From an uncultured Ectothiorhodospiraceae bacterium (lineage in GTDB: Bacteria; Pseudomonadota; Gammaproteobacteria; CAMYNG01), in contig CAMYNG010000003.1 in the NCBI GenBank assembly GCA_947259765.1, positions 35,540-99,539 on the forward strand: 64,000 bases of DNA. Direction: 5' to 3'. Both the position numbers and the translations under genes were made by a program. This document shows, one piece after another, positions 1-64,000 of this stretch (position 1 is its first letter; every line of letters begins with the position of its first letter). The notes beneath the pieces were generated by a model that did no database searches, was not told where the DNA came from, and saw only the letters and a program-made list of their open reading frames with translations.

Positions 1-697
1 TGCATTACCTAACCAATGGGGCAACGGCTTTCTGGTTGGCGGCCTGACCTCTTCCCGGAGTTACCATTTTCAGATCGCGGGCGATATTGTTGAAGGCGAA
101 CTCTCCGGAGTGGTGCTGGATTCAAGCATCCCTGTAGTTACCGGCCTGACGCAGGGTTGTTCGCCCATTGGCCCCGTGCACAGACTGACCAAATGCGATG
201 GCCACGTTGCGGTTGAGATCGACGAGCGACCCGCGTTGGAAGTCTTCAAGGAAGATGTTGGCGAGGTGTTGGCACGCGATCTGCGTCGCGTAGGCGGTTA
301 TATTTTTGCCGGCTTCCCGGTAACGGGTACGGATACCGGCGACTACATGGTTCGGAACCTGACAGGAATTGATCTTGACGAGCAACTCATCGGCATCGGC
401 GACAACCTGGAAGCGGACAGTAGCATCATGTTTTGTCGACGCGACACCGACACCGCCGTAAAAGATCTGCAGCGGATGCTGAATGACGTCAAGAGCCGAC
501 TCAGCGGCGAAGCCAAGGGCGGCCTGTATTTTTCCTGCCTTGGGCGCGGGCAAAACATGTTCGGTGCGCCGTCACGGGAAATGCAATACATCGCCGAAGT
601 TCTGGGTGATCTGCCGTTGGTAGGATTTTATGCCAATGGTGAAATTTCCGGTAACCGTCTTTACGGATATACGGGTGTATTGGTTCTCTTTAGCTGA
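1..697 (+). CDS. FIST-domain signalling protein, C-terminal part (5' end lies upstream of the window)
   Basis: The frame of ORF 110..697 stays open back to base 2. The C-terminal GFYANGEISGNRLYGYTGVLVLF is a typical FIST_C ending. Confidence 0.7.
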   Translation, partial: ALPNQWGNGFLVGGLTSSRSYHFQIAGDIVEGELSGVVLDSSIPVVTGLTQGCSPIGPVHRLTKCDGHVAVEIDERPALEVFKEDVGEVLARDLRRVGGYIFAGFPVTGTDTGDYMVRNLTGIDLDEQLIGIGDNLEADSSIMFCRRDTDTAVKDLQRMLNDVKSRLSGEAKGGLYFSCLGRGQNMFGAPSREMQYIAEVLGDLPLVGFYANGEISGNRLYGYTGVLVLFS

Positions 698-715
698 CCC
701 ACTTTGGAAGCGGAA

Positions 716-1759
716 ATGGAATACCGAAAACTCGGCACTACAACGATCGAAGTCAGTGTTATTTGCCTGGGCACCATGACGTTCGGTGAGCAGAACACCG
801 AAGCCGAGGCATTTGAGCAACTCGACTACGCACTGACCCAGGGCGTGAACTTCATTGATACCGCCGAGCTCTATGCGATACCCCCAAAAGCAGAAACCTA
901 TGGCCTGACCGAGCGTTATGTCGGTAATTGGTTGCACAAATCGGGGCGGCGCGAGAATGTAATCCTGGCGACCAAGGTAGTAGGCCCGGGCGCCGACTGG
1001 CTGCCGCATATTCGCCACGGCAAAATGCGTCTTGATCGTGCGAACATTGAGGCTGCGCTTAATGCCAGCCTGCAACGATTGCAGACCGACTACATCGATC
1101 TATATCAATTACATTGGCCGGATCGCAAAACCAATTTTTTCGGCCAACTGGGTTACGAGCACGACACACAGGACCAACCGATTCCAATAGAGGAAACCCT
1201 GCAAGTCCTCGGCGATCTGGTGCAAGCCGGTAAGATTCGACATATTGGCCTCTCCAATGAGACCCCGTGGGGTACGATGACGTTTCTGCAGCACGCAGAG
1301 CAAAAAGCGTTGCCGCGAGTCGTCAGCGTGCAAAACCCATACTGCCTGCTGAATCGCAGTTATGAAGTGGGTCTGGCGGAGGTGTCCATTCGAGAACAAT
1401 GCGGGTTGTTGGCCTATTCGCCACTGGGGTTTGGTGTGCTATCCGGAAAGTATCTTGGTGATGCCAACCCACCCGGCGCGCGCATCAGTCTGTTTCCCGA
1501 CTACACACGCTATTGTTCCGCCGCGGCCGAGCAGGCAACGCGGGACTATGTTGAACTGGCGCAGCAGCACGGACTCGACCCTGCGCAAATGGCGTTAGCG
1601 TATGTCAACCAGCGGCCGTTCCTGACCAGCACAATCATCGGCGCAACAAATATGGCGCAACTGCAAAGCAACATCGCCAGCATCGACTTGCAGTTGTCCG
1701 CAGAGGTATTGGCCGGAATTGAGGCGATCCACGACAGGCATCCGAATCCGAGTCCTTGA
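716..1759 (+). CDS. tas: NADP(H)-dependent aldo-keto reductase, Tas-like
   Basis: Near full-length resemblance to E. coli Tas as I remember it: LGTMTFGEQN, LTERYVGNWL, LQTDYIDLYQLHWP, SNETPWG, VQNPYCLLNRSYEVGLAEV, HGLDPAQMALA. The ATG at 716 is preferred over the TTG at 704. Confidence 0.9.
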   Translation: MEYRKLGTTTIEVSVICLGTMTFGEQNTEAEAFEQLDYALTQGVNFIDTAELYAIPPKAETYGLTERYVGNWLHKSGRRENVILATKVVGPGADWLPHIRHGKMRLDRANIEAALNASLQRLQTDYIDLYQLHWPDRKTNFFGQLGYEHDTQDQPIPIEETLQVLGDLVQAGKIRHIGLSNETPWGTMTFLQHAEQKALPRVVSVQNPYCLLNRSYEVGLAEVSIREQCGLLAYSPLGFGVLSGKYLGDANPPGARISLFPDYTRYCSAAAEQATRDYVELAQQHGLDPAQMALAYVNQRPFLTSTIIGATNMAQLQSNIASIDLQLSAEVLAGIEAIHDRHPNPSP

Positions 1760-1774
1760 TATAAGGAAAAGACG

Positions 1775-2116
1775 ATGGAATGTATTTTCTGCAAAATTTC
1801 CAGCGGCGATATCGAAAGCGACCGGGTTTACGAAGACGAGCACCTCGTCGCGTTTCGTGATGTGCACCCGCAGGCGCCGCAACATATCTTAGTCATACCA
1901 CGGCAGCACATCGCAACGCTCAACGATCTGCGTGAAGAGGATGTGTTGCTCGGCGGCAGGTTGTTCCAGACCGCGAGCCGTATTGCCGGTGAACTGGGCT
2001 TTGCCGACGAGGGCTATCGGCTGGTGCTGAACTGTAACCGACACGGTGGACAGACTGTGTACCACCTGCACTTGCATCTGCTGGCCGGCCGGGCCATGGG
2101 ATGGCCGCCGGGTTAA
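1775..2116 (+). CDS. hinT: HIT-family purine nucleoside phosphoramidase (HinT-like)
   Basis: Histidine triad HLHLHLL, AFRDVHPQAPQHILVIP and NRHGGQTVYHLH. The size is 113 aa. Confidence 0.85.
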   Translation: MECIFCKISSGDIESDRVYEDEHLVAFRDVHPQAPQHILVIPRQHIATLNDLREEDVLLGGRLFQTASRIAGELGFADEGYRLVLNCNRHGGQTVYHLHLHLLAGRAMGWPPG

Positions 2117-2133
2117 AAGAATTTAAACAGGCG

Positions 2134-3729
2134 TCAGGATTCTTCTGGCGCCGTTGCCGGGCCTTTCTGCAAATCCTGCGGCATAACCTGGATCCCGCCG
2201 GTTAAAACACTGGCGCGAAATCCTTTTTGTACCAACAGAAAGGCGGCAGCCGAACTCCTGTGACCGGTACGGCAGCAGCAAATATAATGCAAGTTGGTGT
2301 CCAGTTCATCCATGCGCAAACGCATTTCATGCAGCGGCATGTTGAGGGCACCGCGAAAATGACCGTGCTGATACTCGCGCGCGTGCCGCACATCCAGCCA
2401 GATCGCACCCATAAGGACCTGCGAACGTGCCTCGTCGGGAGACACCCGATTGATCATGGGTTCGCGCAACAAGTCGTTAAAGTCGTCTTTCGACAAACGC
2501 ATAACAGCACCATCGGATTTCATGGTGACCGTTGCATTGCGCTCGGTACCGCTGACAAGCGATTCCTCACCAAACGACGCGCCGGGTGACAGTGCCGCCA
2601 GGTCAATAGTTCGAGTTACCGCCGCTTCGCCGTCAACCAGGACATAATAGTAATCACCCAATTCGCCCTGCTGCACAATAGTTTCACCACTTTTCAGCGG
2701 TACGCGTTCCATCTTTTCCAGCAACGATTTGACGTTGGCTGGCGGCAGGTTCTTGAATGCCATGATGTGATGCATTTTACGTATCCATTCACCGGGCCGC
2801 CCGGGTTTTGGTGACCCCGCTGTCGTCGCCGTCGGCGCCGGCTTTGGATCTTGCGTTGCCACTGGTTCGGAAACTGGTGCGGACTCGGGTGCGGACCCGG
2901 GTGCAGTCTCAAGAGAAGGCGTGATGCTTTCGCTCTTAACCGTCCTGGGGGTGCGCTGAATTGTTTTTTCGTTGTCGGAAGAAGACAACGGCGCAGGGGA
3001 TTCCCGGGGCTCTGGCGACACCGTGCTTGGCGGTTCCTGGGCTGCCGTCGTATTAGCTATTTCAGTCGGCCTGATACTCGCAGCCGTTGCCTCGCCGGAA
3101 GAGCTCGGCTTCGTTTCCGCATCAGACGAACTTCGGTTTGCTGCAGGCAATGTCGATGCGGTATCCGTTGCCGCTTCAGGGTCGACGCTCCCCGAAGTGG
3201 AATCACCCGGTGCGTCATCCAACGCGACGATTTCAGTCTCTGGACTTGCATCGGCTTGCGCTTGTTTGCCGCTTTCCGCTTGCCGTGCTTCAGGCTGAGT
3301 TGCAATCTTGGTCTCAAGCTGAGTTTCAGCTCTAACCTCAATTTGGGGTGCGACCGGTGTTTCGGCAAGCTGGTCCCACATCATCATGTAATCCAGTACG
3401 CTGTTGTCAACGCGGACGATTTCAACATTGGTCAATGTAGTACAGGATGACTGGCGCGGTTGGCTGTCGTCGAGCGGAAAACGAGATTCGTCGGCGCGGC
3501 TGCTGACGGCCCTGTCGATGCCGCCGTCGGAAGATCGTAGCTGTACATCGCCACTGACAAGATAAACCGTTTGGTTGTCTACATCACCCTCGCGAAACAC
3601 GCTGACGCCCATAATCAGAGGCTCCACATAGGCCAGCGAGACCAATTCCCGCAAGCGTTCGTTGGAGAGCGCGGACAACGGTTCCAAACGCCTTAGTTGC
3701 TCAACATCGATAGGTGTTCTTTCTCTCAT
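2134..3729 (-). CDS. Dual cyclic-nucleotide-binding protein with low-complexity linker and C-terminal rhodanese domain
   Basis: There are two CAP-effector-type segments (FREGD..YLVSGDV and VQQGELGDYYYVLVDGEAAV..FGEESL). They are separated by about 230 aa of Pro/Ser/Thr/Ala/Glu-rich sequence. The C-terminus has a rhodanese-type active-site loop, CCCRTGHRS. Confidence 0.8.
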   Translation of the reverse strand: MRERTPIDVEQLRRLEPLSALSNERLRELVSLAYVEPLIMGVSVFREGDVDNQTVYLVSGDVQLRSSDGGIDRAVSSRADESRFPLDDSQPRQSSCTTLTNVEIVRVDNSVLDYMMMWDQLAETPVAPQIEVRAETQLETKIATQPEARQAESGKQAQADASPETEIVALDDAPGDSTSGSVDPEAATDTASTLPAANRSSSDAETKPSSSGEATAASIRPTEIANTTAAQEPPSTVSPEPRESPAPLSSSDNEKTIQRTPRTVKSESITPSLETAPGSAPESAPVSEPVATQDPKPAPTATTAGSPKPGRPGEWIRKMHHIMAFKNLPPANVKSLLEKMERVPLKSGETIVQQGELGDYYYVLVDGEAAVTRTIDLAALSPGASFGEESLVSGTERNATVTMKSDGAVMRLSKDDFNDLLREPMINRVSPDEARSQVLMGAIWLDVRHAREYQHGHFRGALNMPLHEMRLRMDELDTNLHYICCCRTGHRSSAAAFLLVQKGFRASVLTGGIQVMPQDLQKGPATAPEES

Positions 3730-3945
3730 GATTTCGAATCCATTTAATTATCCGGCGCTCGTCCCCACGAAAACCGCCCGCCGGATTTGGCGGAACTGTC
3801 TCTGTTGATAACGGCATCTTAAACGGATCCATTACCCGATTCCGCCCGTTGTTTATACTCTCCGTTTCCGGTGATATCCAGCTTTGCCGTGTTCCGAACA
3901 GGCCACCTGTCACTCGCGCCGTAACCGTTGTATTGCGTAACAAAG

Positions 3946-3961
3946 TGTGACTCCCTTCACA
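3946..3961. promoter_or_regulatory. CRP/Vfr-type palindrome TGTGA-N6-TCACA
   Basis: The sequence is aaagTGTGActccctTCACAact, with both half-sites perfect and 6-nt spacing. It lies in the 490-bp divergent intergenic region between the cNMP/rhodanese gene and the HDOD gene. Confidence 0.4.
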
Positions 3962-4219
3962 ACTTCCTGGTCAGGATTCATGAGGTTACTCAACATGGTA
4001 ACTCAAGCCTAATTCACAAAGCCCTGTTGTGCACGGATTACGGCCACCCGGATTGCGTTTTCCATTGTGAACCGTGAGAATGCCTAAACCTGTCCGTTAT
4101 GCCTTTGGTTTCAAGTGCACCGGAAAGAACTTGGGTGACAGGTATAAAAAAAATAAAACTGGAAACAACCACGGAGCCGGCCGGGACCAACGTCGAGAAT
4201 CGCCGGGATCGCCATTGAA

Positions 4220-5572
4220 GTGATCACTACACTTATCAAGATTCTGCTGGAAAAGCAGCAGTTACCGTATTCCACCATTACCGCACCGGGTCGGACCACC
4301 AGTGGGCAGTGGCTATTGCGTACCGTTGCAATGGAAAACCTTGCCACATTGGATCTGCTGGTCGATGCGGAAGGTATTGTCATGGCCATTTATCCGGCCA
4401 GCCATAAGCTCAATCTCGAACGCCTCAACGAACTCATGCGACGACAACTCGAACTGCTGGAGGAACAAACGGTCGACAAACTTATCCAGGACTGCAGGCA
4501 CGACGATAAACCGGAGTGTGAGCCACAGATCATTGTCGATGTAAATCTGAGCAACCAGGAGCATATTCACTTTCTTAACCCCGATGGTTCGGGCTTGATA
4601 CGCATCGACGCAAGCAAAGTGCAACTGCTGACGGATAATCTGCTCATAGGCAGCGCGATCTCCGACTCGCAATTATCGGAGGCTGAAGAGCCGATTGCTG
4701 ATGCGGACATTCCCCGGCTGGATATCAGAACCGCGCTGCACCGCCTTAAAAATCTTCCTAACATGCCGGGGTTCGCTGCCCGGGTTCTGCAATTGCGCGC
4801 CGATCCGGATGCCACTGTGGCGCAACTTGCGGACGTGGTTTCACAGGACGCGACATTGGCCGCACAAGTCGTTCGCTACGCGAATTCTGCATTCTTTGGC
4901 CAGGCAGGCAATATCAAGACCATTGAAGATGCGGTTTTTCGCGTACTTGGATTCGACGGCGTGGTTAACCTGGCTTTGGGACTGTCGCTGGTCAAGGGCT
5001 TCACACTGCCGGAAGCGGGGCCGCTAGGCCGTACCCGTTTCTGGCGCCACTCAACCTATAGCGCGGCACTGGCACAGAAGCTGACTGCATTGACCTCACC
5101 ACAGCTTGGCTTGAAGGCTGGCACCGCGTATCTCGCGGGCCTGCTGCATGATATCGGCTTCCTGGTCCTGAGCCAGTTGTTCCGTAGCGAGTACTTCTGG
5201 CTCAACAAACTTGCCGACTCACGCCCCGAGGTATCAATACGAAAGCTGGAAAACCAACTCCTGGGCACGGATCATACCGAGCTGGGCGCGATACTGTTGC
5301 AGTCGTGGAAATTGCCGGAGGAATTGATCGCGGTCGCGACCTATCACCATGATGTGAACTATGACGACAGCCACGCCGGGTATGTGTTGCTTGTTGTGCT
5401 GGTCGACCACGTCTTGAAGGCACATGGGCTTTCGGACGCCGATTCGGAAGATATCCCGCCATTTCTATTACAACGCCTGGGCCTTGAGGAAGACGTTGTC
5501 CTGACGGCAACCGACGAGGTCCTGCAGCAGGATCAGGCGTTGCGGGAGATGGTCGCCAGCCTTTGCGGCTGA
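4220..5572 (+). CDS. HDOD-domain signalling protein with YbaK-like N-terminal region
   Basis: HDOD signature stretch LPNMPGFAARVLQLRADPDATVAQLADVVSQDATLAAQVVRYANSAFFG, plus LLHDIGFLVL and GTDHTELGA. The N-terminal ~100 aa (LLVDAEGIVMAIYPASHKLNLERLNELM) resembles the YbaK/deacylase fold, tentatively. The start is GTG. Confidence 0.75.
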   Translation: MITTLIKILLEKQQLPYSTITAPGRTTSGQWLLRTVAMENLATLDLLVDAEGIVMAIYPASHKLNLERLNELMRRQLELLEEQTVDKLIQDCRHDDKPECEPQIIVDVNLSNQEHIHFLNPDGSGLIRIDASKVQLLTDNLLIGSAISDSQLSEAEEPIADADIPRLDIRTALHRLKNLPNMPGFAARVLQLRADPDATVAQLADVVSQDATLAAQVVRYANSAFFGQAGNIKTIEDAVFRVLGFDGVVNLALGLSLVKGFTLPEAGPLGRTRFWRHSTYSAALAQKLTALTSPQLGLKAGTAYLAGLLHDIGFLVLSQLFRSEYFWLNKLADSRPEVSIRKLENQLLGTDHTELGAILLQSWKLPEELIAVATYHHDVNYDDSHAGYVLLVVLVDHVLKAHGLSDADSEDIPPFLLQRLGLEEDVVLTATDEVLQQDQALREMVASLCG

Positions 5573-5598
5573 TCCAAGTGTCTACCCCTGGGTACGCG

Positions 5599-6192
5599 TC
5601 AAAGTTTCAATCCTCCAAACCGTCGGCGCATGAGCAGCCGTTGTAGCAACACTCCCAGCGCAAAGGCGGCAAACACGGCCAGAATTACCAGCGTGACTTT
5701 CCACCAGGAATCCGATCCCTTGATAAGCCGGATTCCTTCATCCTGCTCCTGCACCAGTTGCAAATGCAGATCAATGTTCTCTTCTTTCAGTTTGCGAATC
5801 TGGCCCGCAAGCGCCTGGGCGGTTTGCGCCGCTTCCTCAACACGCTGCTCAAGGTCCTCATGCTTTTCCTTTAGCTCAGTATGCTCAAGCTGCAAAGTCT
5901 CCAGCCGCAATCCAGCAGGTTTTTCACTCACTGCGTAGGTATCCTTAATCCAGCCTTCAACACCGGAATCAGCACGAATATTCAGGAATCCGTTTTTACG
6001 CTGCAGAACTTCCATAGACATCCCCGTGGTAACCACGTTGACCGGAGCAACGCGACTATCGGGAACAGGCCGGACACCAACACGTAAATAATCACTTACG
6101 TACACGGTTTCGGCCTTTACGCTTATTGGAATTAGTAGAAACATCAGCACAACTGATCTAAAAATCACTGTGCTGCCAATTCTCCCAGCCAT
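5599..6192 (-). CDS. SH3-domain membrane protein (TIGR04211/YgiM-like)
   Basis: Signal peptide, bacterial SH3 segment (YLRVGVRPVPD..GWIKDTY), coiled-coil region and a C-terminal TM helix with a basic tail. Confidence 0.7.
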   Translation of the reverse strand: MAGRIGSTVIFRSVVLMFLLIPISVKAETVYVSDYLRVGVRPVPDSRVAPVNVVTTGMSMEVLQRKNGFLNIRADSGVEGWIKDTYAVSEKPAGLRLETLQLEHTELKEKHEDLEQRVEEAAQTAQALAGQIRKLKEENIDLHLQLVQEQDEGIRLIKGSDSWWKVTLVILAVFAAFALGVLLQRLLMRRRFGGLKL

Positions 6193-6236
6193 AAATACTC
6201 CCCTGCGCCGTCTCTGTGAGCGGGTTGAATCAGGAT

Positions 6237-6620
6237 TTAGCGTCGAGCAACGGGGCGTACCACCGCCTCGCCCAAATCGTTATCATTTAGCAGAAGGCAA
6301 ACTTCACCGTCAATGATTTGGCATTCCAGTAATTCCAGCCGTCTGCCGAGACAAGGCCCTCGGACACACAGGCCATCATCCGGCTGAAACAACGCGCCAT
6401 GCGTCCCGCATTGCAAAAAGCGCTTGTCCTGGGTTAAAAATTGATCCGGCAACCAATTGAGGTTTACACCGGTGTGGGGGCACGAATTGACGTAAACCCT
6501 TGCCTGCCCGTCGCACTTGACGACGATCAATTCCAGAACCTCCCGGTTCACTTCCAGCTCAATACTGCGGGTCCCCGGATCCGGGACATCATTCCATGGG
6601 CAAAGCGGTCGAAATTTCAC
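6237..6620 (-). CDS. Rieske [2Fe-2S] domain protein
   Basis: CPH (SCPHTG) and CxxH (CGTHGALF) ligand motifs at the usual spacing. The size is 127 aa. Confidence 0.8.
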   Translation of the reverse strand: MKFRPLCPWNDVPDPGTRSIELEVNREVLELIVVKCDGQARVYVNSCPHTGVNLNWLPDQFLTQDKRFLQCGTHGALFQPDDGLCVRGPCLGRRLELLECQIIDGEVCLLLNDNDLGEAVVRPVARR

Positions 6621-6865
6621 AACTCTAGCCGCTTGCTTACGTCGGACTGAATGGTTGCTAACGATCGCTGCAAAGACTTATCCACCAAAAATGAAATTTT
6701 TCCTGCATAAACTCCAGCGACGATACTTTTCACGCATGAGCACATGGAAGCAGAAAAACACGGTTTTTTTCGAGAAAAAACTGCGCGAGACTCCACAATC
6801 TTAAACTTTATGCTATTGTATAGGCATTCTTAAACTAATACTGAAAAAACATTCCAGGAGCGCAT

Positions 6866-7300
6866 ATGGCCGTTAAAAAGAAAGCTAAAAAGAAAGTCTC
6901 GACAACCAAGAAGAAAGCGAAAAAGAAAGTCGCCAAAAAGAAAACCGCAAGCAAGAAAAAAGCCACCGCTGCCTCAAAGACAGTAAAATCCATTAAGGAC
7001 CCGTTTACAAAGTCTGCACTTTACGCCGAGCTCTCCGAACGCACCGGATTGACGAAAAAAGAAGTATCCTCTGTGTTTGATAATCTGGGTGACGTGATCA
7101 ATGGTCACGTTAAGCGCAACGCTGCCGGTATTTTCACACTTCCGGGCATGCTCAAGGTGAAGGTTGTCAGAAAGCCTGCTACCCGTGCACGCAAGGGCAT
7201 CAACCCATTTACCGGTGAGCCAACCGTGTTTAAAGCCAAACCTGCGCGTAACGTGGTAAAAGTGCAGCCGCTTAAGGCTTTGAAAGAAATGGTGAAATAA
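6866..7300 (+). CDS. HU/IHF-fold DNA-binding protein with lysine-rich N-terminal tail
   Basis: The C-terminal 95 aa is HU-like (LTKKEVSSVFDNLGDVI.., GINPFTGEPTVFKAKPARNVVKV). The N-terminal 45 aa is made of KKKAKKKV-type repeats. An AGGAG Shine-Dalgarno sequence lies upstream. Confidence 0.85.
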   Translation: MAVKKKAKKKVSTTKKKAKKKVAKKKTASKKKATAASKTVKSIKDPFTKSALYAELSERTGLTKKEVSSVFDNLGDVINGHVKRNAAGIFTLPGMLKVKVVRKPATRARKGINPFTGEPTVFKAKPARNVVKVQPLKALKEMVK

Positions 7301-7329
7301 GCACGTCTATTTGCACGCCAAATTATAGT

Positions 7330-7354
7330 GAGGCCAGTAAGGATGGCTGGCCTC
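7330..7354 (+). terminator. Hairpin downstream of the HU-like gene
   Basis: An 8-bp stem GAGGCCAG/CTGGCCTC with a 9-nt loop. The U-tract is weak. Confidence 0.35.
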
Positions 7355-7536
7355 TACTATTAACCCCACTCATCCCCGCTGTTCCAGGCCAAACAGCCTG
7401 CCAGCTCTAGCCATTTCCATTCCCTCCTGCTCCCAACCTAAAACCGGTGCGACGAATTTAGCGTTTTGCATTGCAAATTCGGCCGATGTTGGCTAATTGT
7501 TAATAACCGCTGAAATGACTTTGTAGGTAATCCGCC

Positions 7537-8133
7537 ATGTCTACCGCGTACCGCCCACTGCCAACAACCCGGCTGGCAATAAGCGCCAGTTATCACCGCC
7601 CACGCTATGCACTCCCCACGAAGGTTAATCTGGACAGCCCCGCCAGCCAGGCGATGACCGACCTCAAGCGTGTTTATGCGGTCACCATAGGGCCGACGGC
7701 AACGATTGATGACGCCAATCAGAAGATGAAAGCTAACGCGATACGGCTGCTGTTGGTCACCAACCCGAGCAACTATATCGTTGGCCTGGTCACTTCGACG
7801 GACATCCTGGGTGAAAAACCCGTCCTGTATATGCAAAAAACGGGGCTACCGCGTTCCGAGGTACAGGTTCATGATGTCATGACCCGGCAGGACCAGCTAC
7901 AGGTTATACAGATGGTTGATCTTGCCAATGCCCGCGTCGGTGATGTTGTGGAAAATCTCTTGCGCGACGGTCGCCAGCACGCACTGGTTGCCGATATTGA
8001 TGAAGCGACCATGCAGGAAACAGTGCGTGGAATCTTTTCCCTGGCGTCGATCGCGAGACAGGTAGGCACCACGCTCGACAGCACGAACGTGGCCACCACG
8101 TTTGCGGAGCTTGAACAGGCCCTTGTCAGTTAG
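7537..8133 (+). CDS. CBS-pair domain protein
   Basis: Two CBS-like units (IRLLLVTNPSNYIVGLVTSTDIL and HALVADIDEATMQETVRGIFS). Confidence 0.65.
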   Translation: MSTAYRPLPTTRLAISASYHRPRYALPTKVNLDSPASQAMTDLKRVYAVTIGPTATIDDANQKMKANAIRLLLVTNPSNYIVGLVTSTDILGEKPVLYMQKTGLPRSEVQVHDVMTRQDQLQVIQMVDLANARVGDVVENLLRDGRQHALVADIDEATMQETVRGIFSLASIARQVGTTLDSTNVATTFAELEQALVS

Positions 8134-8162
8134 ATTCGGTTCAGTCAGGAACCAGCGTACGC

Positions 8163-8720
8163 TTAGAAGCGGAAATTGACACCCAGCACAAATCCATCAT
8201 CCAGGGTCACCGTACCTTTGTTGGTCATATCGACCTCAAAATTCTGGTAGCCCAGATAGATAGTTGCCAGCGGGATTATTTGGTAGCCGACACGTACCCC
8301 GTAGTCCAGCAGGCCTTCACCATCACTGAAGGAAAGAATATCGGGCGCGCCGTACAAGTAGCCGCCCACTTCAAAACCGGGGATACTTACAGGTGACCAT
8401 GTGAGGTCACCGCCCAGAGCAATCGAGAAGCCGTCTGCTGAATTTGCGCGCGTATAATAGCCCCGAAATCCAATGGCGACGAGTAGGGGTGCATCCAGAT
8501 TTTCGCCACGGACATGGGCGCCAAAGCTCAGTGAGTAGTCGTCGCTGTCATTGAACATCACGCCACCGTTCAGTTCCATCGGCCCAACCAGTTTTCCAAC
8601 AGGATTGCTGACATAGTGAAACCGGGCGCTGTTTTCACCAATTTGAGCCGTCAGCACTTGCGCCTGGGTGACGCCGGTAAACGACACCAGGCTGACTAGC
8701 AAAATCAAACGTAACATCAA
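8163..8720 (-). CDS. Small outer-membrane beta-barrel protein (YfaZ-like, tentative)
   Basis: Signal peptide ending TQA, alternating beta-strand pattern and a C-terminal ..GVNFRF with terminal Phe. Confidence 0.65.
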   Translation of the reverse strand: MMLRLILLVSLVSFTGVTQAQVLTAQIGENSARFHYVSNPVGKLVGPMELNGGVMFNDSDDYSLSFGAHVRGENLDAPLLVAIGFRGYYTRANSADGFSIALGGDLTWSPVSIPGFEVGGYLYGAPDILSFSDGEGLLDYGVRVGYQIIPLATIYLGYQNFEVDMTNKGTVTLDDGFVLGVNFRF

Positions 8721-8829
8721 GAACTCTCCCGTATTTTCACTACATTACACTCCCCGCATGGGTGACGCAGGCCGTGCGCATAATAACCCGGATCGCGAAC
8801 AGAACCTATTCCATACCTCCAGAACGGGC

Positions 8830-9786
8830 TCACTCATTTCGAATTGTCTGCTGTTGAAACTCAACCAACCGAAGGGTCTGCTGAAATACGGCCGCGTGCT
8901 TACCGCCACCCGTGACGGCCTTACGAGCATGTAGGAGAGCTTCTTCCAGCTTACCCAGCTCAAGGTAAACCTGGGCAAGATTGTTGTGCGCCGGTGCGTA
9001 GTGTGAATGGTGTTCCAGAATTTGCGCAAATTGTCTCGCAGCATCATCAAGTTGCCCCTGTTTATAGAGGCTGTTTCCCAAGCCCATCGCCAGTGTGGTA
9101 TTGCCGGCCCAGCGCTGCAATCCGGCACGATATGCGCGCGCGGCGACGCCCCACTTGCCGGCCTTTTCCAGCTCAATGACAGCACGTATATATTTCGATC
9201 GCTGCATTGTTAACGGTACGTTACCAGGGGCAACCGTAAGCAGTGCCCAATGGCGTCCACGTTGCCAGGTGCGCTCGAAAACACGCATACCCACAACGTG
9301 TCGCCGCCGCTCTCCCGAGCGCAAAACAATAGTATTTGCCGCCAGGTCGTAGCCAACAACGACCGCATAGTGCCAGACCGGATGCCAGTTCGTACCCAGG
9401 TTTTGCAGCACCAAAACCGGCCGGCCGGACTGGACCTCTTGCATTAGCGTAAGTAATGACGGTTCCAGCTCATAGGCAATAAGACCATAACGCCTTACCG
9501 TCGCCACAAGTTCAACTTGCAGACTACCCTGACGTTCGGGCAAGTAAACCTGAGAAGTTAATTCACCCGGCGTAACTTCCACGCCGCTGCTATTGAGCAA
9601 CGTAGCCAATGCCGCGGGGCCGCATTGATAGGCTTGTTGTGGAAAGAACGCAACCGCGTTTAACTCAACGGCTTGACGCAAATCCTGCGGAGGCCGAACC
9701 ATTAGAATATCGGATTGCGGCGTGGTCGCGCATCCCGATAGCGCCATGGCCAAAACCAGCAGCGAGAAAACGACCTTCCCACGCAT
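8830..9786 (-). CDS. Lipoprotein cysteine peptidase (C39-like core) with TPR repeats, PA2778-family-like
   Basis: Lipobox LALSGC, peptidase core around QQAYQCGPAALATLLN, and C-terminal TPR repeats (AARAYRAGL.., LGNSLYKQGQLDDAARQF.., NNLAQVYLELGKLEEAL). Confidence 0.7.
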   Translation of the reverse strand: MRGKVVFSLLVLAMALSGCATTPQSDILMVRPPQDLRQAVELNAVAFFPQQAYQCGPAALATLLNSSGVEVTPGELTSQVYLPERQGSLQVELVATVRRYGLIAYELEPSLLTLMQEVQSGRPVLVLQNLGTNWHPVWHYAVVVGYDLAANTIVLRSGERRRHVVGMRVFERTWQRGRHWALLTVAPGNVPLTMQRSKYIRAVIELEKAGKWGVAARAYRAGLQRWAGNTTLAMGLGNSLYKQGQLDDAARQFAQILEHHSHYAPAHNNLAQVYLELGKLEEALLHARKAVTGGGKHAAVFQQTLRLVEFQQQTIRNE

Positions 9787-9798
9787 TGAAGTAAACCG

Positions 9799-10230
9799 CT
9801 AATTTTCTTCCGTGACTACCGGCCCCTGATTGCCATCCGGTGATTTTTTAACAAACGGAAATAAATCCGTATAACCCATAATGTCGGTAAACAAAAGGAC
9901 CAGGAAAACAATGGCGGCAATGGCTAAAAAACTGCCTCCAGCAGGCGCATCGTCAAGTGCCGTGTTCAGGGCTACAAGTTCTTCGTCGCTCATCACTGCA
10001 AGACGGGATTGCGCATCAGCAGGACTAACCCCTAGCTCTACCAAGTGGGTTTCAACGCGTTCAGCAAGATTTGATCGATTGATGGGAGGAGCACTGATAG
10101 CCGGTGAGTCGTCCACCAATGACGCCGTGGACACCAGCGCGGCTTGTGCAGGTAGCACAACAAGGCAACTTATGAGTAAGGCACAAACAAATCGAGAAAC
10201 GGCTGTTTTGCTTTCGGTGTAAATGAACAT
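9799..10230 (-). CDS. Exported small protein, PA2779-family-like
   Basis: Signal peptide, then conserved-looking ..GVSPADAQSRLAVMSDEELVALNTALDDAPAGG followed by a hydrophobic helix. An AGGAGGG Shine-Dalgarno sequence is present. The gene lies 12 nt upstream of the peptidase gene on the same strand. Confidence 0.6.
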   Translation of the reverse strand: MFIYTESKTAVSRFVCALLISCLVVLPAQAALVSTASLVDDSPAISAPPINRSNLAERVETHLVELGVSPADAQSRLAVMSDEELVALNTALDDAPAGGSFLAIAAIVFLVLLFTDIMGYTDLFPFVKKSPDGNQGPVVTEEN

Positions 10231-10348
10231 GTCACCCTCCTGCTAAAGTATTCGCACGGATAATAAAGCAAAATAGCCTGGTGTGTCACAATATTAGCCG
10301 CCGAAGTGTGACGCCTCCGGTATAAAGAGGTACTTAACAAAGAGGAAT

Positions 10349-11275
10349 TTAGTAACTATGCAGGTGGGATTCGTCGGCCTTAACCGCGTCTTCTATCGTT
10401 GTCAGAACGGAGTGTAATTTGCGCGCGGATTCGGGGTACTCGCCGGTATAAACAACGACTTCATGGCGATTATGCGCGATTCGATCAACGCGATCGCGCA
10501 CATCCGGATATTTTTGAATAAGTTCCAGAAATGCCGTGCAATCAACTCGCAAGGCATCAACCTGCGTCACCGCGGTCACGGTGGCCGTTCGTGGTGCGCC
10601 AGTGAGTAACGACCACTCGCCAAAAAATTCCCCGGGTCGCAAAAGTGCGGTATTGACGCTTTCTTCGCCAACCTGATTACTGACACGCGCCGCACCGAAT
10701 ATAATAATGTAAAATGCGTCACCGACTTCGCCCTCGCGGACAATTTCACCGCCGGACGGAACAGTCACCAGTGATGAATTTTCCTCCAGAAGAGATAATG
10801 CCGTCTCGGGTAACACCCGGAATGGTTCCACCGCTCGCAATGCGGTTTCTGTAATTCGTTTTCGCGTCCGCTTGAGGATCGCCCGACGCACGTCGGCGTG
10901 AGAATGCAGAAGATTTGCCAGCGTGTCGCCGTCGACTTCAAGTAACACAGACGGTTTGCTGACAATTACATTGGAGACTCGCGGTATCCCGTACAGCGCG
11001 GAAATTTCACCGAACAATTCCCCGCGACACAGGCGCGCCAGCACGACGCTGCGTCCCTCAACTTCCTCGGTCACTTCGACCTCACCCAGGACTACAATGT
11101 AAACTCGGTCATCGCGTTGAAACTGCCGACACAACACCTCGCCAGCAGGTACACTTCGCACCTTGCCGTGTTGCATCAGAAATTTTTTATCAGCTGTTGT
11201 TAGAAGCTCACTAAACGCCGTATGTCCCTCAACGGCTTGTTCAACAGCTTCCAGAACCTCGGCATTCCCGGCCAT
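10349..11275 (-). CDS. Protein made of two cyclic-nucleotide-binding domains with no recognisable output domain
   Basis: Two CAP_ED-like units (RDDRVYIVVLGEVEV..GELFGEISAL and EGEVGDAFYIIIFGAARV..GEFFGEWSLL). Confidence 0.8.
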   Translation of the reverse strand: MAGNAEVLEAVEQAVEGHTAFSELLTTADKKFLMQHGKVRSVPAGEVLCRQFQRDDRVYIVVLGEVEVTEEVEGRSVVLARLCRGELFGEISALYGIPRVSNVIVSKPSVLLEVDGDTLANLLHSHADVRRAILKRTRKRITETALRAVEPFRVLPETALSLLEENSSLVTVPSGGEIVREGEVGDAFYIIIFGAARVSNQVGEESVNTALLRPGEFFGEWSLLTGAPRTATVTAVTQVDALRVDCTAFLELIQKYPDVRDRVDRIAHNRHEVVVYTGEYPESARKLHSVLTTIEDAVKADESHLHSY

Positions 11276-11624
11276 AATGGTCTCTGCACCAAATCGGTTA
11301 AATCGATAGTCGCTTAGAAAAACTCTACTTTAAAAATCGGCCTCTGTCCGGCAAGGAAGAGCCTGGAAAGCGGAACTTCGTCACACTCTTTAGCATCAGT
11401 GTGACCTAGCCACCTGTAGGCGACATGGAAAATTCAAGTAGAAAGATGTAAAAATTCACTTTAACTATCAATAATCGTCTTCAACCTACTGAACAAAGGT
11501 AAGTTTTAAAAATCTGTCATTTACCCGCTAAGGAGTCCAGCTCGATGGGCCATACCCAATATATTAGACTAGAGCCGGTCCATCCTCGGCCGAGCACGCT
11601 AACCCGGAGTTTTCCTTAGCATCC

Positions 11625-13091
11625 ATGTTTGTCCCGCTGCACAAAACTCCCGACTGGCGTAACCCGCCGCTGGTGACACTGGCGCTCATGCTGCTGCTTT
11701 CACTATCGTATGCGGTGCTACAACACAATGACCCGTTGTACGAACAGGAAGCCTACACATTCTATTTTCGCTCCAGTCTGCCGGATACCGAATTGCCACG
11801 CTACGTGGAATTTGTACGCACCACGTCATCGCGAGAACAGGCAGCTCGGCTCAAACAAGAATTGGCGGCGGGAGACATTGGCGGTCAGATCGCAGTGTTT
11901 CATGCCATGCAGGCAGACGGAGAATTCCAAACATTGCTGCAGCAGGACCTGATCATTTCGCCTGATGATCCGCTCTACCCGCACTGGCAGCAGGAACGCA
12001 GCTATTACGAGTCGAGTCTGCAAAAAATTTCTGCCTTCCAGTTTGGTTTGATACCCAGCCAGTTTTCGGCGTATACGCTGGTGACTCACATTTTCCTGCA
12101 CGCCAATCTGTCCCACCTGTTGTTCAATCTGTTGTTCCTGTTTCTGTTTGGCTTCATTGTTGAAATGGCGTGGGGCCGCTGGGCTACCCTGGGAACATTT
12201 TTGCTGTCAGGTATTTTGTCCGGCGCATTTTACGTCTGGCTGGAGCCGGAAAGCGCGCGTTGGGGTATTGGCGCTTCGGGCGCCATTGCCGGTCTCGCCG
12301 GTGCGTACACGGTTTTGTTTGGCATGCGGCGGATCCGTTTTTTCTTTTTCCTGTTTGTCTACTTCGACTACGTCTCTGCACCGGCGCTTGCACTGCTGCC
12401 GCTATGGCTGGCCTATGAGATTTACGACTATTTCTGGGCCATGAACAATGTCAATAACCTCGCGCACATTGGTGGACTGCTAAGCGGGGCCGGAATCGCC
12501 TGGTTATTGAAGACACGCACGGCATTGGTAAAAACCGATTTCCTCGACAGTGAAATCCAACTACACGCTTTGGAGAGCGGTATGGACAGGGCGCGCAAGC
12601 AAATCGCACATCTCGAATTCGGCAAGGCGCGACAGACGTTGCAGTCTTTGCAACGTAACTACCCGGAGGAACCCGAAATAACTTTGCAGTTGTTCCACAT
12701 TGCCAAGCTGGAGCCGGCCTCTGCGGAGTTTCACGAACTGGCACACATGGCCTTACAGCAAACCGGTGTCGACGAGGCTACTTTACGCCGACAGCACACC
12801 GTGTATGTTGAATACATCCGCTACGCAGCCAACAGTTCTCGTTTGTCGGTCGCACTGCGTCTCACACTTCTGCAACGCTTTATTTCCCTCGGTGAACTGG
12901 CGAGCGCAGAAACGCTTGCACATGAACTGTTGAAGGACCCCGATACCCCTCCCGCCAACAGACTGGCGCCACTAATACGGCGGCTGATCAAGGCTTACGA
13001 GGGCTCCAGCAAGGCAAGCACCGCAAAGCAACTGGAAAAACTACTGCAACGGCGTGCGCCCGGCCCATCTTCAATGCATTCAGGCAACTAG
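11625..13091 (+). CDS. Rhomboid-family intramembrane serine protease with long C-terminal helical extension
   Basis: GASGAIAGLAGAY (GxSG catalytic Ser), HIGGLLSGAG (catalytic His) and multiple TM segments. A soluble helical tail of about 190 aa follows. Confidence 0.8.
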   Translation: MFVPLHKTPDWRNPPLVTLALMLLLSLSYAVLQHNDPLYEQEAYTFYFRSSLPDTELPRYVEFVRTTSSREQAARLKQELAAGDIGGQIAVFHAMQADGEFQTLLQQDLIISPDDPLYPHWQQERSYYESSLQKISAFQFGLIPSQFSAYTLVTHIFLHANLSHLLFNLLFLFLFGFIVEMAWGRWATLGTFLLSGILSGAFYVWLEPESARWGIGASGAIAGLAGAYTVLFGMRRIRFFFFLFVYFDYVSAPALALLPLWLAYEIYDYFWAMNNVNNLAHIGGLLSGAGIAWLLKTRTALVKTDFLDSEIQLHALESGMDRARKQIAHLEFGKARQTLQSLQRNYPEEPEITLQLFHIAKLEPASAEFHELAHMALQQTGVDEATLRRQHTVYVEYIRYAANSSRLSVALRLTLLQRFISLGELASAETLAHELLKDPDTPPANRLAPLIRRLIKAYEGSSKASTAKQLEKLLQRRAPGPSSMHSGN

Positions 13092-13501
13092 TACCGCAAT
13101 ATAGTGAAAATTTTCATTAGCTTAAGGCACTTGAGCTATTCCTGAAATGCAGCTTTCTCGCCGTCCAAGACAAGACTTTCCACAACACGACTACAAGAGC
13201 TAGAACGACCCGTTCCCGTACTTCTTTGTGCTTCACTTAACCAGGGCATCATGCCCATCACACAGGACGCGAGTGCCGGGGTAGTGTAAGGGGAAAGCTG
13301 CTGCGAAGCTTGCAGCGATGACTTTTCGCGCTTCTGAAACAAACAGACATTGCGAGGAACGAGCCCAGTTTTATTTTGCGAAGCTGGATACGTGGTAGTA
13401 AAAAGCTGTGATGGGAATTGTTATGGGCGGTGAAAAACCGATTCAGAAACTAAAAACGATAGATTACCCTGAACGAGTTTTTCTATTACGTTGAAATCGA
13501 A

Positions 13502-14923
13502 TCAAGCCTTTCCCAACTGATCGATAATCTGCTGGTACTTTTCGATCTCCTCTTGCAAAGGATTACCGGGATACGTCTTGCTAACGAATTCCAAAATTCC
13601 ACTCGCCTTGCTGTCTTCGCCGAAGTTTTCGCACATGACCTGCGCCGCAAGTAGATAGGCCTCCGGAATAGCGGCATGGTTGGGAAAGTCCCGGTGGTAG
13701 TGATTGAGCAAATGCAGCGCAAGTCTTGCATTCGCTCCGTGCTTGAGGAGTTTGGCCAGTTGCAGGCGAATTTTCGGATCGGCCGGTTTATACTCCGGCA
13801 CGAGTTTTTGCACTTCCAAGTAAACTTCCACCGCCTGCGCGGCCTTTTTCTCCAGAAGCAAGCGTGACAAGTAAACATTTGCATGACGACAAAGCGCGTC
13901 ATTGTCCCGGGTTGCCCGCAATAAGCGATGGTAACGACGCCGTGCATCGAGATCGCCGGGGGAACTTTTAATGTAGATCGCCAGGCGTTCCTTGGCGGCA
14001 TCCATTTTACCTTCCTGCAGAAGGATTTCCACTTCTGCGAGTTCCGGATTGGGCGCTTCCACGCTTTCTTTTGCCTGTAAGTGCGTATGCGCTTCCACTT
14101 CTATTTCGTAATGTAGATCCTCATGAAACTGGTAAATCACATAACCCATCATGTGAAACATGATCAGGAAAAAATACATAGTCATCAAGGCTACAACGAA
14201 TGCCGCAAGAAAATCCGGCACCAGCCCGGCGAGTAAATTGACGGCGGTATTAAGCGCGATCAGGAGCAGTAACAGGAAGCCGCACAGGATCAAATACGAC
14301 ACACCGATACGGCGTATAAACAGAGAAATGATGGCCGGATTGAATGCCTTGAGAAAGCTATGCTCGATAGCCAGGATCATTGTGCTGGCGGGCAAGGCGA
14401 AAATCGTCAACGCCATACTGATGGTAAACGGCACCGTTCCCAGCAAATCGAGAACGGTCATATTAACGGTCAGCAAGGCAAACATCAGGAAGATCTGCTT
14501 GAAAGGCAGTTCCAATTCCTCGGTCAGGGTTTCACTGTTGACCTCCGGCGCCTCCATGTGCCCTTGAGCGGTTTTCTCAAGCGCCGCGTAAGCGTACTTG
14601 AAAAAGACGATAAAAAGCAGAACGGGTACGACGAGCCCGACCAAGGGTATGCCAACCGTCATGGTCAACAACGCAATTATGAGCATAAAGACCAGAGGAT
14701 GCGGTGACAGCGGATACAGGTAAAACCGCGACATCCGGCGCCAGAACGGTGTGATTAAATTGGCGGCACCGATACGTTCAAGTTGGGTTTGACAAACCGG
14801 ACACTGCACAACGGCATCACGGCCGGCGACCGTAATACAGGACAGACAAAAATTGATCTCGCACTGTTTGCAGTTCCAGACTGCAGGCCGATCCGGATGA
14901 TATTTACAACTTATTTGCGCCAT
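13502..14923 (-). CDS. B-box-type zinc-finger / polytopic membrane / TPR protein
   Basis: N-terminal Cys-rich module CKYHPDRPAVWNCKQCEINFCLSCI..CPVCQ, then 6 or more TM helices, then C-terminal TPR-like repeats. The ATG at 14923 is preferred over the TTG at 14941. Confidence 0.7.
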   Translation of the reverse strand: MAQISCKYHPDRPAVWNCKQCEINFCLSCITVAGRDAVVQCPVCQTQLERIGAANLITPFWRRMSRFYLYPLSPHPLVFMLIIALLTMTVGIPLVGLVVPVLLFIVFFKYAYAALEKTAQGHMEAPEVNSETLTEELELPFKQIFLMFALLTVNMTVLDLLGTVPFTISMALTIFALPASTMILAIEHSFLKAFNPAIISLFIRRIGVSYLILCGFLLLLLIALNTAVNLLAGLVPDFLAAFVVALMTMYFFLIMFHMMGYVIYQFHEDLHYEIEVEAHTHLQAKESVEAPNPELAEVEILLQEGKMDAAKERLAIYIKSSPGDLDARRRYHRLLRATRDNDALCRHANVYLSRLLLEKKAAQAVEVYLEVQKLVPEYKPADPKIRLQLAKLLKHGANARLALHLLNHYHRDFPNHAAIPEAYLLAAQVMCENFGEDSKASGILEFVSKTYPGNPLQEEIEKYQQIIDQLGKA

Positions 14924-15105
14924 GTTTGCGCGACGCTCCAACCGCCTTTGCTTTCTTTTTCAGCAAGCCTATCCACTGCACGAGCCGGATTCAAGCCAGT
15001 TGAGAACCGGGCGCGTACCGGAGCAACGGCGACAATGTGTTCAAAGCGGATAAGTCCGGCGTCATCAAGTTTGCGCAACTCTGCTTACCTATACAAATTC
15101 GGGAG

Positions 15106-16578
15106 TCAATCTGCAGAAACCGTGCGGTTCCTGGCCCATTCTCGAATCGTGGCCACGCGCTCAGCCATTACCACGGACAACGGCCGAGTCTGCTGGATCT
15201 CCTCCACTAACATTGTTTGATCCGGGCGTTGGTTTTGTGCGTGCGCGCGGTAAGATGCCGCCACCACCACCTGTTCGATCTCGGCGCCGGAAAAACCTTC
15301 TGTCTGTTCAGACAAGTCGTCGACATTGTACATGCCGGTTTCCAAACCCCGCTTGGCGAGATGAATTTCGAATATCTTTCGACGTACTGCCGGCGCGGGA
15401 AGGTCGACGAAAAAAATTTCATCAAAGCGCCCCTTGCGCACCAGCTCCGGTGCAAGCGCACTGATGTCGTTGGCGGTCGCCACCAGAAAGACCGCGGCCG
15501 ATTTTTCCGCCAGCCAGGTGAGTAGCGTCGCCTGGACCCGTTTCGATGTGCCACCATCGTTGTCTGCACTGGCGATAGCCTTTTCAATTTCATCCACCCA
15601 CAGTACACACGGCGCCATCGCCTCCGCGGTCTTCAGGGATTCACGCAGATTACGTTCCGTTTCACCATGAAACTTGTTAAACAGGGTACCGAAATCCAGC
15701 CGCAACAAGGGCACGCCCCAGGTCCCGGCAACCGACTTGGCCGCCAGGCTTTTGCCACAGCCCTGCACACCCAGCAACAGGATACCCTTGGGTTTGTCCA
15801 GCTTGGAATCGGTACTGCGAAACACTTCACCACGATGGCTTAACCATTCCTTGAGACGGACAAGTCCGGCAACATCGGAAAATTTTTCCGTGGAGAATTC
15901 ATAGTGCAAGACACCGTCCCGATTGAGAAGCTGGTACTTGGCCTGTACGACCTTTGACAGGTCATCCTCGGTAATGGCACCGTCATCAAAGATTGCCTTG
16001 CGTGCCAATCGTTTGACTTCATTTGAAGTCAGGCCGCTCAGGTTATCCACCAATTGTTCCAGTGCAGTGTTGTTGGTTTTAACCCGTTGGCCATTATTGG
16101 TACCCATCCACTGACCGGCTACCTCTTTGATAATTTTTTTACGGCGCTCCCGGTTGGGTAGATTCAACGAAAAATTTGCGCTGTACGCACCGAGTTCCGG
16201 CGGGATGGTGATTTCGTGACTGATGAAAACCAGGACACGGCGCGCCATGTCATGCTGTAGCGCAATGTCCTTGATCAGGCGCACATGCGTGGGTTCATCC
16301 AGATACGGATGAAAGTCGAGCAAGGCATAGATACCCTGTGCACCACTGCGTTTGATGGCGCCCAACACATCCACAGGTTCATGGTGCTCGCCTTCCAGGG
16401 TAAATTGACCAAGCAGACGTTGCAGACCTTCAGTAACGGTCCACTTGTACAAGGACATCCCTGTATCACGTTCAAGATCAGCGAGCAGCTCCAACGCGCG
16501 CAACTCTTCGCGCGTTTCTATCGTAATTATCGGGACGTGGGAACGTAGCAACAATTCCAGATCACGACGGTCGTTCAC
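15106..16578 (-). CDS. AAA+ ATPase, single ATPase module with N-terminal accessory domain
   Basis: Walker A GVQGCGKS, Walker [10 protein letters not shown] and sensor/arginine region [10 protein letters not shown]. The start is GTG with an AAGGA Shine-Dalgarno sequence. Confidence 0.85.
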
Positions 16579-16617
16579 AGCAACATTCCTTAGCGTAATT
16601 TATTACATGGCGCCCAT

Positions 16618-16660
16618 AAAAAAACCCTCCAAAAGAGAAGTTCAATGCTCAACCGGAGGG
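16618..16660 (-). terminator. Possible intrinsic terminator or attenuator hairpin 40 nt upstream of the AAA+ gene
   Basis: Minus-strand CCCTCC..(GAG/CTC inner pairs)..GGAGGG followed by TTTTTTT. The stem is interrupted and the loop is large, so this call is weak. Confidence 0.3.
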
Positions 16661-17041
16661 CGAAAACTGGGGATTCGCCGGTAACACCTACCTCCAACCT
16701 GGCATCAAAAACAGGTTGAAAAATCAAATACTTGGCGTGCGTGGGCCCGCGCAATGAGGCGGACAAAGCCCGAACGGAACGGAGCTTACCGGCGGTTGTT
16801 GAACAACCTTAGACCCTTAAATGTTTGGATGCAACCGGACGCGGCCCGGTGAAGAAAATATATTCAGCAGCGTTGTGTGGGCCATCCCGAATTCAACAAC
16901 TTAGGTGGAACGCAACGATCGAGACTCCCTATATATAAGTACATTCTTATATATTGTAACGTGAGCTGCGTGTTTCACCAGGTTCCGCACGCCCGATGAC
17001 AGAGGTGACGACGGCAGCGAGTTTGAACACCTGTAACACCG

Positions 17042-17524
17042 TCAGTCGCGCAAGTTGTTGAATTGCAGCGGCAAGCCAAAATCGGCATCGCGTAAAAGCG
17101 CCATTACGGCCTGAAGATCGTCCCGCTTTTTGCCACTGACCCGCACCTTGTCGCCCTGAATAGCAGCCTGAACCTTGAGCTTGGCATCCTTAATGGATTT
17201 AACCATTTTTCTCGCCGTGTCCGTTTCGATACCCTGGCGCACTGTAACGGTTTGGCGCGTGGACTTACCGCTCAATTCAATCTCACCCGTCTCCAGGCAG
17301 GCGATATCTATGCCGCGGCGATTTAGTTTGGTTTGTAGAATATCGAGCATTTGTTGCAGCTGAAACTCGGCCTCGGCCTGCATCAGAATCGTTGCATCGT
17401 TCAATGCAAATCGCGCATCGGCGCCCTTAAAATCAAAACGCGTACCCACTTCGCGATTAGCCTGGTCGACCGCGTTGTTTACTTCGTGCATCTCCACCTC
17501 GGAAACAACATCAAATGACGGCAT
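17042..17524 (-). CDS. yajQ: YajQ-family nucleotide / c-di-GMP-binding protein
   Basis: MPSFDVVSEV..EVNNAVDQANREV..RFDFKG is the canonical YajQ N-terminus. The size is 160 aa, and a GAGGA Shine-Dalgarno sequence precedes the ATG at 17524. Confidence 0.9.
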   Translation of the reverse strand: MPSFDVVSEVEMHEVNNAVDQANREVGTRFDFKGADARFALNDATILMQAEAEFQLQQMLDILQTKLNRRGIDIACLETGEIELSGKSTRQTVTVRQGIETDTARKMVKSIKDAKLKVQAAIQGDKVRVSGKKRDDLQAVMALLRDADFGLPLQFNNLRD

Positions 17525-17788
17525 AATTTTCCTCGTGTGCAACAACTTGAGTGCAGATTTTCACATTAACTGGAGTCGCAGATTTTCAGCCATACCCGGT
17601 GAAATTACCAGGTGTGTTAGCAAAAACGCGGTTCCCAGCGGCGACACAGTAACTCACGCTTTTTCAGCACTGGCCACATGGAACCAGAACAGGAACACGG
17701 TAAGGGGAAACAGCTGTGTTATAGTCAGCAAGCATTTACCGCCTGCCTGCAGCGCGTAGTTTTTTCCAGAAACAAGTTTAAAGAAAAC

Positions 17789-18574
17789 ATGAGTGCCCGC
17801 CGTTTATTCCGCTTTTTCCGTATAAGCATCCTGTTGACCATCCTCGTTATCGTCGCCGGCAGCACCTGGCTGACAAAGCTACGCACGACGGACTGGGACA
17901 GCCCCCTTTGGGTCGCCATTTATCCGATCAACGCCGATGGCAGCGAGGCCACCCATCGTTACATACAGACGCTGGGCAAAAGCTCATTCGCAACCATTGA
18001 GCAGTTTTTCTCCGACGAAGCCGCAGGCTGGGAAGTGCCCATTCGTAAACCGGTCTCTATTCAGGTTGCACCGGCGATTGACGATTTACCCCCCAGGGCG
18101 CCCAACGGTCAAAATATACTGAGCATTATGTGGTGGAGCCTGAAACTGCGTTATTGGGCCTTCAGCCGGGATACCTATAACGGACCGGCTGCGCCTGACA
18201 TTAAAATGTTTGTCGTCTACCATCGGCCCCGACGTGAGCCGTTGGATCACTCTGTTGGACTGGAAAAAGGTTTGCTTGGTATTGCCAACGTGTTCGCAGG
18301 CTCTGCCTATAGCGAAAAGAACAACGTCATCATCGCGCACGAAATTCTGCACACCGTCGGCGCAACGGATAAATATGACGCCGATACGCTTCCGCTGTTT
18401 CCTGACGGCTACGCCGAGCCGGATCGTGATCCACGCCACCCGCAACGTTACGCGGAAATTATGGGTGGCCGCGTCCCAGTTTCGGCCTCACGGGCCATTA
18501 TCCCGGCGAGCCTGCATCGCTGTGTTGTCGGTGAAAAGACCGCCGAGGAGATCAACTGGATCACCCCTCTTTGA
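17789..18574 (+). CDS. Membrane-anchored protein with HExxH zinc-peptidase-like motif
   Basis: N-terminal TM anchor (ISILLTILVIVAGSTW) and the motif HEILHTVGATDKY. I recognise no family. Confidence 0.55.
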   Translation: MSARRLFRFFRISILLTILVIVAGSTWLTKLRTTDWDSPLWVAIYPINADGSEATHRYIQTLGKSSFATIEQFFSDEAAGWEVPIRKPVSIQVAPAIDDLPPRAPNGQNILSIMWWSLKLRYWAFSRDTYNGPAAPDIKMFVVYHRPRREPLDHSVGLEKGLLGIANVFAGSAYSEKNNVIIAHEILHTVGATDKYDADTLPLFPDGYAEPDRDPRHPQRYAEIMGGRVPVSASRAIIPASLHRCVVGEKTAEEINWITPL

Positions 18575-18722
18575 CTTAACCTCCACCCGGAGCCGAATTC
18601 GATAAATTGACAACCGATAACCGAAACACGGCATAATTCCTTTTTCCTCAACCGGCGAAATAGTATAGTTATTGGCCACTTACGCTGGATGCGCGGATTT
18701 CGAACCAGGTATTGATACCGTT

Positions 18723-20033
18723 ATGCCAAACACACGTGCTTTGATCGTTGACGACTCGCGCGTTGCCCGCCTGGCCTTGAGCCGAATGCTGGAGCAGTTC
18801 GGCATGGATATCGACACCGCTGACTCAGGTGAGAATGCGGTTGAGTATCTTAGTAAAAACCAACCTGACGTCATTTTCCTTGACCACATGATGCCCGGCA
18901 TTGACGGTCTGGATACCCTGCGGACTATCAAGGCAAACCCCGCCACCGAAATGATACCCGTGCTGATGTATACGTCGAAGAAGAACGACGACTATGTCGT
19001 GCTTGCACAGGAACTTGGGGCCGCCGCAGTATTACCCAAGGAAGTTAGTCCCAACGATTTAAAACAAATTCTCGGGCTTATGAATCTGGCAGGCGAGGAA
19101 CGCGCGGCCACTCCAGGTGCAGGCGTTGCAATCGAGATACCTGACGACACTGACGAGATTATTGAGGCATCCGGCGCATCCAGCGCGGCTGGCATCGAGA
19201 CAACTCCGCCGCCGGCGATGGACGACATTCGGCGGCAACTTCGTGAAGAAATTCATCTGGCGCTCGGTGATGTTAGTGAGACGCTGGCCCGCCAAAATAT
19301 GCCCCTGAGTAACCGACAATTCTACATTCGGTTTGTGTTGATTATCGGCCTGCTGGTTGCTTTGCCGCTGTGGTATTACAACTTGTATGTCGCCGCGCAG
19401 GACTCGGAACAACGCAACGTCCAGGAAAACTCACGACTACTGGCGGATTTAACCAATCGGCAGGCACAACAACGCGAAATTAACGAAACGCTGCAGAACG
19501 AGTTACTCCGCTTAAATCAAACCGCAGCCGGCTTTACCACCACGCTGGCCGAAACGCTTAACTGGTCATTAAACACCGCCGGCAGCTACGAGTTCGGCTC
19601 GCGTCCGCTCGCAGGCGAGCGATTGGCGACACTACGCAATCTTATTACACGACTCAACGCGGCCGAGTTTGAAGGGCAGATCATTATTCATGTCTATCAA
19701 GGGCGATTTTGCCTGCAACGTACCGAATTTGATCGCCTGGTACCCGCCGCTGGCACTATGGGGCTGGACAAGTGCGACAGCGAATCCTTTTTTGACGACC
19801 GCAACCCGCAATCCAGCCAATTGATGTCTCTGGAGTTTGCCGACTTTGTACAAGCCATTCCGGCCATAACCCAAGACCGGATTTCTGTGGAGGTTGTGCT
19901 GCATGACCGTGATAAACCGGTAGTACCCTACCCCGATCGCACAGACGCTGTAACGGCCGCTAACTGGAATCGCGCTGCCCAACGTAACAATCGCATTCGT
20001 ATTGTTTTGGCACCCCAACGGCAGGGTGAGTAA
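18723..20033 (+). CDS. Response-regulator receiver, TM and OmpA-like C-terminal domain protein
   Basis: REC hallmarks (ALIVDDS, DVIFLDHMMPGIDG, LMYTSK), one central TM helix, and a C-terminal ..AANWNRAAQRNNRIRIVL resembling the OmpA/MotB end. Confidence 0.7.
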   Translation: MPNTRALIVDDSRVARLALSRMLEQFGMDIDTADSGENAVEYLSKNQPDVIFLDHMMPGIDGLDTLRTIKANPATEMIPVLMYTSKKNDDYVVLAQELGAAAVLPKEVSPNDLKQILGLMNLAGEERAATPGAGVAIEIPDDTDEIIEASGASSAAGIETTPPPAMDDIRRQLREEIHLALGDVSETLARQNMPLSNRQFYIRFVLIIGLLVALPLWYYNLYVAAQDSEQRNVQENSRLLADLTNRQAQQREINETLQNELLRLNQTAAGFTTTLAETLNWSLNTAGSYEFGSRPLAGERLATLRNLITRLNAAEFEGQIIIHVYQGRFCLQRTEFDRLVPAAGTMGLDKCDSESFFDDRNPQSSQLMSLEFADFVQAIPAITQDRISVEVVLHDRDKPVVPYPDRTDAVTAANWNRAAQRNNRIRIVLAPQRQGE

Positions 20034-20120
20034 AAGAGGTAGTCGGCAGAGCTTTAGACGTTCAGCTCCAGCAGCGTGAGAGACTCCGAAAGCGCAACCA
20101 ACAGAGCCAACGCGGCTCGT

Positions 20121-20510
20121 TCACGATTTGGAAACTTTAAACCGATTGACCTTGAAACCGGAGCGCGACAGCGCCTTGTGAGCATCAATTATTGCGGCAT
20201 CCAACTCCGGCATGTCGCCTTCCAGCTGACGACGTACAGACTCTGTTTCGGCCAGGTGAAAGGCCAGCGAGTTGCACAGGCGTTGTAACAACGGTGTTTC
20301 AACATCCGGAACATTGACCGAGGGTAATTCCTGCGCGCGCAGATCGGACGGCATACCCTTGTTGCATTTGATACAGCGGCGTTTCTGCCCCTGGGCAAAC
20401 TCGATTTCCGCAGTCGGCGCACTGCGTACATGACCGCACTCGAAGATTTCCTGCGTCAGGGTTTTAAATGCGGGGTGTTGGCGATATCCCACAATACGTC
20501 GTTCAACCAT
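20121..20510 (-). CDS. Hypothetical CGH..CxxC protein, paralogue A
   Basis: Clear paralogy with 20955..21455: VGYRQHPAFKTLTQEIFECGH vs VGFRAHPEFATLIQTVYECGH, RCIKCNKGMPSDLR vs RCAKCVTGMPADLR, and PLLQRLCNSLAFHL vs PLIGKLAKALLFHM. Confidence 0.6.
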   Translation of the reverse strand: MVERRIVGYRQHPAFKTLTQEIFECGHVRSAPTAEIEFAQGQKRRCIKCNKGMPSDLRAQELPSVNVPDVETPLLQRLCNSLAFHLAETESVRRQLEGDMPELDAAIIDAHKALSRSGFKVNRFKVSKS

Positions 20511-20641
20511 ATTTTCGTCCTGTTGTTGTTCTTACCCGTGATTATTCGGCATCCTGCCGGACACGTGTTCTTAAGCTTTAATTGTCGGATATTTAATTGC
20601 AGCCAATCCAACCCACCAAGCTGGCCAAACTGACTGATTTG

Positions 20642-20923
20642 CTAGTGTAAAAAATGAACGCCAATCCCGTAGCCTTCAACACGGGGCTCACAATGGGTTA
20701 CCCGGCCACGGGCCGCCACGGTGCGCACAGGCTTGCCCCTCGGTGCCAGGTTGACCACCACCTGAACCTCATCGCCAAGACCGGGTTCGCGATCCACCAG
20801 CAGGCCCATGCCTTCCATGGAAAAGTCCACGGATTTGCACGACAGACGTTGCCCGCCCGGAATGGTGACACTGACGGGTCTCTCGAAATCGATACGTCGG
20901 TTACGTCTTCGTTCACTAATCAC
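20642..20923 (-). CDS. Single-domain PilZ protein
   Basis: RRRNRR (RxxxR) and DFSMEG (DxSxxG) motifs. The size is 93 aa. Confidence 0.75.
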   Translation of the reverse strand: MISERRRNRRIDFERPVSVTIPGGQRLSCKSVDFSMEGMGLLVDREPGLGDEVQVVVNLAPRGKPVRTVAARGRVTHCEPRVEGYGIGVHFLH

Positions 20924-20954
20924 GATTCACCCCCGTTACTGCAAAATTCCGGTT

Positions 20955-21455
20955 CTAAACCAAGGATAGATCAGGTAATTCATAATAAAACCCAACAGAG
21001 CGCTCATTTGCCGCCCCAGCTCGGGATGCGTTGCCGGCAATCACCTGCTCGCGTGAGGCATCAATGGGGTCGAAGCCCACTCCCACGGCCTCGAGGACGT
21101 CCCGGGCTTCCTTAATCGCATCTTCCACAGCAGGATCGGTCTGCCCGCGCATGTACAAGCGCTTTTCGGTAAAATTCATATGAAATAAAAGCGCTTTGGC
21201 GAGTTTGCCGATCAGGGGATGATCCACCAGCTTTAGATTACAGACCTCGCGAAACCCGCGACCTCGCAGATCTGCCGGCATACCGGTAACGCACTTGGCG
21301 CAACGGATTTCGGTAGTCGTGGGCGCCGTAAACCGCGCCAACTGACTGCTGTAGGCATGACCGCACTCGTAGACGGTCTGGATCAGGGTCGCGAATTCAG
21401 GGTGAGCGCGAAAACCGACCAGCTTGCTTTTTTCCGACTTTCCTTTTGAAACCAT
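20955..21455 (-). CDS. Hypothetical CGH..CxxC protein, paralogue B
   Basis: See paralogue A. This copy has an extra 35-aa C-terminal tail. Confidence 0.6.
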   Translation of the reverse strand: MVSKGKSEKSKLVGFRAHPEFATLIQTVYECGHAYSSQLARFTAPTTTEIRCAKCVTGMPADLRGRGFREVCNLKLVDHPLIGKLAKALLFHMNFTEKRLYMRGQTDPAVEDAIKEARDVLEAVGVGFDPIDASREQVIAGNASRAGAANERSVGFYYELPDLSLV

Positions 21456-21846
21456 GTTCTTTTTCCGTGTGTTCCTAACGGACGACAGCCCATCTGCACC
21501 CTACGGTTTGATCCCAGTTTACGTCAAAACCTGCACGGGTGAAAATCACCTGTCCGCATTACCCTACTTGCCCGCCGTGTTTGCATTCGATTCCAGCGGC
21601 AGATTTAAGGCGCGGTTTAAGTCTTCCTGACAGTCTCATCGAACTGCCTCAATTTCTAACATAGGCAAGCGAAAATAGCGAATTTGGCGGCCACTCGGCA
21701 TTTTCCCCTCTCTTTGTCGGGAAATGTTCGCGCTCTACCCCTTCAGGATTCCCTCGTAATGCCGATGGTTAAGAAAAGAAGAAACACTGATTACAGGTTT
21801 GCGGAACTGACAAGTAATTCAATTCGTCAAGCCAGGAGCAAGCACT

Positions 21847-22836
21847 ATGAAGTCGGTACTATCACTCGTTCTTTGCCTCATCGCCAGCAACACGTTCGCA
21901 TTTCAGGGCGACTGGGTCCTGACGGAGCGATTCAACAAGCAACTCCTGCTCGCCGAACAGGGTGACGCGATTGCCCAATACGACGTGGGCAGAATGTACC
22001 AACGTGGCCGCGGCATCTCGCAGGATATCAACGAAGCCCTGCGCTGGTTAAGGCGATCCGCCCAGCAGGGCAACGTATCTGCGCAGACGAGCCTGGGTGT
22101 ATTGTATTTCGAAGGCAAGCAGATCAAGCCCAACCCGAAAAAGTCCTACAGCCTGTTGCATTCCGCTGCCACGCGGGATGTGGCCCAGGCTCAATTCTAT
22201 CTGGCTCGCCTATATGAAACCGGCGTGGGCACCCGGAGCGACATGAAACTGGCTTTACGTTGGTATGAACGTGCCGCCGCGAACGGTTACTACGGCGCCG
22301 ATGACAAGGTAGCGGCGCTTCAGGCGCAACTCAAACGTCCGGCTTCGAACCGGCCAAAATCGGCAGTGAGAAAGTCGCAGCCTCAGTCCAAATCCAAATC
22401 CAAATCCAAACCGAATAAGTCGAGCACGGCGCTAAGCAAGTTACTCGCCGGCCAGTGGCAGCGCGCGACCAAACCGTCCGGCTACCTGCCGTCTGCAATT
22501 ACCCGTTGCAGCACGGTTGAAAACAATAAAGCACTGAAATGCACCTCGGAGAACCAAACGCGAAAAACCCTGGCTGCTGAAATCACCTATGCCACGCACG
22601 CCCATCTCGATGGTTTTGGCGCCAATGGCGACTTTAAGCTCAGTTATGTTAATGAGATTGCTGAAGTGCGGGTACTCGAAACTGGCAGCGCGGAAGACGA
22701 AGAAGCCGGACTTAAAGTCACGGTCAAAGCGGGCGACAAAAGCAAGGCGCATAGCCTCGTCTGCCGACTTGAGTCTGACAAAAAACTGGTTTGTGTACGC
22801 AACCAGGTTCAGAACCTGACCTTTACCACGCCCTAA
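21847..22836 (+). CDS. Exported Sel1-repeat (TPR-like) protein
   Basis: Signal peptide, and four or more Sel1 repeats (AQYDVGRMYQRGRGISQDINEALRWLRRSAQQG and others). An AGGAG Shine-Dalgarno sequence is present. Confidence 0.8.
   Translation: MKSVLSLVLCLIASNTFAFQGDWVLTERFNKQLLLAEQGDAIAQYDVGRMYQRGRGISQDINEALRWLRRSAQQGNVSAQTSLGVLYFEGKQIKPNPKKSYSLLHSAATRDVAQAQFYLARLYETGVGTRSDMKLALRWYERAAANGYYGADDKVAALQAQLKRPASNRPKSAVRKSQPQSKSKSKSKPNKSSTALSKLLAGQWQRATKPSGYLPSAITRCSTVENNKALKCTSENQTRKTLAAEITYATHAHLDGFGANGDFKLSYVNEIAEVRVLETGSAEDEEAGLKVTVKAGDKSKAHSLVCRLESDKKLVCVRNQVQNLTFTTP
22387..22410 (+). repeat. Hexanucleotide tandem repeat (TCCAAA)x4 inside the Sel1 gene
   Basis: Four perfect copies encoding SKSKSKSK. 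The unit length keeps the reading frame. Confidence 0.9.
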
Positions 22837-23034
22837 TCCGCGAAACGGATCACAAGCTGGAGCGTAAACAAGAATTTTTATCGCACCGCAGGGAACCCGC
22901 GGCCATCTCCCCACTCAAACTTAACGGGATGGAAACGGTTTTTCTGCCCCAACATTGCTTAAAGGAACCGTGGCTTCGGCCGATATTTTTAGTTGCACCC
23001 GCCACACAACGAATCTTTACGAGGTAACGAAAAC

Positions 23035-23226
23035 GTGGAACTCTCCAAACCCATCCGCAAGGTTGGCACGCATTTTGGTAAGCCGATCTTCGAATCCATT
23101 ATCAACGATGACAAGCACTACATCTTTGACCGCCTGGCGGAATGTGATGCCGACGGCTGTCCGCTTGATCAACTCGATAAGAACGAAGTACTGATAAGAC
23201 CCGGGTTGATTTATCGTCAGGCCTGA
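23035..23226 (+). CDS. Small hypothetical protein (63 aa)
   Basis: GTG start 10 nt after GAGG. Third-position C/G bias and codon choice match neighbouring genes better than the overlapping minus-strand ORF 23017..23328 does. Confidence 0.4.
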   Translation: MELSKPIRKVGTHFGKPIFESIINDDKHYIFDRLAECDADGCPLDQLDKNEVLIRPGLIYRQA

Positions 23227-23340
23227 AACTGCCAAACGCCCCCCACTTTCATTTTCCGGTAACGGAAACATCCCGCCCTGATCGCGGGATTGTATTCCGC
23301 TACCGAAGCCGAATCTAACTCTGCTCACACCCCACCCGAC

Positions 23341-24159
23341 TTACGGGTGATCCACAATCCACTTGCGAAACCCGGATTTGTCTTCTTCCGTGGCATCATC
23401 CCAAACCGCCTTGAGCTCATCCAGTATAGTAATATTGCGCCCGTCGCCCTCAACGCGACTGTCACCCGCAGTTGAGCTTGACGATGCCGCAGCGGCGCCG
23501 GCCGTTGCCGCCGTAACCACCGAGGCCGAACTTCCGCTAGCCGATGTGCCTGTGGTTCCGGTTGCGCCTGCAGCAGACGACTCGACAGGGGTCGGTGGCT
23601 GGCCTCCTTTTGGCGGTAAACCGCCGCTGGTATCCGCACCGGCGAGCCCCTGTATGCCTCGATTAACAAATGATTCGTAGGGTGAGGTACTCACAGCCGC
23701 GACCTTCTCGGACTGGTTCGGGTCCTTGATCCAGATTGCGAAATCGGTCGGAAAATTGATGGCGTCACTTTTGTTCACCGGCGCGTTGTGCTGAAGAAAG
23801 TACTTCTGCCCTGGCTTGAATTCCATTTTGAAATGATACATTTCGGTCGTAATGGATTCGACGGAGGTCGGATCACCCCAGAACTCGGTGTAGTACACGC
23901 TAACCACGCGCACGCCGGGTTTCAGGAGCATGTTATAGCCACGGTCAGGAACGTACGGCGCCTTGAGGCGCTGATCGTCCACAGCCAGCACCTGCAGACC
24001 CTCCTGCACCTTGAGGTGCACGACCTGGTCCGTCGGCAGTTCACCCTGGTACGTGATAACGGGGTCCTTAACCGAGCAACCGGCCGATACCAGTACCATT
24101 GCCACCACAGGCAGCCACACCGTGACCACGGGCAAATAGCGAAACATTCTAAAAATCAT
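23341..24159 (-). CDS. Lipoprotein (possibly DUF2057/YccT-like) with Ala/Ser/Thr/Gly-rich linker
   Basis: The internal ATG at 24159 gives a signal peptide plus lipobox (LVSAGC). The upstream part of ORF 23341..24327 looks non-coding. The conserved-looking C-terminal tail is ILDELKAVWDDATEEDKSGFRKWI. Confidence 0.55.
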   Translation of the reverse strand: MIFRMFRYLPVVTVWLPVVAMVLVSAGCSVKDPVITYQGELPTDQVVHLKVQEGLQVLAVDDQRLKAPYVPDRGYNMLLKPGVRVVSVYYTEFWGDPTSVESITTEMYHFKMEFKPGQKYFLQHNAPVNKSDAINFPTDFAIWIKDPNQSEKVAAVSTSPYESFVNRGIQGLAGADTSGGLPPKGGQPPTPVESSAAGATGTTGTSASGSSASVVTAATAGAAAASSSSTAGDSRVEGDGRNITILDELKAVWDDATEEDKSGFRKWIVDHP

Positions 24160-24442
24160 TAAGTTAACCCTTACGTTGGAAACCGCGGCCGGCCCACCTG
24201 CCGCCGGAGCAAACCCGGCAACCGTAACACAGACTGTAGCCCCTGAAAAAACAGCGCTGCCGGCGCTAATACCGGCGGCCGGAAAAAACGGCTTATGATA
24301 CCGCGGTTCTGCAGCGCTCCAAACCACTCTTTAAGGAACCCATCCGCCGCCTGCCGGTCACGAGGGCAACACTGAAAAAAAGTGTGTGTGGGGGCGAAAG
24401 GAATACGGTAGAAAGCGTCAGAGAATTAGAGACAGCCGTGGA

Positions 24443-26596
24443 TCAAGCACGGCGTTGTGCGAGGGATTTTCGTACCGATTCCATGGTTTTTTGCATGCTG
24501 ACTGAATCTGCCAACAGCTTTTCAAACTCGCCGGCGCTCAGGGGGCGGCTAAACAGGAACCCCTGGATGCTTTTGCACCCCAGGGCATGCAGGTAGGCGA
24601 GTTCCTGCGCGTTCTCGACACCTTCGGCCACCACATTCAGGCGTAAGCTGTGTGATAGGGCCATGATGGCCGTTACAATCGCGGCGTTATCGTTATCCTT
24701 GCGGTTATGTACATTGGATACAAAAGAACGATCGATTTTTAGCGTATTAATGGGAAAGCGCTGTAAATAACTCAGCGACGAGTAACCGGTACCAAAGTCA
24801 TCCACCGCGATACTGACGCCCATTTCCCTGAGTTTGCCGAGTACCGCAATATTCTTGTCCACATCATCCATCAGGCAGCTTTCGGTCACCTCCACCTCGA
24901 GAAATTCGGGCGACAGCTCAGTCTCCTGAATGGACTCCTGCACTGACGCAATAAAATCCTCATGGTTAAATTGCACGCCGGACACATTGACCGCCACGGG
25001 CACTGCGGGCAAACCCATTTGCTGCCAGGATCGATTCAGCCGGCAGGCCTCATGAAGCACCCAGGCGCCGACCTGAATGATAAGACCGGACTCCTCCAAT
25101 AAGGGGATAAACTCCAGCGGCGAAACCAGTCCATGCTCAGGATGCTGCCAGCGCAACAACGCTTCGGAACCGATTATGTCACCCGAGGTAGCGTTGACCT
25201 TGGGCTGAAAATACAGCTCGAATTCATCACGCCCCAAGGCCGTATGCAGTTCCTGCAGGCGTCTCTTCTGGCCGTGTATTTTCTCGTGGGTCGCAGCCTC
25301 GAAAAAATGATAACAGGCCACATCGCTGTTTTGCTTGGCGTGATACATCGCCACGTCTGCATGGCTGATGAGTTCCTCTATTCCCGGCCCATCATCTGGA
25401 AACACCGAGATACCAATACTGGCGCGCATGGGTACGTCCTTACCCTCGGTCGTGACCGGACTTTGCAGACATTGACATATGCGGTCGGCAAATACTTGCG
25501 CCTCACGCACTTCCGTTACCGCACGCATTACGATTGTAAATTCGTCACCGCCGATACGCGCAACCGTGTCGTAATCACGCATGGTCTTGCCGAGACGACG
25601 AGCCACTTCCACAAGCATCGCATCTCCAGCGTGGTGCCCGAGCGTGTCATTAACGATCTTGAACCGATCGAGGTCAAGATACATTAAAACGACTTTGTGA
25701 CCGGTACGCCGAGCTTCCTTGATGGCATTGGAAAAACGGTCCATAAACAAGGCGCGGTTGGGTAAGCCGGTCAGATGATCATGGGTCGCCTGCTTGTGAA
25801 TTTCGATCTGCTGGCGGTTGATTATGCCTTGTGCGTAACGCACCACCCAGAACAAGAGTACGTAGGTAAAAGCCGCGATTGCAATGATCCCCACCACGAC
25901 CTTTACCAGAGTAATTCGTGAGTCGGCGACTTGTTCTGACACGTCGCTGTAAATCTCGAACACGGCCTCAATGCTGCCAGCGTTATTTTTAATGGGCAGG
26001 TAACTGGATACAATATTTACGTCGGTTATAAGTTCGTCGCGAGCATAGAAAGTGTCGCGATGGGAAAATCGTGTGACAAGCTCGCCTTGGGCCGCCCGCG
26101 CAATCTCCTGGCTACCGAATTTATTCTGCCCGATCTCGTCGCGCGCCGTTGAAAACAAAATGAAGGCGTCGGGGGTATAAATTTTGACCTTGACGATCCG
26201 CGTATCGCGGGTGTGGTCACGAATACGATCATCTATGGTTGCGACGATCCTGCTTTCCTGCAACGCCGCAGGCCTGGCTGCCGCTGAAGCCAGCAAGTGC
26301 TGCTTGTTTTCCTGCCAGACATAATTGGACATCACCGTGGCCAAAGCCGCGTTCTTGCTCTCACTGAGTTCAAGCAGATTTTGATGAAAATAGCCGTTGA
26401 TCAAAAACGCCAGGGCAATACTCGTCGCCGCCATTATCGCCAGGGCCAGCCAGGCAAAGGGACGCAACAAATTAAACGGTCGAAAATCTCGGCTGTGTTC
26501 CACGGAAAATTCTTTCAGGGGTTTGTGTATTGACTCCCTGAAATATATCGGCCATTTGGCGTGGATAGTTAGCCGCACAGGCACTCCGGACGTCAC
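24443..26596 (-). CDS. GGDEF-EAL protein with membrane-flanked periplasmic sensor region
   Basis: RIGGDEF, EALLRW, DDFGTGYSSL, and two TM segments bracketing about 200 aa. The exact start is uncertain. Confidence 0.9.
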   Translation of the reverse strand: MTSGVPVRLTIHAKWPIYFRESIHKPLKEFSVEHSRDFRPFNLLRPFAWLALAIMAATSIALAFLINGYFHQNLLELSESKNAALATVMSNYVWQENKQHLLASAAARPAALQESRIVATIDDRIRDHTRDTRIVKVKIYTPDAFILFSTARDEIGQNKFGSQEIARAAQGELVTRFSHRDTFYARDELITDVNIVSSYLPIKNNAGSIEAVFEIYSDVSEQVADSRITLVKVVVGIIAIAAFTYVLLFWVVRYAQGIINRQQIEIHKQATHDHLTGLPNRALFMDRFSNAIKEARRTGHKVVLMYLDLDRFKIVNDTLGHHAGDAMLVEVARRLGKTMRDYDTVARIGGDEFTIVMRAVTEVREAQVFADRICQCLQSPVTTEGKDVPMRASIGISVFPDDGPGIEELISHADVAMYHAKQNSDVACYHFFEAATHEKIHGQKRRLQELHTALGRDEFELYFQPKVNATSGDIIGSEALLRWQHPEHGLVSPLEFIPLLEESGLIIQVGAWVLHEACRLNRSWQQMGLPAVPVAVNVSGVQFNHEDFIASVQESIQETELSPEFLEVEVTESCLMDDVDKNIAVLGKLREMGVSIAVDDFGTGYSSLSYLQRFPINTLKIDRSFVSNVHNRKDNDNAAIVTAIMALSHSLRLNVVAEGVENAQELAYLHALGCKSIQGFLFSRPLSAGEFEKLLADSVSMQKTMESVRKSLAQRRA

Positions 26597-26696
26597 GCTG
26601 CCCGGTGTTTTAATTGTTATTTAAAACAATAAGTTAGAAAGATGGATAACTACGGGTATGGCCATGCGTGCGCCGATCATTTTCGAGCGGCCACGC

Positions 26697-27068
26697 CTAG
26701 TCGGAAAACTTGTCGTATTCGGAAAACATACCCCACTGGTCGCGTAGTTCTTTGAGACCATAGCGACCGCCGCGAAACTCATAATCGACAAGCTTTAGCG
26801 CAACGCCTTTGCGCGTCTGGCGCACAACCTTGGCGTTAAACAGAAGTTCCGGACTGGCCGAATCCACAAACTGTAAATTCACGTGACTACCCAATGGTAG
26901 GATGGGACAGTCCTTGAGCGTGATAAACACGCCACTATCGGAAATATCCATGGTGTTGCCTTCAACTTCACCAAAAACACTATGGCTCACCTTCACTCGG
27001 GCGCGGGTGCGATTGCGCCATTTCGTACGTCGTTCCTTCATTCCCATCCTTTTAACCCGGCTATCCAT
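26697..27068 (-). CDS. Single-domain PilZ protein (PilZ-1)
   Basis: RRTKWRNR and DISDSG motifs. The C-terminal GVALKLVDYEF..LKELRDQW is paralogous to PilZ-2. An alternative start at 27041 has an AGGA Shine-Dalgarno sequence. The upstream part of ORF 26697..27254 overlaps the preceding gene and is rejected. Confidence 0.7.
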   Translation of the reverse strand: MDSRVKRMGMKERRTKWRNRTRARVKVSHSVFGEVEGNTMDISDSGVFITLKDCPILPLGSHVNLQFVDSASPELLFNAKVVRQTRKGVALKLVDYEFRGGRYGLKELRDQWGMFSEYDKFSD

Positions 27069-27096
27069 AATCAATTTTCGTTCGCATAAGATTAGC

Positions 27097-27141
27097 GTAA
27101 AAATACCGGCCGACTCAACGCCCGAGTGGTCCGGGTATTTA
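27097..27141 (-). terminator. Possible intrinsic terminator overlapping the App1-like stop codon
   Basis: Minus-strand AAATACC(C)GG...CCGGTATTT followed by TT, a stem of about 9 bp with one bulge and a large (~21-nt) loop. Confidence 0.35.
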
Positions 27142-28254
27142 CCTGGTGGTAATTCGGTTAGGAAGTTCACTTGCGTGAGTAAACAACATCCAGCGGGATT
27201 TCGGTAGGCCGGTGAATGCCGCCCGTAACCTGTGCGAAGACACATCGTTATCATCGATTTTACGGATATAAATGGCCGTCACCTGCCCTGGAAACTCCCG
27301 CGCCAGCGAGGCGTAGATCTCGGCGTCACGTTCGCCGGAATCACCCACCAACACAAACTGCCGCTGCGGAAAGCGGCGCAGCAAGCTCCGAAGCACGGGC
27401 GGCTTGGTCTTGTCCGAGGACGCAAACAGGTTTTTTACCGTGCCGTCCTTGAGACGGAACGTTTTAAGATGGACGCTGCCGGCCGGAAACCCGGTATCCT
27501 GCATAAACTCACTCAACGCCGGATAGAGCTGCCAGGGTGAGGCGGATACATAGTGAAATCCTGCCCCGGCCTCGGCCCACTTTCGGTACACGGACGCCAT
27601 ACCCGGGACGGGGTTGAAGGGATGCAGGAACGTGTTGGCCAACAGCGCGGATTTATCCAGCACTTCGCTGTGTTTGATGGTGTCATCAATATCGGAAATG
27701 ACAGACACGCCACGCTCGGCAAGCAATTGAACCCGGCCATCGGTTACGTTGGCGCCGGAATTTCCTGTATCTATGCTAACACCCAGCCATTGCCCCGACT
27801 TACCCACCGCCGACTCGGGGGCCAGGCGAAGTGTGGTGCTGAAATGCCCGTTGGCGCCACTGGGTGGTGTTGTAACCTGTTGGCCACCGATGGTGAGCGC
27901 TAATTGCTTACCGCGCTCGTTGTCGACCAGAAACATTCGGGCACGACTGCGGAACGGCTCTTGTGTGATGGTCTCCTGCGACGCCCCCAGGCTTTCCAGC
28001 AACACGTCCATGAGCGTCGAACGCCACCAGGAATCCTCCTCCAGTTCAAACAGCCATCCGTGTAACGGGATGAGCCAATGGCCATCTTCTTTATGGGCGC
28101 TGGTGGGAAACACAATGGCACTTTCGTCCGCTTTCAAACCGGCGGCTCCGGCAAACGGAACGCCGAGCAGGATTAGCAGTGCCGCGGCGACAAGCAGGTT
28201 ACAAAAACGACCAACTGGTGCGCAGCTGAAGGGTATTCCATTTACTGGTCGCAT
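27139..28254 (-). CDS. App1-family (DUF2183) phosphatidate phosphatase-like protein, exported or membrane-anchored
   Basis: VISDIDDTIKHS (DxDxT), VLVGDSGERDAEIY and an N-terminal signal/anchor sequence. Confidence 0.7.
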   Translation of the reverse strand: MRPVNGIPFSCAPVGRFCNLLVAAALLILLGVPFAGAAGLKADESAIVFPTSAHKEDGHWLIPLHGWLFELEEDSWWRSTLMDVLLESLGASQETITQEPFRSRARMFLVDNERGKQLALTIGGQQVTTPPSGANGHFSTTLRLAPESAVGKSGQWLGVSIDTGNSGANVTDGRVQLLAERGVSVISDIDDTIKHSEVLDKSALLANTFLHPFNPVPGMASVYRKWAEAGAGFHYVSASPWQLYPALSEFMQDTGFPAGSVHLKTFRLKDGTVKNLFASSDKTKPPVLRSLLRRFPQRQFVLVGDSGERDAEIYASLAREFPGQVTAIYIRKIDDNDVSSHRLRAAFTGLPKSRWMLFTHASELPNRITTR

Positions 28255-28325
28255 TTTCTAAACGAGTCACGTAGTAAGATTTTCGCCAGGCTGTCAGACG
28301 ACGAATTAACTTGCCACGCCGGACC

Positions 28326-28664
28326 CTATTTCGCCAGCGTTTTTTGCGCATGCCATTGCTTGCGGAGTTCGTGAATATCGCGCATTTCGCCATTAACCTC
28401 ATAGTCAATGACTTTTAGCGCTATGCCATCGGCTTCGAGGCGCACCAGTTGGAGATTAAATACGATGGCGGGATTCCTGGATTCCGGCAGAACAGCCTTG
28501 AGTGTCTCGCCCGGCGACAAATCCGGTAGCGCTTCCAGCGCCACAAAAAAACCGCCATCGGCAATATTCCGGGTACGTCCGGTCATGGCCCCAAAAGCAG
28601 GGCTGTATAACCGTATCGCGGCATCCGTTGCGCGCCGTCTGTGCTTACGTCGCTCGTCGTGCAT
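28326..28664 (-). CDS. Single-domain PilZ protein (PilZ-2)
   Basis: RRKHRRR and NIADGG motifs, and the tail GIALKVIDYEV..IHELRKQW. Its ATG lies 3 nt after the acyltransferase stop codon. Confidence 0.75.
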   Translation of the reverse strand: MHDERRKHRRRATDAAIRLYSPAFGAMTGRTRNIADGGFFVALEALPDLSPGETLKAVLPESRNPAIVFNLQLVRLEADGIALKVIDYEVNGEMRDIHELRKQWHAQKTLAK

Positions 28665-28667
28665 GTA

Positions 28668-30152
28668 CTACTCGTCGTTACTGGAACTACTACTGCTGCT
28701 ACTACCGGCGCCAGGGCCGGTACCCGGTAGCGGTCCACCCGGAAAACCGCCGTGCACCAAATTAGCGTCCGCCTGCGGATTTGTTTTAGGCGCGTTGCCG
28801 GCCCCGACTCCCATTTTGCTTCGTGCCAGGCGCACCATGCTTGCCAACTCCCGTTCCAGACGCTTACGCCGAACCTCAAGGTAGGGTTTTAATTTGCGTT
28901 TGCGTAGAAACAGGAAAAAGACACGTAGGTTTTCCCAGATGCGATGACGCTCCCGCTTGAACATGATTGCCGCCGCAGCCGAAACTGGAAGCGAAAAAAT
29001 ATAGGCCGCTGTCGTTGCCACACTGAAGTACTGCGCCACCAAAACGATTTGTAGACCCCAGAAAATTATAAACAAGGCAAGGCCAAAAACCATTTTCGCA
29101 GTGTCGTACTGATCCGTTCCGCGCGCCAGCAGGCGTGCCAGATGCCGCGTAAGCACGTACGGCACGATCGAATTAAATATGCCCCACGCCGCCAGCGGCA
29201 ACAACAAGAAAAGAATGGAAATGCTGCGCAAGAGAAATCGAGTGACCACGGAGGTTTGATAGTGGATAGTCAGGTGATAGTCGCGGATATGCCAGTTGCG
29301 GCACAATCGTTCGAACTGAATCAGATGACGCCTGAGTTGCGCAAGCTGTTCCGGAGCCTGTTCTTTCAATTCTTCCAGACCCTCACAAACACGCTTCATT
29401 GTCTGAAAACGTAGCGCCATGCTCCGACGCCGATACTTGCCATGCCGCATGGCAATGAAGCGTTCCAAGCTCGATACCAGCTGGAGGTCAACCGTAGTGT
29501 CGACATTAATGGTGAGACGATACAGGTGTTCCTGAATTTTCTGTGTAAGCCGTTGCACCTCAGACGAATCATCGCCACCGACGAAATCATCGTAGTTGAT
29601 GGGATTCCCCACTTGTACAAACACCTGGCTACGAAACTTTCCCTTATGGGTGAAATTCAAACCCACCGGTATAACCAACGGCGACACGCCGTGTTGTTTG
29701 GCGCCCAGCACCATGCGCGCAGCACCCGTTTTAAATTCTCGCAAGGTGGGATCAGAGTGACTTTGTCCTTCTGGAAAGATCAGCACTATTTGCCCTGTAG
29801 CAAACAGGTCATAAATACGTGCAAACGCATCCTCATTGCTTGGTGCGACACCCTCAGAATCCTCGCGACGATACACCGGCACCGCCTGGATAAGCGACAA
29901 CACCGGCTTTAAAAACGGATTTTGAAACAGTCCACTACGCGCCAGGGGATGAACCGTTCGCCTGGACAAGGCCTGAATGACCACCGCATCCGCCAGCGCG
30001 TTGGTGTGATTGGCACACAGAAGTACCGGGCCCTGCGCAGGAAGCAGCCCCAGTCCATCTGCTTCGCATCGACTGTAGAAAACAGCGACGGTTGCGCGGC
30101 AAAACCAATGCCAGCTTTGCTGTAACACACCGTCTCGAGATGTCTCAGCCAC
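28668..30152 (-). CDS. PlsC-superfamily glycerolipid acyltransferase with C-terminal TM region
   Basis: Motif I variant CANHTNALAD, motif III IFPEGQSH, three or four TM helices after residue ~300, and a poly-Ser C-terminus. Confidence 0.75.
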   Translation of the reverse strand: MAETSRDGVLQQSWHWFCRATVAVFYSRCEADGLGLLPAQGPVLLCANHTNALADAVVIQALSRRTVHPLARSGLFQNPFLKPVLSLIQAVPVYRREDSEGVAPSNEDAFARIYDLFATGQIVLIFPEGQSHSDPTLREFKTGAARMVLGAKQHGVSPLVIPVGLNFTHKGKFRSQVFVQVGNPINYDDFVGGDDSSEVQRLTQKIQEHLYRLTINVDTTVDLQLVSSLERFIAMRHGKYRRRSMALRFQTMKRVCEGLEELKEQAPEQLAQLRRHLIQFERLCRNWHIRDYHLTIHYQTSVVTRFLLRSISILFLLLPLAAWGIFNSIVPYVLTRHLARLLARGTDQYDTAKMVFGLALFIIFWGLQIVLVAQYFSVATTAAYIFSLPVSAAAAIMFKRERHRIWENLRVFFLFLRKRKLKPYLEVRRKRLERELASMVRLARSKMGVGAGNAPKTNPQADANLVHGGFPGGPLPGTGPGAGSSSSSSSSNDE

Positions 30153-30226
30153 ATTCGTATTCCGCGCAGAAATCCAAAACCGGAAGGCTTTTAAAAATAT
30201 GTTGTGTCAGTATACAAACAGTGCGT

Positions 30227-30538
30227 TCATTCCGCGTCGTCATCGATAAATTGAAACATGACACATTCATCGGTGCTGCGAACAAACTTTATCGTATAGA
30301 GAAAATCAATATTCACCGGCCGCATGAGCATGGTGCCGGTTTCGCTGCAGTGATCGGCGGTTTTCGGATCGTTAAGGGCTACACAGACGCCGCCATCGGA
30401 TAAGTCTCGAATACATCCTTCCAGCGTACCAAAGCTGTCGTGGTAAAGCCGGACCTGGGAATCCAGCGAGATGCGTTTATGTACACGTCGTTCAACCATA
30501 ACCGGTACCTCGAACCAAGCCCGGACGTCATGCGACAT
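30227..30538 (-). CDS. Single-domain PilZ protein (PilZ-3)
   Basis: ERRVHKR and DLSDGG motifs. An alternative start lies at 30499. Confidence 0.7.
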   Translation of the reverse strand: MSHDVRAWFEVPVMVERRVHKRISLDSQVRLYHDSFGTLEGCIRDLSDGGVCVALNDPKTADHCSETGTMLMRPVNIDFLYTIKFVRSTDECVMFQFIDDDAE

Positions 30539-30589
30539 CCCCTACCATGAACAATCAGCGAAGCTGAATACGGACAAAATATTATACGC

Positions 30590-30901
30590 TCAACCTCCCG
30601 GCGGCCGGCGATAGATCTCAGCGGAGCACTCCTGGTGTTGTGCTGCGGGCGTTGTTTTTGCTTTATTGGAATGTGGCGAGACACAGGCGCCGCTTGCACA
30701 ACCGAATTTAGAATTGATATAAAAAAAGGTGGGTAACAACAGCGGGAACGAGGCCACCAGGATCCATTCCAGACCGCCGGTGAAATTCTCTGGTTCAAGC
30801 AACCAGATAGAGAACGACTGTCCCGAAAAGTAAAACAGTATGGCGAATAAAAACCACACCAGGTTTCTCTGCCAGCCGGTAATGGCACGAAACACGATCA
30901 T
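30590..30901 (-). CDS. Small membrane protein
   Basis: Two or three hydrophobic helices (LVWFLFAILFYF, LEWILVASFPLLLPTFFYI). The start is uncertain, with alternatives at 30961 and 31057 that would overlap the exonuclease gene. Confidence 0.45.
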   Translation of the reverse strand: MIVFRAITGWQRNLVWFLFAILFYFSGQSFSIWLLEPENFTGGLEWILVASFPLLLPTFFYINSKFGCASGACVSPHSNKAKTTPAAQHQECSAEIYRRPPGG

Positions 30902-30947
30902 AGTGTTTTTAAGTATAACCAGCGGCGAGTAAAACAAAAGCAAAAAA

Positions 30948-31613
30948 TTAGATCCCGGCATCCCGTTGCAGGGCGATGAGGCGGGAAACGGGCGTGTTTT
31001 CGCCGACCAACCGGCGCGCGAGACGGCAAAATATACGGCTTGTAGCCTCGGCATCACCCATGGCGGAATGCCGGTTTTTTATTTGCACATCACATGCCAC
31101 TGCGACTTCGTCAAGGGAATAGTGTCCCAAACGACCACTGAGACTGAGATACATCAACATGGTGTCAAGCAGGGGCGCCTGTAGCTGCCCACCCGTCATT
31201 GGCTTAAGCGCACGATTAAGGAACCGGACATCAAAGGCGATATGGTGTCCGACGACAACATCGTCGCCTACGAATTCCAGTACCTCGCCAATAACCTCGT
31301 TTATTGGCGGCGCATGCTGCACGTCTGCGTCGCTAATACCATGAATAGCGGTAGAGGTGGGTGGTATTTTTCGCCCAGGGTTGACCAATTGTGAGTACAC
31401 TCGACCGGTCGCCTCTAGCCCTGAAAGCTCAAGCATGGCAATGGACACAATTTCATCGCCCGCATAGGCGCGAAAACCTGTTGTCTCGGTATCCAACACG
31501 ACAAAACGGGTCTGGGCGACCGGTCGCTTCAGACGTCGGCGTCGTGCAATCGTCTCCGCATTTCTTAACTGCGCCAGTTTTAGACGTAACTTGTCCAACA
31601 CTGAGGAAAACAC
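30948..31613 (-). CDS. DEDDh 3'-5' exonuclease (DnaQ/epsilon-like)
   Basis: Exo I VVLDTETTG, Exo II VVVGHHIAFDVRFL and Exo III HSAMGDA. Confidence 0.85.
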   Translation of the reverse strand: MFSSVLDKLRLKLAQLRNAETIARRRRLKRPVAQTRFVVLDTETTGFRAYAGDEIVSIAMLELSGLEATGRVYSQLVNPGRKIPPTSTAIHGISDADVQHAPPINEVIGEVLEFVGDDVVVGHHIAFDVRFLNRALKPMTGGQLQAPLLDTMLMYLSLSGRLGHYSLDEVAVACDVQIKNRHSAMGDAEATSRIFCRLARRLVGENTPVSRLIALQRDAGI

Positions 31614-31635
31614 GTCTGTCTTGTACCTTTTTTAA

Positions 31636-33507
31636 CTAGAGTGCTTCACGACCGAAACGGCCCTGCAGTACATCCTGAAAACGTTTTATTGCACGCATGG
31701 CCATACGCAAAGTGGATCGCACTTCGGCCGAAAGCGTTTCCGGGTCCAGCAGGTTGTTGACCTCCTGGCCGTGTTCAAGCTGGCCTAGCTGATGGGCAAG
31801 CAACAAGTCCAAAATTTCCTCAAATGCGAGGCTCACTGACGCGACCAATTCAATATCCAAAACGCCCTGGCGCACGAGTGCATTGAGTCGATCTAGCGTA
31901 TTACCGGCGCTTATTCCTTCGGCAAGCGAAAAGATCCGCGCCGCGTCACATACGATCCGCAAGCCGTTTCGTTTAAGATCAATCTTGCCTTTCCGTAATT
32001 CATCCTCGGCCGTGACCAGGCGGTTGAAAAAGCCAAGGGCAGGACGACCTTCGGCATCCTGTTCTGCCATAAATTCGAGTATTCGTGGCTTGTGTTTAAT
32101 TTTTTCAAGCAAAAAGTAGCGTAGCGATTCCGAGAGCTGTGCATCTCCTACTAACGGCGCAAAGTCAAAAACGATACTGGACCAGCGGGCCGCCTTCTCG
32201 TTGGGATGTTCGACCAAATAACTGATTTGTTCGCGCCACTGACGGCTTGTTTTTCGAAAGCGCGGATTGCGTGCCATGATGTCGCCCGGGCACAGCGGGT
32301 ATCCGATCCGATCCAGGTTAAGATTTAATTCCTCGCTGAAAGACTCGAACCATTGTGACTCTTCCGTCCGTAACGGACCGGCCTGATCTTCGATTATAAT
32401 TCCGTTATCTTGATCCGGGCCCAATAGCATTTCGCCACGCCCGCCGGACCCCATGATCAGCAAGGTAAATGCTCGCGGTGCCTGGCCACGACCTTCTGCA
32501 ACCCGTCTCGCTTCGGTCAGTTCAGCGCAGCGTCGTTGCAAGGCAAGATGCAGTTCGCTTATCACACGTACAGCCTGTGTCGCCCGGCGATGACTTTCCC
32601 AGATCTCGCGTACGGCACCCGGAAGTTCGTCATGCAATTGTTTCAATTTTTCAACCGAATCCGCCTCACGAATGTCGGTTAACAGGATGCTTCGCTGCAC
32701 GCTGAAAGCACGCAGAATATCGGCTTTGGAAATAATACCCAGAGGTTGATTGCCGTCTACAACGATCAGATATTTTAGATGCTTATTGATTTGCAACTCA
32801 TCGGCCTGCCACAACGGCAAGCCTGCAGGCACCTTGACCGGCGTTTCGAGAATCGCGGTGTCGATTGGCTGATCAGCGGTGGCAGGATGTTCAAGCAGTG
32901 CTTTCGCCAAACTGGCATAAGTTAACACTCCGAGAAGATGACCGTCGGAGTCAAGCACACCAAGGCTACCAATATTGCCGTGTTGCATACGCGTAAAGGC
33001 GCTACGCAAACTATCGGTTTCTACGCAGCTAATCAGTGGCGCCTTCATGACAGAGCTAACCGGCTTACCCAGCGAACCACTAATTCGGTGCCGCAGACGA
33101 CTTCGGTTTCGTAACCGGTTACTGATGATTCGATTCAGGGTTGTCGAAAGATCGGGATGCTCTGTCTCAAGACGACCGAGTGTCGCGTCAGACAATTCCA
33201 GCACCGTGGAATCTCCCAGGCTGGTTACCGTGGAGGTATATGCCTCTTGGTCCAAATAGTTGGACAAGCCCAGAATCGCACCGGGTCCCTGGCGTCGCAC
33301 ACTTCCGTCAGCGCGTAACATTTCCATCTCGCCAGTGTAAATAATGTATATGGCCTGCTTGTAGGGCTCACTGGCCGCAAACAATTGCACGCCGTCGTGC
33401 AACTGCGACACCCCGGCCTGCTCCGCAATTGCCTGGACTGTTTCCGGCCGAAGAGCGGCAAAGGTATGTGTATCCGCCAGATGTTTTGCGTCAATGGTTA
33501 CAGTCAC
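31636..33507 (-). CDS. cNMP-binding, CBS-pair and DUF294 putative nucleotidyltransferase protein
   Basis: N-terminal CAP_ED unit, two CBS units, and LLIMGSGGRGEMLLGPDQDNGIII (the nucleotidyltransferase G-S-x-G-R..DxD motif) followed by the DUF294 C-terminal region. Confidence 0.85.
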   Translation of the reverse strand: MTVTIDAKHLADTHTFAALRPETVQAIAEQAGVSQLHDGVQLFAASEPYKQAIYIIYTGEMEMLRADGSVRRQGPGAILGLSNYLDQEAYTSTVTSLGDSTVLELSDATLGRLETEHPDLSTTLNRIISNRLRNRSRLRHRISGSLGKPVSSVMKAPLISCVETDSLRSAFTRMQHGNIGSLGVLDSDGHLLGVLTYASLAKALLEHPATADQPIDTAILETPVKVPAGLPLWQADELQINKHLKYLIVVDGNQPLGIISKADILRAFSVQRSILLTDIREADSVEKLKQLHDELPGAVREIWESHRRATQAVRVISELHLALQRRCAELTEARRVAEGRGQAPRAFTLLIMGSGGRGEMLLGPDQDNGIIIEDQAGPLRTEESQWFESFSEELNLNLDRIGYPLCPGDIMARNPRFRKTSRQWREQISYLVEHPNEKAARWSSIVFDFAPLVGDAQLSESLRYFLLEKIKHKPRILEFMAEQDAEGRPALGFFNRLVTAEDELRKGKIDLKRNGLRIVCDAARIFSLAEGISAGNTLDRLNALVRQGVLDIELVASVSLAFEEILDLLLAHQLGQLEHGQEVNNLLDPETLSAEVRSTLRMAMRAIKRFQDVLQGRFGREAL

Positions 33508-33758
33508 CGCATGCCACCCGCTACATCAAAGGCATGCAAACGCTTTCTGCATGACCGGAAATACCTCTGCTGAGCGCAAATTCGTTTTCGTCTGGCTGTT
33601 AAATTCATTGGCAATAAAGTTTTCCAGCTGACGGTTAAGGCAGCGTCTATTATTAATAGTAAGTTTATCTGCTCATACCGATTTGTCTTCCCAACCCGCT
33701 TTTCTGTTTGGTTATCGACACTGACCCGACTGGCGGTTTCCTTAAAAACGGAGTGTCT

Positions 33759-34166
33759 ATGTGGCCCATCCCTGACCGTCCACTGCCCGTGGAACTTCTG
33801 GAAGTGCTTGAAACAGCGGCACAGCTAGAACTTACCGAGTTCGAATTGTTCCGCAATGCGTTTTGTCACTGGTTCGGCACGCTACCCGGTGACCGGGATG
33901 TGGAACCGTTTTTCGTCGCCTATATGTTTCACCAACATGTGCCACATTGGGTCCGCGAGTACATACGCTTTTTGCAGCGGGAAACGGCACAGGGTGTGCA
34001 ATGGTTACCGTTGAGTCAGTCACAGGCAGACTTGCGGGTGCACAGACGCACCTGGTGGCCACTAATCGGCATTATCGCCGCCATAGCAAGCATCGCATTA
34101 CTGGCTGCCAGTCATACTGAGTTGTTAGAAAGCATGCAACAATGCTATTTTCCACCGTGTTACTGA
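33759..34166 (+). CDS. Hypothetical protein with C-terminal TM helix
   Basis: The ATG at 33759 is preceded by GGAG. I recognise no family. Confidence 0.45.
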   Translation: MWPIPDRPLPVELLEVLETAAQLELTEFELFRNAFCHWFGTLPGDRDVEPFFVAYMFHQHVPHWVREYIRFLQRETAQGVQWLPLSQSQADLRVHRRTWWPLIGIIAAIASIALLAASHTELLESMQQCYFPPCY

Positions 34167-34184
34167 TCACTCACAGGTATACCG

Positions 34185-34349
34185 CGTGCTGGATTGGCTG
34201 TTCGTACTTATCACGGGTGTTGTTGCCTGGCACGGGCTGACATTTCGAACCGAAGACGGTGAAACCGAAATTGGCCACCTGCTGTTTGGCGCCATCGCCC
34301 TGCTCTTCTGTGTCCGTGTATTCCTGGTCGATATTCTCGAGCTTATCTG
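34185..34349 (+). CDS. Candidate unlisted small membrane protein (54 aa)
   Basis: GTG..TGA ORF below the 60-aa track cutoff. The product VLDWLFVLITGVVAWHGLTFRTEDGETEIGHLLFGAIALLFCVRVFLVDILELI forms two clean hydrophobic helices. Confidence 0.35.
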
Positions 34350-34354
34350 ACGGT

Positions 34355-34933
34355 TTATTTTTTATAGGGTCGCTGCTGCTCGTCCAGTTCAGGTACCTGT
34401 AAAACGCGTTCGGACTCGGGTTTCGCAAGCTGCACACGCAGGTAACGGGCGCGGTCGGCAATTGTTGGTGGCTTTTCGGCCTGCATACGCAGAAATCGTG
34501 TAAGCCAGTTTGGACCCTCGCCCATTTCCGGATCCAGACTCAGCGCCATTTCATAGTCCACAACCGCCTTGTCATAGCTGCCCATGCGGTCGTACACGAT
34601 ACCCCGATTGGCGTAACTCGCCGCGAATCCCGGATCTCGCTCGATTACCAAATTGAATTTCTCCAGCGCCTCAGCGTTGCGTCCCAATTGGGACAAACTC
34701 CGCGCTTGTCCACGCATCGCATCAATTAAGTCACCATTCTCCGCATGGGCCCGCTCATATTCAACAAGTGCGGAATCGTAGTCAGCGTCTTCAAAAAAGC
34801 GGTTTGCCGCATGGTAACGTGTTTCACCGGCAACACGGTCACGAAAAAAACTTTCGTATACAGACCAACCAACCCAGGCAATCGTCAAGATAATGGCAAC
34901 CCCGAGCAGGGTTTGATACACACGCCTATCCAC
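34355..34933 (-). CDS. Membrane-anchored TPR protein
   Basis: The GTG at 34933 gives VDRRVYQ plus a TM helix, then three TPR repeats. It overlaps the upstream small gene by 8 nt. Confidence 0.65.
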   Translation of the reverse strand: MDRRVYQTLLGVAIILTIAWVGWSVYESFFRDRVAGETRYHAANRFFEDADYDSALVEYERAHAENGDLIDAMRGQARSLSQLGRNAEALEKFNLVIERDPGFAASYANRGIVYDRMGSYDKAVVDYEMALSLDPEMGEGPNWLTRFLRMQAEKPPTIADRARYLRVQLAKPESERVLQVPELDEQQRPYKK

Positions 34934-35159
34934 TTTGTGGCCAACCCAGCAAATTGAGATTGAACAAAAAGGAAAACAACAGGCTGGCAAATACAGCAAT
35001 AAACCGGGCGCGCACGAGTTGTCCCTGTGCCTCTGCTGTATCGAGTTCGCGCCCGGTCCTGCGCTGCAAGCGCCTGACACTAAGAACCCAGATCATTTTG
35101 CTAACGGGAAAAAAAAGCAGCGCGGCGAGTACCACAATGGATAACGTAAAATAAAGCAT
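34926..35159 (-). CDS. Small two-TM membrane protein (77 aa)
   Basis: Two hydrophobic helices flank a basic loop. The gene is translationally coupled to the TPR gene. Confidence 0.5.
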   Translation of the reverse strand: MLYFTLSIVVLAALLFFPVSKMIWVLSVRRLQRRTGRELDTAEAQGQLVRARFIAVFASLLFSFLFNLNLLGWPQSG

Positions 35160-35231
35160 AACGATACTTTACGTGGAAAATTTCACAGAGTGAATAGCCG
35201 ATACTGCGGTAGTAGTTTCTTTAGCGTACCC

Positions 35232-35265
35232 AAAAAAACATCGGGGAAAGGCGAAACCTTTCCCC
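35232..35265 (-). terminator. Rho-independent terminator after the symporter gene
   Basis: Minus-strand GGGGAAAGG-tttcg-CCTTTCCCC followed by gatgTTTTTTT. Confidence 0.75.
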
Positions 35266-35296
35266 AATGCTGGATAGATCAATTATATTTTAAGAA

Positions 35297-37246
35297 TCAG
35301 GGTTTATCGAGATCCAGGTGCACGTCGCCGATGTCTTCCTGCAACGCCTGAACTTCTTTGTCAGGCACGGTCGACATTTGCATTTTGTACGCCAGGAACC
35401 ACATCATGCCCACACCCAGTGCCCACCACAGCAATTGCCAGGCCCAAATCGACGGCATGCCGAAGGTCCAGGTCGTAGCATCATTCGGCGAACCGAAAAT
35501 AGTATTGCCGATCACCGCGCCCGGCCCTATACCGAAGAAGAACCACACCAGAGTAATGATCCAGGCCACCGGAACCAGACCTTTTTTGCTCGCCGGTAAA
35601 CTCGCATGTTCACGCAAGAACTTGTGGAACGTCATGCGATGTTCCCTATCCGCCGTGTTTTGTGTGAAATTGGAAACGACCAGGGCAATACCGAAGTTAA
35701 ACAGAATACCCCAACCCGCCGAGTGAATGGTCAACGGCCAGCGCCCCCACGGCATGAACTGTGCGCCGATTTTTTCAGTCAAGGTGACGGCAATTAATCC
35801 CGCGATCAAACCCAGCACTACTCCGGCGCGCGTCAGGTATGGCCACCAGCAAACTGCGATCAGCGCCGGCCACATCTGGAAACCATAGGCAACGGCGAGC
35901 CCGCCAAGTAACACCAGCGCATCCGTCGCCGTCGTGGCCACCAACAACGCGGCCAGCACGATTAGAACAACACCAATTCGACCCCAAAGTTTCTGCACAC
36001 TGTGCGAGGCGGTTGGAAGAATGAAACGTTTGAGGACGTCCCGAGTCAGCATGCCGCCAGCGGTGGACATATACGCCGCACCTGTCGATTGCATCGCCGC
36101 CAGTGCACAGACCGACAACAGTCCCACCAACCAGGGTGCAGCATCGGCCATCAGGTGGATCAATTGAGGCACCAACATGCCTTGCTTGCCGGCTGAGTCC
36201 ATCAGATCCTTGCCACCGAGTCCGGCACCCATGACGTTATTGACCATATCAGGGTGCGCCGCGGCAAAAGCCGTGTCCGCACCGAGTAAGTGTCCTCCCA
36301 AGCCCTGCATGGCGGTAAAGGTCATCAGAATAAAGCCAATGCCGAAACTCGAAGCCCAGACCTGCTGCGGCGCAAACGGCTTGGGACTGTGATTGGAAAA
36401 CGCCCACATGGAAAATGCCGGCGCAGACTGGATCCCCATTAGAGCAAACATATAGGTGAGGATCATAATGCCGGTCCAGGCACCCCCGGTTGCCGACGGT
36501 CCGTTACTCACCATCTGAATAACACCCGGTATTGCAATATAGTGGCTATAACCATCGGGTGTTCGCTTTTGGTCAAACTGCGCGAGCGCGGCAATCCCGT
36601 CGTTCAACCGTTCCCAGCCGCCGACAAAATTTACCGCAATTATGCCGATCGCAACAATACCCAGCGCAAGAAGAACTGCCTGCATCGTGTCAACATAGGC
36701 CACGGCACGTAAGCCACCTGAAGCGACATAAATGATAACGACCAACGAAAGCAGCCACATACCCACTTCAACACCAAGTAAACCATCGGTTAAAACGTTA
36801 AACAGAAATCCGGAGGCACGCAATTGCAAACCGAGATAAGGTATAGAAAATATCAGCGCCACCAACACCACCAATAGACGTATGGCGTCCGACTTAAAGT
36901 AAGTCGACAACATCTCACCCGGGGTAACGAAACCAAAGCGCTTGCCCAGTATCCATTGACGCTTCAGAAAGATAACACCGGTAAACGGTATGGTGATGGC
37001 GTAGAACGAAGCGTAGGCGTACTGAAAGCCATCACGATACAACAAACCCGGGTGGCCCATGAACGTCCAGCCGGAAAACGAAGTAGCCGTTGCGGCAAGA
37101 ACGAAGACCCACAGGGATATTTTACGTCCGGCGATAAAATAATCGCTGGCGGTACGGGCCGACATTGCGCCCTTGATTCCCCAGAAAATGCAGTAGCTCC
37201 AATAGAGCGCAACGAAAATAAACAACCAGACAATTTTCGCATCCAT
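35297..37246 (-). CDS. Sodium:solute symporter family (SSF) transporter
   Basis: 649 aa with about 14 TM segments. The N-terminal DYFIAGRKISLWVFVLAATATSFSGWTFMG is typical of SSF. Confidence 0.85.
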   Translation of the reverse strand: MDAKIVWLFIFVALYWSYCIFWGIKGAMSARTASDYFIAGRKISLWVFVLAATATSFSGWTFMGHPGLLYRDGFQYAYASFYAITIPFTGVIFLKRQWILGKRFGFVTPGEMLSTYFKSDAIRLLVVLVALIFSIPYLGLQLRASGFLFNVLTDGLLGVEVGMWLLSLVVIIYVASGGLRAVAYVDTMQAVLLALGIVAIGIIAVNFVGGWERLNDGIAALAQFDQKRTPDGYSHYIAIPGVIQMVSNGPSATGGAWTGIMILTYMFALMGIQSAPAFSMWAFSNHSPKPFAPQQVWASSFGIGFILMTFTAMQGLGGHLLGADTAFAAAHPDMVNNVMGAGLGGKDLMDSAGKQGMLVPQLIHLMADAAPWLVGLLSVCALAAMQSTGAAYMSTAGGMLTRDVLKRFILPTASHSVQKLWGRIGVVLIVLAALLVATTATDALVLLGGLAVAYGFQMWPALIAVCWWPYLTRAGVVLGLIAGLIAVTLTEKIGAQFMPWGRWPLTIHSAGWGILFNFGIALVVSNFTQNTADREHRMTFHKFLREHASLPASKKGLVPVAWIITLVWFFFGIGPGAVIGNTIFGSPNDATTWTFGMPSIWAWQLLWWALGVGMMWFLAYKMQMSTVPDKEVQALQEDIGDVHLDLDKP

Positions 37247-37605
37247 TAACGGCCCCCTTTATATGGTGTTGTTAGTATTCCGATTCAGGACGCATCCAAT
37301 GCGCGCGCAACTTCCAATACGCGGAACAAGTGGCGTGTGTTAAACCACAGCCTTGGTCATCAAATCATATTCAACCTATCAAAACAAACGATAATTCGAT
37401 AAGACTTTTGTATATTAAAATATTAAAAATTGTTGATTTAATTATTTATAAAATGCCGACGAGTGCGTTTGCACGCACTTCAGCCTACGCCGCTCTGGAC
37501 AAGCGAACCGGGTTTAAATACGGTTGCAGGTGTTGTGCAAAAGCAAGACGCGCGGAATCCACTAAAACTATAATAAACCTGAAACATTTCACCCAAGGAG
37601 TACAC

Positions 37606-38148
37606 ATGTCGACACAGAATCAATACGCCACGCCGCAAAGCAATCTGGACGCCGGTGGCGATGGATATGGTGAAGTAAAAATATTTTCCGCCAGCGGCCG
37701 ACTCGGGCGCTTGCGCTACCTGGCTTACACCTTTGGAATTTCTCTAGTCGGCATGATCATTATAGGGGTGCTGTCCGGCGGCATGGCTGCGGGCGGTACC
37801 GGCATCGGATTTATTAGTGGCCTGCTAATTTTAATTGTTTATATCGTACTGCTGGTCATCAGTTTCATGCTCACCATCCAACGTTGCCACGACTTCAACG
37901 CGTCGGGCTGGTTATCCCTGTTGCTATTCGTTCCGTTGGCACCGCTTATTTTCTGGTTTGTTCCCGGTACGGAAGGCAGCAATAACTACGGCGCGCCACC
38001 GCCACCTAATTCCACGCTGGTAACCATTGCCGGACTACTCATTCCAATTTTGTTCATTGTCAGCATGTTTGGTGTAATGGCCGCCATTGCGATTCCCGCC
38101 TATAACCAATATATACAAGCCGCGCAACAAGCCAGCCAAGGCCAGTAA
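37606..38148 (+). CDS. DUF805-family membrane protein with pilin-like C-terminal helix
   Basis: AAGGAG Shine-Dalgarno sequence. DUF805 hallmarks are GRLGRLRYL, QRCHDFNASGW and NNYG. The C-terminal GVMAAIAIPAYNQYIQAAQQ resembles the type IV pilin alpha-1 helix. Confidence 0.75.
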   Translation: MSTQNQYATPQSNLDAGGDGYGEVKIFSASGRLGRLRYLAYTFGISLVGMIIIGVLSGGMAAGGTGIGFISGLLILIVYIVLLVISFMLTIQRCHDFNASGWLSLLLFVPLAPLIFWFVPGTEGSNNYGAPPPPNSTLVTIAGLLIPILFIVSMFGVMAAIAIPAYNQYIQAAQQASQGQ

Positions 38149-38226
38149 CATCGGGGTAGATGTGCGCAGTCGACAGGCATAGGTGTTTTAACTCTGCTCA
38201 CGTCGCCCATAACATTCAGCGGCACT

Positions 38227-38256
38227 GCCTCCGGCAAGCAAGCGCTTGCCGGAGGC
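38227..38256. other. Perfect 13-bp hairpin
   Basis: GCCTCCGGCAAGC-aagc-GCTTGCCGGAGGC. There is no U-tract on either side. Confidence 0.6.
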
Positions 38257-38428
38257 CCTACCCTCTTGGTATCTCGAGTTTCCACGGCGACTTCGCGAGC
38301 CTCGTTTGGAATCCAACCTATCGTCAACCGGGCTTGAGGTCTGACCAGAAGTAATAACAAGGGAGCAATTCTACCTACGCCGTACGGTTTCACCGTTAAG
38401 TGGGCATTTTACCGTTATAATCCCTGCC

Positions 38429-39109
38429 ATGCTTGATACCAGCCGTTCACTGGAAACACCTGAAGGCGTGAACCTGAGTTTGCGTATTGCCGGTCCGGTG
38501 GTGCGATGTTATGCCTGGGTTATTGATCAGGTGATTCGTATTGTGGCTTATTCGGTGCTTTCCTTTGTTTTGCAATTTACCGGCACCATTGGTATGGGTC
38601 TGCTATTGATTATTGTTTTCCTGATCGAGTGGTTTTATCCGGTCTACTTTGAGGTCATGCACGCGGGGGCCACTCCCGGCAAAAAACGCATGGGCATCCG
38701 GGTGATGCATGACGACGGCACCGAAGTGGGCTGGCAGGCCTCGTTGATCAGAAATCTACTGCGCACCGCCGATCTGCTGCCATTTGCCTATGGTTTTGGT
38801 CTGGTGTCCATGCTGGTGAGCCGTGATTTCAAACGCCTTGGCGATATCACTGCAGGAACGGTTGTAGTGTATCGCGAGCGACCCACGATCTGGACGGATA
38901 TTCCGCAGGCCACGCCACTGGCACCGGCCATTGCCATGACCACCGACGAGCAATATGCGTTACTTCAATTCGCTGAACGCGCCGCGACCCTGACCGAAGA
39001 GCGCCGCAATGAGCTGGCCGATACGTTGCAGGACATCAGCGGCGAACGCGGTGGCATGGCGACGCAGCGCCTGCTGCAAAACGCCAACTGGTTGGTGGGT
39101 CGACGATGA
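38429..39109 (+). CDS. RDD-family membrane protein
   Basis: Three TM segments with the RDD-type layout (..CYAWVIDQVIRIV.., LIRNLLRTADLLP). It is the first gene of a six-gene overlapping set. Confidence 0.65.
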   Translation: MLDTSRSLETPEGVNLSLRIAGPVVRCYAWVIDQVIRIVAYSVLSFVLQFTGTIGMGLLLIIVFLIEWFYPVYFEVMHAGATPGKKRMGIRVMHDDGTEVGWQASLIRNLLRTADLLPFAYGFGLVSMLVSRDFKRLGDITAGTVVVYRERPTIWTDIPQATPLAPAIAMTTDEQYALLQFAERAATLTEERRNELADTLQDISGERGGMATQRLLQNANWLVGRR

Positions 39110-40095
39110 ACCAGGACACCTTCGTCAGCAGACACGAGCAGACCTGGCAACAGTTTGAAGCCTGGCTAGAGTCCGGCAGTTCCAAGCATGCCGGTCAGGT
39201 TGCGATCGAAGAGATGCAAATCGACGTGCCGCATTTATATCGCCAGATCTGCCATCATCTTTCTCTGGCGCGCGAGCGCCGCTATAGCGCACACGTGGTA
39301 GAGCGGCTCAACGATCTGGTGCTACAGGGTCATCAACGTTTGTATAGCGCCCGACGTGTGGGTATGCATCAGTTTAACCACTTCCTGTTTGTAGGCTTTC
39401 CCCGCAGGGTACGGCGCGAATGGCGGCTTTTACTTTTGTCGGCATTGTTATTTTACGTACCCATGGTCGGCATGTTCTTTGCGGCCCAGGTTAAGCCGGA
39501 AATTGTTTACAGCGTTATGTCGCCCGGACAGATCGGCCAAATGGAAAGCATGTACGCACCGGAGGCGAAAAAACTCGGCCGTGACATGCGCGAGCGTGGT
39601 TCCGCTGATGACATAATGATGTTCGGTTTTTATATAAGGAACAACATTGGCATAGGCTTCCAGACCTTCGCCGGCGGTCTGCTATTTACTCTGGGAAGTA
39701 TTTTTTTTCTCGTTTTCAACGGCCTGCACATCGGCACCGCTGCCGGACATCTCACACAAATCGGTTCCACCACGCCGTTTTTTTCCTTTGTTGCGGGCCA
39801 CAGTGCGCTTGAACTTACCGCCATTGTCCTGTCGGGCACGGCCGGTATGCGGCTGGGAATTGCCTTGCTCAAACCCGGTCGATTAACGCGCCTGCAAGCG
39901 CTGAAGATTGCCGGCAGGCAAAGTGTTCCACTTGTTTATGGCGCAGCGTTGATGTTGGTGGGCGCGGCGTTTGTCGAAGCATTCTGGTCGTCCACAAAAG
40001 TGATTGAACCTGCCGTTAAATACACGGTGGGCATCGTATTCTGGGTGTTGGTGCTCGGTTATTTTTTGTTCGCGGGTGTTGGCCGTGAAGATTGA
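39106..40095 (+). CDS. SpoIIM/DUF95-like membrane protein
   Basis: FYIRNNIGIGFQTFAGGLLF..FNGLHIG..AGHSALELTAIVLSG. The start overlaps the previous stop codon (ATGA). Confidence 0.65.
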   Translation: MNQDTFVSRHEQTWQQFEAWLESGSSKHAGQVAIEEMQIDVPHLYRQICHHLSLARERRYSAHVVERLNDLVLQGHQRLYSARRVGMHQFNHFLFVGFPRRVRREWRLLLLSALLFYVPMVGMFFAAQVKPEIVYSVMSPGQIGQMESMYAPEAKKLGRDMRERGSADDIMMFGFYIRNNIGIGFQTFAGGLLFTLGSIFFLVFNGLHIGTAAGHLTQIGSTTPFFSFVAGHSALELTAIVLSGTAGMRLGIALLKPGRLTRLQALKIAGRQSVPLVYGAALMLVGAAFVEAFWSSTKVIEPAVKYTVGIVFWVLVLGYFLFAGVGRED

Positions 40096-41623
40096 AAATA
40101 TCGCCGCAGAAGTACGGCCGCGCGTTACCTGGGAATCCGTTGATCTCGGTTTTAGTATGGTGCGGCATTGGTGGAAGCCCATCTTCCTGCCGTGGCTCGC
40201 AACCATGGTTCCGTTTGCTATAGTGGTCAATCTTACTTTGTGGCAACACCCATGGTTGGCACTTTTTGTGTTGTGGTGGACCAAACCGCTTTTTGATCGC
40301 ATCCCGCTGCATGTCGTCAGCCACGCGCTGTTTGGCGAACAACCCAACGTTGCTCAAACGCTTCGTGCATTGCCCAGACTGTTTCGCTTCCATTTTATCA
40401 AGGCACTCACGATACATCGCCTGGATCCAGCGCGCTCCTTTACCTTACCCGTATGGCAACTGGAACATCTCTCCGGTAGAAAACGAGTACAACGTGTCCG
40501 CATACTGCAAAAAAACGCACAAAACACGGCCGTTTGGCTAACGGCCGCATGCCTGTGTTTTATTTTTATAATCGCACTGGGCCTGCTGTTGTTGTTGCTC
40601 ATGCTGGTACCTTCAGATGTGGCGGAAACACTGTGGTATGAATTCAGCGATCAACGCTCGGCCTGGTGGGTGGCACCACTGAGTAACGGCTTCCTGATGG
40701 CGGCAACGATCCTCATCGAGCCCTTTTACGTCGCTGGCGGCTTTGCTCTGTACCTGAACCGGCGCACGCATCTGGAAGGTTGGGATATCGAACTTAGTTT
40801 CCGTCGCTTAGCCGAACGTATACGCGCCAGCCGTGGACAGCTCGCCACTGTTCTTTTGCTCCTGGCGGGCTTGTCCGGAACGGTGATGCTTACATCACCT
40901 GCGCTGGTACATGCAGAAACCACACTACTCTCCCGTGAGCAGGCGCGCGAGAAAATCGATGAAGTTTTTGCGCAACCTGAGTTCAATACCCGAAAAGAGC
41001 GTACCGGATGGTATGCCATCGATCCCCCCGCAGAAGAAACGAAAGAAAAAGACGCTGAAGAGGATGATGGCGAAACCTCATGGTGGGATGAGTTTGTTAC
41101 GTTCATGAAGGCTCTGCTGGCCGTAGGTGACGTAATGGCCTTACTGATGGAGGTTCTGCTTTGGTTGCTGGTTGTTGTGCTTGCCGCACTACTAATTTAC
41201 TTTTTTGCCCGCTGGCGACCCGAGTTCGGCGGCACACGCATGGCGCGTAAGCGACGCCGGTCACCCTGCGCATTGTTTGGAATGGACGTGCGTCCCGAAT
41301 CCCTGCCCGACGATGTTGCCGGCGAAGCGTGGGCCTTGTGGCAGGCCGGCCAAACCGCCGAGGCCATTAGCTTATTGTACCGCGGTGCTTTGGTGACGCT
41401 GATACATCGCGATGGAATTACGCTGGCCTCCAGTGCCACGGAGGGTGACTGCGTGCGCCAGGTTCGCTCTGCCGGTGACAGGATAATGTCGGAAACCACT
41501 GACTACTTTACGCGCCTGACACTCACCTGGCAGTCCCTCGCCTATGCACACCGACTGCCCGCAAGTAGTACCGCCGAACAACTTTGCCAACAATGGCCAC
41601 AACACTTCGAGGAGCAAAAGTGA
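40085..41623 (+). CDS. Polytopic membrane protein with DUF4129-like C-terminal domain
   Basis: The GTG at 40085 overlaps the previous gene by 11 nt. The C-terminal AWALWQAGQTAEAISLLYRGALVTLIHRDGITL..ATEGDCV resembles DUF4129. Confidence 0.55.
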   Translation: MKIENIAAEVRPRVTWESVDLGFSMVRHWWKPIFLPWLATMVPFAIVVNLTLWQHPWLALFVLWWTKPLFDRIPLHVVSHALFGEQPNVAQTLRALPRLFRFHFIKALTIHRLDPARSFTLPVWQLEHLSGRKRVQRVRILQKNAQNTAVWLTAACLCFIFIIALGLLLLLLMLVPSDVAETLWYEFSDQRSAWWVAPLSNGFLMAATILIEPFYVAGGFALYLNRRTHLEGWDIELSFRRLAERIRASRGQLATVLLLLAGLSGTVMLTSPALVHAETTLLSREQAREKIDEVFAQPEFNTRKERTGWYAIDPPAEETKEKDAEEDDGETSWWDEFVTFMKALLAVGDVMALLMEVLLWLLVVVLAALLIYFFARWRPEFGGTRMARKRRRSPCALFGMDVRPESLPDDVAGEAWALWQAGQTAEAISLLYRGALVTLIHRDGITLASSATEGDCVRQVRSAGDRIMSETTDYFTRLTLTWQSLAYAHRLPASSTAEQLCQQWPQHFEEQK

Positions 41624-42879
41624 AGCGCGATTTCATTTTGCTCGCAGTTCTGGTCACCGCGATTCTCGCATTGGGCATCTGGTTTTCCCGGACTTATGAA
41701 TGGCGTACCGAAGAAGTTGAAGTGGGTTTCCAGGGTGAGGCCGCACGCAATCCGCTACTGGCGGCAGTACGCTTTCTGGAAAAGACCGACACACCGGTCA
41801 CTAGCGTGGATAGTGTTTTACAACTGGAAGATATGCCAAAGCAATTCGACGTCGTGGTCATTTCAACCGAACGTTTTGATTTCAGCCCCGAGCGAACCGC
41901 ACGCTTTCATCAATGGGTTGAGAATGGCGGGCATCTTATTGTCACCGCACGACGCCCGGGGGATACGCCGGGATCACGCGATGATCCGCTGCTGGACCCG
42001 TATGGTATCCGTTTTTCAGACGGCGACGAAGATGATGCGCTGGATGAGCTGGACTCAGCCCCGATCGACGAAATAACGGATTCCGGCGCAGCCGAACAAA
42101 TTCACACGCGCACTGATTGCGATGAGCAGGAAGTAGAAAAGCTGAAAACGCCAGCGGAAGATTGCGAAGAGACCATAAAGGTGAAATTCGACGACGACGG
42201 CGACTCACTACTGGTACATTTTGATCCCGGCAAAATACTTGAGATCACAGGCGACACGGATCCCGACTGGTACGTGGCTGACGCTCTGGGCGTGTACTTG
42301 GTCGAATATCGGCTCGGCAGCGGTTGGCTAACGGTACTCAATGACTTCGACTTCATGCACACTGAAAACATTCGCAAACATGATCATGCGGCTTTTTTGT
42401 GGCGGCTGCTACACATTGATCAACACCGCGGTTCTGTCTGGTTCATTACCCACGAAGACATACCGGCACTGAGTGCCTTAATCTGGGCGGCCGGTAAACC
42501 AGTCGTGATTGTACTGCTGGCTTTGCTTGCCGCCTGGTTATGGAAGAGTTCACGCCGCTTCGGCCCTGTGTTGGCAAGCCCCCCTCCTCCACGGCGCAGT
42601 CTGCGCGAGCATATTCGCGCGAGTGGCTTTTTCTTCTGGCAAACACAACAACAAACGCTACTGCTTGAAAACACGCGCCAGGCCGTGCATGCCCAAATCG
42701 AGATATTGCATCCCGGCTGGAAGAGTCTGCAAACCGATGATCTTTTTGCCCGCCTCGCGGAAGCCAGCGGCTTGCCGGTTGAAGAGATCACCCACGCGTT
42801 ACAGGCGGACGAGGTTGTTAACGAGGCACAATTTACCCGCTATATCCATACTCTTGAAACCGTAAGGAAAAAATTATGA
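41620..42879 (+). CDS. DUF4350-like membrane-anchored protein
   Basis: GTGA overlap with the previous stop codon and a GAGGA Shine-Dalgarno sequence. There is an N-terminal TM, an acidic central region and a second TM. The family call is tentative. Confidence 0.5.
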   Translation: MKRDFILLAVLVTAILALGIWFSRTYEWRTEEVEVGFQGEAARNPLLAAVRFLEKTDTPVTSVDSVLQLEDMPKQFDVVVISTERFDFSPERTARFHQWVENGGHLIVTARRPGDTPGSRDDPLLDPYGIRFSDGDEDDALDELDSAPIDEITDSGAAEQIHTRTDCDEQEVEKLKTPAEDCEETIKVKFDDDGDSLLVHFDPGKILEITGDTDPDWYVADALGVYLVEYRLGSGWLTVLNDFDFMHTENIRKHDHAAFLWRLLHIDQHRGSVWFITHEDIPALSALIWAAGKPVVIVLLALLAAWLWKSSRRFGPVLASPPPPRRSLREHIRASGFFFWQTQQQTLLLENTRQAVHAQIEILHPGWKSLQTDDLFARLAEASGLPVEEITHALQADEVVNEAQFTRYIHTLETVRKKL

Positions 42880-43868
42880 GTGACAATGGTGCCGCCGGCG
42901 CTGACGCAACGGCAATTCAAAACGCACACACACTGGCCAGCCGCTTGCGGGAACAAATCGGTCAGGTCATGGTCGGCCAGAACCAGGTCGTCGATCAGGT
43001 GTTAATCGCCCTGTTTGCCGCCGGCCACGTATTAATAGAAGGCGTACCCGGCCTTGGAAAGACGCTGCTGGTACGCGCACTGGCGAAAACCTTTAACGGT
43101 AGTTTTTCGCGTATCCAGTTCACCCCTGACCTGATGCCCAGCGATGTCACCGGTCATGCCATGTACGACATGAAAACAGAGTCGTTCAAGATCCGGCGCG
43201 GCCCGGTGTTTACGCATTTGTTGCTAGCCGATGAAATTAATCGCGCGCCGGCCAAAACACAGGCTGCGTTACTCGAAGTCATGCAGGAACAGCAGGTGAC
43301 GATCGAGGGCAAAGCCATGCCCATGGTGACACCGTTTATGACGCTGGCCACGCAAAACCCCATTGAACAGGAAGGTACTTATCCACTACCCGAGGCACAG
43401 CTTGATCGATTCCTGCTAAAAATTCTTATCGAGTACCCATCAATCGAAGAGGAAAATCAACTCGTTAGTATGGTCACCGGACAGCAGATCGGCGACACCA
43501 TTAACGTTGATGCGGTACAAGCCATTGTTACCGGTGAAGACATCAAACGAATCCAGCAAATCACTGCCAGCCTGCAGGTGGATCAGCGTGTAGTGGACTA
43601 CGCGGTACGCATTGCCCAGAAAACCCGCACCTGGCCTGGCATAACCGTTGGCGCAGGACCACGCGGCGGCATCGCACTTATCCGTGCGGCCCGCGCCGCG
43701 GCACTGCTAAACGGTCATGACTTCGTAACGCCCGATGATGTCAAAGACATTGCCGCTGCGGCTCTACGACATCGCATAATTCTTGCGCCGGAAATGGAAA
43801 TTGAGGGCCAGACCCCGGACAGCATGCTTGCCACAATTTTGGAAAATGTTGAAGCACCGCGCACATGA
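42876..43868 (+). CDS. MoxR-family AAA+ ATPase
   Basis: Walker A GVPGLGKT, Walker B LLADEINRAP, ATQNPIEQEGTYPLPEAQLDRF and ATGA overlap with the previous gene. Confidence 0.9.
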   Translation: MSDNGAAGADATAIQNAHTLASRLREQIGQVMVGQNQVVDQVLIALFAAGHVLIEGVPGLGKTLLVRALAKTFNGSFSRIQFTPDLMPSDVTGHAMYDMKTESFKIRRGPVFTHLLLADEINRAPAKTQAALLEVMQEQQVTIEGKAMPMVTPFMTLATQNPIEQEGTYPLPEAQLDRFLLKILIEYPSIEEENQLVSMVTGQQIGDTINVDAVQAIVTGEDIKRIQQITASLQVDQRVVDYAVRIAQKTRTWPGITVGAGPRGGIALIRAARAAALLNGHDFVTPDDVKDIAAAALRHRIILAPEMEIEGQTPDSMLATILENVEAPRT

Positions 43869-45169
43869 GCCCCGCACCGCGTTTGTTCGTCCTGCTCTTG
43901 CTTGCTTTAGCCTTGGCAATCTATGTCAGCGTGTTTCCGCAACACGAAGATATCTGGAAATCTGCAGGCAGCATTTTGGTGGTGCTTGCCCTGTCTGATT
44001 TTCTGGCTGCACGCTACCTCACGGCACTCAATGTCGAGCGTACCGTCACGACGGCGCTGTCGGTGGGCACCTGGAATCCCGTCCGGCTCAGGCTGCACAA
44101 CCCGACAGGCATGCACCGGCGCGTGGTGGTGTTCGATCATTATCCGCAAAGTGCAGCCATGGAAGGACTGCCACAAGAGGTTAGCCTGCCGCCTCAAGGC
44201 TGGGCCGAAATCAGCTATCAGATCTGTCCCTTGCAACGCGGATGCTTTCAGTTTCCCCAGGTGCAGGTACACGTTTTTTCGCTGCTGGGATTGTGGAAAA
44301 AAAATCTGCTGCGCCCGGTACGCAGTGAAATCCATGTGTTTCCCAATTTTGCCACGGTGATGAAATATTCCCTGCTGGCCACGGATCAACGTTTGACCCA
44401 AATGGGCATTCGGCGCAAGCGCCGTCGCGGCGAAGGACTGGAGTTCCACCAACTGCGGGAGTACCGTGAAGGGGACCCATTACGTCAGATTGACTGGAAG
44501 GCAAGCGCACGCATGCGCAAGCTTATAGCGCGGGATTATCAGGAAGAACGCGATCAGCGTGTCGTGTTTCTAATTGATTGTGGCCGGCGTATGCGCGCCG
44601 AGGACGACCGTCTAAGTCATTTTGATCATACGCTTAATGCAGTGCTGCTATTGTCGCACGTTGCGCTGCGCCAGGGCGACGCGGTTGGCATCATGACCTT
44701 CGGTGGACCGGAGCGCTGGTTGTCGCCGCGAAAATCAGTCAGCAGCATCAACCAGATCCTCAATACCTTGTATGACTTGCAACCCGGCTTACAGGCGCCC
44801 GACTATTCCAGTGCCGCGACGCAGCTGGTGGGACGTCAGTCTCGCCGTTCGCTGGTCGTGTTGATCACCAACGTGCGGGATGAAGACACCGACGATTTAC
44901 TGCCCGCGCTGGCCCTGTTGCGCCGTCATCATCTGGTAATGCTGGCTAGCATGCGCGAAATGGCGCTCGACGACGCGCTGGACGAGCCGGTAAAGGATTT
45001 TGATAGCGCACTTGAGCATGCCGCAACGCACAACTATCTCGCCTACCGCCGCCGCGCACATGAAAAACTCAGCCAAGGTGGCGTCTTTACCCTGGATGTG
45101 CGGCCCGATGAATTACCGGTGCACATGGTAAACCGTTATCTTGACATCAAAACCAGTGGTCTTTTGTAA
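43865..45169 (+). CDS. DUF58 protein (vWA-like partner of MoxR)
   Basis: The hallmark EFHQLREYREGDPLRQIDWKASAR, an N-terminal TM pair and ATGA overlap with moxR. Confidence 0.85.
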   Translation: MSPAPRLFVLLLLALALAIYVSVFPQHEDIWKSAGSILVVLALSDFLAARYLTALNVERTVTTALSVGTWNPVRLRLHNPTGMHRRVVVFDHYPQSAAMEGLPQEVSLPPQGWAEISYQICPLQRGCFQFPQVQVHVFSLLGLWKKNLLRPVRSEIHVFPNFATVMKYSLLATDQRLTQMGIRRKRRRGEGLEFHQLREYREGDPLRQIDWKASARMRKLIARDYQEERDQRVVFLIDCGRRMRAEDDRLSHFDHTLNAVLLLSHVALRQGDAVGIMTFGGPERWLSPRKSVSSINQILNTLYDLQPGLQAPDYSSAATQLVGRQSRRSLVVLITNVRDEDTDDLLPALALLRRHHLVMLASMREMALDDALDEPVKDFDSALEHAATHNYLAYRRRAHEKLSQGGVFTLDVRPDELPVHMVNRYLDIKTSGLL

Positions 45170-45320
45170 ATATCGGTTTTCGTATTTGCCTTCCACGACA
45201 AGTAGCGCACACTCATCGCCGACCCACCTCGTATTGAAACTCAATTCCCAAACTCGCGCGTGAACAGAGCTGCGGTTGCGGTTGGCAGAACCGTGGCACG
45301 CATGAACACGGCTCGTGAAA

Positions 45321-46232
45321 CTACAGGGACGTATTTACGGCGTGACCTGATTCAGTCTGCGCTACCAGCGTGGTGAGTATTTCCTCCATATGATTCACGG
45401 GCAACGAGTAATGTCCCTCGTTTTCCATAAACCACGAGCGACAACCCGGAATTGTCTGGTCAAGAAAATGTCCGAACCTCGACGGTACCATGCGGTCGGC
45501 CTCTCCGTGCCAAAGAAACACGGGTACATCGATTTCCGCTGGATTAAATCCCCACGACTGACCGGCGACCACCAACTCCTGTAGAACACCCCGTGCGCCA
45601 TTGCGAGTTGCCATATCGAAAGTATGCCGCAGTGTATTTTCGACGTCCTTTTGCCCCAACGTTTGCTGGTCTGCCGTCGATAATGTCCACGCGAAATAGC
45701 GATACATTACATACAAAGAAAGTTTAATACCGGGTATCATTCCATACAGGCTAACGTGCAACACACGCGGTACGTGCTGTGCCGCGGCCAATATAAAACG
45801 TGCAAATGCCGGCATACCAATCCAGGATTCCGACATGTCGGGTGGTCCCAGCCCGGCGACAATACCGACGGCCTTGAGACGATCCGGAAACTTCCAGGCG
45901 CAGGCTACCGCATAGGGTGCGCCACCAGAAACTCCCAACATGTCGAACTGCTGAATCCCAAGCATGTCAGCCAGCGCGGTTACGTCATTCGGCCAATCAA
46001 GCAGACGCCGGTTATGCTGAAAACTGGAGCCACCCACACCGGGGCGGTCGATGGCGATTAAGCGTATCGCCAGCTCTCCCGCCACACGGTCGGCGAGCCC
46101 GGCTTCGAGTCTCGAACTCGGCAAACCGTGACAATAGATAACCGGTTTACCACCAGGATCACCGTACTCCGTGTACGCAAGATGCCGACCATCGTCGGTG
46201 CGCACGATAGAATAAGTTTGTTCCTTAGGCAC
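45321..46232 (-). CDS. Alpha/beta-fold hydrolase
   Basis: HGLPSS oxyanion region, nucleophile elbow GVSGGAP and a C-terminal His region EGHY. Confidence 0.75.
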   Translation of the reverse strand: MPKEQTYSIVRTDDGRHLAYTEYGDPGGKPVIYCHGLPSSRLEAGLADRVAGELAIRLIAIDRPGVGGSSFQHNRRLLDWPNDVTALADMLGIQQFDMLGVSGGAPYAVACAWKFPDRLKAVGIVAGLGPPDMSESWIGMPAFARFILAAAQHVPRVLHVSLYGMIPGIKLSLYVMYRYFAWTLSTADQQTLGQKDVENTLRHTFDMATRNGARGVLQELVVAGQSWGFNPAEIDVPVFLWHGEADRMVPSRFGHFLDQTIPGCRSWFMENEGHYSLPVNHMEEILTTLVAQTESGHAVNTSL

Positions 46233-46244
46233 CGCTGTCTGACG

Positions 46245-47009
46245 CTAGCCCTCGTCAGATTTACCCTCGAGTGCTTCACCAGTCGCTGGAGTTGATGCCG
46301 CACTGGCGCCAAATACATCTCTATACGCGCAGTATTCCGCACAAAACACTACGGGTAAAAGCACGATCAGACCTAAGGCCAGAGGAATGATGGCGAAAAA
46401 CGCCAGCACTATAACGATCACGCCAAAAAACAGATACGGTACGATATTGAGCAGGCAGGCTGAAAAACTTTTCTTTACCGCTTCGAACGGTGCAACGCCC
46501 GCCAGTGCAACCAGCGGTGTGGCAAAAAAGAACAACATTGCCGCCAGTATTTCCAGGACAAGCACCAGAAACATGGAAAACAACATGCCAAATCCCATTG
46601 CGGGACTCGCTGCTTCACCGCCACCGCCCATATACATGGCCGTCATAGCCCCGCCGACCAGGGTCATAATGATCAGAAACATGATAATGCTGACGACAAT
46701 CGCTACAACACCCAGTAATAGCAATGGTTGTAATTTTTCCTTGTCTTGAAAACCCGCGAACATATCCTTTAGCTCAACGGAATCGCCTTGCGCAGAACGT
46801 TGTGCTGCCACCATTAATCCACCAACAAAAACCGGCGCCAGTAAAGCCGTGGCAAGCGAGCCAATAAACGGCACCAAATTCAATATAAATACCGCGACAA
46901 GGAAAATAACCCCAACAATTATCCATGCCGCCGCGTTCTTGGTGAATAAACCCCAGCCATCCGCAATCCAGCCCCATCCGCGTTCCACGCCCAGTTTTTC
47001 AGCTTGCAT
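46245..47009 (-). CDS. Polytopic inner-membrane protein (family uncertain)
   Basis: Five or six TM helices and N-terminal GWGWIADGWGLF. Confidence 0.55.
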   Translation of the reverse strand: MQAEKLGVERGWGWIADGWGLFTKNAAAWIIVGVIFLVAVFILNLVPFIGSLATALLAPVFVGGLMVAAQRSAQGDSVELKDMFAGFQDKEKLQPLLLLGVVAIVVSIIMFLIIMTLVGGAMTAMYMGGGGEAASPAMGFGMLFSMFLVLVLEILAAMLFFFATPLVALAGVAPFEAVKKSFSACLLNIVPYLFFGVIVIVLAFFAIIPLALGLIVLLPVVFCAEYCAYRDVFGASAASTPATGEALEGKSDEG

Positions 47010-47087
47010 AACGTCTCCCCTTTAAACGGTCATTTTAGTGTTAAGGACAGTGTCCTGTTATTGTAAATTGTTTGTTTATTGACAAAA

Positions 47088-47430
47088 TCAGTGTAAACAC
47101 ATTTCGTCTTTAGCTGGCGTTTCATTTTGTTCATGCCACTTACATTTTATTCTCTGTAATTGGTTCAACCCGTCCGTGAGCGCAGCCGGTCCCGGTTGCA
47201 CAATATTCGACAAATTATTTTCGAAGATCATGCCATCACATATAGAACGTGAATACCCGCGGTTTTTCTTTTCGCACCCGTGCAGGTCGCACGATGAAGC
47301 CTGAAATCCCTACAATGCATTCAGACTCGCCGGGCAAAAAAAGTGTTTCTGTTGTCTCGTCCGACAAACAAACGATACGTTCCGGCAAATGTCCTACAGG
47401 AAACGAATACTCGGGAGAATTCGCTGCCAA
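47088..47430 (-). pseudogene. Internally deleted remnant of a TroA/BtuF-like (cobalamin/iron) binding-protein gene
   Basis: ORF 47236..47430 encodes ..PERIVCLSDETTETLFLPGESECIVGISGFIVRPARVRKEKPRV, which is N-terminal-type sequence, and then stops. A shifted frame downstream reads ..SNIVQPGPAALTDGLNQLQRI, which is C-terminal-type sequence. The roughly 170 aa normally between them are absent. Confidence 0.5.
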
Positions 47431-47450
47431 TGTTAAGTCTTCAGCAGGAT

Positions 47451-48647
47451 TCAGTTTGCTGTTGCGGGGCTGTCCGGCAACGGAGTCTGATGTTCAACGT
47501 ATTCGATCTCATGCCCGCCAATCCTGAACACATCTCCACTACGTAAAGAATGCCATTTAATTTTTTTCTTGCCCAGGAAGGTACCATTGGAACTATCCAG
47601 ATCTTGAAGAAAAAACACGTCATTGATACGCACCAATTGTGCATGCGAGCGACTCACGCGCTTGTCATGAATAAAAATATCTTTATCGGACTGTCTACCG
47701 AGCAGGACTCGTTGTTTTTTCAACAAGTGCTCGGCAATGATCGTGCCTTTGGAGCGTACGATAAGCTTGGCACCCACGGGTGGCAGATGCGGAGAGCCAC
47801 CGGCAGCAGCGCGCTCTTCAGCGTCGGACGAATCGACGAATAATTCCCAGCCAAGATCCTCAATCACCTTGTTTACACACTCAACATCAGGCTCAGACTT
47901 TTGGCGCGCGAAGGTTTCATCGAGCACTTTGCTGCCCAATATGTTGATTAGCGCGGGCACACCACCTGTATAACGGTAAATGAGGGAATTCACATCCGCG
48001 CCAAAAGCAAGCTTACTGTTTTCACCTGCATGCGCGACTCTGTGCTGAATATAGCTTCCCACCTCATTTTCCAACAACGGATTTAATCTATAGGTAAAGC
48101 GGATCTGTTGGCGAGGAAACTCTTCATTGGTACTCTCGATGACCTCGCCAAGCTGTGGCCGCCCCACAAACAACAGGTTAATTTTGCTGAAGCCGTGCCT
48201 GTCAGGCTTAGCGAGCGTGCGTAATTGAATAAGCACATCCCGACTCAAGCGATGGGCATCGTCGACAATAATGGTCACCACTTTGCCGTGTAAATGCTGG
48301 CGAAGCCCGAACTGTTCAATGGCGTGGGCCAGCTCGTCGGCGGCGATATTCTTCGTTTCAATTCCGAGTTGCATGCACACCGCCAACAACAGCTCGGTGG
48401 GAGCCAATTCCGGCTGGCTCAGGCAGGCCGCTATTACGGTTTCACCGTTTTTCTGCAGCACATGGTGCAGTGTCGCTGTCTTGCCGCTACCGGCATCGCC
48501 AAGAATCAAACCGAGGCCGTCACTGTCCCGCAGCAAATACTCTATATAGGAACGTGCAGTGTCATGACCGGTGCTAAGGTAAATTGCGTCCCCGCCATCC
48601 ACCTGTCGGAAAGGTTGTTGTTCTAGCTTGAAGAATTCGCGGTACAT
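47451..48647 (-). CDS. ExeA/GspA-like AAA ATPase fused to a C-terminal FHA domain
   Basis: N-terminal FFKLEQQPF and Walker A GDAGSGKT, Walker B IIVDDAH. The C-terminal VLLGRQSDKDIFIHDKRVSRSHAQL..QDLDSSNGTFL is an FHA domain. Confidence 0.75.
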   Translation of the reverse strand: MYREFFKLEQQPFRQVDGGDAIYLSTGHDTARSYIEYLLRDSDGLGLILGDAGSGKTATLHHVLQKNGETVIAACLSQPELAPTELLLAVCMQLGIETKNIAADELAHAIEQFGLRQHLHGKVVTIIVDDAHRLSRDVLIQLRTLAKPDRHGFSKINLLFVGRPQLGEVIESTNEEFPRQQIRFTYRLNPLLENEVGSYIQHRVAHAGENSKLAFGADVNSLIYRYTGGVPALINILGSKVLDETFARQKSEPDVECVNKVIEDLGWELFVDSSDAEERAAAGGSPHLPPVGAKLIVRSKGTIIAEHLLKKQRVLLGRQSDKDIFIHDKRVSRSHAQLVRINDVFFLQDLDSSNGTFLGKKKIKWHSLRSGDVFRIGGHEIEYVEHQTPLPDSPATAN

Positions 48648-48929
48648 CGTTTTCAGTGCTTCGCTCCTGAACCACTGCCTGTTACCACCGAGTCAGTGGC
48701 CGAAACAACGAGAACAAGATAATTAGTTGTTTTTACGGTATTTTTCCGAATCGCGGCCCGTCATATGCCCAGGCTTCCCAATAGTCACCAATTAGAGTCA
48801 TTCGCCACTGAAAAAGCAATAATACAAAAGTCAGGCCGACGACCTGGTGCGTACCGAATGATGGTCCGTACGTGCCACGTTCGGCTCAGGATTGTTCGAG
48901 TTGCAGGGCTTGTTTATGCTGCCACGTAT

Positions 48930-49595
48930 TCAGGAAAGATAGGCCCCGAAGATGGATTCCTGCTTACGCAGGTAGGTTTCCAGGATCGCGTCATAGTCAT
49001 CGGGCACACTTTGAACTACCGCCGGGTAGTCAAGCAGCCTGGTTCCCCAGGCAGTTAGCTTCGGCGCATCAGCAAGAAAGTTCTTATCGCTATACTTCGT
49101 AATCGCGTGGTGGAACCGTATGAGCGGTGCATAGACCATATCGATAATGCAAAACTTGGTCCCATTAAAAAAAGGCTCACCGGAAAAAAATTCCTCGAAC
49201 GTTTCAAAACGCTCCAGCAGCAGGACTTCCAGTTGTTTGTACACGTCCTGATCGTTAGTTGTATAAAATCGAAACGTCAGACTCAAAACGTCATTACCAA
49301 ATTCAATCCAGGCGCGATTCAATGCGCGATTAAATGCATCTTCCGGATGCAGGGTTCCGGGTGTGATCTCATCGAGATACTCACAGATTGCCAGCGATTC
49401 AAACAACGGCTTACCGTCAACCAAAAGCACCGGTACCTTTTCCAATGGGGAAATATCGTAAAACCAGGCTGGCGGTTCTTGTAAATCTATATATTCAATA
49501 TCGTGTGCAATGTTTTTTTCCACAAGAATGCCTCTGGCGCGCTGTACGTAGGGACAAAGCGGAAAACTGATAAGTTTAAATTCAGGAAGATCCAT
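48930..49595 (-). CDS. Glutathione S-transferase family protein
   Basis: Thioredoxin-like N-terminus (FPLCPYVQRARGIL, EKVPVLLVDG) and a helical C-domain. The ATG at 49595 is preferred. Confidence 0.75.
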   Translation of the reverse strand: MDLPEFKLISFPLCPYVQRARGILVEKNIAHDIEYIDLQEPPAWFYDISPLEKVPVLLVDGKPLFESLAICEYLDEITPGTLHPEDAFNRALNRAWIEFGNDVLSLTFRFYTTNDQDVYKQLEVLLLERFETFEEFFSGEPFFNGTKFCIIDMVYAPLIRFHHAITKYSDKNFLADAPKLTAWGTRLLDYPAVVQSVPDDYDAILETYLRKQESIFGAYLS

Positions 49596-49659
49596 ATAAG
49601 CTGTTCCATTTTGTTGGGGACTTGCCAATGTTTATCATAGGTAAGTCTTCAGGGCGGAT

Positions 49660-50166
49660 TCAAATCCGGTCGTGCTTAAAATCCACCAGCCACTCGTCGG
49701 CCATCCAGTTGGCGTTGGCCTCGGTGTTCTTCAAATTAACCTGTCGGGAATGACTTAGAAAGTGAAAGCATTCATGCGCAAGTGTATGCACAGCGCATTC
49801 CTCCAGATCCTGAAACACAAATGCCGTTTCTCCCGAATACCAGCCCTGCTTGAAGTCTTTGCACGGAACACGACCCCAGTGGATGTATTTAAATGGTGGC
49901 GGCATCTCCACGTTTACACTGGCGCGGATTCGATATCCGGATTTAAACGAACGCGCCCGCGGTCGGGTACGAACCGGGTAGGTACAACACCCGTGCAAGA
50001 TCGCCTTGCCGTGCAAAGGCAACAGCTTAATCCATTCGAGCGTTGAAGTATCAAATCGTGAGAGACGGTCGCTTATGAAATCAAGCACGTGGGGCATGAC
50101 GACTTTGTCGATCAGCGTACAGGGCTCCGAACTCATAGTCGGACTGGGCTTTTTGGTGTTCGGCAT
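49660..50166 (-). CDS. Hypothetical protein with HExxH motif
   Basis: HTLAHECFHFLSH. I recognise no family. Confidence 0.4.
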   Translation of the reverse strand: MPNTKKPSPTMSSEPCTLIDKVVMPHVLDFISDRLSRFDTSTLEWIKLLPLHGKAILHGCCTYPVRTRPRARSFKSGYRIRASVNVEMPPPFKYIHWGRVPCKDFKQGWYSGETAFVFQDLEECAVHTLAHECFHFLSHSRQVNLKNTEANANWMADEWLVDFKHDRI

Positions 50167-50438
50167 AGCCTGTATTCACCCCTTTGTGGTTTCACCCGCT
50201 TGGTGAGCCGGATTGTCTGTGCTTCCGCCTGTTGTCCGCAAGCGAAAATTATTGTGTGTGATCGCGTTGGCATATTTGCCTGTCGGTTGGAAAAAGTTCG
50301 CCCTCCTACCTTGTTAAACGTTAATTTTGGGAATATACTCCCAAACATGCAGCTCCTAGAACGTATGGCTGTCTTGCCCTGAGTTGCAACGGGATTGTTT
50401 TTATATTTTAAAATTAGTGCGTTACGGAGGATACTCAC

Positions 50439-51485
50439 ATGAAATCACATTTTCCACAGGCTTTGCTGGTTTCCGGCTTATCCGTTATGGGCCTGACCAC
50501 TCTCGGGCTCGTTGCCTGTGGTGGTGGCGGCGGCGGTGATGAACCCGCAAGCTCGGATAACAGTGTCGCGGCCGTTGGCCAAATAACGGGATTCGGCTCG
50601 GTAATTGTCAATGGCATCCGTTTTGAAACAACCGGGACCTCTTTTGAGGTGGATGACGTGGCGGGCAGTCAGTCCGATCTGGATATCGGTATGGTGGTCA
50701 CCGTCTACGGCAGTAAAAGCGACGACGGCACCAGCGGCCACGCCGACCGCATTGTCTACGACGATGAACTGGAAGGCCCGATAGAAAACGTTATGACCTC
50801 CTACAACGGCAATCCGGATCTAACGTTGATAACCATTTTGCAAATCGATGTCGTCGTCTCGCGAACTAAAACGGATTTTGATGATGACTACCCGGGTTTT
50901 GACTTTGACAGCATGAAAGTCGGCGATTCTGTTGAGGTAAGTGGCTACTTTGACGGCAACGGAAAATTGTTTGCCACCCATATCGAGAAAGAAAGCGATT
51001 ACGATGACCTCGACCCCGACAAGACGCACATCGAAATCAAGGGGATCGTCGACAGCCTCGATACCCAGGCCAAGACATTCAAGCTCGGTATGGTGACCGT
51101 GAGGTATGACGACACCACTGATATGAGCGAGTTGCAGGAATATGGCAAAACGCTTGAAAACGGCTTGTTCGTTGAGGTGGAAGGCCGGATGACCGATACT
51201 CCCGATACCGTTTTTGCCTCCGAAATCGAAGTCGAGGACGACTTTGACGAAGAAGGTGAAGCCGAAATCGAAGGCATTGTCAGCGGGTTTACCGATATCA
51301 GCAGCAATTTCACCATTAACGGCATGACGGTCAATGCAGCAAATGCAAAGTTCGAACCCAGTGAGCTTGCTGCTACATTGTCGGACGGAATGATGGTTGA
51401 GGCAGAGGGCACGTTTGTTGACGGTGTCCTGCAAGCATATGAGCTTGAGCTGGAAGATGATGATTTTGACGAGGATGACAGCTAG
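50439..51485 (+). CDS. DUF5666-repeat lipoprotein
   Basis: Lipobox LVACGGGGGG, GQITGFGSVIVNGIRFET, and repeated V-E-V/A-E-G beta units. The protein is very acidic. Confidence 0.7.
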   Translation: MKSHFPQALLVSGLSVMGLTTLGLVACGGGGGGDEPASSDNSVAAVGQITGFGSVIVNGIRFETTGTSFEVDDVAGSQSDLDIGMVVTVYGSKSDDGTSGHADRIVYDDELEGPIENVMTSYNGNPDLTLITILQIDVVVSRTKTDFDDDYPGFDFDSMKVGDSVEVSGYFDGNGKLFATHIEKESDYDDLDPDKTHIEIKGIVDSLDTQAKTFKLGMVTVRYDDTTDMSELQEYGKTLENGLFVEVEGRMTDTPDTVFASEIEVEDDFDEEGEAEIEGIVSGFTDISSNFTINGMTVNAANAKFEPSELAATLSDGMMVEAEGTFVDGVLQAYELELEDDDFDEDDS

Positions 51486-51574
51486 CCGCGAACTTTAGAG
51501 ACGTCAGCCGGCCCGGGTTGAAGCATAACCTGGTAGAAGGCGCAGACGCCCATTAAAGGTTGGTATCAAATTGG

Positions 51575-51608
51575 CAAAGGCCGAGCACCGAAAAGGGCTC
51601 GGCCTTTG
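51575..51608. terminator. Bidirectional hairpin terminator between convergent genes
   Basis: A 12-bp stem CAAAGGCCGAGC/GCTCGGCCTTTG followed by tacTTTTa. Confidence 0.7.
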
Positions 51609-51676
51609 TACTTTTACAGCACCATTTTTGAGTATTAGGAGCGGCCTGCGTCGGCTCTACCGTCGTATCAAGACCA

Positions 51677-52024
51677 TTAAAAATGGTAAAACTGCTCGTT
51701 AAGGTACATCACCACGTCGGTAACTTCGCTGTCGCCCCATTTGAGTTCGAGCTCGCCCGACCAACGCACGACCCAGCCCCTCAATGCTGCAAGATTTTTA
51801 GCCTTTCGTGCGTTACGTACATGGACCACACTATCGTGACAAGCGATGCAGTGATTCTCGTACAATTGGCGCCCTCGTGGCGCAGGCGGCGGAGTTGCTG
51901 GTGAAGTCTCCGGAGCTACGGATTGCTCAGGCTTATCCTTCAATTGCGTTTCAACATCGCTGGGAAGCGCCTCGACACTGAAAACCATTACCAGCCCCAA
52001 TCCAATTGTCATGAAAATTCGCAC
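51677..52024 (-). CDS. Small exported c-type cytochrome
   Basis: Signal peptide and a single CIACH heme-binding motif. Confidence 0.7.
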   Translation of the reverse strand: MRIFMTIGLGLVMVFSVEALPSDVETQLKDKPEQSVAPETSPATPPPAPRGRQLYENHCIACHDSVVHVRNARKAKNLAALRGWVVRWSGELELKWGDSEVTDVVMYLNEQFYHF

Positions 52025-52229
52025 GAACCCTCCTGCTGCAAATTGTCCCCTGTTTAAAATTATAGTTGATCACGTTCTTTGCGCGCATTGAAATCAAGAT
52101 CACGTAACAAGGAGCCTTGAAACCGTCCGCCGCAAAAAGCGGCCAACCCGGTATGGGTCAAAGTAAAAGATTTGCGGATCTGACATGCCTCCAACCCGCT
52201 CCTTGGCAACACCTTTTCGGATCAGTTCT

Positions 52230-52724
52230 CTAGGCTTGATACAACCCGTGTCTTCGGTGCCAGTCCAGGATACTCTCGTCCGGATAACGATTAAAATGTC
52301 GATCCGTGTTCGTATTTGCAACGTTAACCCACGGCGCGATAAAGTCGAGCATGATGTGTACCTGCTCGGGCGGCTTCGGTAAAGATGTATCAACGACAGA
52401 AGCAAAAGGATAGATCCACTCGGGCCAGCGCGGGTCGGCTACCCACAAAGGACTCCCACACTGTTTACAAAAAAAACGTTTGGCCGGGCTGTTATTCAGC
52501 TCACCTGGCCGATCCGGATCGTCAGTTGCACCAAAATGAAAAGCGAGTTGGTTTTCGCCCTCCACCTTGAGTGACTGCGCCTGCGCCATTATATTAATGG
52601 CATATCCTCCCGCTCCCGCCGTTTTCCGACATATAGAGCAGTAACAACGCATATACGGATAAGGTGTATGTGATACAACCGTATACCTAACTGCCCCGCA
52701 GTAGCAGGACGCGTCAATTTGCAT
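52230..52724 (-). CDS. GFA/CENP-V-family Zn-binding protein
   Basis: CYCGAVRY, CYCSICRK and CKQCGSPLW cysteine clusters. An AAGGAGG Shine-Dalgarno sequence lies 5 nt before the ATG at 52724. Confidence 0.75.
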   Translation of the reverse strand: MQIDASCYCGAVRYTVVSHTPYPYMRCYCSICRKTAGAGGYAINIMAQAQSLKVEGENQLAFHFGATDDPDRPGELNNSPAKRFFCKQCGSPLWVADPRWPEWIYPFASVVDTSLPKPPEQVHIMLDFIAPWVNVANTNTDRHFNRYPDESILDWHRRHGLYQA

Positions 52725-52858
52725 TCGACCCTCCTTCATTAAAAATTTCGCAATTGTTAAAACAAAACGGACTTTCCATTAAAGCGGATTGACTGCAACA
52801 CGGGTTGAATTTTTATTCCAAATAACTGAAAACTGCCGGCTTATGGATTACGATTACG

Positions 52859-53950
52859 GTGATGTTGTTGAAGATCAGTCAGTTTGGTGTTGCGCTAAGG
52901 CCCGCCCGTATGACCCAGGCAGTATGGATCATAGGCCTGTTGATCACAATGACAGGTGCCCCTGGCAAGGTACTGGCGCAGGACGATGCGGCAGAAGTGC
53001 CTCCCGAGCACGTACCCACAGCACAGGCCGAACAGTCGGAGCAGGCAGAAGAGCAAAAATCCGAGCCGTTCGAGGACGACTGGCCTTACGTAGATGCCTC
53101 CCACCGCGCCATTTCCAGCGCACTGGAGTTGACGGTGAAAAAGATTGATGTGTTTTTCGCCGACAGCAAAGTATATCGCGACGCAACCAACAGTTACCTG
53201 CAGTTAACCGGTGATGTCATTTTTCGCGAGCAGCGTGAAGTTGATCTTGATGGCCGGGTACGCGCCAAGGTCAGCTTGCCCAAAACCAAGGAGCGGCTTA
53301 AATTTTTGATCGAAACCGATCCGCAAGAACGCATCAATATCGAGGGCAACGCGCCCAGTGCGCCACCGCCCGCATCCCCTGACAATGCCGACGAGACTGA
53401 CTACTTTGCTTCCCTGGAAAAGGTCTTTCCTGAACTAAAACGCTGGGATATCCGCCCATCCGTTGGCATAAAATTTAACTCGCCGGTTGATCCTTTTGTC
53501 CGTCTACGCTTGCGGCGCAACACGAATTTCGCAAAATGGGCTTTTCGATTCGAACAAAATTTTTTCTGGTTCGATTCGGTGGGGACGGTTTCCAACACGC
53601 TGCTGGAGTTCAATCGCGAGCTGACCAAACGAATGCTGTTTCGAAGCAGCTCAGGAGCAACCTATCGGCGCGAAACCCGAGAGTTTGAGTTAAGCCAGAC
53701 CTTTACGGTCTTTCATACCTTGAGCGAGCGCCGGGCACTGGCTTATGAAACCGGTGTTTTTGGAACCGACGAGCCAACCGTTGAGGCCAGCCGCTATTTT
53801 GTCAGTGTCCGCTATCGCCAACTCATACACAAGAAGTGGCTGTTCGTTGAACTCATTCCCGCAGTCAGTTTTTCCAAAGAGGACGATTGGGGCCCAACCA
53901 ACTCTTTAATCCTGCGCTTCGATATTGTATTCGGGCAACAGTATATTTGA
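52859..53950 (+). CDS. Exported hypothetical protein
   Basis: Signal-peptide-like AVWIIGLLITMTGAPGKVLAQ, with an alternative start at 52910, and an acidic N-region. I recognise no family. Confidence 0.5.
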   Translation: MMLLKISQFGVALRPARMTQAVWIIGLLITMTGAPGKVLAQDDAAEVPPEHVPTAQAEQSEQAEEQKSEPFEDDWPYVDASHRAISSALELTVKKIDVFFADSKVYRDATNSYLQLTGDVIFREQREVDLDGRVRAKVSLPKTKERLKFLIETDPQERINIEGNAPSAPPPASPDNADETDYFASLEKVFPELKRWDIRPSVGIKFNSPVDPFVRLRLRRNTNFAKWAFRFEQNFFWFDSVGTVSNTLLEFNRELTKRMLFRSSSGATYRRETREFELSQTFTVFHTLSERRALAYETGVFGTDEPTVEASRYFVSVRYRQLIHKKWLFVELIPAVSFSKEDDWGPTNSLILRFDIVFGQQYI

Positions 53951-53985
53951 GTTCAAGTCTGTTGCTGCCAGCACATATCCGTGCC

Positions 53986-56280
53986 TCAAGGCACCGGCGT
54001 TTGAATCCAGGTCAGAATATCCTGATACCCCTGGCCATTGACGTTAAGAATCGCACCACCACCATGTCCCTGGCCAATGGCCTTTTGCAACAATCGGCTA
54101 CCGGCAGGGTTATTAATGTTGGCATGCTTTGCGGCTTCGGAAAAATTAGTCTTCATTTGCTGTGAGCTAAACAAAGGCAGGTAGTAGATATCGTAGCTGC
54201 CGCTACCGTTGGGAACCTCATGGCAATCCGTGCACGCCGCGGACAACACGGGATCGGCCAGTTTTTGATATAACTCCAGATCGAGCTGCCCGCTGACCTT
54301 GGCGTTAACACTTACGGAAATGGTCGCATTGTCAGTACCACCCTTTCCGTCGGCAACGGCAAAGGTAAAGGAGTCGGTAACACCTGCAGTGTTTTGCGGT
54401 GGTTCGTAACGAACAATTTTTAATTGGTTGAAAACCCGATCACCCTCAAGTACCACGGTCCCACCGAGCGCGGTTGCCGCCTGCGGTAAAGAGTAAACAA
54501 GATTATCGCCATCCGCGTCATTTACCAAAGTGGACAAATCAACCTGTAACGTCGTATTGGTTTCCGTAGAAGTATTTAGAGGTGAGGCTACCGGTGGATT
54601 GTTGGCGTTTGCATTTATCGCAACGCTCACCACTGCTGTTGCCACACCGCCGTTGCCGTCATCTGCAACGTAAACAAAAGCATCGGTGATATTTGTTTGA
54701 TTTGCGGGCGGTATATAACTCACCGAGGTTCCGTTAATCGTCACACTACCACCCCGTGTGGTGGCCGCAAAAGGCAACGAGTAAGTTATAACATCATTGT
54801 TGTTCGGATCGTTGGCCTTACCCGCGAGGCTAATCTGCACCGGGGTGTTAATTACCGTGGTAGCGGAAACCGACTGCGCGGCCGGACGAATATTCATACC
54901 TCCGCTTACCGCCTGATCGTTGAGCCAGCTTAATGTTAGATTTATGGCATTCTTTTCGATACCCAGGAAGCCGTGATATTGCAATGCTGCACAGGTATCA
55001 ACAACACTGGAGTCATTGAAGCCTCCGGTTACACCATTGCTCTCAACCTGTTGGTTACCGAGTGATAGTGCTAACACGCCAGCCAGTGCATCGGTATCCA
55101 TAGGACTGCTAATGGCGCACCCATCCGCTACATGCTTCAATAACTGGATCGGTCGATCAACAAACGCCGGCTGCAACCGAGGGTAGCCGAGACGATTGAG
55201 ATATAGTCGGTTTGGAAAATTACCGTCCTCACTGGTTACCGGACTGGCCACTGCCACACCCGCGGCCATGTTGTTCATGGAAAACACTGACAGGGCACCA
55301 CGATCATAACCGACAAAGAAGACTTTACGGTTGTTTACGCCAAGTGTTGTAAGCACCTGCGCAACGTCCACCGCCTGGTCCACCGAAAGCCGGTACTGAT
55401 CCAAATCCTCTACGGGATCTGCAACGTTAGCCGTGGGTCGGTCTGAAGGTCGATTAATCGCTAAGGTGATAAAGCCGTTATCAGCGAACAACTGCGCACT
55501 GCGAATCAGGAAGTCTGGCCCGGCGGTCGCAACCGTGCCGTTGGCAATGTTACCCGTAATTCCGGTATCCATGCCACCACCAGCGAACAGTACTACAATC
55601 CCCTTGGGGATCGCCGCAGTAGGAGGCTGGTGAATCATGTAATCCAATGTTACAGCCTGATCGCCGCCCATGCCGTTGGCGGTCTGTCGGCTGGTGATCA
55701 TATTGTACTGGCCACAACTGGCGGAATTAATCCGATTAGCGGTACCGTCGCCGTTAGCCACGCTGGAGTCGGAACACAGATTGCGATTGTTGGGATTGGC
55801 GACCGCGATGGAATAACTGACCGAGATCGTTTGCGGACTGCCCGGCAACAACTGGGTACACGCCTGATCATAACAGGCATTGGCAGTTATCGTTTCGGCG
55901 TGAACACCGGCTCCCAGTGCAGCGGGAGGCTTCGGCACCACCTGCAGATTACCTGTGTTCGGACCCGTGGAGTTGATGGAAACGTCACTTAAAATGTTTC
56001 GCGGCGCGCTCACGCTGAAAAATACTGTCGCGCCTGCATTGGTCGCTTCGATATTGATCGCCTCAGTGGCCGGCACCGGATCAGTCGTCGCTGCGTTAAA
56101 GCTCACACTGCTGCTCGCAACGGCGAAATTCGGTGTGCTCGGAGTTGGCGCCGAGGGCGGCGTTGCAGGCGGGGTCGCGGGTGACGGTAAAGAATCACCT
56201 CCGCCGCCTCCACAGGCAACCAAACCGCAAGCGGAGACAAACATCGTAATAGGTAAAACTGCTCGAGTGATCAAGCGCAT
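53986..56280 (-). CDS. Large lipoprotein with Ig/cadherin-like repeats, an alpha/beta-fold-like core and a C-terminal CxxCH module
   Basis: The ATG at 56280 gives lipobox VSAC/LVAC followed by GGGGG. Two repeats have the form ..YSLP.AAT..GG.V...G..V.Y.PP.N..G.TD.F.....DG.GG. The C-terminal sequence is CTDCH...HGGG. Confidence 0.65.
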   Translation of the reverse strand: MRLITRAVLPITMFVSACGLVACGGGGGDSLPSPATPPATPPSAPTPSTPNFAVASSSVSFNAATTDPVPATEAINIEATNAGATVFFSVSAPRNILSDVSINSTGPNTGNLQVVPKPPAALGAGVHAETITANACYDQACTQLLPGSPQTISVSYSIAVANPNNRNLCSDSSVANGDGTANRINSASCGQYNMITSRQTANGMGGDQAVTLDYMIHQPPTAAIPKGIVVLFAGGGMDTGITGNIANGTVATAGPDFLIRSAQLFADNGFITLAINRPSDRPTANVADPVEDLDQYRLSVDQAVDVAQVLTTLGVNNRKVFFVGYDRGALSVFSMNNMAAGVAVASPVTSEDGNFPNRLYLNRLGYPRLQPAFVDRPIQLLKHVADGCAISSPMDTDALAGVLALSLGNQQVESNGVTGGFNDSSVVDTCAALQYHGFLGIEKNAINLTLSWLNDQAVSGGMNIRPAAQSVSATTVINTPVQISLAGKANDPNNNDVITYSLPFAATTRGGSVTINGTSVSYIPPANQTNITDAFVYVADDGNGGVATAVVSVAINANANNPPVASPLNTSTETNTTLQVDLSTLVNDADGDNLVYSLPQAATALGGTVVLEGDRVFNQLKIVRYEPPQNTAGVTDSFTFAVADGKGGTDNATISVSVNAKVSGQLDLELYQKLADPVLSAACTDCHEVPNGSGSYDIYYLPLFSSQQMKTNFSEAAKHANINNPAGSRLLQKAIGQGHGGGAILNVNGQGYQDILTWIQTPVP

Positions 56281-56484
56281 CGAATTCCCCCTGCCGCGCA
56301 CTTCTGTTGTTTTTTCAATACGGATTTTTATCAGTTGCGCAGGCGCAAGGGTAACCACCGGTTCACAGTTTTCCGGCGTTATCAAAACGTAAGCCCATGA
56401 AATGGCGGGAGTTGTCTACTTTGTCACAGTTTTCCGCTGTGAAAAGCAAGCGCCGGGAGTGTGCTAGGAGAGATCCAGAAGGTT

Positions 56485-57297
56485 TCAGAACATAATGTTC
56501 ATATAAGCGGTGGGGCCCTGAAAAGCGTATTTGAAGTCGCCCCGTAAGTCGGCGTCCTCGGCTTTCAGGTCAAATTGAAACAGCGAATAGCCAAATCCAA
56601 AGCCGACGTTATCGAAAGTATCGTGTTCCACCACCGCAGTGACATTCAGCATACTACCGTCGAAATTTTCGAAGTTTAAGGCGAACACCTGCCCCCAGCC
56701 CCGAAACCGCCATTTGTGTGGTAAAGCCACCGAACCGAACAGACCAAACATGGGCAAGGGTGCGGTTGCATCCGCAGACTCATCAACAACACCGTTCAGG
56801 GTTTTCATGCCCAGCCCGATTTCAGTAACGTGTAAGCCGGCCAGCAGTCCGGCTTCATGGTTATCACTCTGTGAAAAGGAATAGCCATAGGCGAGTCGGA
56901 ATATGCGGCTCTCAAAAAAGCTGTCGACTTGTGCGCTGACCGGAAACGTGCTGTCGCCCAGCTTCACTTCTCCTGACAATTGCTTGACGCTGCTACGAGA
57001 CAAATCGTAATAGGTTATACCGACTCGATGCCGGTTGCCCAAGCGTGCAAAAAAATCAATCCACGGCAGGCTTTCGCTGTCGCCAAAATCCAGATCATCT
57101 TCCAGGTTCAGACTGGTACCAAAACTCCCGTCCGTAGCGTCCAGGCGAATTTCCGTATTTGTCTTGGCACTGAAAGCGCCCAGACTGGCCACGAAACGTT
57201 TGCGCTTGTTCTCCTCAGCCGATGCGGCAGCAGGCACCAATACTGTCACCAGAAAAGAAAGCAGAATAAGAAATGTGTAACGATGATTGACTTGCAT
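56485..57297 (-). CDS. Outer-membrane beta-barrel protein
   Basis: The internal ATG at 57297 gives a signal peptide ending AASA. The protein has an alternating strand pattern and a C-terminal ..AYMNIMF. Confidence 0.65.
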   Translation of the reverse strand: MQVNHRYTFLILLSFLVTVLVPAAASAEENKRKRFVASLGAFSAKTNTEIRLDATDGSFGTSLNLEDDLDFGDSESLPWIDFFARLGNRHRVGITYYDLSRSSVKQLSGEVKLGDSTFPVSAQVDSFFESRIFRLAYGYSFSQSDNHEAGLLAGLHVTEIGLGMKTLNGVVDESADATAPLPMFGLFGSVALPHKWRFRGWGQVFALNFENFDGSMLNVTAVVEHDTFDNVGFGFGYSLFQFDLKAEDADLRGDFKYAFQGPTAYMNIMF

Positions 57298-57383
57298 AAT
57301 GAGTCCCTCGGCGCGATACAGGCATGAAGCACCACTCAATTTATTGTTATTCGACCAAACTGTGTCACTGATTAGCCCCGTAT

Positions 57384-57554
57384 TCAATATTTTATTGCGT
57401 AATAGACCACATAAAACCAGGAAAACAGTCCGTGCAGGATAGCCCATAGAATGGAATGATTAATCGACCAGGATATGGCGATAGCAAGTGCGCTCCCAAA
57501 CGTAATACCGCTGCGTGCGAATTCATTGCGATACAGGTAAACCAAATTTCCCAT
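57384..57554 (-). CDS. Small two-TM membrane protein (56 aa)
   Basis: The internal ATG at 57554 gives MGNLVYLYRNEFARSGITFGSALAIAISWSINHSILWAILHGLFSWFYVVYYAIKY. Confidence 0.45.
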   Translation of the reverse strand: MGNLVYLYRNEFARSGITFGSALAIAISWSINHSILWAILHGLFSWFYVVYYAIKY

Positions 57555-57582
57555 CGTTTTTCTCCGCGTTATCTGAAACAAA

Positions 57583-57777
57583 TTAATTGTCCATCGTGTC
57601 CTGAGCCAGTTGCCGCAGACATGCAGCACAAAGACAATCGTCAAACCGCGCTGCAATATCGTCAAGCACACTCCTGCTCAGCGCCACGGTTTGGCACTGA
57701 CACAAGAGAACCGAGCCTTGTCTGCACTCAAAACCACCGCCGCAGAGAGGGCAGATTTTCAACTCGTGCTTTCTCAT
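57583..57777 (-). CDS. Cysteine-rich small protein (CWC-family-like)
   Basis: CPLCGGGFEC..LLCQC..CLCAAC in 64 aa. Confidence 0.55.
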   Translation of the reverse strand: MRKHELKICPLCGGGFECRQGSVLLCQCQTVALSRSVLDDIAARFDDCLCAACLRQLAQDTMDN

Positions 57778-57988
57778 ACGGCCTATGTCAATCGGCGCAT
57801 ATCAAAGTTCTGCCTTCACAATTCGCATGAAACGGCCTCGGCAGACTATTGATTAACTTGAAAAATTCGCCAAATACCCAAAAATGTCAGCGATTTACGT
57901 GTACTCCCTGTCACGTCAACGTCCCAACACTGTCACAAAACCCACCTAATATCTGCCTGAATCATTTCGTGACTCACGGAGAAAAATC

Positions 57989-58171
57989 ATGACGATTTAC
58001 ATTCGAGAATGCAACGATGGCACAACAGTAATTCTGTCCAACGAAGGACAGGTAAATGGTATTTTTGTTGATCCCCTGGATGCGATTGAAGCCAGCGATG
58101 AGCTTGACCTTGATTTGCGGGACATCTATACCCAACTGGATTTCGATCCGGAACTGGATCCTGCTGCTTGA
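57989..58171 (+). CDS. Small acidic hypothetical protein (60 aa)
   Basis: GGAG Shine-Dalgarno sequence 8 nt upstream of the ATG. I recognise no family. Confidence 0.4.
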   Translation: MTIYIRECNDGTTVILSNEGQVNGIFVDPLDAIEASDELDLDLRDIYTQLDFDPELDPAA

Positions 58172-58248
58172 ATTACGTCGGCTGTTTTTAGCTCATGTAA
58201 ACAACCCATTGAGGAAGTTGCTAACCCGCAGCGGATTGCTTTATTTGA

Positions 58249-59130
58249 CTATTCCATGTATTTCGCGGCTTGCTGCCTGCCCACCTCAATCATCTCGGTC
58301 GCGCGATCAAACTCGAAAAAACTACAGGCGTTTTTTGGAATTTCAATAATGACGTCCGGCGAATAAGAGGCCAATTTGAAGCGGGCTATCGTGCTCTGCA
58401 TGGAGTCGATAGACTGTGAAACGATATTGATAAACCCGAGGTCGTCCGGCTCACTCTTAACCCATTTTTGTTGCAGGTCATCGATAAAGCCTGCGATGGC
58501 GCGATGATACTTATTCACATAGCTTTTTTCTATTTCTTGCTCCGCAAGGAGTGGTAGATGGTGCTCGGATCGGCCACTCAGATTAACCGCAACGGTCATG
58601 TCAGTTAAGTCGGAAAATGTCGGCGCGATGGGAATGGGATTTACGAGCCCACCGTCTACCAGTTTTTTTCCGTGATAGTCAAATGGCGTAAACAAGGTCG
58701 GAATAGCAATGGAGGCGCGAATGGCATCAAACAGGGAGCCTTTGTCCAGCCAGACTTCTTTTCCCTCGTCGATATCAGTGGCCACCGCTGTAAATGAAAC
58801 GGGTAGTTCTTCGATATCGGTATCACCTATCAGTTCCTTAAGCGCGTTGATAATCTTATCGCCTTTAATGAGGCCGGTACGCCCAAACGATACATCCAGT
58901 AACCGGACAACATCGATTCGTTCCAGTGCGCTAACCCATTCGGTATACACATCGAGTTTGCCGGCGGCATAGATTCCGCCGATCAACGCACCCATGGAGG
59001 AACCGGAGATTGAACGAATTTCGTAACCGTTTTCGATTAACCATTCAATCACGCCGATATGCGCGAGCCCTCTTGCGCCACCACAGCCCAGGACTAGCGA
59101 GATCGTGTTTTTTGACTGCGCCGTTTCCAC
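58249..59130 (-). CDS. Patatin-like phospholipase (RssA-like)
   Basis: GCGGARG oxyanion motif, GSSMG (GxSxG) and DGGLVNPIP (catalytic Asp). Confidence 0.85.
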   Translation of the reverse strand: METAQSKNTISLVLGCGGARGLAHIGVIEWLIENGYEIRSISGSSMGALIGGIYAAGKLDVYTEWVSALERIDVVRLLDVSFGRTGLIKGDKIINALKELIGDTDIEELPVSFTAVATDIDEGKEVWLDKGSLFDAIRASIAIPTLFTPFDYHGKKLVDGGLVNPIPIAPTFSDLTDMTVAVNLSGRSEHHLPLLAEQEIEKSYVNKYHRAIAGFIDDLQQKWVKSEPDDLGFINIVSQSIDSMQSTIARFKLASYSPDVIIEIPKNACSFFEFDRATEMIEVGRQQAAKYME

Positions 59131-59212
59131 TCTTTTTCGACTCCGATGAGAATTCCTCGGCTTCTACCAGCCAGTGACAGCCCAAAGGACTGACCGGGCC
59201 ATATTCAAAGAT

Positions 59213-60511
59213 CTATTGCGACACAAGGCGATAAATACCGCCGCCAGCGTAATCCACGACGAACACCTCTCCGTTACTATCCTGTCCGAATGAGCTGATA
59301 TTCAAACCCGACTCCGATAGCATATCGCATCGCGGCTCTACGCTGTCGGCATTAAACAAACCCCAGATCCGACCGCTCACGAAATCTCCAAAAAGATAAA
59401 CGCCCGCAAGGGCCGGTAAAGCTGCACCACGATAAACATAACCGCCTGTAATCGATTGTCCGACGGCGCGAGTATATTCGGCACGCGGTTTTTCAAATCC
59501 CCCCGCCGCACAACCCTGCGGGTTAAAATCGTGGTCTCCTTCAACACATCGCCAGCCATAGTTTTTACCGGACAAAATAACATCCACTTCCTCCCAGGCG
59601 CCCTGCCCCACATCGCCCGCCCAGAGTTCACCGTTAATGCGATCGAAACTCCAACGCCAGGGATTGCGTAAGCCCCAGGCCAGGATCTCAGGACACTTGC
59701 CGGTAGAACAATCCGCGCTGGCAGAAAATGGATTTGAATTTGGGATCGCGTAGGGCTTGCCGCGCAGCGCATCGGTGCGGCGGACATCAATACGTAACAT
59801 GGCGCCATAAAGATTGCCGGTATTTTGAGCGTTATTAAATGGATCGCCTGAACCACCTTCATCACCAAAGCCGACATAGAGCATGCCGTCAGGCCCGAAA
59901 TCCAGTTGGCCGCCATTGTGGTTGGACCGGCGTTGTGCCAACTGCAGCAGGATCTGCTCGCTGTTAATATCCAACTCGGCACCACCAACACCCGTCTCCA
60001 CACGGGAAATAACGGAACGGAAATTACTGCCGTTATTGGATACCGGGTCGTCGCTGGTGGTGTAAGACAGGTAAACCGAACCGCCGCTGGAAAAACCCGG
60101 CTCCAGTGCCATACCCAGAAGTCCACCTTCACCACGTGAATCAACCAGGCTGGTCAAATCGGCAAAAACATCCACGTTGGCGGGCGTGGCGGTATTATCA
60201 AAGGAAAGAATCCGACCGCTCTTCTCCAGCACGAAAACTCGCGCGCCATTTGCAGACCACACCAAGCCGAGTGGACTATTAAAGGTGAGATTAGGAAATT
60301 TGCGCTCGGTACTTACTGCCAGCGCTCCGCCCAGGTTGGTGCACGATGCGACAGCGGCGGCAGGCGGTTCGGAATCACCGCCTCCGCCACATGAATTCAC
60401 AATTAGCGTGGCCAGCAAAACCAGCGAATATCCGCTTATGTCGAGCTTCTCGTTTCTCACCGTCATATGCCCCGTTTGCACCTTGATGAGCATATTTGAC
60501 CCGTACCGCAA
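59213..60511 (-). CDS. PQQ-dependent sugar (glucose/sorbosone) dehydrogenase family lipoprotein
   Basis: NHNGGQLDFGPDGMLYVGFGDEGGSGDP, WAWGLRNPWRWSFD and ITGGYVYRG. The lipobox is IVNSC. The start may be at 60466. Confidence 0.8.
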   Translation of the reverse strand: MRYGSNMLIKVQTGHMTVRNEKLDISGYSLVLLATLIVNSCGGGGDSEPPAAAVASCTNLGGALAVSTERKFPNLTFNSPLGLVWSANGARVFVLEKSGRILSFDNTATPANVDVFADLTSLVDSRGEGGLLGMALEPGFSSGGSVYLSYTTSDDPVSNNGSNFRSVISRVETGVGGAELDINSEQILLQLAQRRSNHNGGQLDFGPDGMLYVGFGDEGGSGDPFNNAQNTGNLYGAMLRIDVRRTDALRGKPYAIPNSNPFSASADCSTGKCPEILAWGLRNPWRWSFDRINGELWAGDVGQGAWEEVDVILSGKNYGWRCVEGDHDFNPQGCAAGGFEKPRAEYTRAVGQSITGGYVYRGAALPALAGVYLFGDFVSGRIWGLFNADSVEPRCDMLSESGLNISSFGQDSNGEVFVVDYAGGGIYRLVSQ

Positions 60512-60605
60512 AATATGTGGTCAGCATCGCAATTCGTGGTGGAAATGAATAAAGATTGGGTATCCGTACGATCTATTTCGTGTGACGTATCCACAGCCCA
60601 AAAGC

Positions 60606-61238
60606 TCACGGAATCCCCATGGCTTTGTTCACATCGCGGGTCACTCGTCCGGGTTTCATGTCACCCTTTAAAATATCTTCCGCGGTGAGTAACATCTGGG
60701 TTGAAGTTCCATTTCGATATTGGCTTAAAACGCCGACGTATCCGGAATAGATAAAATACGGCGGAAATTTAAATTTGTGTTCGAACATAGGAAACTCCGG
60801 TTTAACGCCCTTCAGCTTTCGATCGAGTTTGTCGAAGCGTGGTAACTCCAAAACTCTTCGCCTGGGCTTACCACCACTGGACTCATACAAATCGACGTAG
60901 GCAGAATCCGATGTCCGCACATAAAAGAGAGCAACCCGATGTCCCTTAAACCAGAAGGCCCGATAGTCGATCAGGATTGCCGTTTTGACCTTCGAGATTT
61001 CAATATCGTGAAATAACTCAGCAGGGAGTTGCATGTGTTTGTTCGCCAGTCGTCCACTATCCGCATCGCGAAAAAAGCGTGCAACGGAATCGCTTTTTAT
61101 AACTGCGGGCGAATCGAATACTGATGCATAGCTCAGGTCCCAGGAAAAAGGATTGGAAGGTTTTTTAGCGTGCCCTTGAACAAGGAACGCGCCAAGAGTG
61201 GCGAGCAACAAAAATCTCAACGTATAATGAGAAAACAA
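60606..61238 (-). CDS. Exported hypothetical protein
   Basis: Signal peptide LLLATLGAFLVQGHA. I recognise no family. Confidence 0.5.
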   Translation of the reverse strand: MFSHYTLRFLLLATLGAFLVQGHAKKPSNPFSWDLSYASVFDSPAVIKSDSVARFFRDADSGRLANKHMQLPAELFHDIEISKVKTAILIDYRAFWFKGHRVALFYVRTSDSAYVDLYESSGGKPRRRVLELPRFDKLDRKLKGVKPEFPMFEHKFKFPPYFIYSGYVGVLSQYRNGTSTQMLLTAEDILKGDMKPGRVTRDVNKAMGIP

Positions 61239-61256
61239 ACGGCTGTGCTCATGGAA

Positions 61257-62351
61257 TTACATATAGTAGTCTTCTTTGTCCGGCGAGACGATCGTGGCAC
61301 TAAGGCCTAGCTTAAGTCGAAGGTAGTTCGGATCGTCAGCGCCCGCAGTCGCGTCCTCTCGTGTCACCTTGCCGCTCGAACACAGATTCGCGAGAGAATT
61401 ATCGAATGTTTGCATACCTACCTCGATACTTTCTTCCATATGTTTCTTGAGCTTATGTATATCACCCTCACGAATCAGTTTGCGAACATACGGAGAATCC
61501 AGCAGAATTTCCATCGCCGGAATGCGTCTGCCGTCGGTACTTTTTAATAATCGCTGGGCGACGATCGCACGCAGATTCAACGATAAATCCATACGTACCT
61601 GTTCCTGAGAATCACCGGGAAACAGGTTCAGAATTCTTTCGATAGCCTGATCCGCGTTAGTGGCGTGCAGCGTAGTTAGGCAAAGGTGTCCTGAATTGGC
61701 ATACGCCAGCGCTTGCTGCATGGTTTCACGATCGCGAATTTCACCAATCATTATAACGTCTGGGGCCTCACGGATGGCACGGCGCAACGCGCTCCCGTAC
61801 GATTTAGTATCCAGGCCAATCTCACGTTGGTTGACAATAGACTGGTCATGCCGATGAATGAATTCAATGGGATCTTCAATAGTTAAAATGTGGCCGGTTT
61901 TAATTCGATTACGGTAGGCAATCATTGATGCCAGAGTAGTTGACTTACCGCATCCGGTAGCGCCGACCACGATAATCAACCCACGCGGCTCCAAAACCAG
62001 TTGTTTTAGCAAAGGCGGCAGGTTTAAGTCTTCAATTGTCGGTATATCCCAGCGGATATAGCGCACCACCATGGCAACTTCACCGCGTTGTCTAAATACA
62101 TTAACCCGAAAACGCCCCGTATCTTTAACGGAAATGGCGGTATCAAGTTCCAATTCTTCCTCAAAGGTTTTAACCTGGTTTTGGTTAAGAATTTCGTACG
62201 CAATTTGTTTAACGACACCAGGCGGAAGTGAAGTTTTCGTAATGGGAGTTGCGGTACCTTCGACCTTCATTTGTACCGGGGCGCCGGTGGTAAAAAACAA
62301 ATCCGAGGCCTGTCGTTGGACCATTAACTGAAGATACGGTGTGATATCCAT
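61257..62351 (-). CDS. pilU: Type IV pilus retraction-type ATPase, PilU-like
   Basis: SDLFFTTGAPVQMKVEG, GATGCGKST, LTIEDPIEFIH, LSLNLRAIVAQRL, GMQTFDNSL and LRLKLGL closely follow P. aeruginosa PilU as I remember it. Confidence 0.85.
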   Translation of the reverse strand: MDITPYLQLMVQRQASDLFFTTGAPVQMKVEGTATPITKTSLPPGVVKQIAYEILNQNQVKTFEEELELDTAISVKDTGRFRVNVFRQRGEVAMVVRYIRWDIPTIEDLNLPPLLKQLVLEPRGLIIVVGATGCGKSTTLASMIAYRNRIKTGHILTIEDPIEFIHRHDQSIVNQREIGLDTKSYGSALRRAIREAPDVIMIGEIRDRETMQQALAYANSGHLCLTTLHATNADQAIERILNLFPGDSQEQVRMDLSLNLRAIVAQRLLKSTDGRRIPAMEILLDSPYVRKLIREGDIHKLKKHMEESIEVGMQTFDNSLANLCSSGKVTREDATAGADDPNYLRLKLGLSATIVSPDKEDYYM

Positions 62352-62404
62352 TCTACCTCAGCGCCTCTCGTTGAATTGGCACGTTTGCGGATATGGTCGA
62401 ATGC

Positions 62405-62773
62405 TTAAATATCTAACGGACAACCCTTGGGTGATCCGATAAGAGCCGCGGCTCGCATGAGGATTCCGGGATCAGCATCAAGCTCATTGTAGTCATGCTT
62501 GCTGGCGACATTATCAACCGTACAGGCACAGGCCTTTTTAAACTCGGGTACAAACTGCGTATCCAGCGCGTTTTGCATCTCTGCCGGCAACGGCTCAGAT
62601 GGCGCGATACCGGCCTGTTGCCTGGCCCCGGCAACGACATTTTTCGTCAATGACTTAACGCAGCCGGCTGCCATATCGCTCTTAATACTCGCTGACCATC
62701 CGGCTTTGGATGCCGAAATTGCCGCTGGAGCGAATGAAATAAGTGCAATAAATAAAGCTATCCGTGTATACAT
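62405..62773 (-). CDS. Exported Cys-containing hypothetical protein
   Basis: Signal peptide ending ISA, and four Cys residues. Confidence 0.45.
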   Translation of the reverse strand: MYTRIALFIALISFAPAAISASKAGWSASIKSDMAAGCVKSLTKNVVAGARQQAGIAPSEPLPAEMQNALDTQFVPEFKKACACTVDNVASKHDYNELDADPGILMRAAALIGSPKGCPLDI

Positions 62774-62881
62774 GGTCTAAATCCCTGTTTTTTTAATCGC
62801 AAACCCCAACAATACACGGCAATGGACCCAGTTTAAAGCAACGGCCGTAATGACCCGTTGCGAGGAAAAATTAAGCAGAAT

Positions 62882-64000
62882 TTACGGTTTGATCTCGACT
62901 CGCGGAGGACCCAGGTCATCAACATTAAACGCGGGCCGGCACTCGGCCACGCGGCGCGGATCGGCGCCTTTTTCGGTAATTAAGTACCGACGCACCACGC
63001 GGGTCCGGGAAACGGCCAAGTCACGCAATTTCTGTTGATGTTTTTCCAGCAGGCGGGCCCGTTTTTTTACGGCCCGTTCGGCCTTTTGTGGAGCAACTGA
63101 AGCGGCATTCTCGGTTGTGGGAGCAACCGCGGGTAGCCCGGTTAGTTCCGCAAAATCTGCTGCCGTTGCGCGACCGCATACATCGAGTGACAATCGTGGA
63201 TGAGTTTGTAGCAACTCCACCAGGCTGTTTGCATAGTTTTTGCCCGCCGCGTCCAGCTTGGTCGTGCCGGGCTTGAAGGTCAGTGATGCCAGAGTTACGC
63301 CCTTTGTCTTGTCCGCCGACGAGAAAAGATTGCTGGGAAGAATCTTCTTGAGTGTATTTCCAACCGCCTTGCGAATTGCCGAGCCCGCATCAACACTTGG
63401 CGCATTAACCGTGCCCTTGATCGGCAATGCAAGTTTTATGCGGCCCTGCGGGTCCTGTAAAAGGCCAACGGCTGTTTCCAGGGGAAAGCCGGCTTTTTCA
63501 TCGAGCCGTTTGGCATCTTCCTCTGACACTGCTGAAAATTTCATGTCATCGAGATCGATCCCGACTGTTCCGCTAAGCGTTCCCTGCTTTGCCGTGGCAG
63601 TGGCGGTGGTGGTTAATTGCCCACTTTCAAGGTTTACCCCAGCAAACTCGACCGCGTAAGACGAGTAAGGAGGCAGCTCAAGGTTATTCACCCCACCGCT
63701 CAGATTCAGGTCCACCTTTGGTCCAAGGTTTGACGCCGTACCGCCAAGTTCGATGTGGGTAAATTCGTTGACACTCGCTTCCAGCTGCAACTTTGCCTGT
63801 TTGGCAGGATCACGGCTATCCACGTCACGCAACTCAACCGTTTTGAAAATCGTTTCCAGAGTGACCGGCGGCTCAACCTGCTTATCTTCAAAACGTAGCC
63901 GGGCTCCGTTCTCAACCGCCACGCGTCCCAGCTTCAATTCGAATGGCGCTTTTTGACTTTTATCCTTGCCATCAGTTTGTGGCACTGTTGTTTTCCTGTG
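62882..64000 (-). CDS. DUF748-like protein with OmpA-like C-terminus (5' end beyond the window)
   Basis: The frame stays open to base 64000. The sequence ..VNNLELPPYSSYAVEFAGVNLESGQLT.. is DUF748-like, and the C-terminus ..LAVSRTRVVRRYLITEKGADPRRV...PRVEI is OmpA-like. Confidence 0.6.
   Translation of the reverse strand, partial: HRKTTVPQTDGKDKSQKAPFELKLGRVAVENGARLRFEDKQVEPPVTLETIFKTVELRDVDSRDPAKQAKLQLEASVNEFTHIELGGTASNLGPKVDLNLSGGVNNLELPPYSSYAVEFAGVNLESGQLTTTATATAKQGTLSGTVGIDLDDMKFSAVSEEDAKRLDEKAGFPLETAVGLLQDPQGRIKLALPIKGTVNAPSVDAGSAIRKAVGNTLKKILPSNLFSSADKTKGVTLASLTFKPGTTKLDAAGKNYANSLVELLQTHPRLSLDVCGRATAADFAELTGLPAVAPTTENAASVAPQKAERAVKKRARLLEKHQQKLRDLAVSRTRVVRRYLITEKGADPRRVAECRPAFNVDDLGPPRVEIKP

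Follow-up and report, generated by a model that had tools for sequence, protein, structure and literature searches.

Three small PilZ proteins encoded around two candidate lipid enzymes, next to a GGDEF-EAL gene, raise the question whether c-di-GMP acts on membrane lipid metabolism at this locus and, if so, through which of the proteins. The genes lie in a stretch of 64,000 nucleotides (the window) from an uncultured Ectothiorhodospiraceae bacterium (contig CAMYNG010000003.1). The original prediction, made from the sequence of the window alone, held that each lipid enzyme has its own dedicated PilZ adaptor.

Gene content of the cluster

All six minus-strand genes of the original prediction were found in the window sequence as open reading frames at their predicted positions. 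A Pfam profile search confirmed the assigned identities, all six products scoring above the respective thresholds (PilZ for three, PF01553 acyltransferase, APP1_cat, and GGDEF plus EAL). The features, with revised starts, are:

20642..20923, minus strand: further single-domain PilZ protein, apart from the cluster (PF07238, 53.5 bits)
24443..26596, minus strand: membrane GGDEF-EAL protein (GGDEF, 163 bits; EAL, 243 bits)
26697..27041, minus strand: PilZ1, single-domain PilZ protein, 114 aa, with a C-terminal helix (PF07238, 38.3 bits)
27139..28254, minus strand: App1/DUF2183-type HAD phosphatase, 371 aa, with an N-terminal signal peptide (PF09949, 168.4 bits)
28326..28664, minus strand: PilZ2, single-domain PilZ protein, 112 aa, with a C-terminal helix (PF07238, 31.8 bits)
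28668..30152, minus strand: membrane-anchored AGPAT/GPAT-fold acyltransferase, 494 aa (PF01553, 61.7 bits)
30227..30499, minus strand: PilZ3, single-domain PilZ protein, 90 aa (PF07238, 23.2 bits, cut-off 22.5)
30596..30877, minus strand: small two-helix membrane protein, about 94 aa, between a DnaQ-like gene and PilZ3

The layout, on one strand and with short gaps, is compatible with an operon, and no terminator signal above background was detected in the cluster. The ATG of PilZ2 lies 3 nt past the acyltransferase stop codon (GAG TAG TAC ATG), as had been noted. The other gaps had been put at about 70 nt each; this figure does not hold between App1 and PilZ1, where the gap is 97 nt with the later PilZ1 start. 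PilZ1 probably starts at 27041 (MKERR...) rather than at 27068, because of the AAGGA-N5-ATG spacing and the N-termini of homologues; on the same grounds (GAGGT-N7-ATG) PilZ3 probably starts at 30499 (MVERR...) rather than at 30538. The GGDEF-EAL protein may start near 26503, the point at which the alignment to its orthologue in locus L081 (61% identity) begins. The product of 30596..30877 has an orthologue in L081 (97 aa, 52% identity) and no match in Pfam; whether its gene is part of the unit is uncertain. The whole 64 kb has only four PilZ open reading frames; three of them fall inside 3.8 kb, a clustering that is not due to chance.

The PilZ proteins

The RxxxR motif is present in the translations of all three PilZ proteins. 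The second signature, predicted as D/N-x-S/A-x-x-G throughout, is canonical, with serine, in PilZ1 (DISDSG, following RTKWR) and in PilZ3 (DLSDGG, with RRVHKR); in PilZ2 (NIADGG) the serine is replaced, and this position varies between A and G in the closest orthologues (N-I-A/G-D-G-G). PilZ3 passes the PF07238 cut-off narrowly and is backed by clear orthologues. PilZ1 and PilZ2 are paralogues, as proposed, with 37% identity over 101 aa including their common tail; PilZ3 and PilZ2 share 30% identity. A structural model of PilZ2 (pLDDT 79) had as its top PDB match PA0012 with c-di-GMP, followed by the PilZ domains of BcsA, PA4608 and Alg44. The best conserved of the three is PilZ1 (56–76% identity in the acyltransferase-linked clade and 44–49% in distant arrays).

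The acyltransferase, the App1-type phosphatase and the GGDEF-EAL protein

The catalytic domain of the acyltransferase is N-terminal and is followed by a helical region in the middle of the protein, by C-terminal hydrophobic helices (residues 300–400 or so, matching the predicted C-terminal transmembrane region) and by a low-complexity tail. The CANHTNALAD and FPEG motifs are readable in its translation, as are DIDDT and GDSGERD in that of App1. In the family, of about 450 aa, H49, D55 and FPEG are invariant, so that the motif is H-x5-D as opposed to the canonical H-x4-D. The protein fell below the cut-off of every NCBIfam equivalog, and far under those of PlsC, OlsA and Aas. It gave a profile match to PlsC 5KYM (E 2.4e-6), and an AlphaFold model (pLDDT 79) had PlsC and human GPAT1 as its top PDB matches; a structure search with the model returned no PDB match for the helical region and the C-terminal hydrophobic helices.

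The PF09949 match of App1 covers a full-length catalytic domain (the LNS2 match is weak), and in an alignment with 6TZY its DIDDT and GDSGERD fall on the lipin/Pah motifs DxDxT and GxxxRD. A cleavable-looking N-terminal signal peptide, ending in AxA before a conserved (S/D)LKADE, was found in 88 of 116 App1 homologues; the enzyme is therefore predicted to be probably periplasmic, beyond the reach of cytoplasmic PilZ proteins.

In the GGDEF-EAL protein, two hydrophobic segments flank a loop of about 160 aa, and the GGDEF, the RxxD I-site 5 residues upstream of it, EAL, DDFGTGYSS and EGVE are all intact.

Comparison across genomes

A survey of gene neighbourhoods bore out the association of the acyltransferase with PilZ and GGDEF/EAL genes, and confined the predicted alternation with App1 to the window and L081, which are not independent because they are syntenic over 17 kb. 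The conserved core, acyltransferase-PilZ2-PilZ1-GGDEF/EAL, was found in eight loci of three sub-clades (the window, L006, L019, L041, L060, L081, L084 and L105), which are phylogenetically related, so that such counts overstate independence; the acyltransferase tree was built by neighbour-joining and carries no support values. The order is kept while acyltransferase identity drops to 48–56%. The core also occurs without App1, and in the other sub-clades PilZ2 adjoins PilZ1. PilZ2 lies directly 3' of the acyltransferase in 8/8 loci. Within the acyltransferase-linked clade PilZ1 is always immediately 5' of the GGDEF-EAL gene (orthologues of the window's gene follow PilZ1 in L006, L019, L041, L060, L084 and L105). 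In L081, L041 and L060 a PilZ3 orthologue stands immediately 5' of the acyltransferase; others are part of distant arrays. The stop codon of PilZ3 in L041 and L060 overlaps the start codon of the acyltransferase gene, whose own stop codon abuts or overlaps the first codon of PilZ2; taken together with the gap of 3 nt in the window, these overlaps suggest selected co-translation.

Outside the clade, PilZ3, PilZ2 and PilZ1 are orthologous groups found without acyltransferase, App1 or GGDEF-EAL genes in distant syntenic loci (L085–L097), and at one distant locus they stand in direct tandem. The PilZ array predates the cluster, and the survival of such arrays where the acyltransferase is missing means that PilZ proteins must have partners besides it. 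Neighbours of the enzyme-less arrays are ODP, rhomboid and YajQ genes, and the genes interleaved with PilZ vary by lineage (an ODP pair, the acyltransferase, App1, or a 196 aa open reading frame in L081). In L091, L092 and L096 an orthologue of the PilZ gene at 20642..20923 comes after the array; the gene belongs to the same ancestral neighbourhood.

App1 is a lineage-specific insertion in the PilZ array. In L006 its gene lies 2.3 kb upstream of the acyltransferase and not between PilZ genes, and its proximity to the acyltransferase thus arose twice, once in the array and once upstream. No PilZ, acyltransferase or GGDEF neighbours were seen at the four loci examined that encode App1 homologues elsewhere.

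Around the acyltransferase subfamily as a whole, GGDEF/EAL genes reach 1.21 per 10 kb within 3 kb, against 0.09 per 10 kb farther out in these loci (3–8 kb) and 0.06 per 10 kb around acyltransferases of other clades, a local enrichment of about 13–20 times. At least four architectures are seen, not all of which include PilZ, and of 80 acyltransferase loci at species level 76 lack a PilZ neighbour. A GGDEF or GGDEF-EAL gene adjoins the acyltransferase, with no PilZ, in L002, L008, L009 and L104, and lies near it in L004, L016, L103 and L106; the link may therefore bypass PilZ.

Interpretation

Comparison with other genomes supports a putative link, seen in gene neighbourhoods, of this subfamily of acyltransferases with c-di-GMP signalling. 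Our preferred explanation, which is tentative, is a lineage-specific c-di-GMP module assembled on a pre-existing row of single-domain PilZ paralogues in tandem, with the acyltransferase as its likely output; the mechanism is one that we infer. In one branch of uncultured Gammaproteobacteria the acyltransferase gene stands between PilZ3 and PilZ2, with stop and start codons abutting or overlapping, and in the immediate lineage of the window the App1 gene additionally stands between PilZ2 and PilZ1. The GGDEF-EAL protein would sense a periplasmic or membrane cue and set the local c-di-GMP level, which would be read by one or more PilZ proteins; the motifs of PilZ3 and PilZ1 are canonical, and PilZ2 may now be a c-di-GMP-independent adaptor. 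Docking of one or more PilZ proteins on the acyltransferase from the cytoplasmic side would alter the acylation of a glycerolipid or lysolipid, and PilZ1 might instead, or in addition, have the GGDEF-EAL protein as its partner. The exported App1, whose substrates would be lipid phosphates on the periplasmic side, would be tied to the cluster by co-expression at most, with no dedicated PilZ control. Against this explanation, PilZ2, the most tightly coupled gene, lacks the motif serine.

The neighbourhood could also have arisen without direct regulation, the PilZ proteins having other targets (for instance the adjacent GGDEF-EAL protein, in the way that Xanthomonas PilZ binds FimX, or motility and chemotaxis proteins) and the two enzymes having been inserted in a permissive co-transcribed region, sharing at most transcriptional timing. 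The enzyme-less arrays, the lineage-specific choice of interleaved genes and a PilZ1-GGDEF/EAL adjacency as well conserved as that of acyltransferase and PilZ2 speak for this reading; the stop/start overlaps, the retention of the acyltransferase-PilZ2 adjacency down to about 50% acyltransferase identity and the independent enrichment of GGDEF/EAL neighbours around the acyltransferase clade speak against it, and we consider it rather unlikely.

Coupling with no need of PilZ is less probable still: the helical region of the acyltransferase would bind c-di-GMP or a cyclase, or the GGDEF-EAL sensor would read the membrane lipid state that the acyltransferase and App1 bring about, with PilZ downstream. 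The PilZ-less loci and the two membrane segments and uncharacterised loop of the GGDEF-EAL protein are consistent with such coupling, but the cyclases of those loci are not orthologous to that protein. The original prediction, in which PilZ3/PilZ2 would serve the acyltransferase and PilZ2/PilZ1 would serve App1 in a c-di-GMP-controlled remodelling of PA to DAG, now appears very improbable. The alternating order and the two configurations that bring App1 near the acyltransferase favour it, but L081 merely shares the synteny of the window, App1 is absent from between the PilZ genes of the other six core loci, its homologues elsewhere have no PilZ neighbours, the PilZ triplet is older than the enzymes or found without them, and the signal peptides separate App1 topologically from cytoplasmic PilZ.

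Comparison with known systems

No equivalent system was described in the literature searched. Single-domain PilZ adaptors of Pseudomonas aeruginosa (MapZ/PA4608 with CheR1, HapZ with SagS, and PA0012) work by partner binding. They resemble the proteins studied here as small stand-alone PilZ beta-barrels with an N-terminal RxxxR and D/NxSxxG, and the PilZ2 model also matches PA4608 and the CheR1-MapZ complex in the PDB; here, unlike there, three or four paralogues are arrayed and PilZ2 lacks the motif serine. We know of no lipid enzyme as a partner of adaptors of this type, and the literature search found no paper on one. The PilZ protein of the Xanthomonas PilZ-FimX-PilB system no longer binds c-di-GMP and acts as an adaptor that binds the GGDEF-EAL protein FimX. 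The combination of PilZ with GGDEF-EAL recalls the PilZ1-GGDEF/EAL adjacency and the degenerate PilZ2 of the window; however, the catalytic motifs of FimX are degenerate whereas GGDEF, I-site and EAL are intact in the window's protein, and the cluster has no pilus ATPase gene.

App1 shares a full-length APP1_cat domain and the DxDxT and GDxxxRD motifs with yeast App1 and the lipin/Pah HAD phosphatases. Yeast App1 is cytosolic and peripheral, whereas the bacterial family carries a signal peptide and probably resides in the periplasm; no characterised bacterial member was found in the literature searched. The acyltransferase shares PF01553, the FPEG block and the fold with PlsC (T. maritima 5KYM) and accessory LPAATs such as E. 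coli YihG, but is twice as long and differs in its family-specific helical region, its C-terminal helices and H-x5-D. Loss or overexpression of YihG is reported to affect membrane composition and flagellar formation (PMC7277886). Caulobacter HfsK, a c-di-GMP-binding effector of an acyltransferase family, modifies holdfast polysaccharide (PMC5362036). HfsK differs in binding c-di-GMP itself, in belonging to another acyltransferase superfamily and in acting on polysaccharide and not glycerolipid, but it is a precedent for post-translational control of an acyl-transfer enzyme by c-di-GMP.

Composition and spacing of the cluster

The cluster occupies positions 30538-24443 of the minus strand and encodes, in order of transcription, a PilZ protein (PilZ3), a 494 aa acyltransferase (28668-30152), a second PilZ protein (PilZ2), a 371 aa App1-type (DUF2183-type) phosphatase (27139-28254), a third PilZ protein (PilZ1) and a 717 aa GGDEF-EAL protein. 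This order, and the gene identities assigned in the original prediction, were confirmed by translation and Pfam searches; all six products scored above the gathering thresholds, including the five covered by the PilZ (PF07238), acyltransferase (PF01553) and App1 (PF09949) profiles. The motifs quoted there (CANHTNALAD, FPEG, DIDDT, GDSGERD, RxxxR and a tail common to PilZ1 and PilZ2) were all read in the translations, and the PilZ2 ATG does lie 3 nt past the acyltransferase stop codon.

The genes are on one strand with gaps of 3-100 nt. A terminator search returned 19 candidates against 13.9 +/- 3.7 expected, with none convincing in the cluster gaps. Scanning of the whole window (1-64000) against Rfam gave no tRNA, riboswitch or sRNA family at gathering score, so the gaps contain no c-di-GMP riboswitch or other known RNA. 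Comparison loci from other genomes or metagenomes carry L numbers. Aligned with those of L081, the closest syntenic relative of the window, the gaps of about 70 nt scored no better than shuffles apart from one 11-mer close to the start of GGDEF-EAL, and no conserved element is present in them.

The acyltransferase stop and PilZ2 start read TAG TAC ATG in the window, in the same frame. Stop-codon read-through fusing the two proteins was considered and rejected: the genes are in frame in the window and L060, and the frame relation is lost in L041, L081 and L019. In both L041 and L060, PilZ3 ends inside the start of the acyltransferase gene, which in turn ends against or within the start of PilZ2; stop/start overlap of this kind is typical of co-translated partners.

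PilZ proteins

The PF07238 scores were 38.3 (PilZ1), 31.8 (PilZ2) and 23.2 bits (PilZ3), for a cut-off of 22.5. The PilZ3 score is marginal; its clear orthologues also match PilZ (26.5 bits for the PilZ3-like protein of L091). Over the 64 kb, a family-tuned PilZ HMM picked out just four PilZ ORFs, and three of these belong to the cluster. Later starts, at 27041 for PilZ1 and at 30499 for PilZ3, agree better with the N-termini of homologues and with Shine-Dalgarno spacing. PilZ1 and PilZ2, whose shared tail had been noted, are 37% identical over 101 residues; PilZ3 and PilZ2 are 30% identical.

All three proteins had been said to keep both the RxxxR and the D/N-x-S/A-x-x-G signature. For RxxxR this holds throughout (R-TKW-R in PilZ1, R-KHR-R and R-HRR-R in PilZ2, R-VHK-R in PilZ3); the canonical serine of [D/N]xSxxG is found in PilZ1 (DISDSG) and PilZ3 (DLSDGG) and is lost from the PilZ2 sequence (NIADGG). 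The serine position of PilZ2 is A or G in the four closest sequences, with invariant neighbouring positions, and the more distant orthologues in L006, L019, L041 and L060 keep the serine (NISDGG or DISDGG). The predicted model of PilZ2 (pLDDT 79) has the six-stranded beta-barrel PilZ fold, with the PilZ domains of PA0012, BcsA, PA4608 and Alg44 as top PDB matches.

Acyltransferase

The acyltransferase scored 61.7 bits against PF01553. Database members of its family, whose proteins are about 450 aa long, number more than 1000 and derive from uncultured Gammaproteobacteria (Acidiferrobacterales, Chromatiales, Candidatus Thiodiazotropha, Arenicellales), SAR324 and Acidobacteriota. Within the PDB, the family profile reached only Thermotoga maritima PlsC (5KYM; profile E 2.4e-6, fold E 8e-6, TM 0.58). 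The AlphaFold model (pLDDT 79) matches PlsC (TM 0.58) and human GPAT1 through an AGPAT fold at its N-terminus; the helical region that follows and the long hydrophobic helices have no counterpart in the PDB. Because of this match, the enzyme is of glycerolipid type by predicted fold.

Two residues conserved without exception in the family, H49 and D55, form H-x5-D, in contrast to the H-x4-D of PlsC-type block I, so that alignment to PlsC takes a one-residue gap inside the motif; block III (F126 P127 E128 G129) is also invariant. Since the His/Asp pair is present, acyltransferase catalysis is plausible from the sequence. Scores fell far below the NCBIfam equivalog cut-offs (TIGR00530, 55.3 vs 102.95; OlsA-type NF052553, 25.1 vs 300; Aas-type NF006386, 57.4 vs 1221), and by these profiles the protein has no equivalog-level assignment to PlsC, OlsA or Aas. 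Residues 452-494 of the window protein (28668-28802) form a tail that is rich in Gly and Pro, contains nine consecutive serines and is disordered in the model; this tail is missing from the L081, L006 and L019 proteins, and L041 and L060 carry different extensions.

App1-type phosphatase and GGDEF-EAL protein

The phosphatase matched PF09949 (APP1_cat) over model positions 1-154 of 154 with 168.4 bits, and its DIDDT and GDSGERD motifs align to those of lipin/Pah homologues (DxDxT and the second HAD aspartate). Phosphatidate phosphatase is a candidate activity at family level. The N-terminus opens with a positively charged n-region, followed by a hydrophobic core of 18 residues and the sequence AGA|AG. 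By hydropathy and motif reading (not SignalP), 88 of 116 homologues have an N-terminal hydrophobic segment with an AxA end directly before a conserved (S/D)LKADE, and the family is probably exported. Yeast App1 acts at the cytosolic membrane face, whereas the window protein has a predicted signal peptide. No characterised bacterial PF09949 member was found in the literature searched, where DUF2183 was mentioned only twice, both times incidentally.

The GGDEF-EAL protein scored 163 bits for GGDEF and 243 bits for EAL, and its motifs, read in translation, are intact (RDYD-TVARI-GGDEF, with an RxxD I-site; EALLR, DDFGTGYSS, KIDRSF and EGVE). Two membrane segments surround a loop of about 160 aa. 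The gene directly downstream (23341-24327, minus strand) is conserved in L081 and encodes a DUF2057 protein (56.7 bits) that includes a long low-complexity stretch rich in Ala, Ser, Thr and Gly.

Conservation of the layout

A species-level genome scan with the acyltransferase profile yielded 80 loci, and PilZ genes adjoin the acyltransferase in only four (L006, L019, L041 and L060). A specialised PilZ HMM (E<=1) applied to all 80 found no further PilZ neighbours, a search that very divergent PilZ types could escape. For the high-GC loci L041 and L060, homology-anchored ORFs were used, as greedy longest-ORF calling gave spurious antisense ORFs. Their layout is PilZ3-acyltransferase-PilZ2-PilZ1-GGDEF/EAL-PilZ4; that of L006 and L019, and of the metagenome loci L084 and L105, is acyltransferase-PilZ2-PilZ1-GGDEF/EAL.

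App1 lies between PilZ genes in none of these six loci. It is found 2.3 kb upstream of the acyltransferase in L006 and is absent from the close relative L084, and four App1 homologues on long contigs (48-52% identity) have unrelated neighbours. The exact order of the window recurs in L081 (acyltransferase 66% identical), with an extra 196 aa ORF after App1; since the collinearity of L081 and the window extends over 17 kb, this agreement adds little. The ORF (L081, 10029-10619) has an N-terminal hydrophobic segment, overlaps the App1 stop codon, lacks a window counterpart and had no Pfam match. App1 thus sits between PilZ genes only in the window and syntenic L081 among the loci surveyed; the alternation of PilZ and lipid-enzyme genes, on which the original prediction was built, is not general and is mostly a lineage-specific accident.

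Two genes lie upstream of the cluster (30948-33507, minus strand), one for a cNMP-binding/CBS/DUF294 nucleotidyltransferase and one for a DnaQ-like exonuclease. Genes of both types also lie directly upstream of the acyltransferase in PilZ-less Candidatus Thiodiazotropha loci, L047 (2924-7053, opposite order) and L037 (1-540), and this site may be the older location of the acyltransferase.

An older PilZ array

The PilZ1 profile, run over metagenomes, picked up thirteen more loci (L085-L097); their PilZ1 orthologues are 44-49% identical, and most of these loci also have a PilZ3 orthologue. Acyltransferase, App1 and GGDEF-EAL genes were found in none of them. In L096, PilZ3, PilZ2 and PilZ1 are in direct tandem (gaps of 54 and 89 nt). 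Several others have, between PilZ3 and PilZ1, an opposite-strand pair encoding an ODP-family and a 210 aa protein, followed by a rhomboid and a further PilZ gene. The pair, with an ODP-family di-iron gene (PF19583, 247 bits), was seen in L087, L088, L091 (6376-7739), L093 and L097; in L105 (2169-2978) an ODP gene and a rhomboid gene lie upstream of the acyltransferase cluster.

Loci of this type also carry genes for a YajQ-like protein, a 260 aa membrane protein and a further PilZ protein. Orthologues of all three are present at window positions 17042-20923, so the distant arrays and the window are truly syntenic. In a neighbour-joining tree, PilZ1, PilZ3 and the group named fifth PilZ form clean orthologous groups across all array genomes. 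The window features of this region are:

17042-17545, minus strand: YajQ-family protein (PSFDVVSEV...TRFDFKG), with orthologues near the arrays of L091, L096 and L097
18672-20033, plus strand: 453 aa protein whose N-terminal domain is receiver-like by eye (DDSRVARL...DHMMPGIDG) and whose C-terminal part is long; its gene separates the YajQ region from the fifth PilZ
20121-20510, minus strand: Cys-containing protein, 129 aa
20642-20923, minus strand: fifth PilZ (Pfam 53.5 bits), flanked by the two paralogous Cys-containing proteins
20955-21455, minus strand: Cys-containing protein, 166 aa, paralogous to the 129 aa protein

Because its orthologues lie near distant PilZ arrays, the YajQ gene is, by neighbourhood, part of the same ancient locus; YajQ homologues reportedly bind c-di-GMP in Xanthomonas. 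The trio of the fifth PilZ and two Cys-containing proteins is 66-70% identical in L081. These comparisons indicate that the PilZ genes exist independently of the lipid enzymes and that the interleaved genes differ by lineage; a tandem array of PilZ paralogues can take up one set of output genes in one lineage and another set elsewhere.

Association of the acyltransferase with c-di-GMP genes

In a neighbour-joining tree of the acyltransferases, constructed without support values, the window, L081, L006, L019 and L084 form one clade, and L041 and L060 branch basally in a larger, upper clade, where PilZ-less loci are also placed. In the upper clade the density of GGDEF/EAL genes is 1.21 per 10 kb up to 3 kb from the acyltransferase and 0.09 per 10 kb at distances of 3-8 kb in these loci, compared with 0.06 per 10 kb beside acyltransferases of other clades; these are counts of genes in related loci, not of independent events. 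A GGDEF gene is directly downstream of the acyltransferase in L002, L008 and L009, a divergent one lies 1.5-1.8 kb upstream in L004, L016, L103 and L106, and a DAHL-PAS-GGDEF-EAL gene is directly upstream in L104; the layout with PilZ genes is a further architecture. The distance-stratified count rules out mere abundance of such genes as the source of these neighbours for the window's acyltransferase clade. The association of the acyltransferase with c-di-GMP has independent comparative support.

In 25 of 80 loci (e.g. L047, 9347-10078) the acyltransferase gene is followed after about 18 nt, on the same strand, by one for an exported alpha/beta hydrolase (about 243 aa); this hydrolase has a GHSLGG-type nucleophile elbow and weak PGAP1, palmitoyl-thioesterase (Palm_thioest) and DUF676 matches. 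In L001 and L002 the acyltransferase is closely preceded by an ORF of 283-285 aa, endonuclease/exonuclease/phosphatase-like by eye, and L105 has a GDSL lipase downstream. Taken with App1, these genes indicate that the acyltransferase is repeatedly paired with exported hydrolases, several of which are lipase- or esterase-like; the pattern is only suggestive and would be compatible with deacylation/reacylation or headgroup remodelling.

Proposed mechanism and alternatives

We tentatively propose that the GGDEF-EAL sensor sets c-di-GMP, that PilZ1 and PilZ3, with canonical motifs, would bind it, and that PilZ2 (possibly a degenerate adaptor), PilZ3 or both would modulate the acyltransferase by binding to its cytoplasmic part. 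For PilZ1, the partner may be the GGDEF-EAL protein, and App1 would only be co-expressed. Taken as a whole, this scheme has somewhat less than an even chance of being correct. The original prediction of one dedicated PilZ adaptor per lipid enzyme is very improbable: the interleaved layout that suggested it is real, and the occurrence of the array without lipid enzymes in L085-L097, with interleaved genes that vary by lineage, argues against it.

That the genes share a neighbourhood with no direct regulation of the acyltransferase by PilZ is unlikely, if a serious alternative. Coupling of the acyltransferase to c-di-GMP enzymes with no need of PilZ, or signalling from lipid state to the sensor, appears improbable; cyclase genes do adjoin the enzyme in PilZ-less loci.

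Should PilZ/c-di-GMP control of the acyltransferase hold, membrane lipid remodelling would join the c-di-GMP outputs, and a widespread family of about 450 aa acyltransferases in sulfur-oxidising/symbiotic Gammaproteobacteria, Acidobacteriota and SAR324 would gain a function. A broader reading, which we regard as doubtful, is that an AGPAT/GPAT-fold, membrane-anchored acyltransferase subfamily is an unrecognised c-di-GMP output, served in one branch by dedicated single-domain adaptors, PilZ3 and PilZ2, co-translated with the enzyme, and in sister branches by directly adjacent cyclases. If so, the messenger of the motile-sessile switch would also rewrite membrane glycerolipid acylation.

Comparison with known systems

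c-di-GMP controls motility, adhesins, exopolysaccharides and the cell cycle; to our knowledge, no system is described in which PilZ adaptors directly control membrane glycerolipid enzymes. A search of the literature on PilZ or c-di-GMP with acyltransferases, phosphatidate phosphatase or phospholipid synthesis found no such system, and no description of the layout. PilZ adaptor signalling is already known; the candidate new class of adaptor target is what would be new here. Among the nearest precedents are HfsK, a c-di-GMP-binding effector of an acyltransferase family (PMC5362036), and accessory LPAATs such as YihG, which affect motility (PMC7277886). They also include the PilZ-FimX system of Xanthomonas and single-domain PilZ adaptors such as MapZ, HapZ and PA0012, the last of which matches the PilZ2 model in structure.
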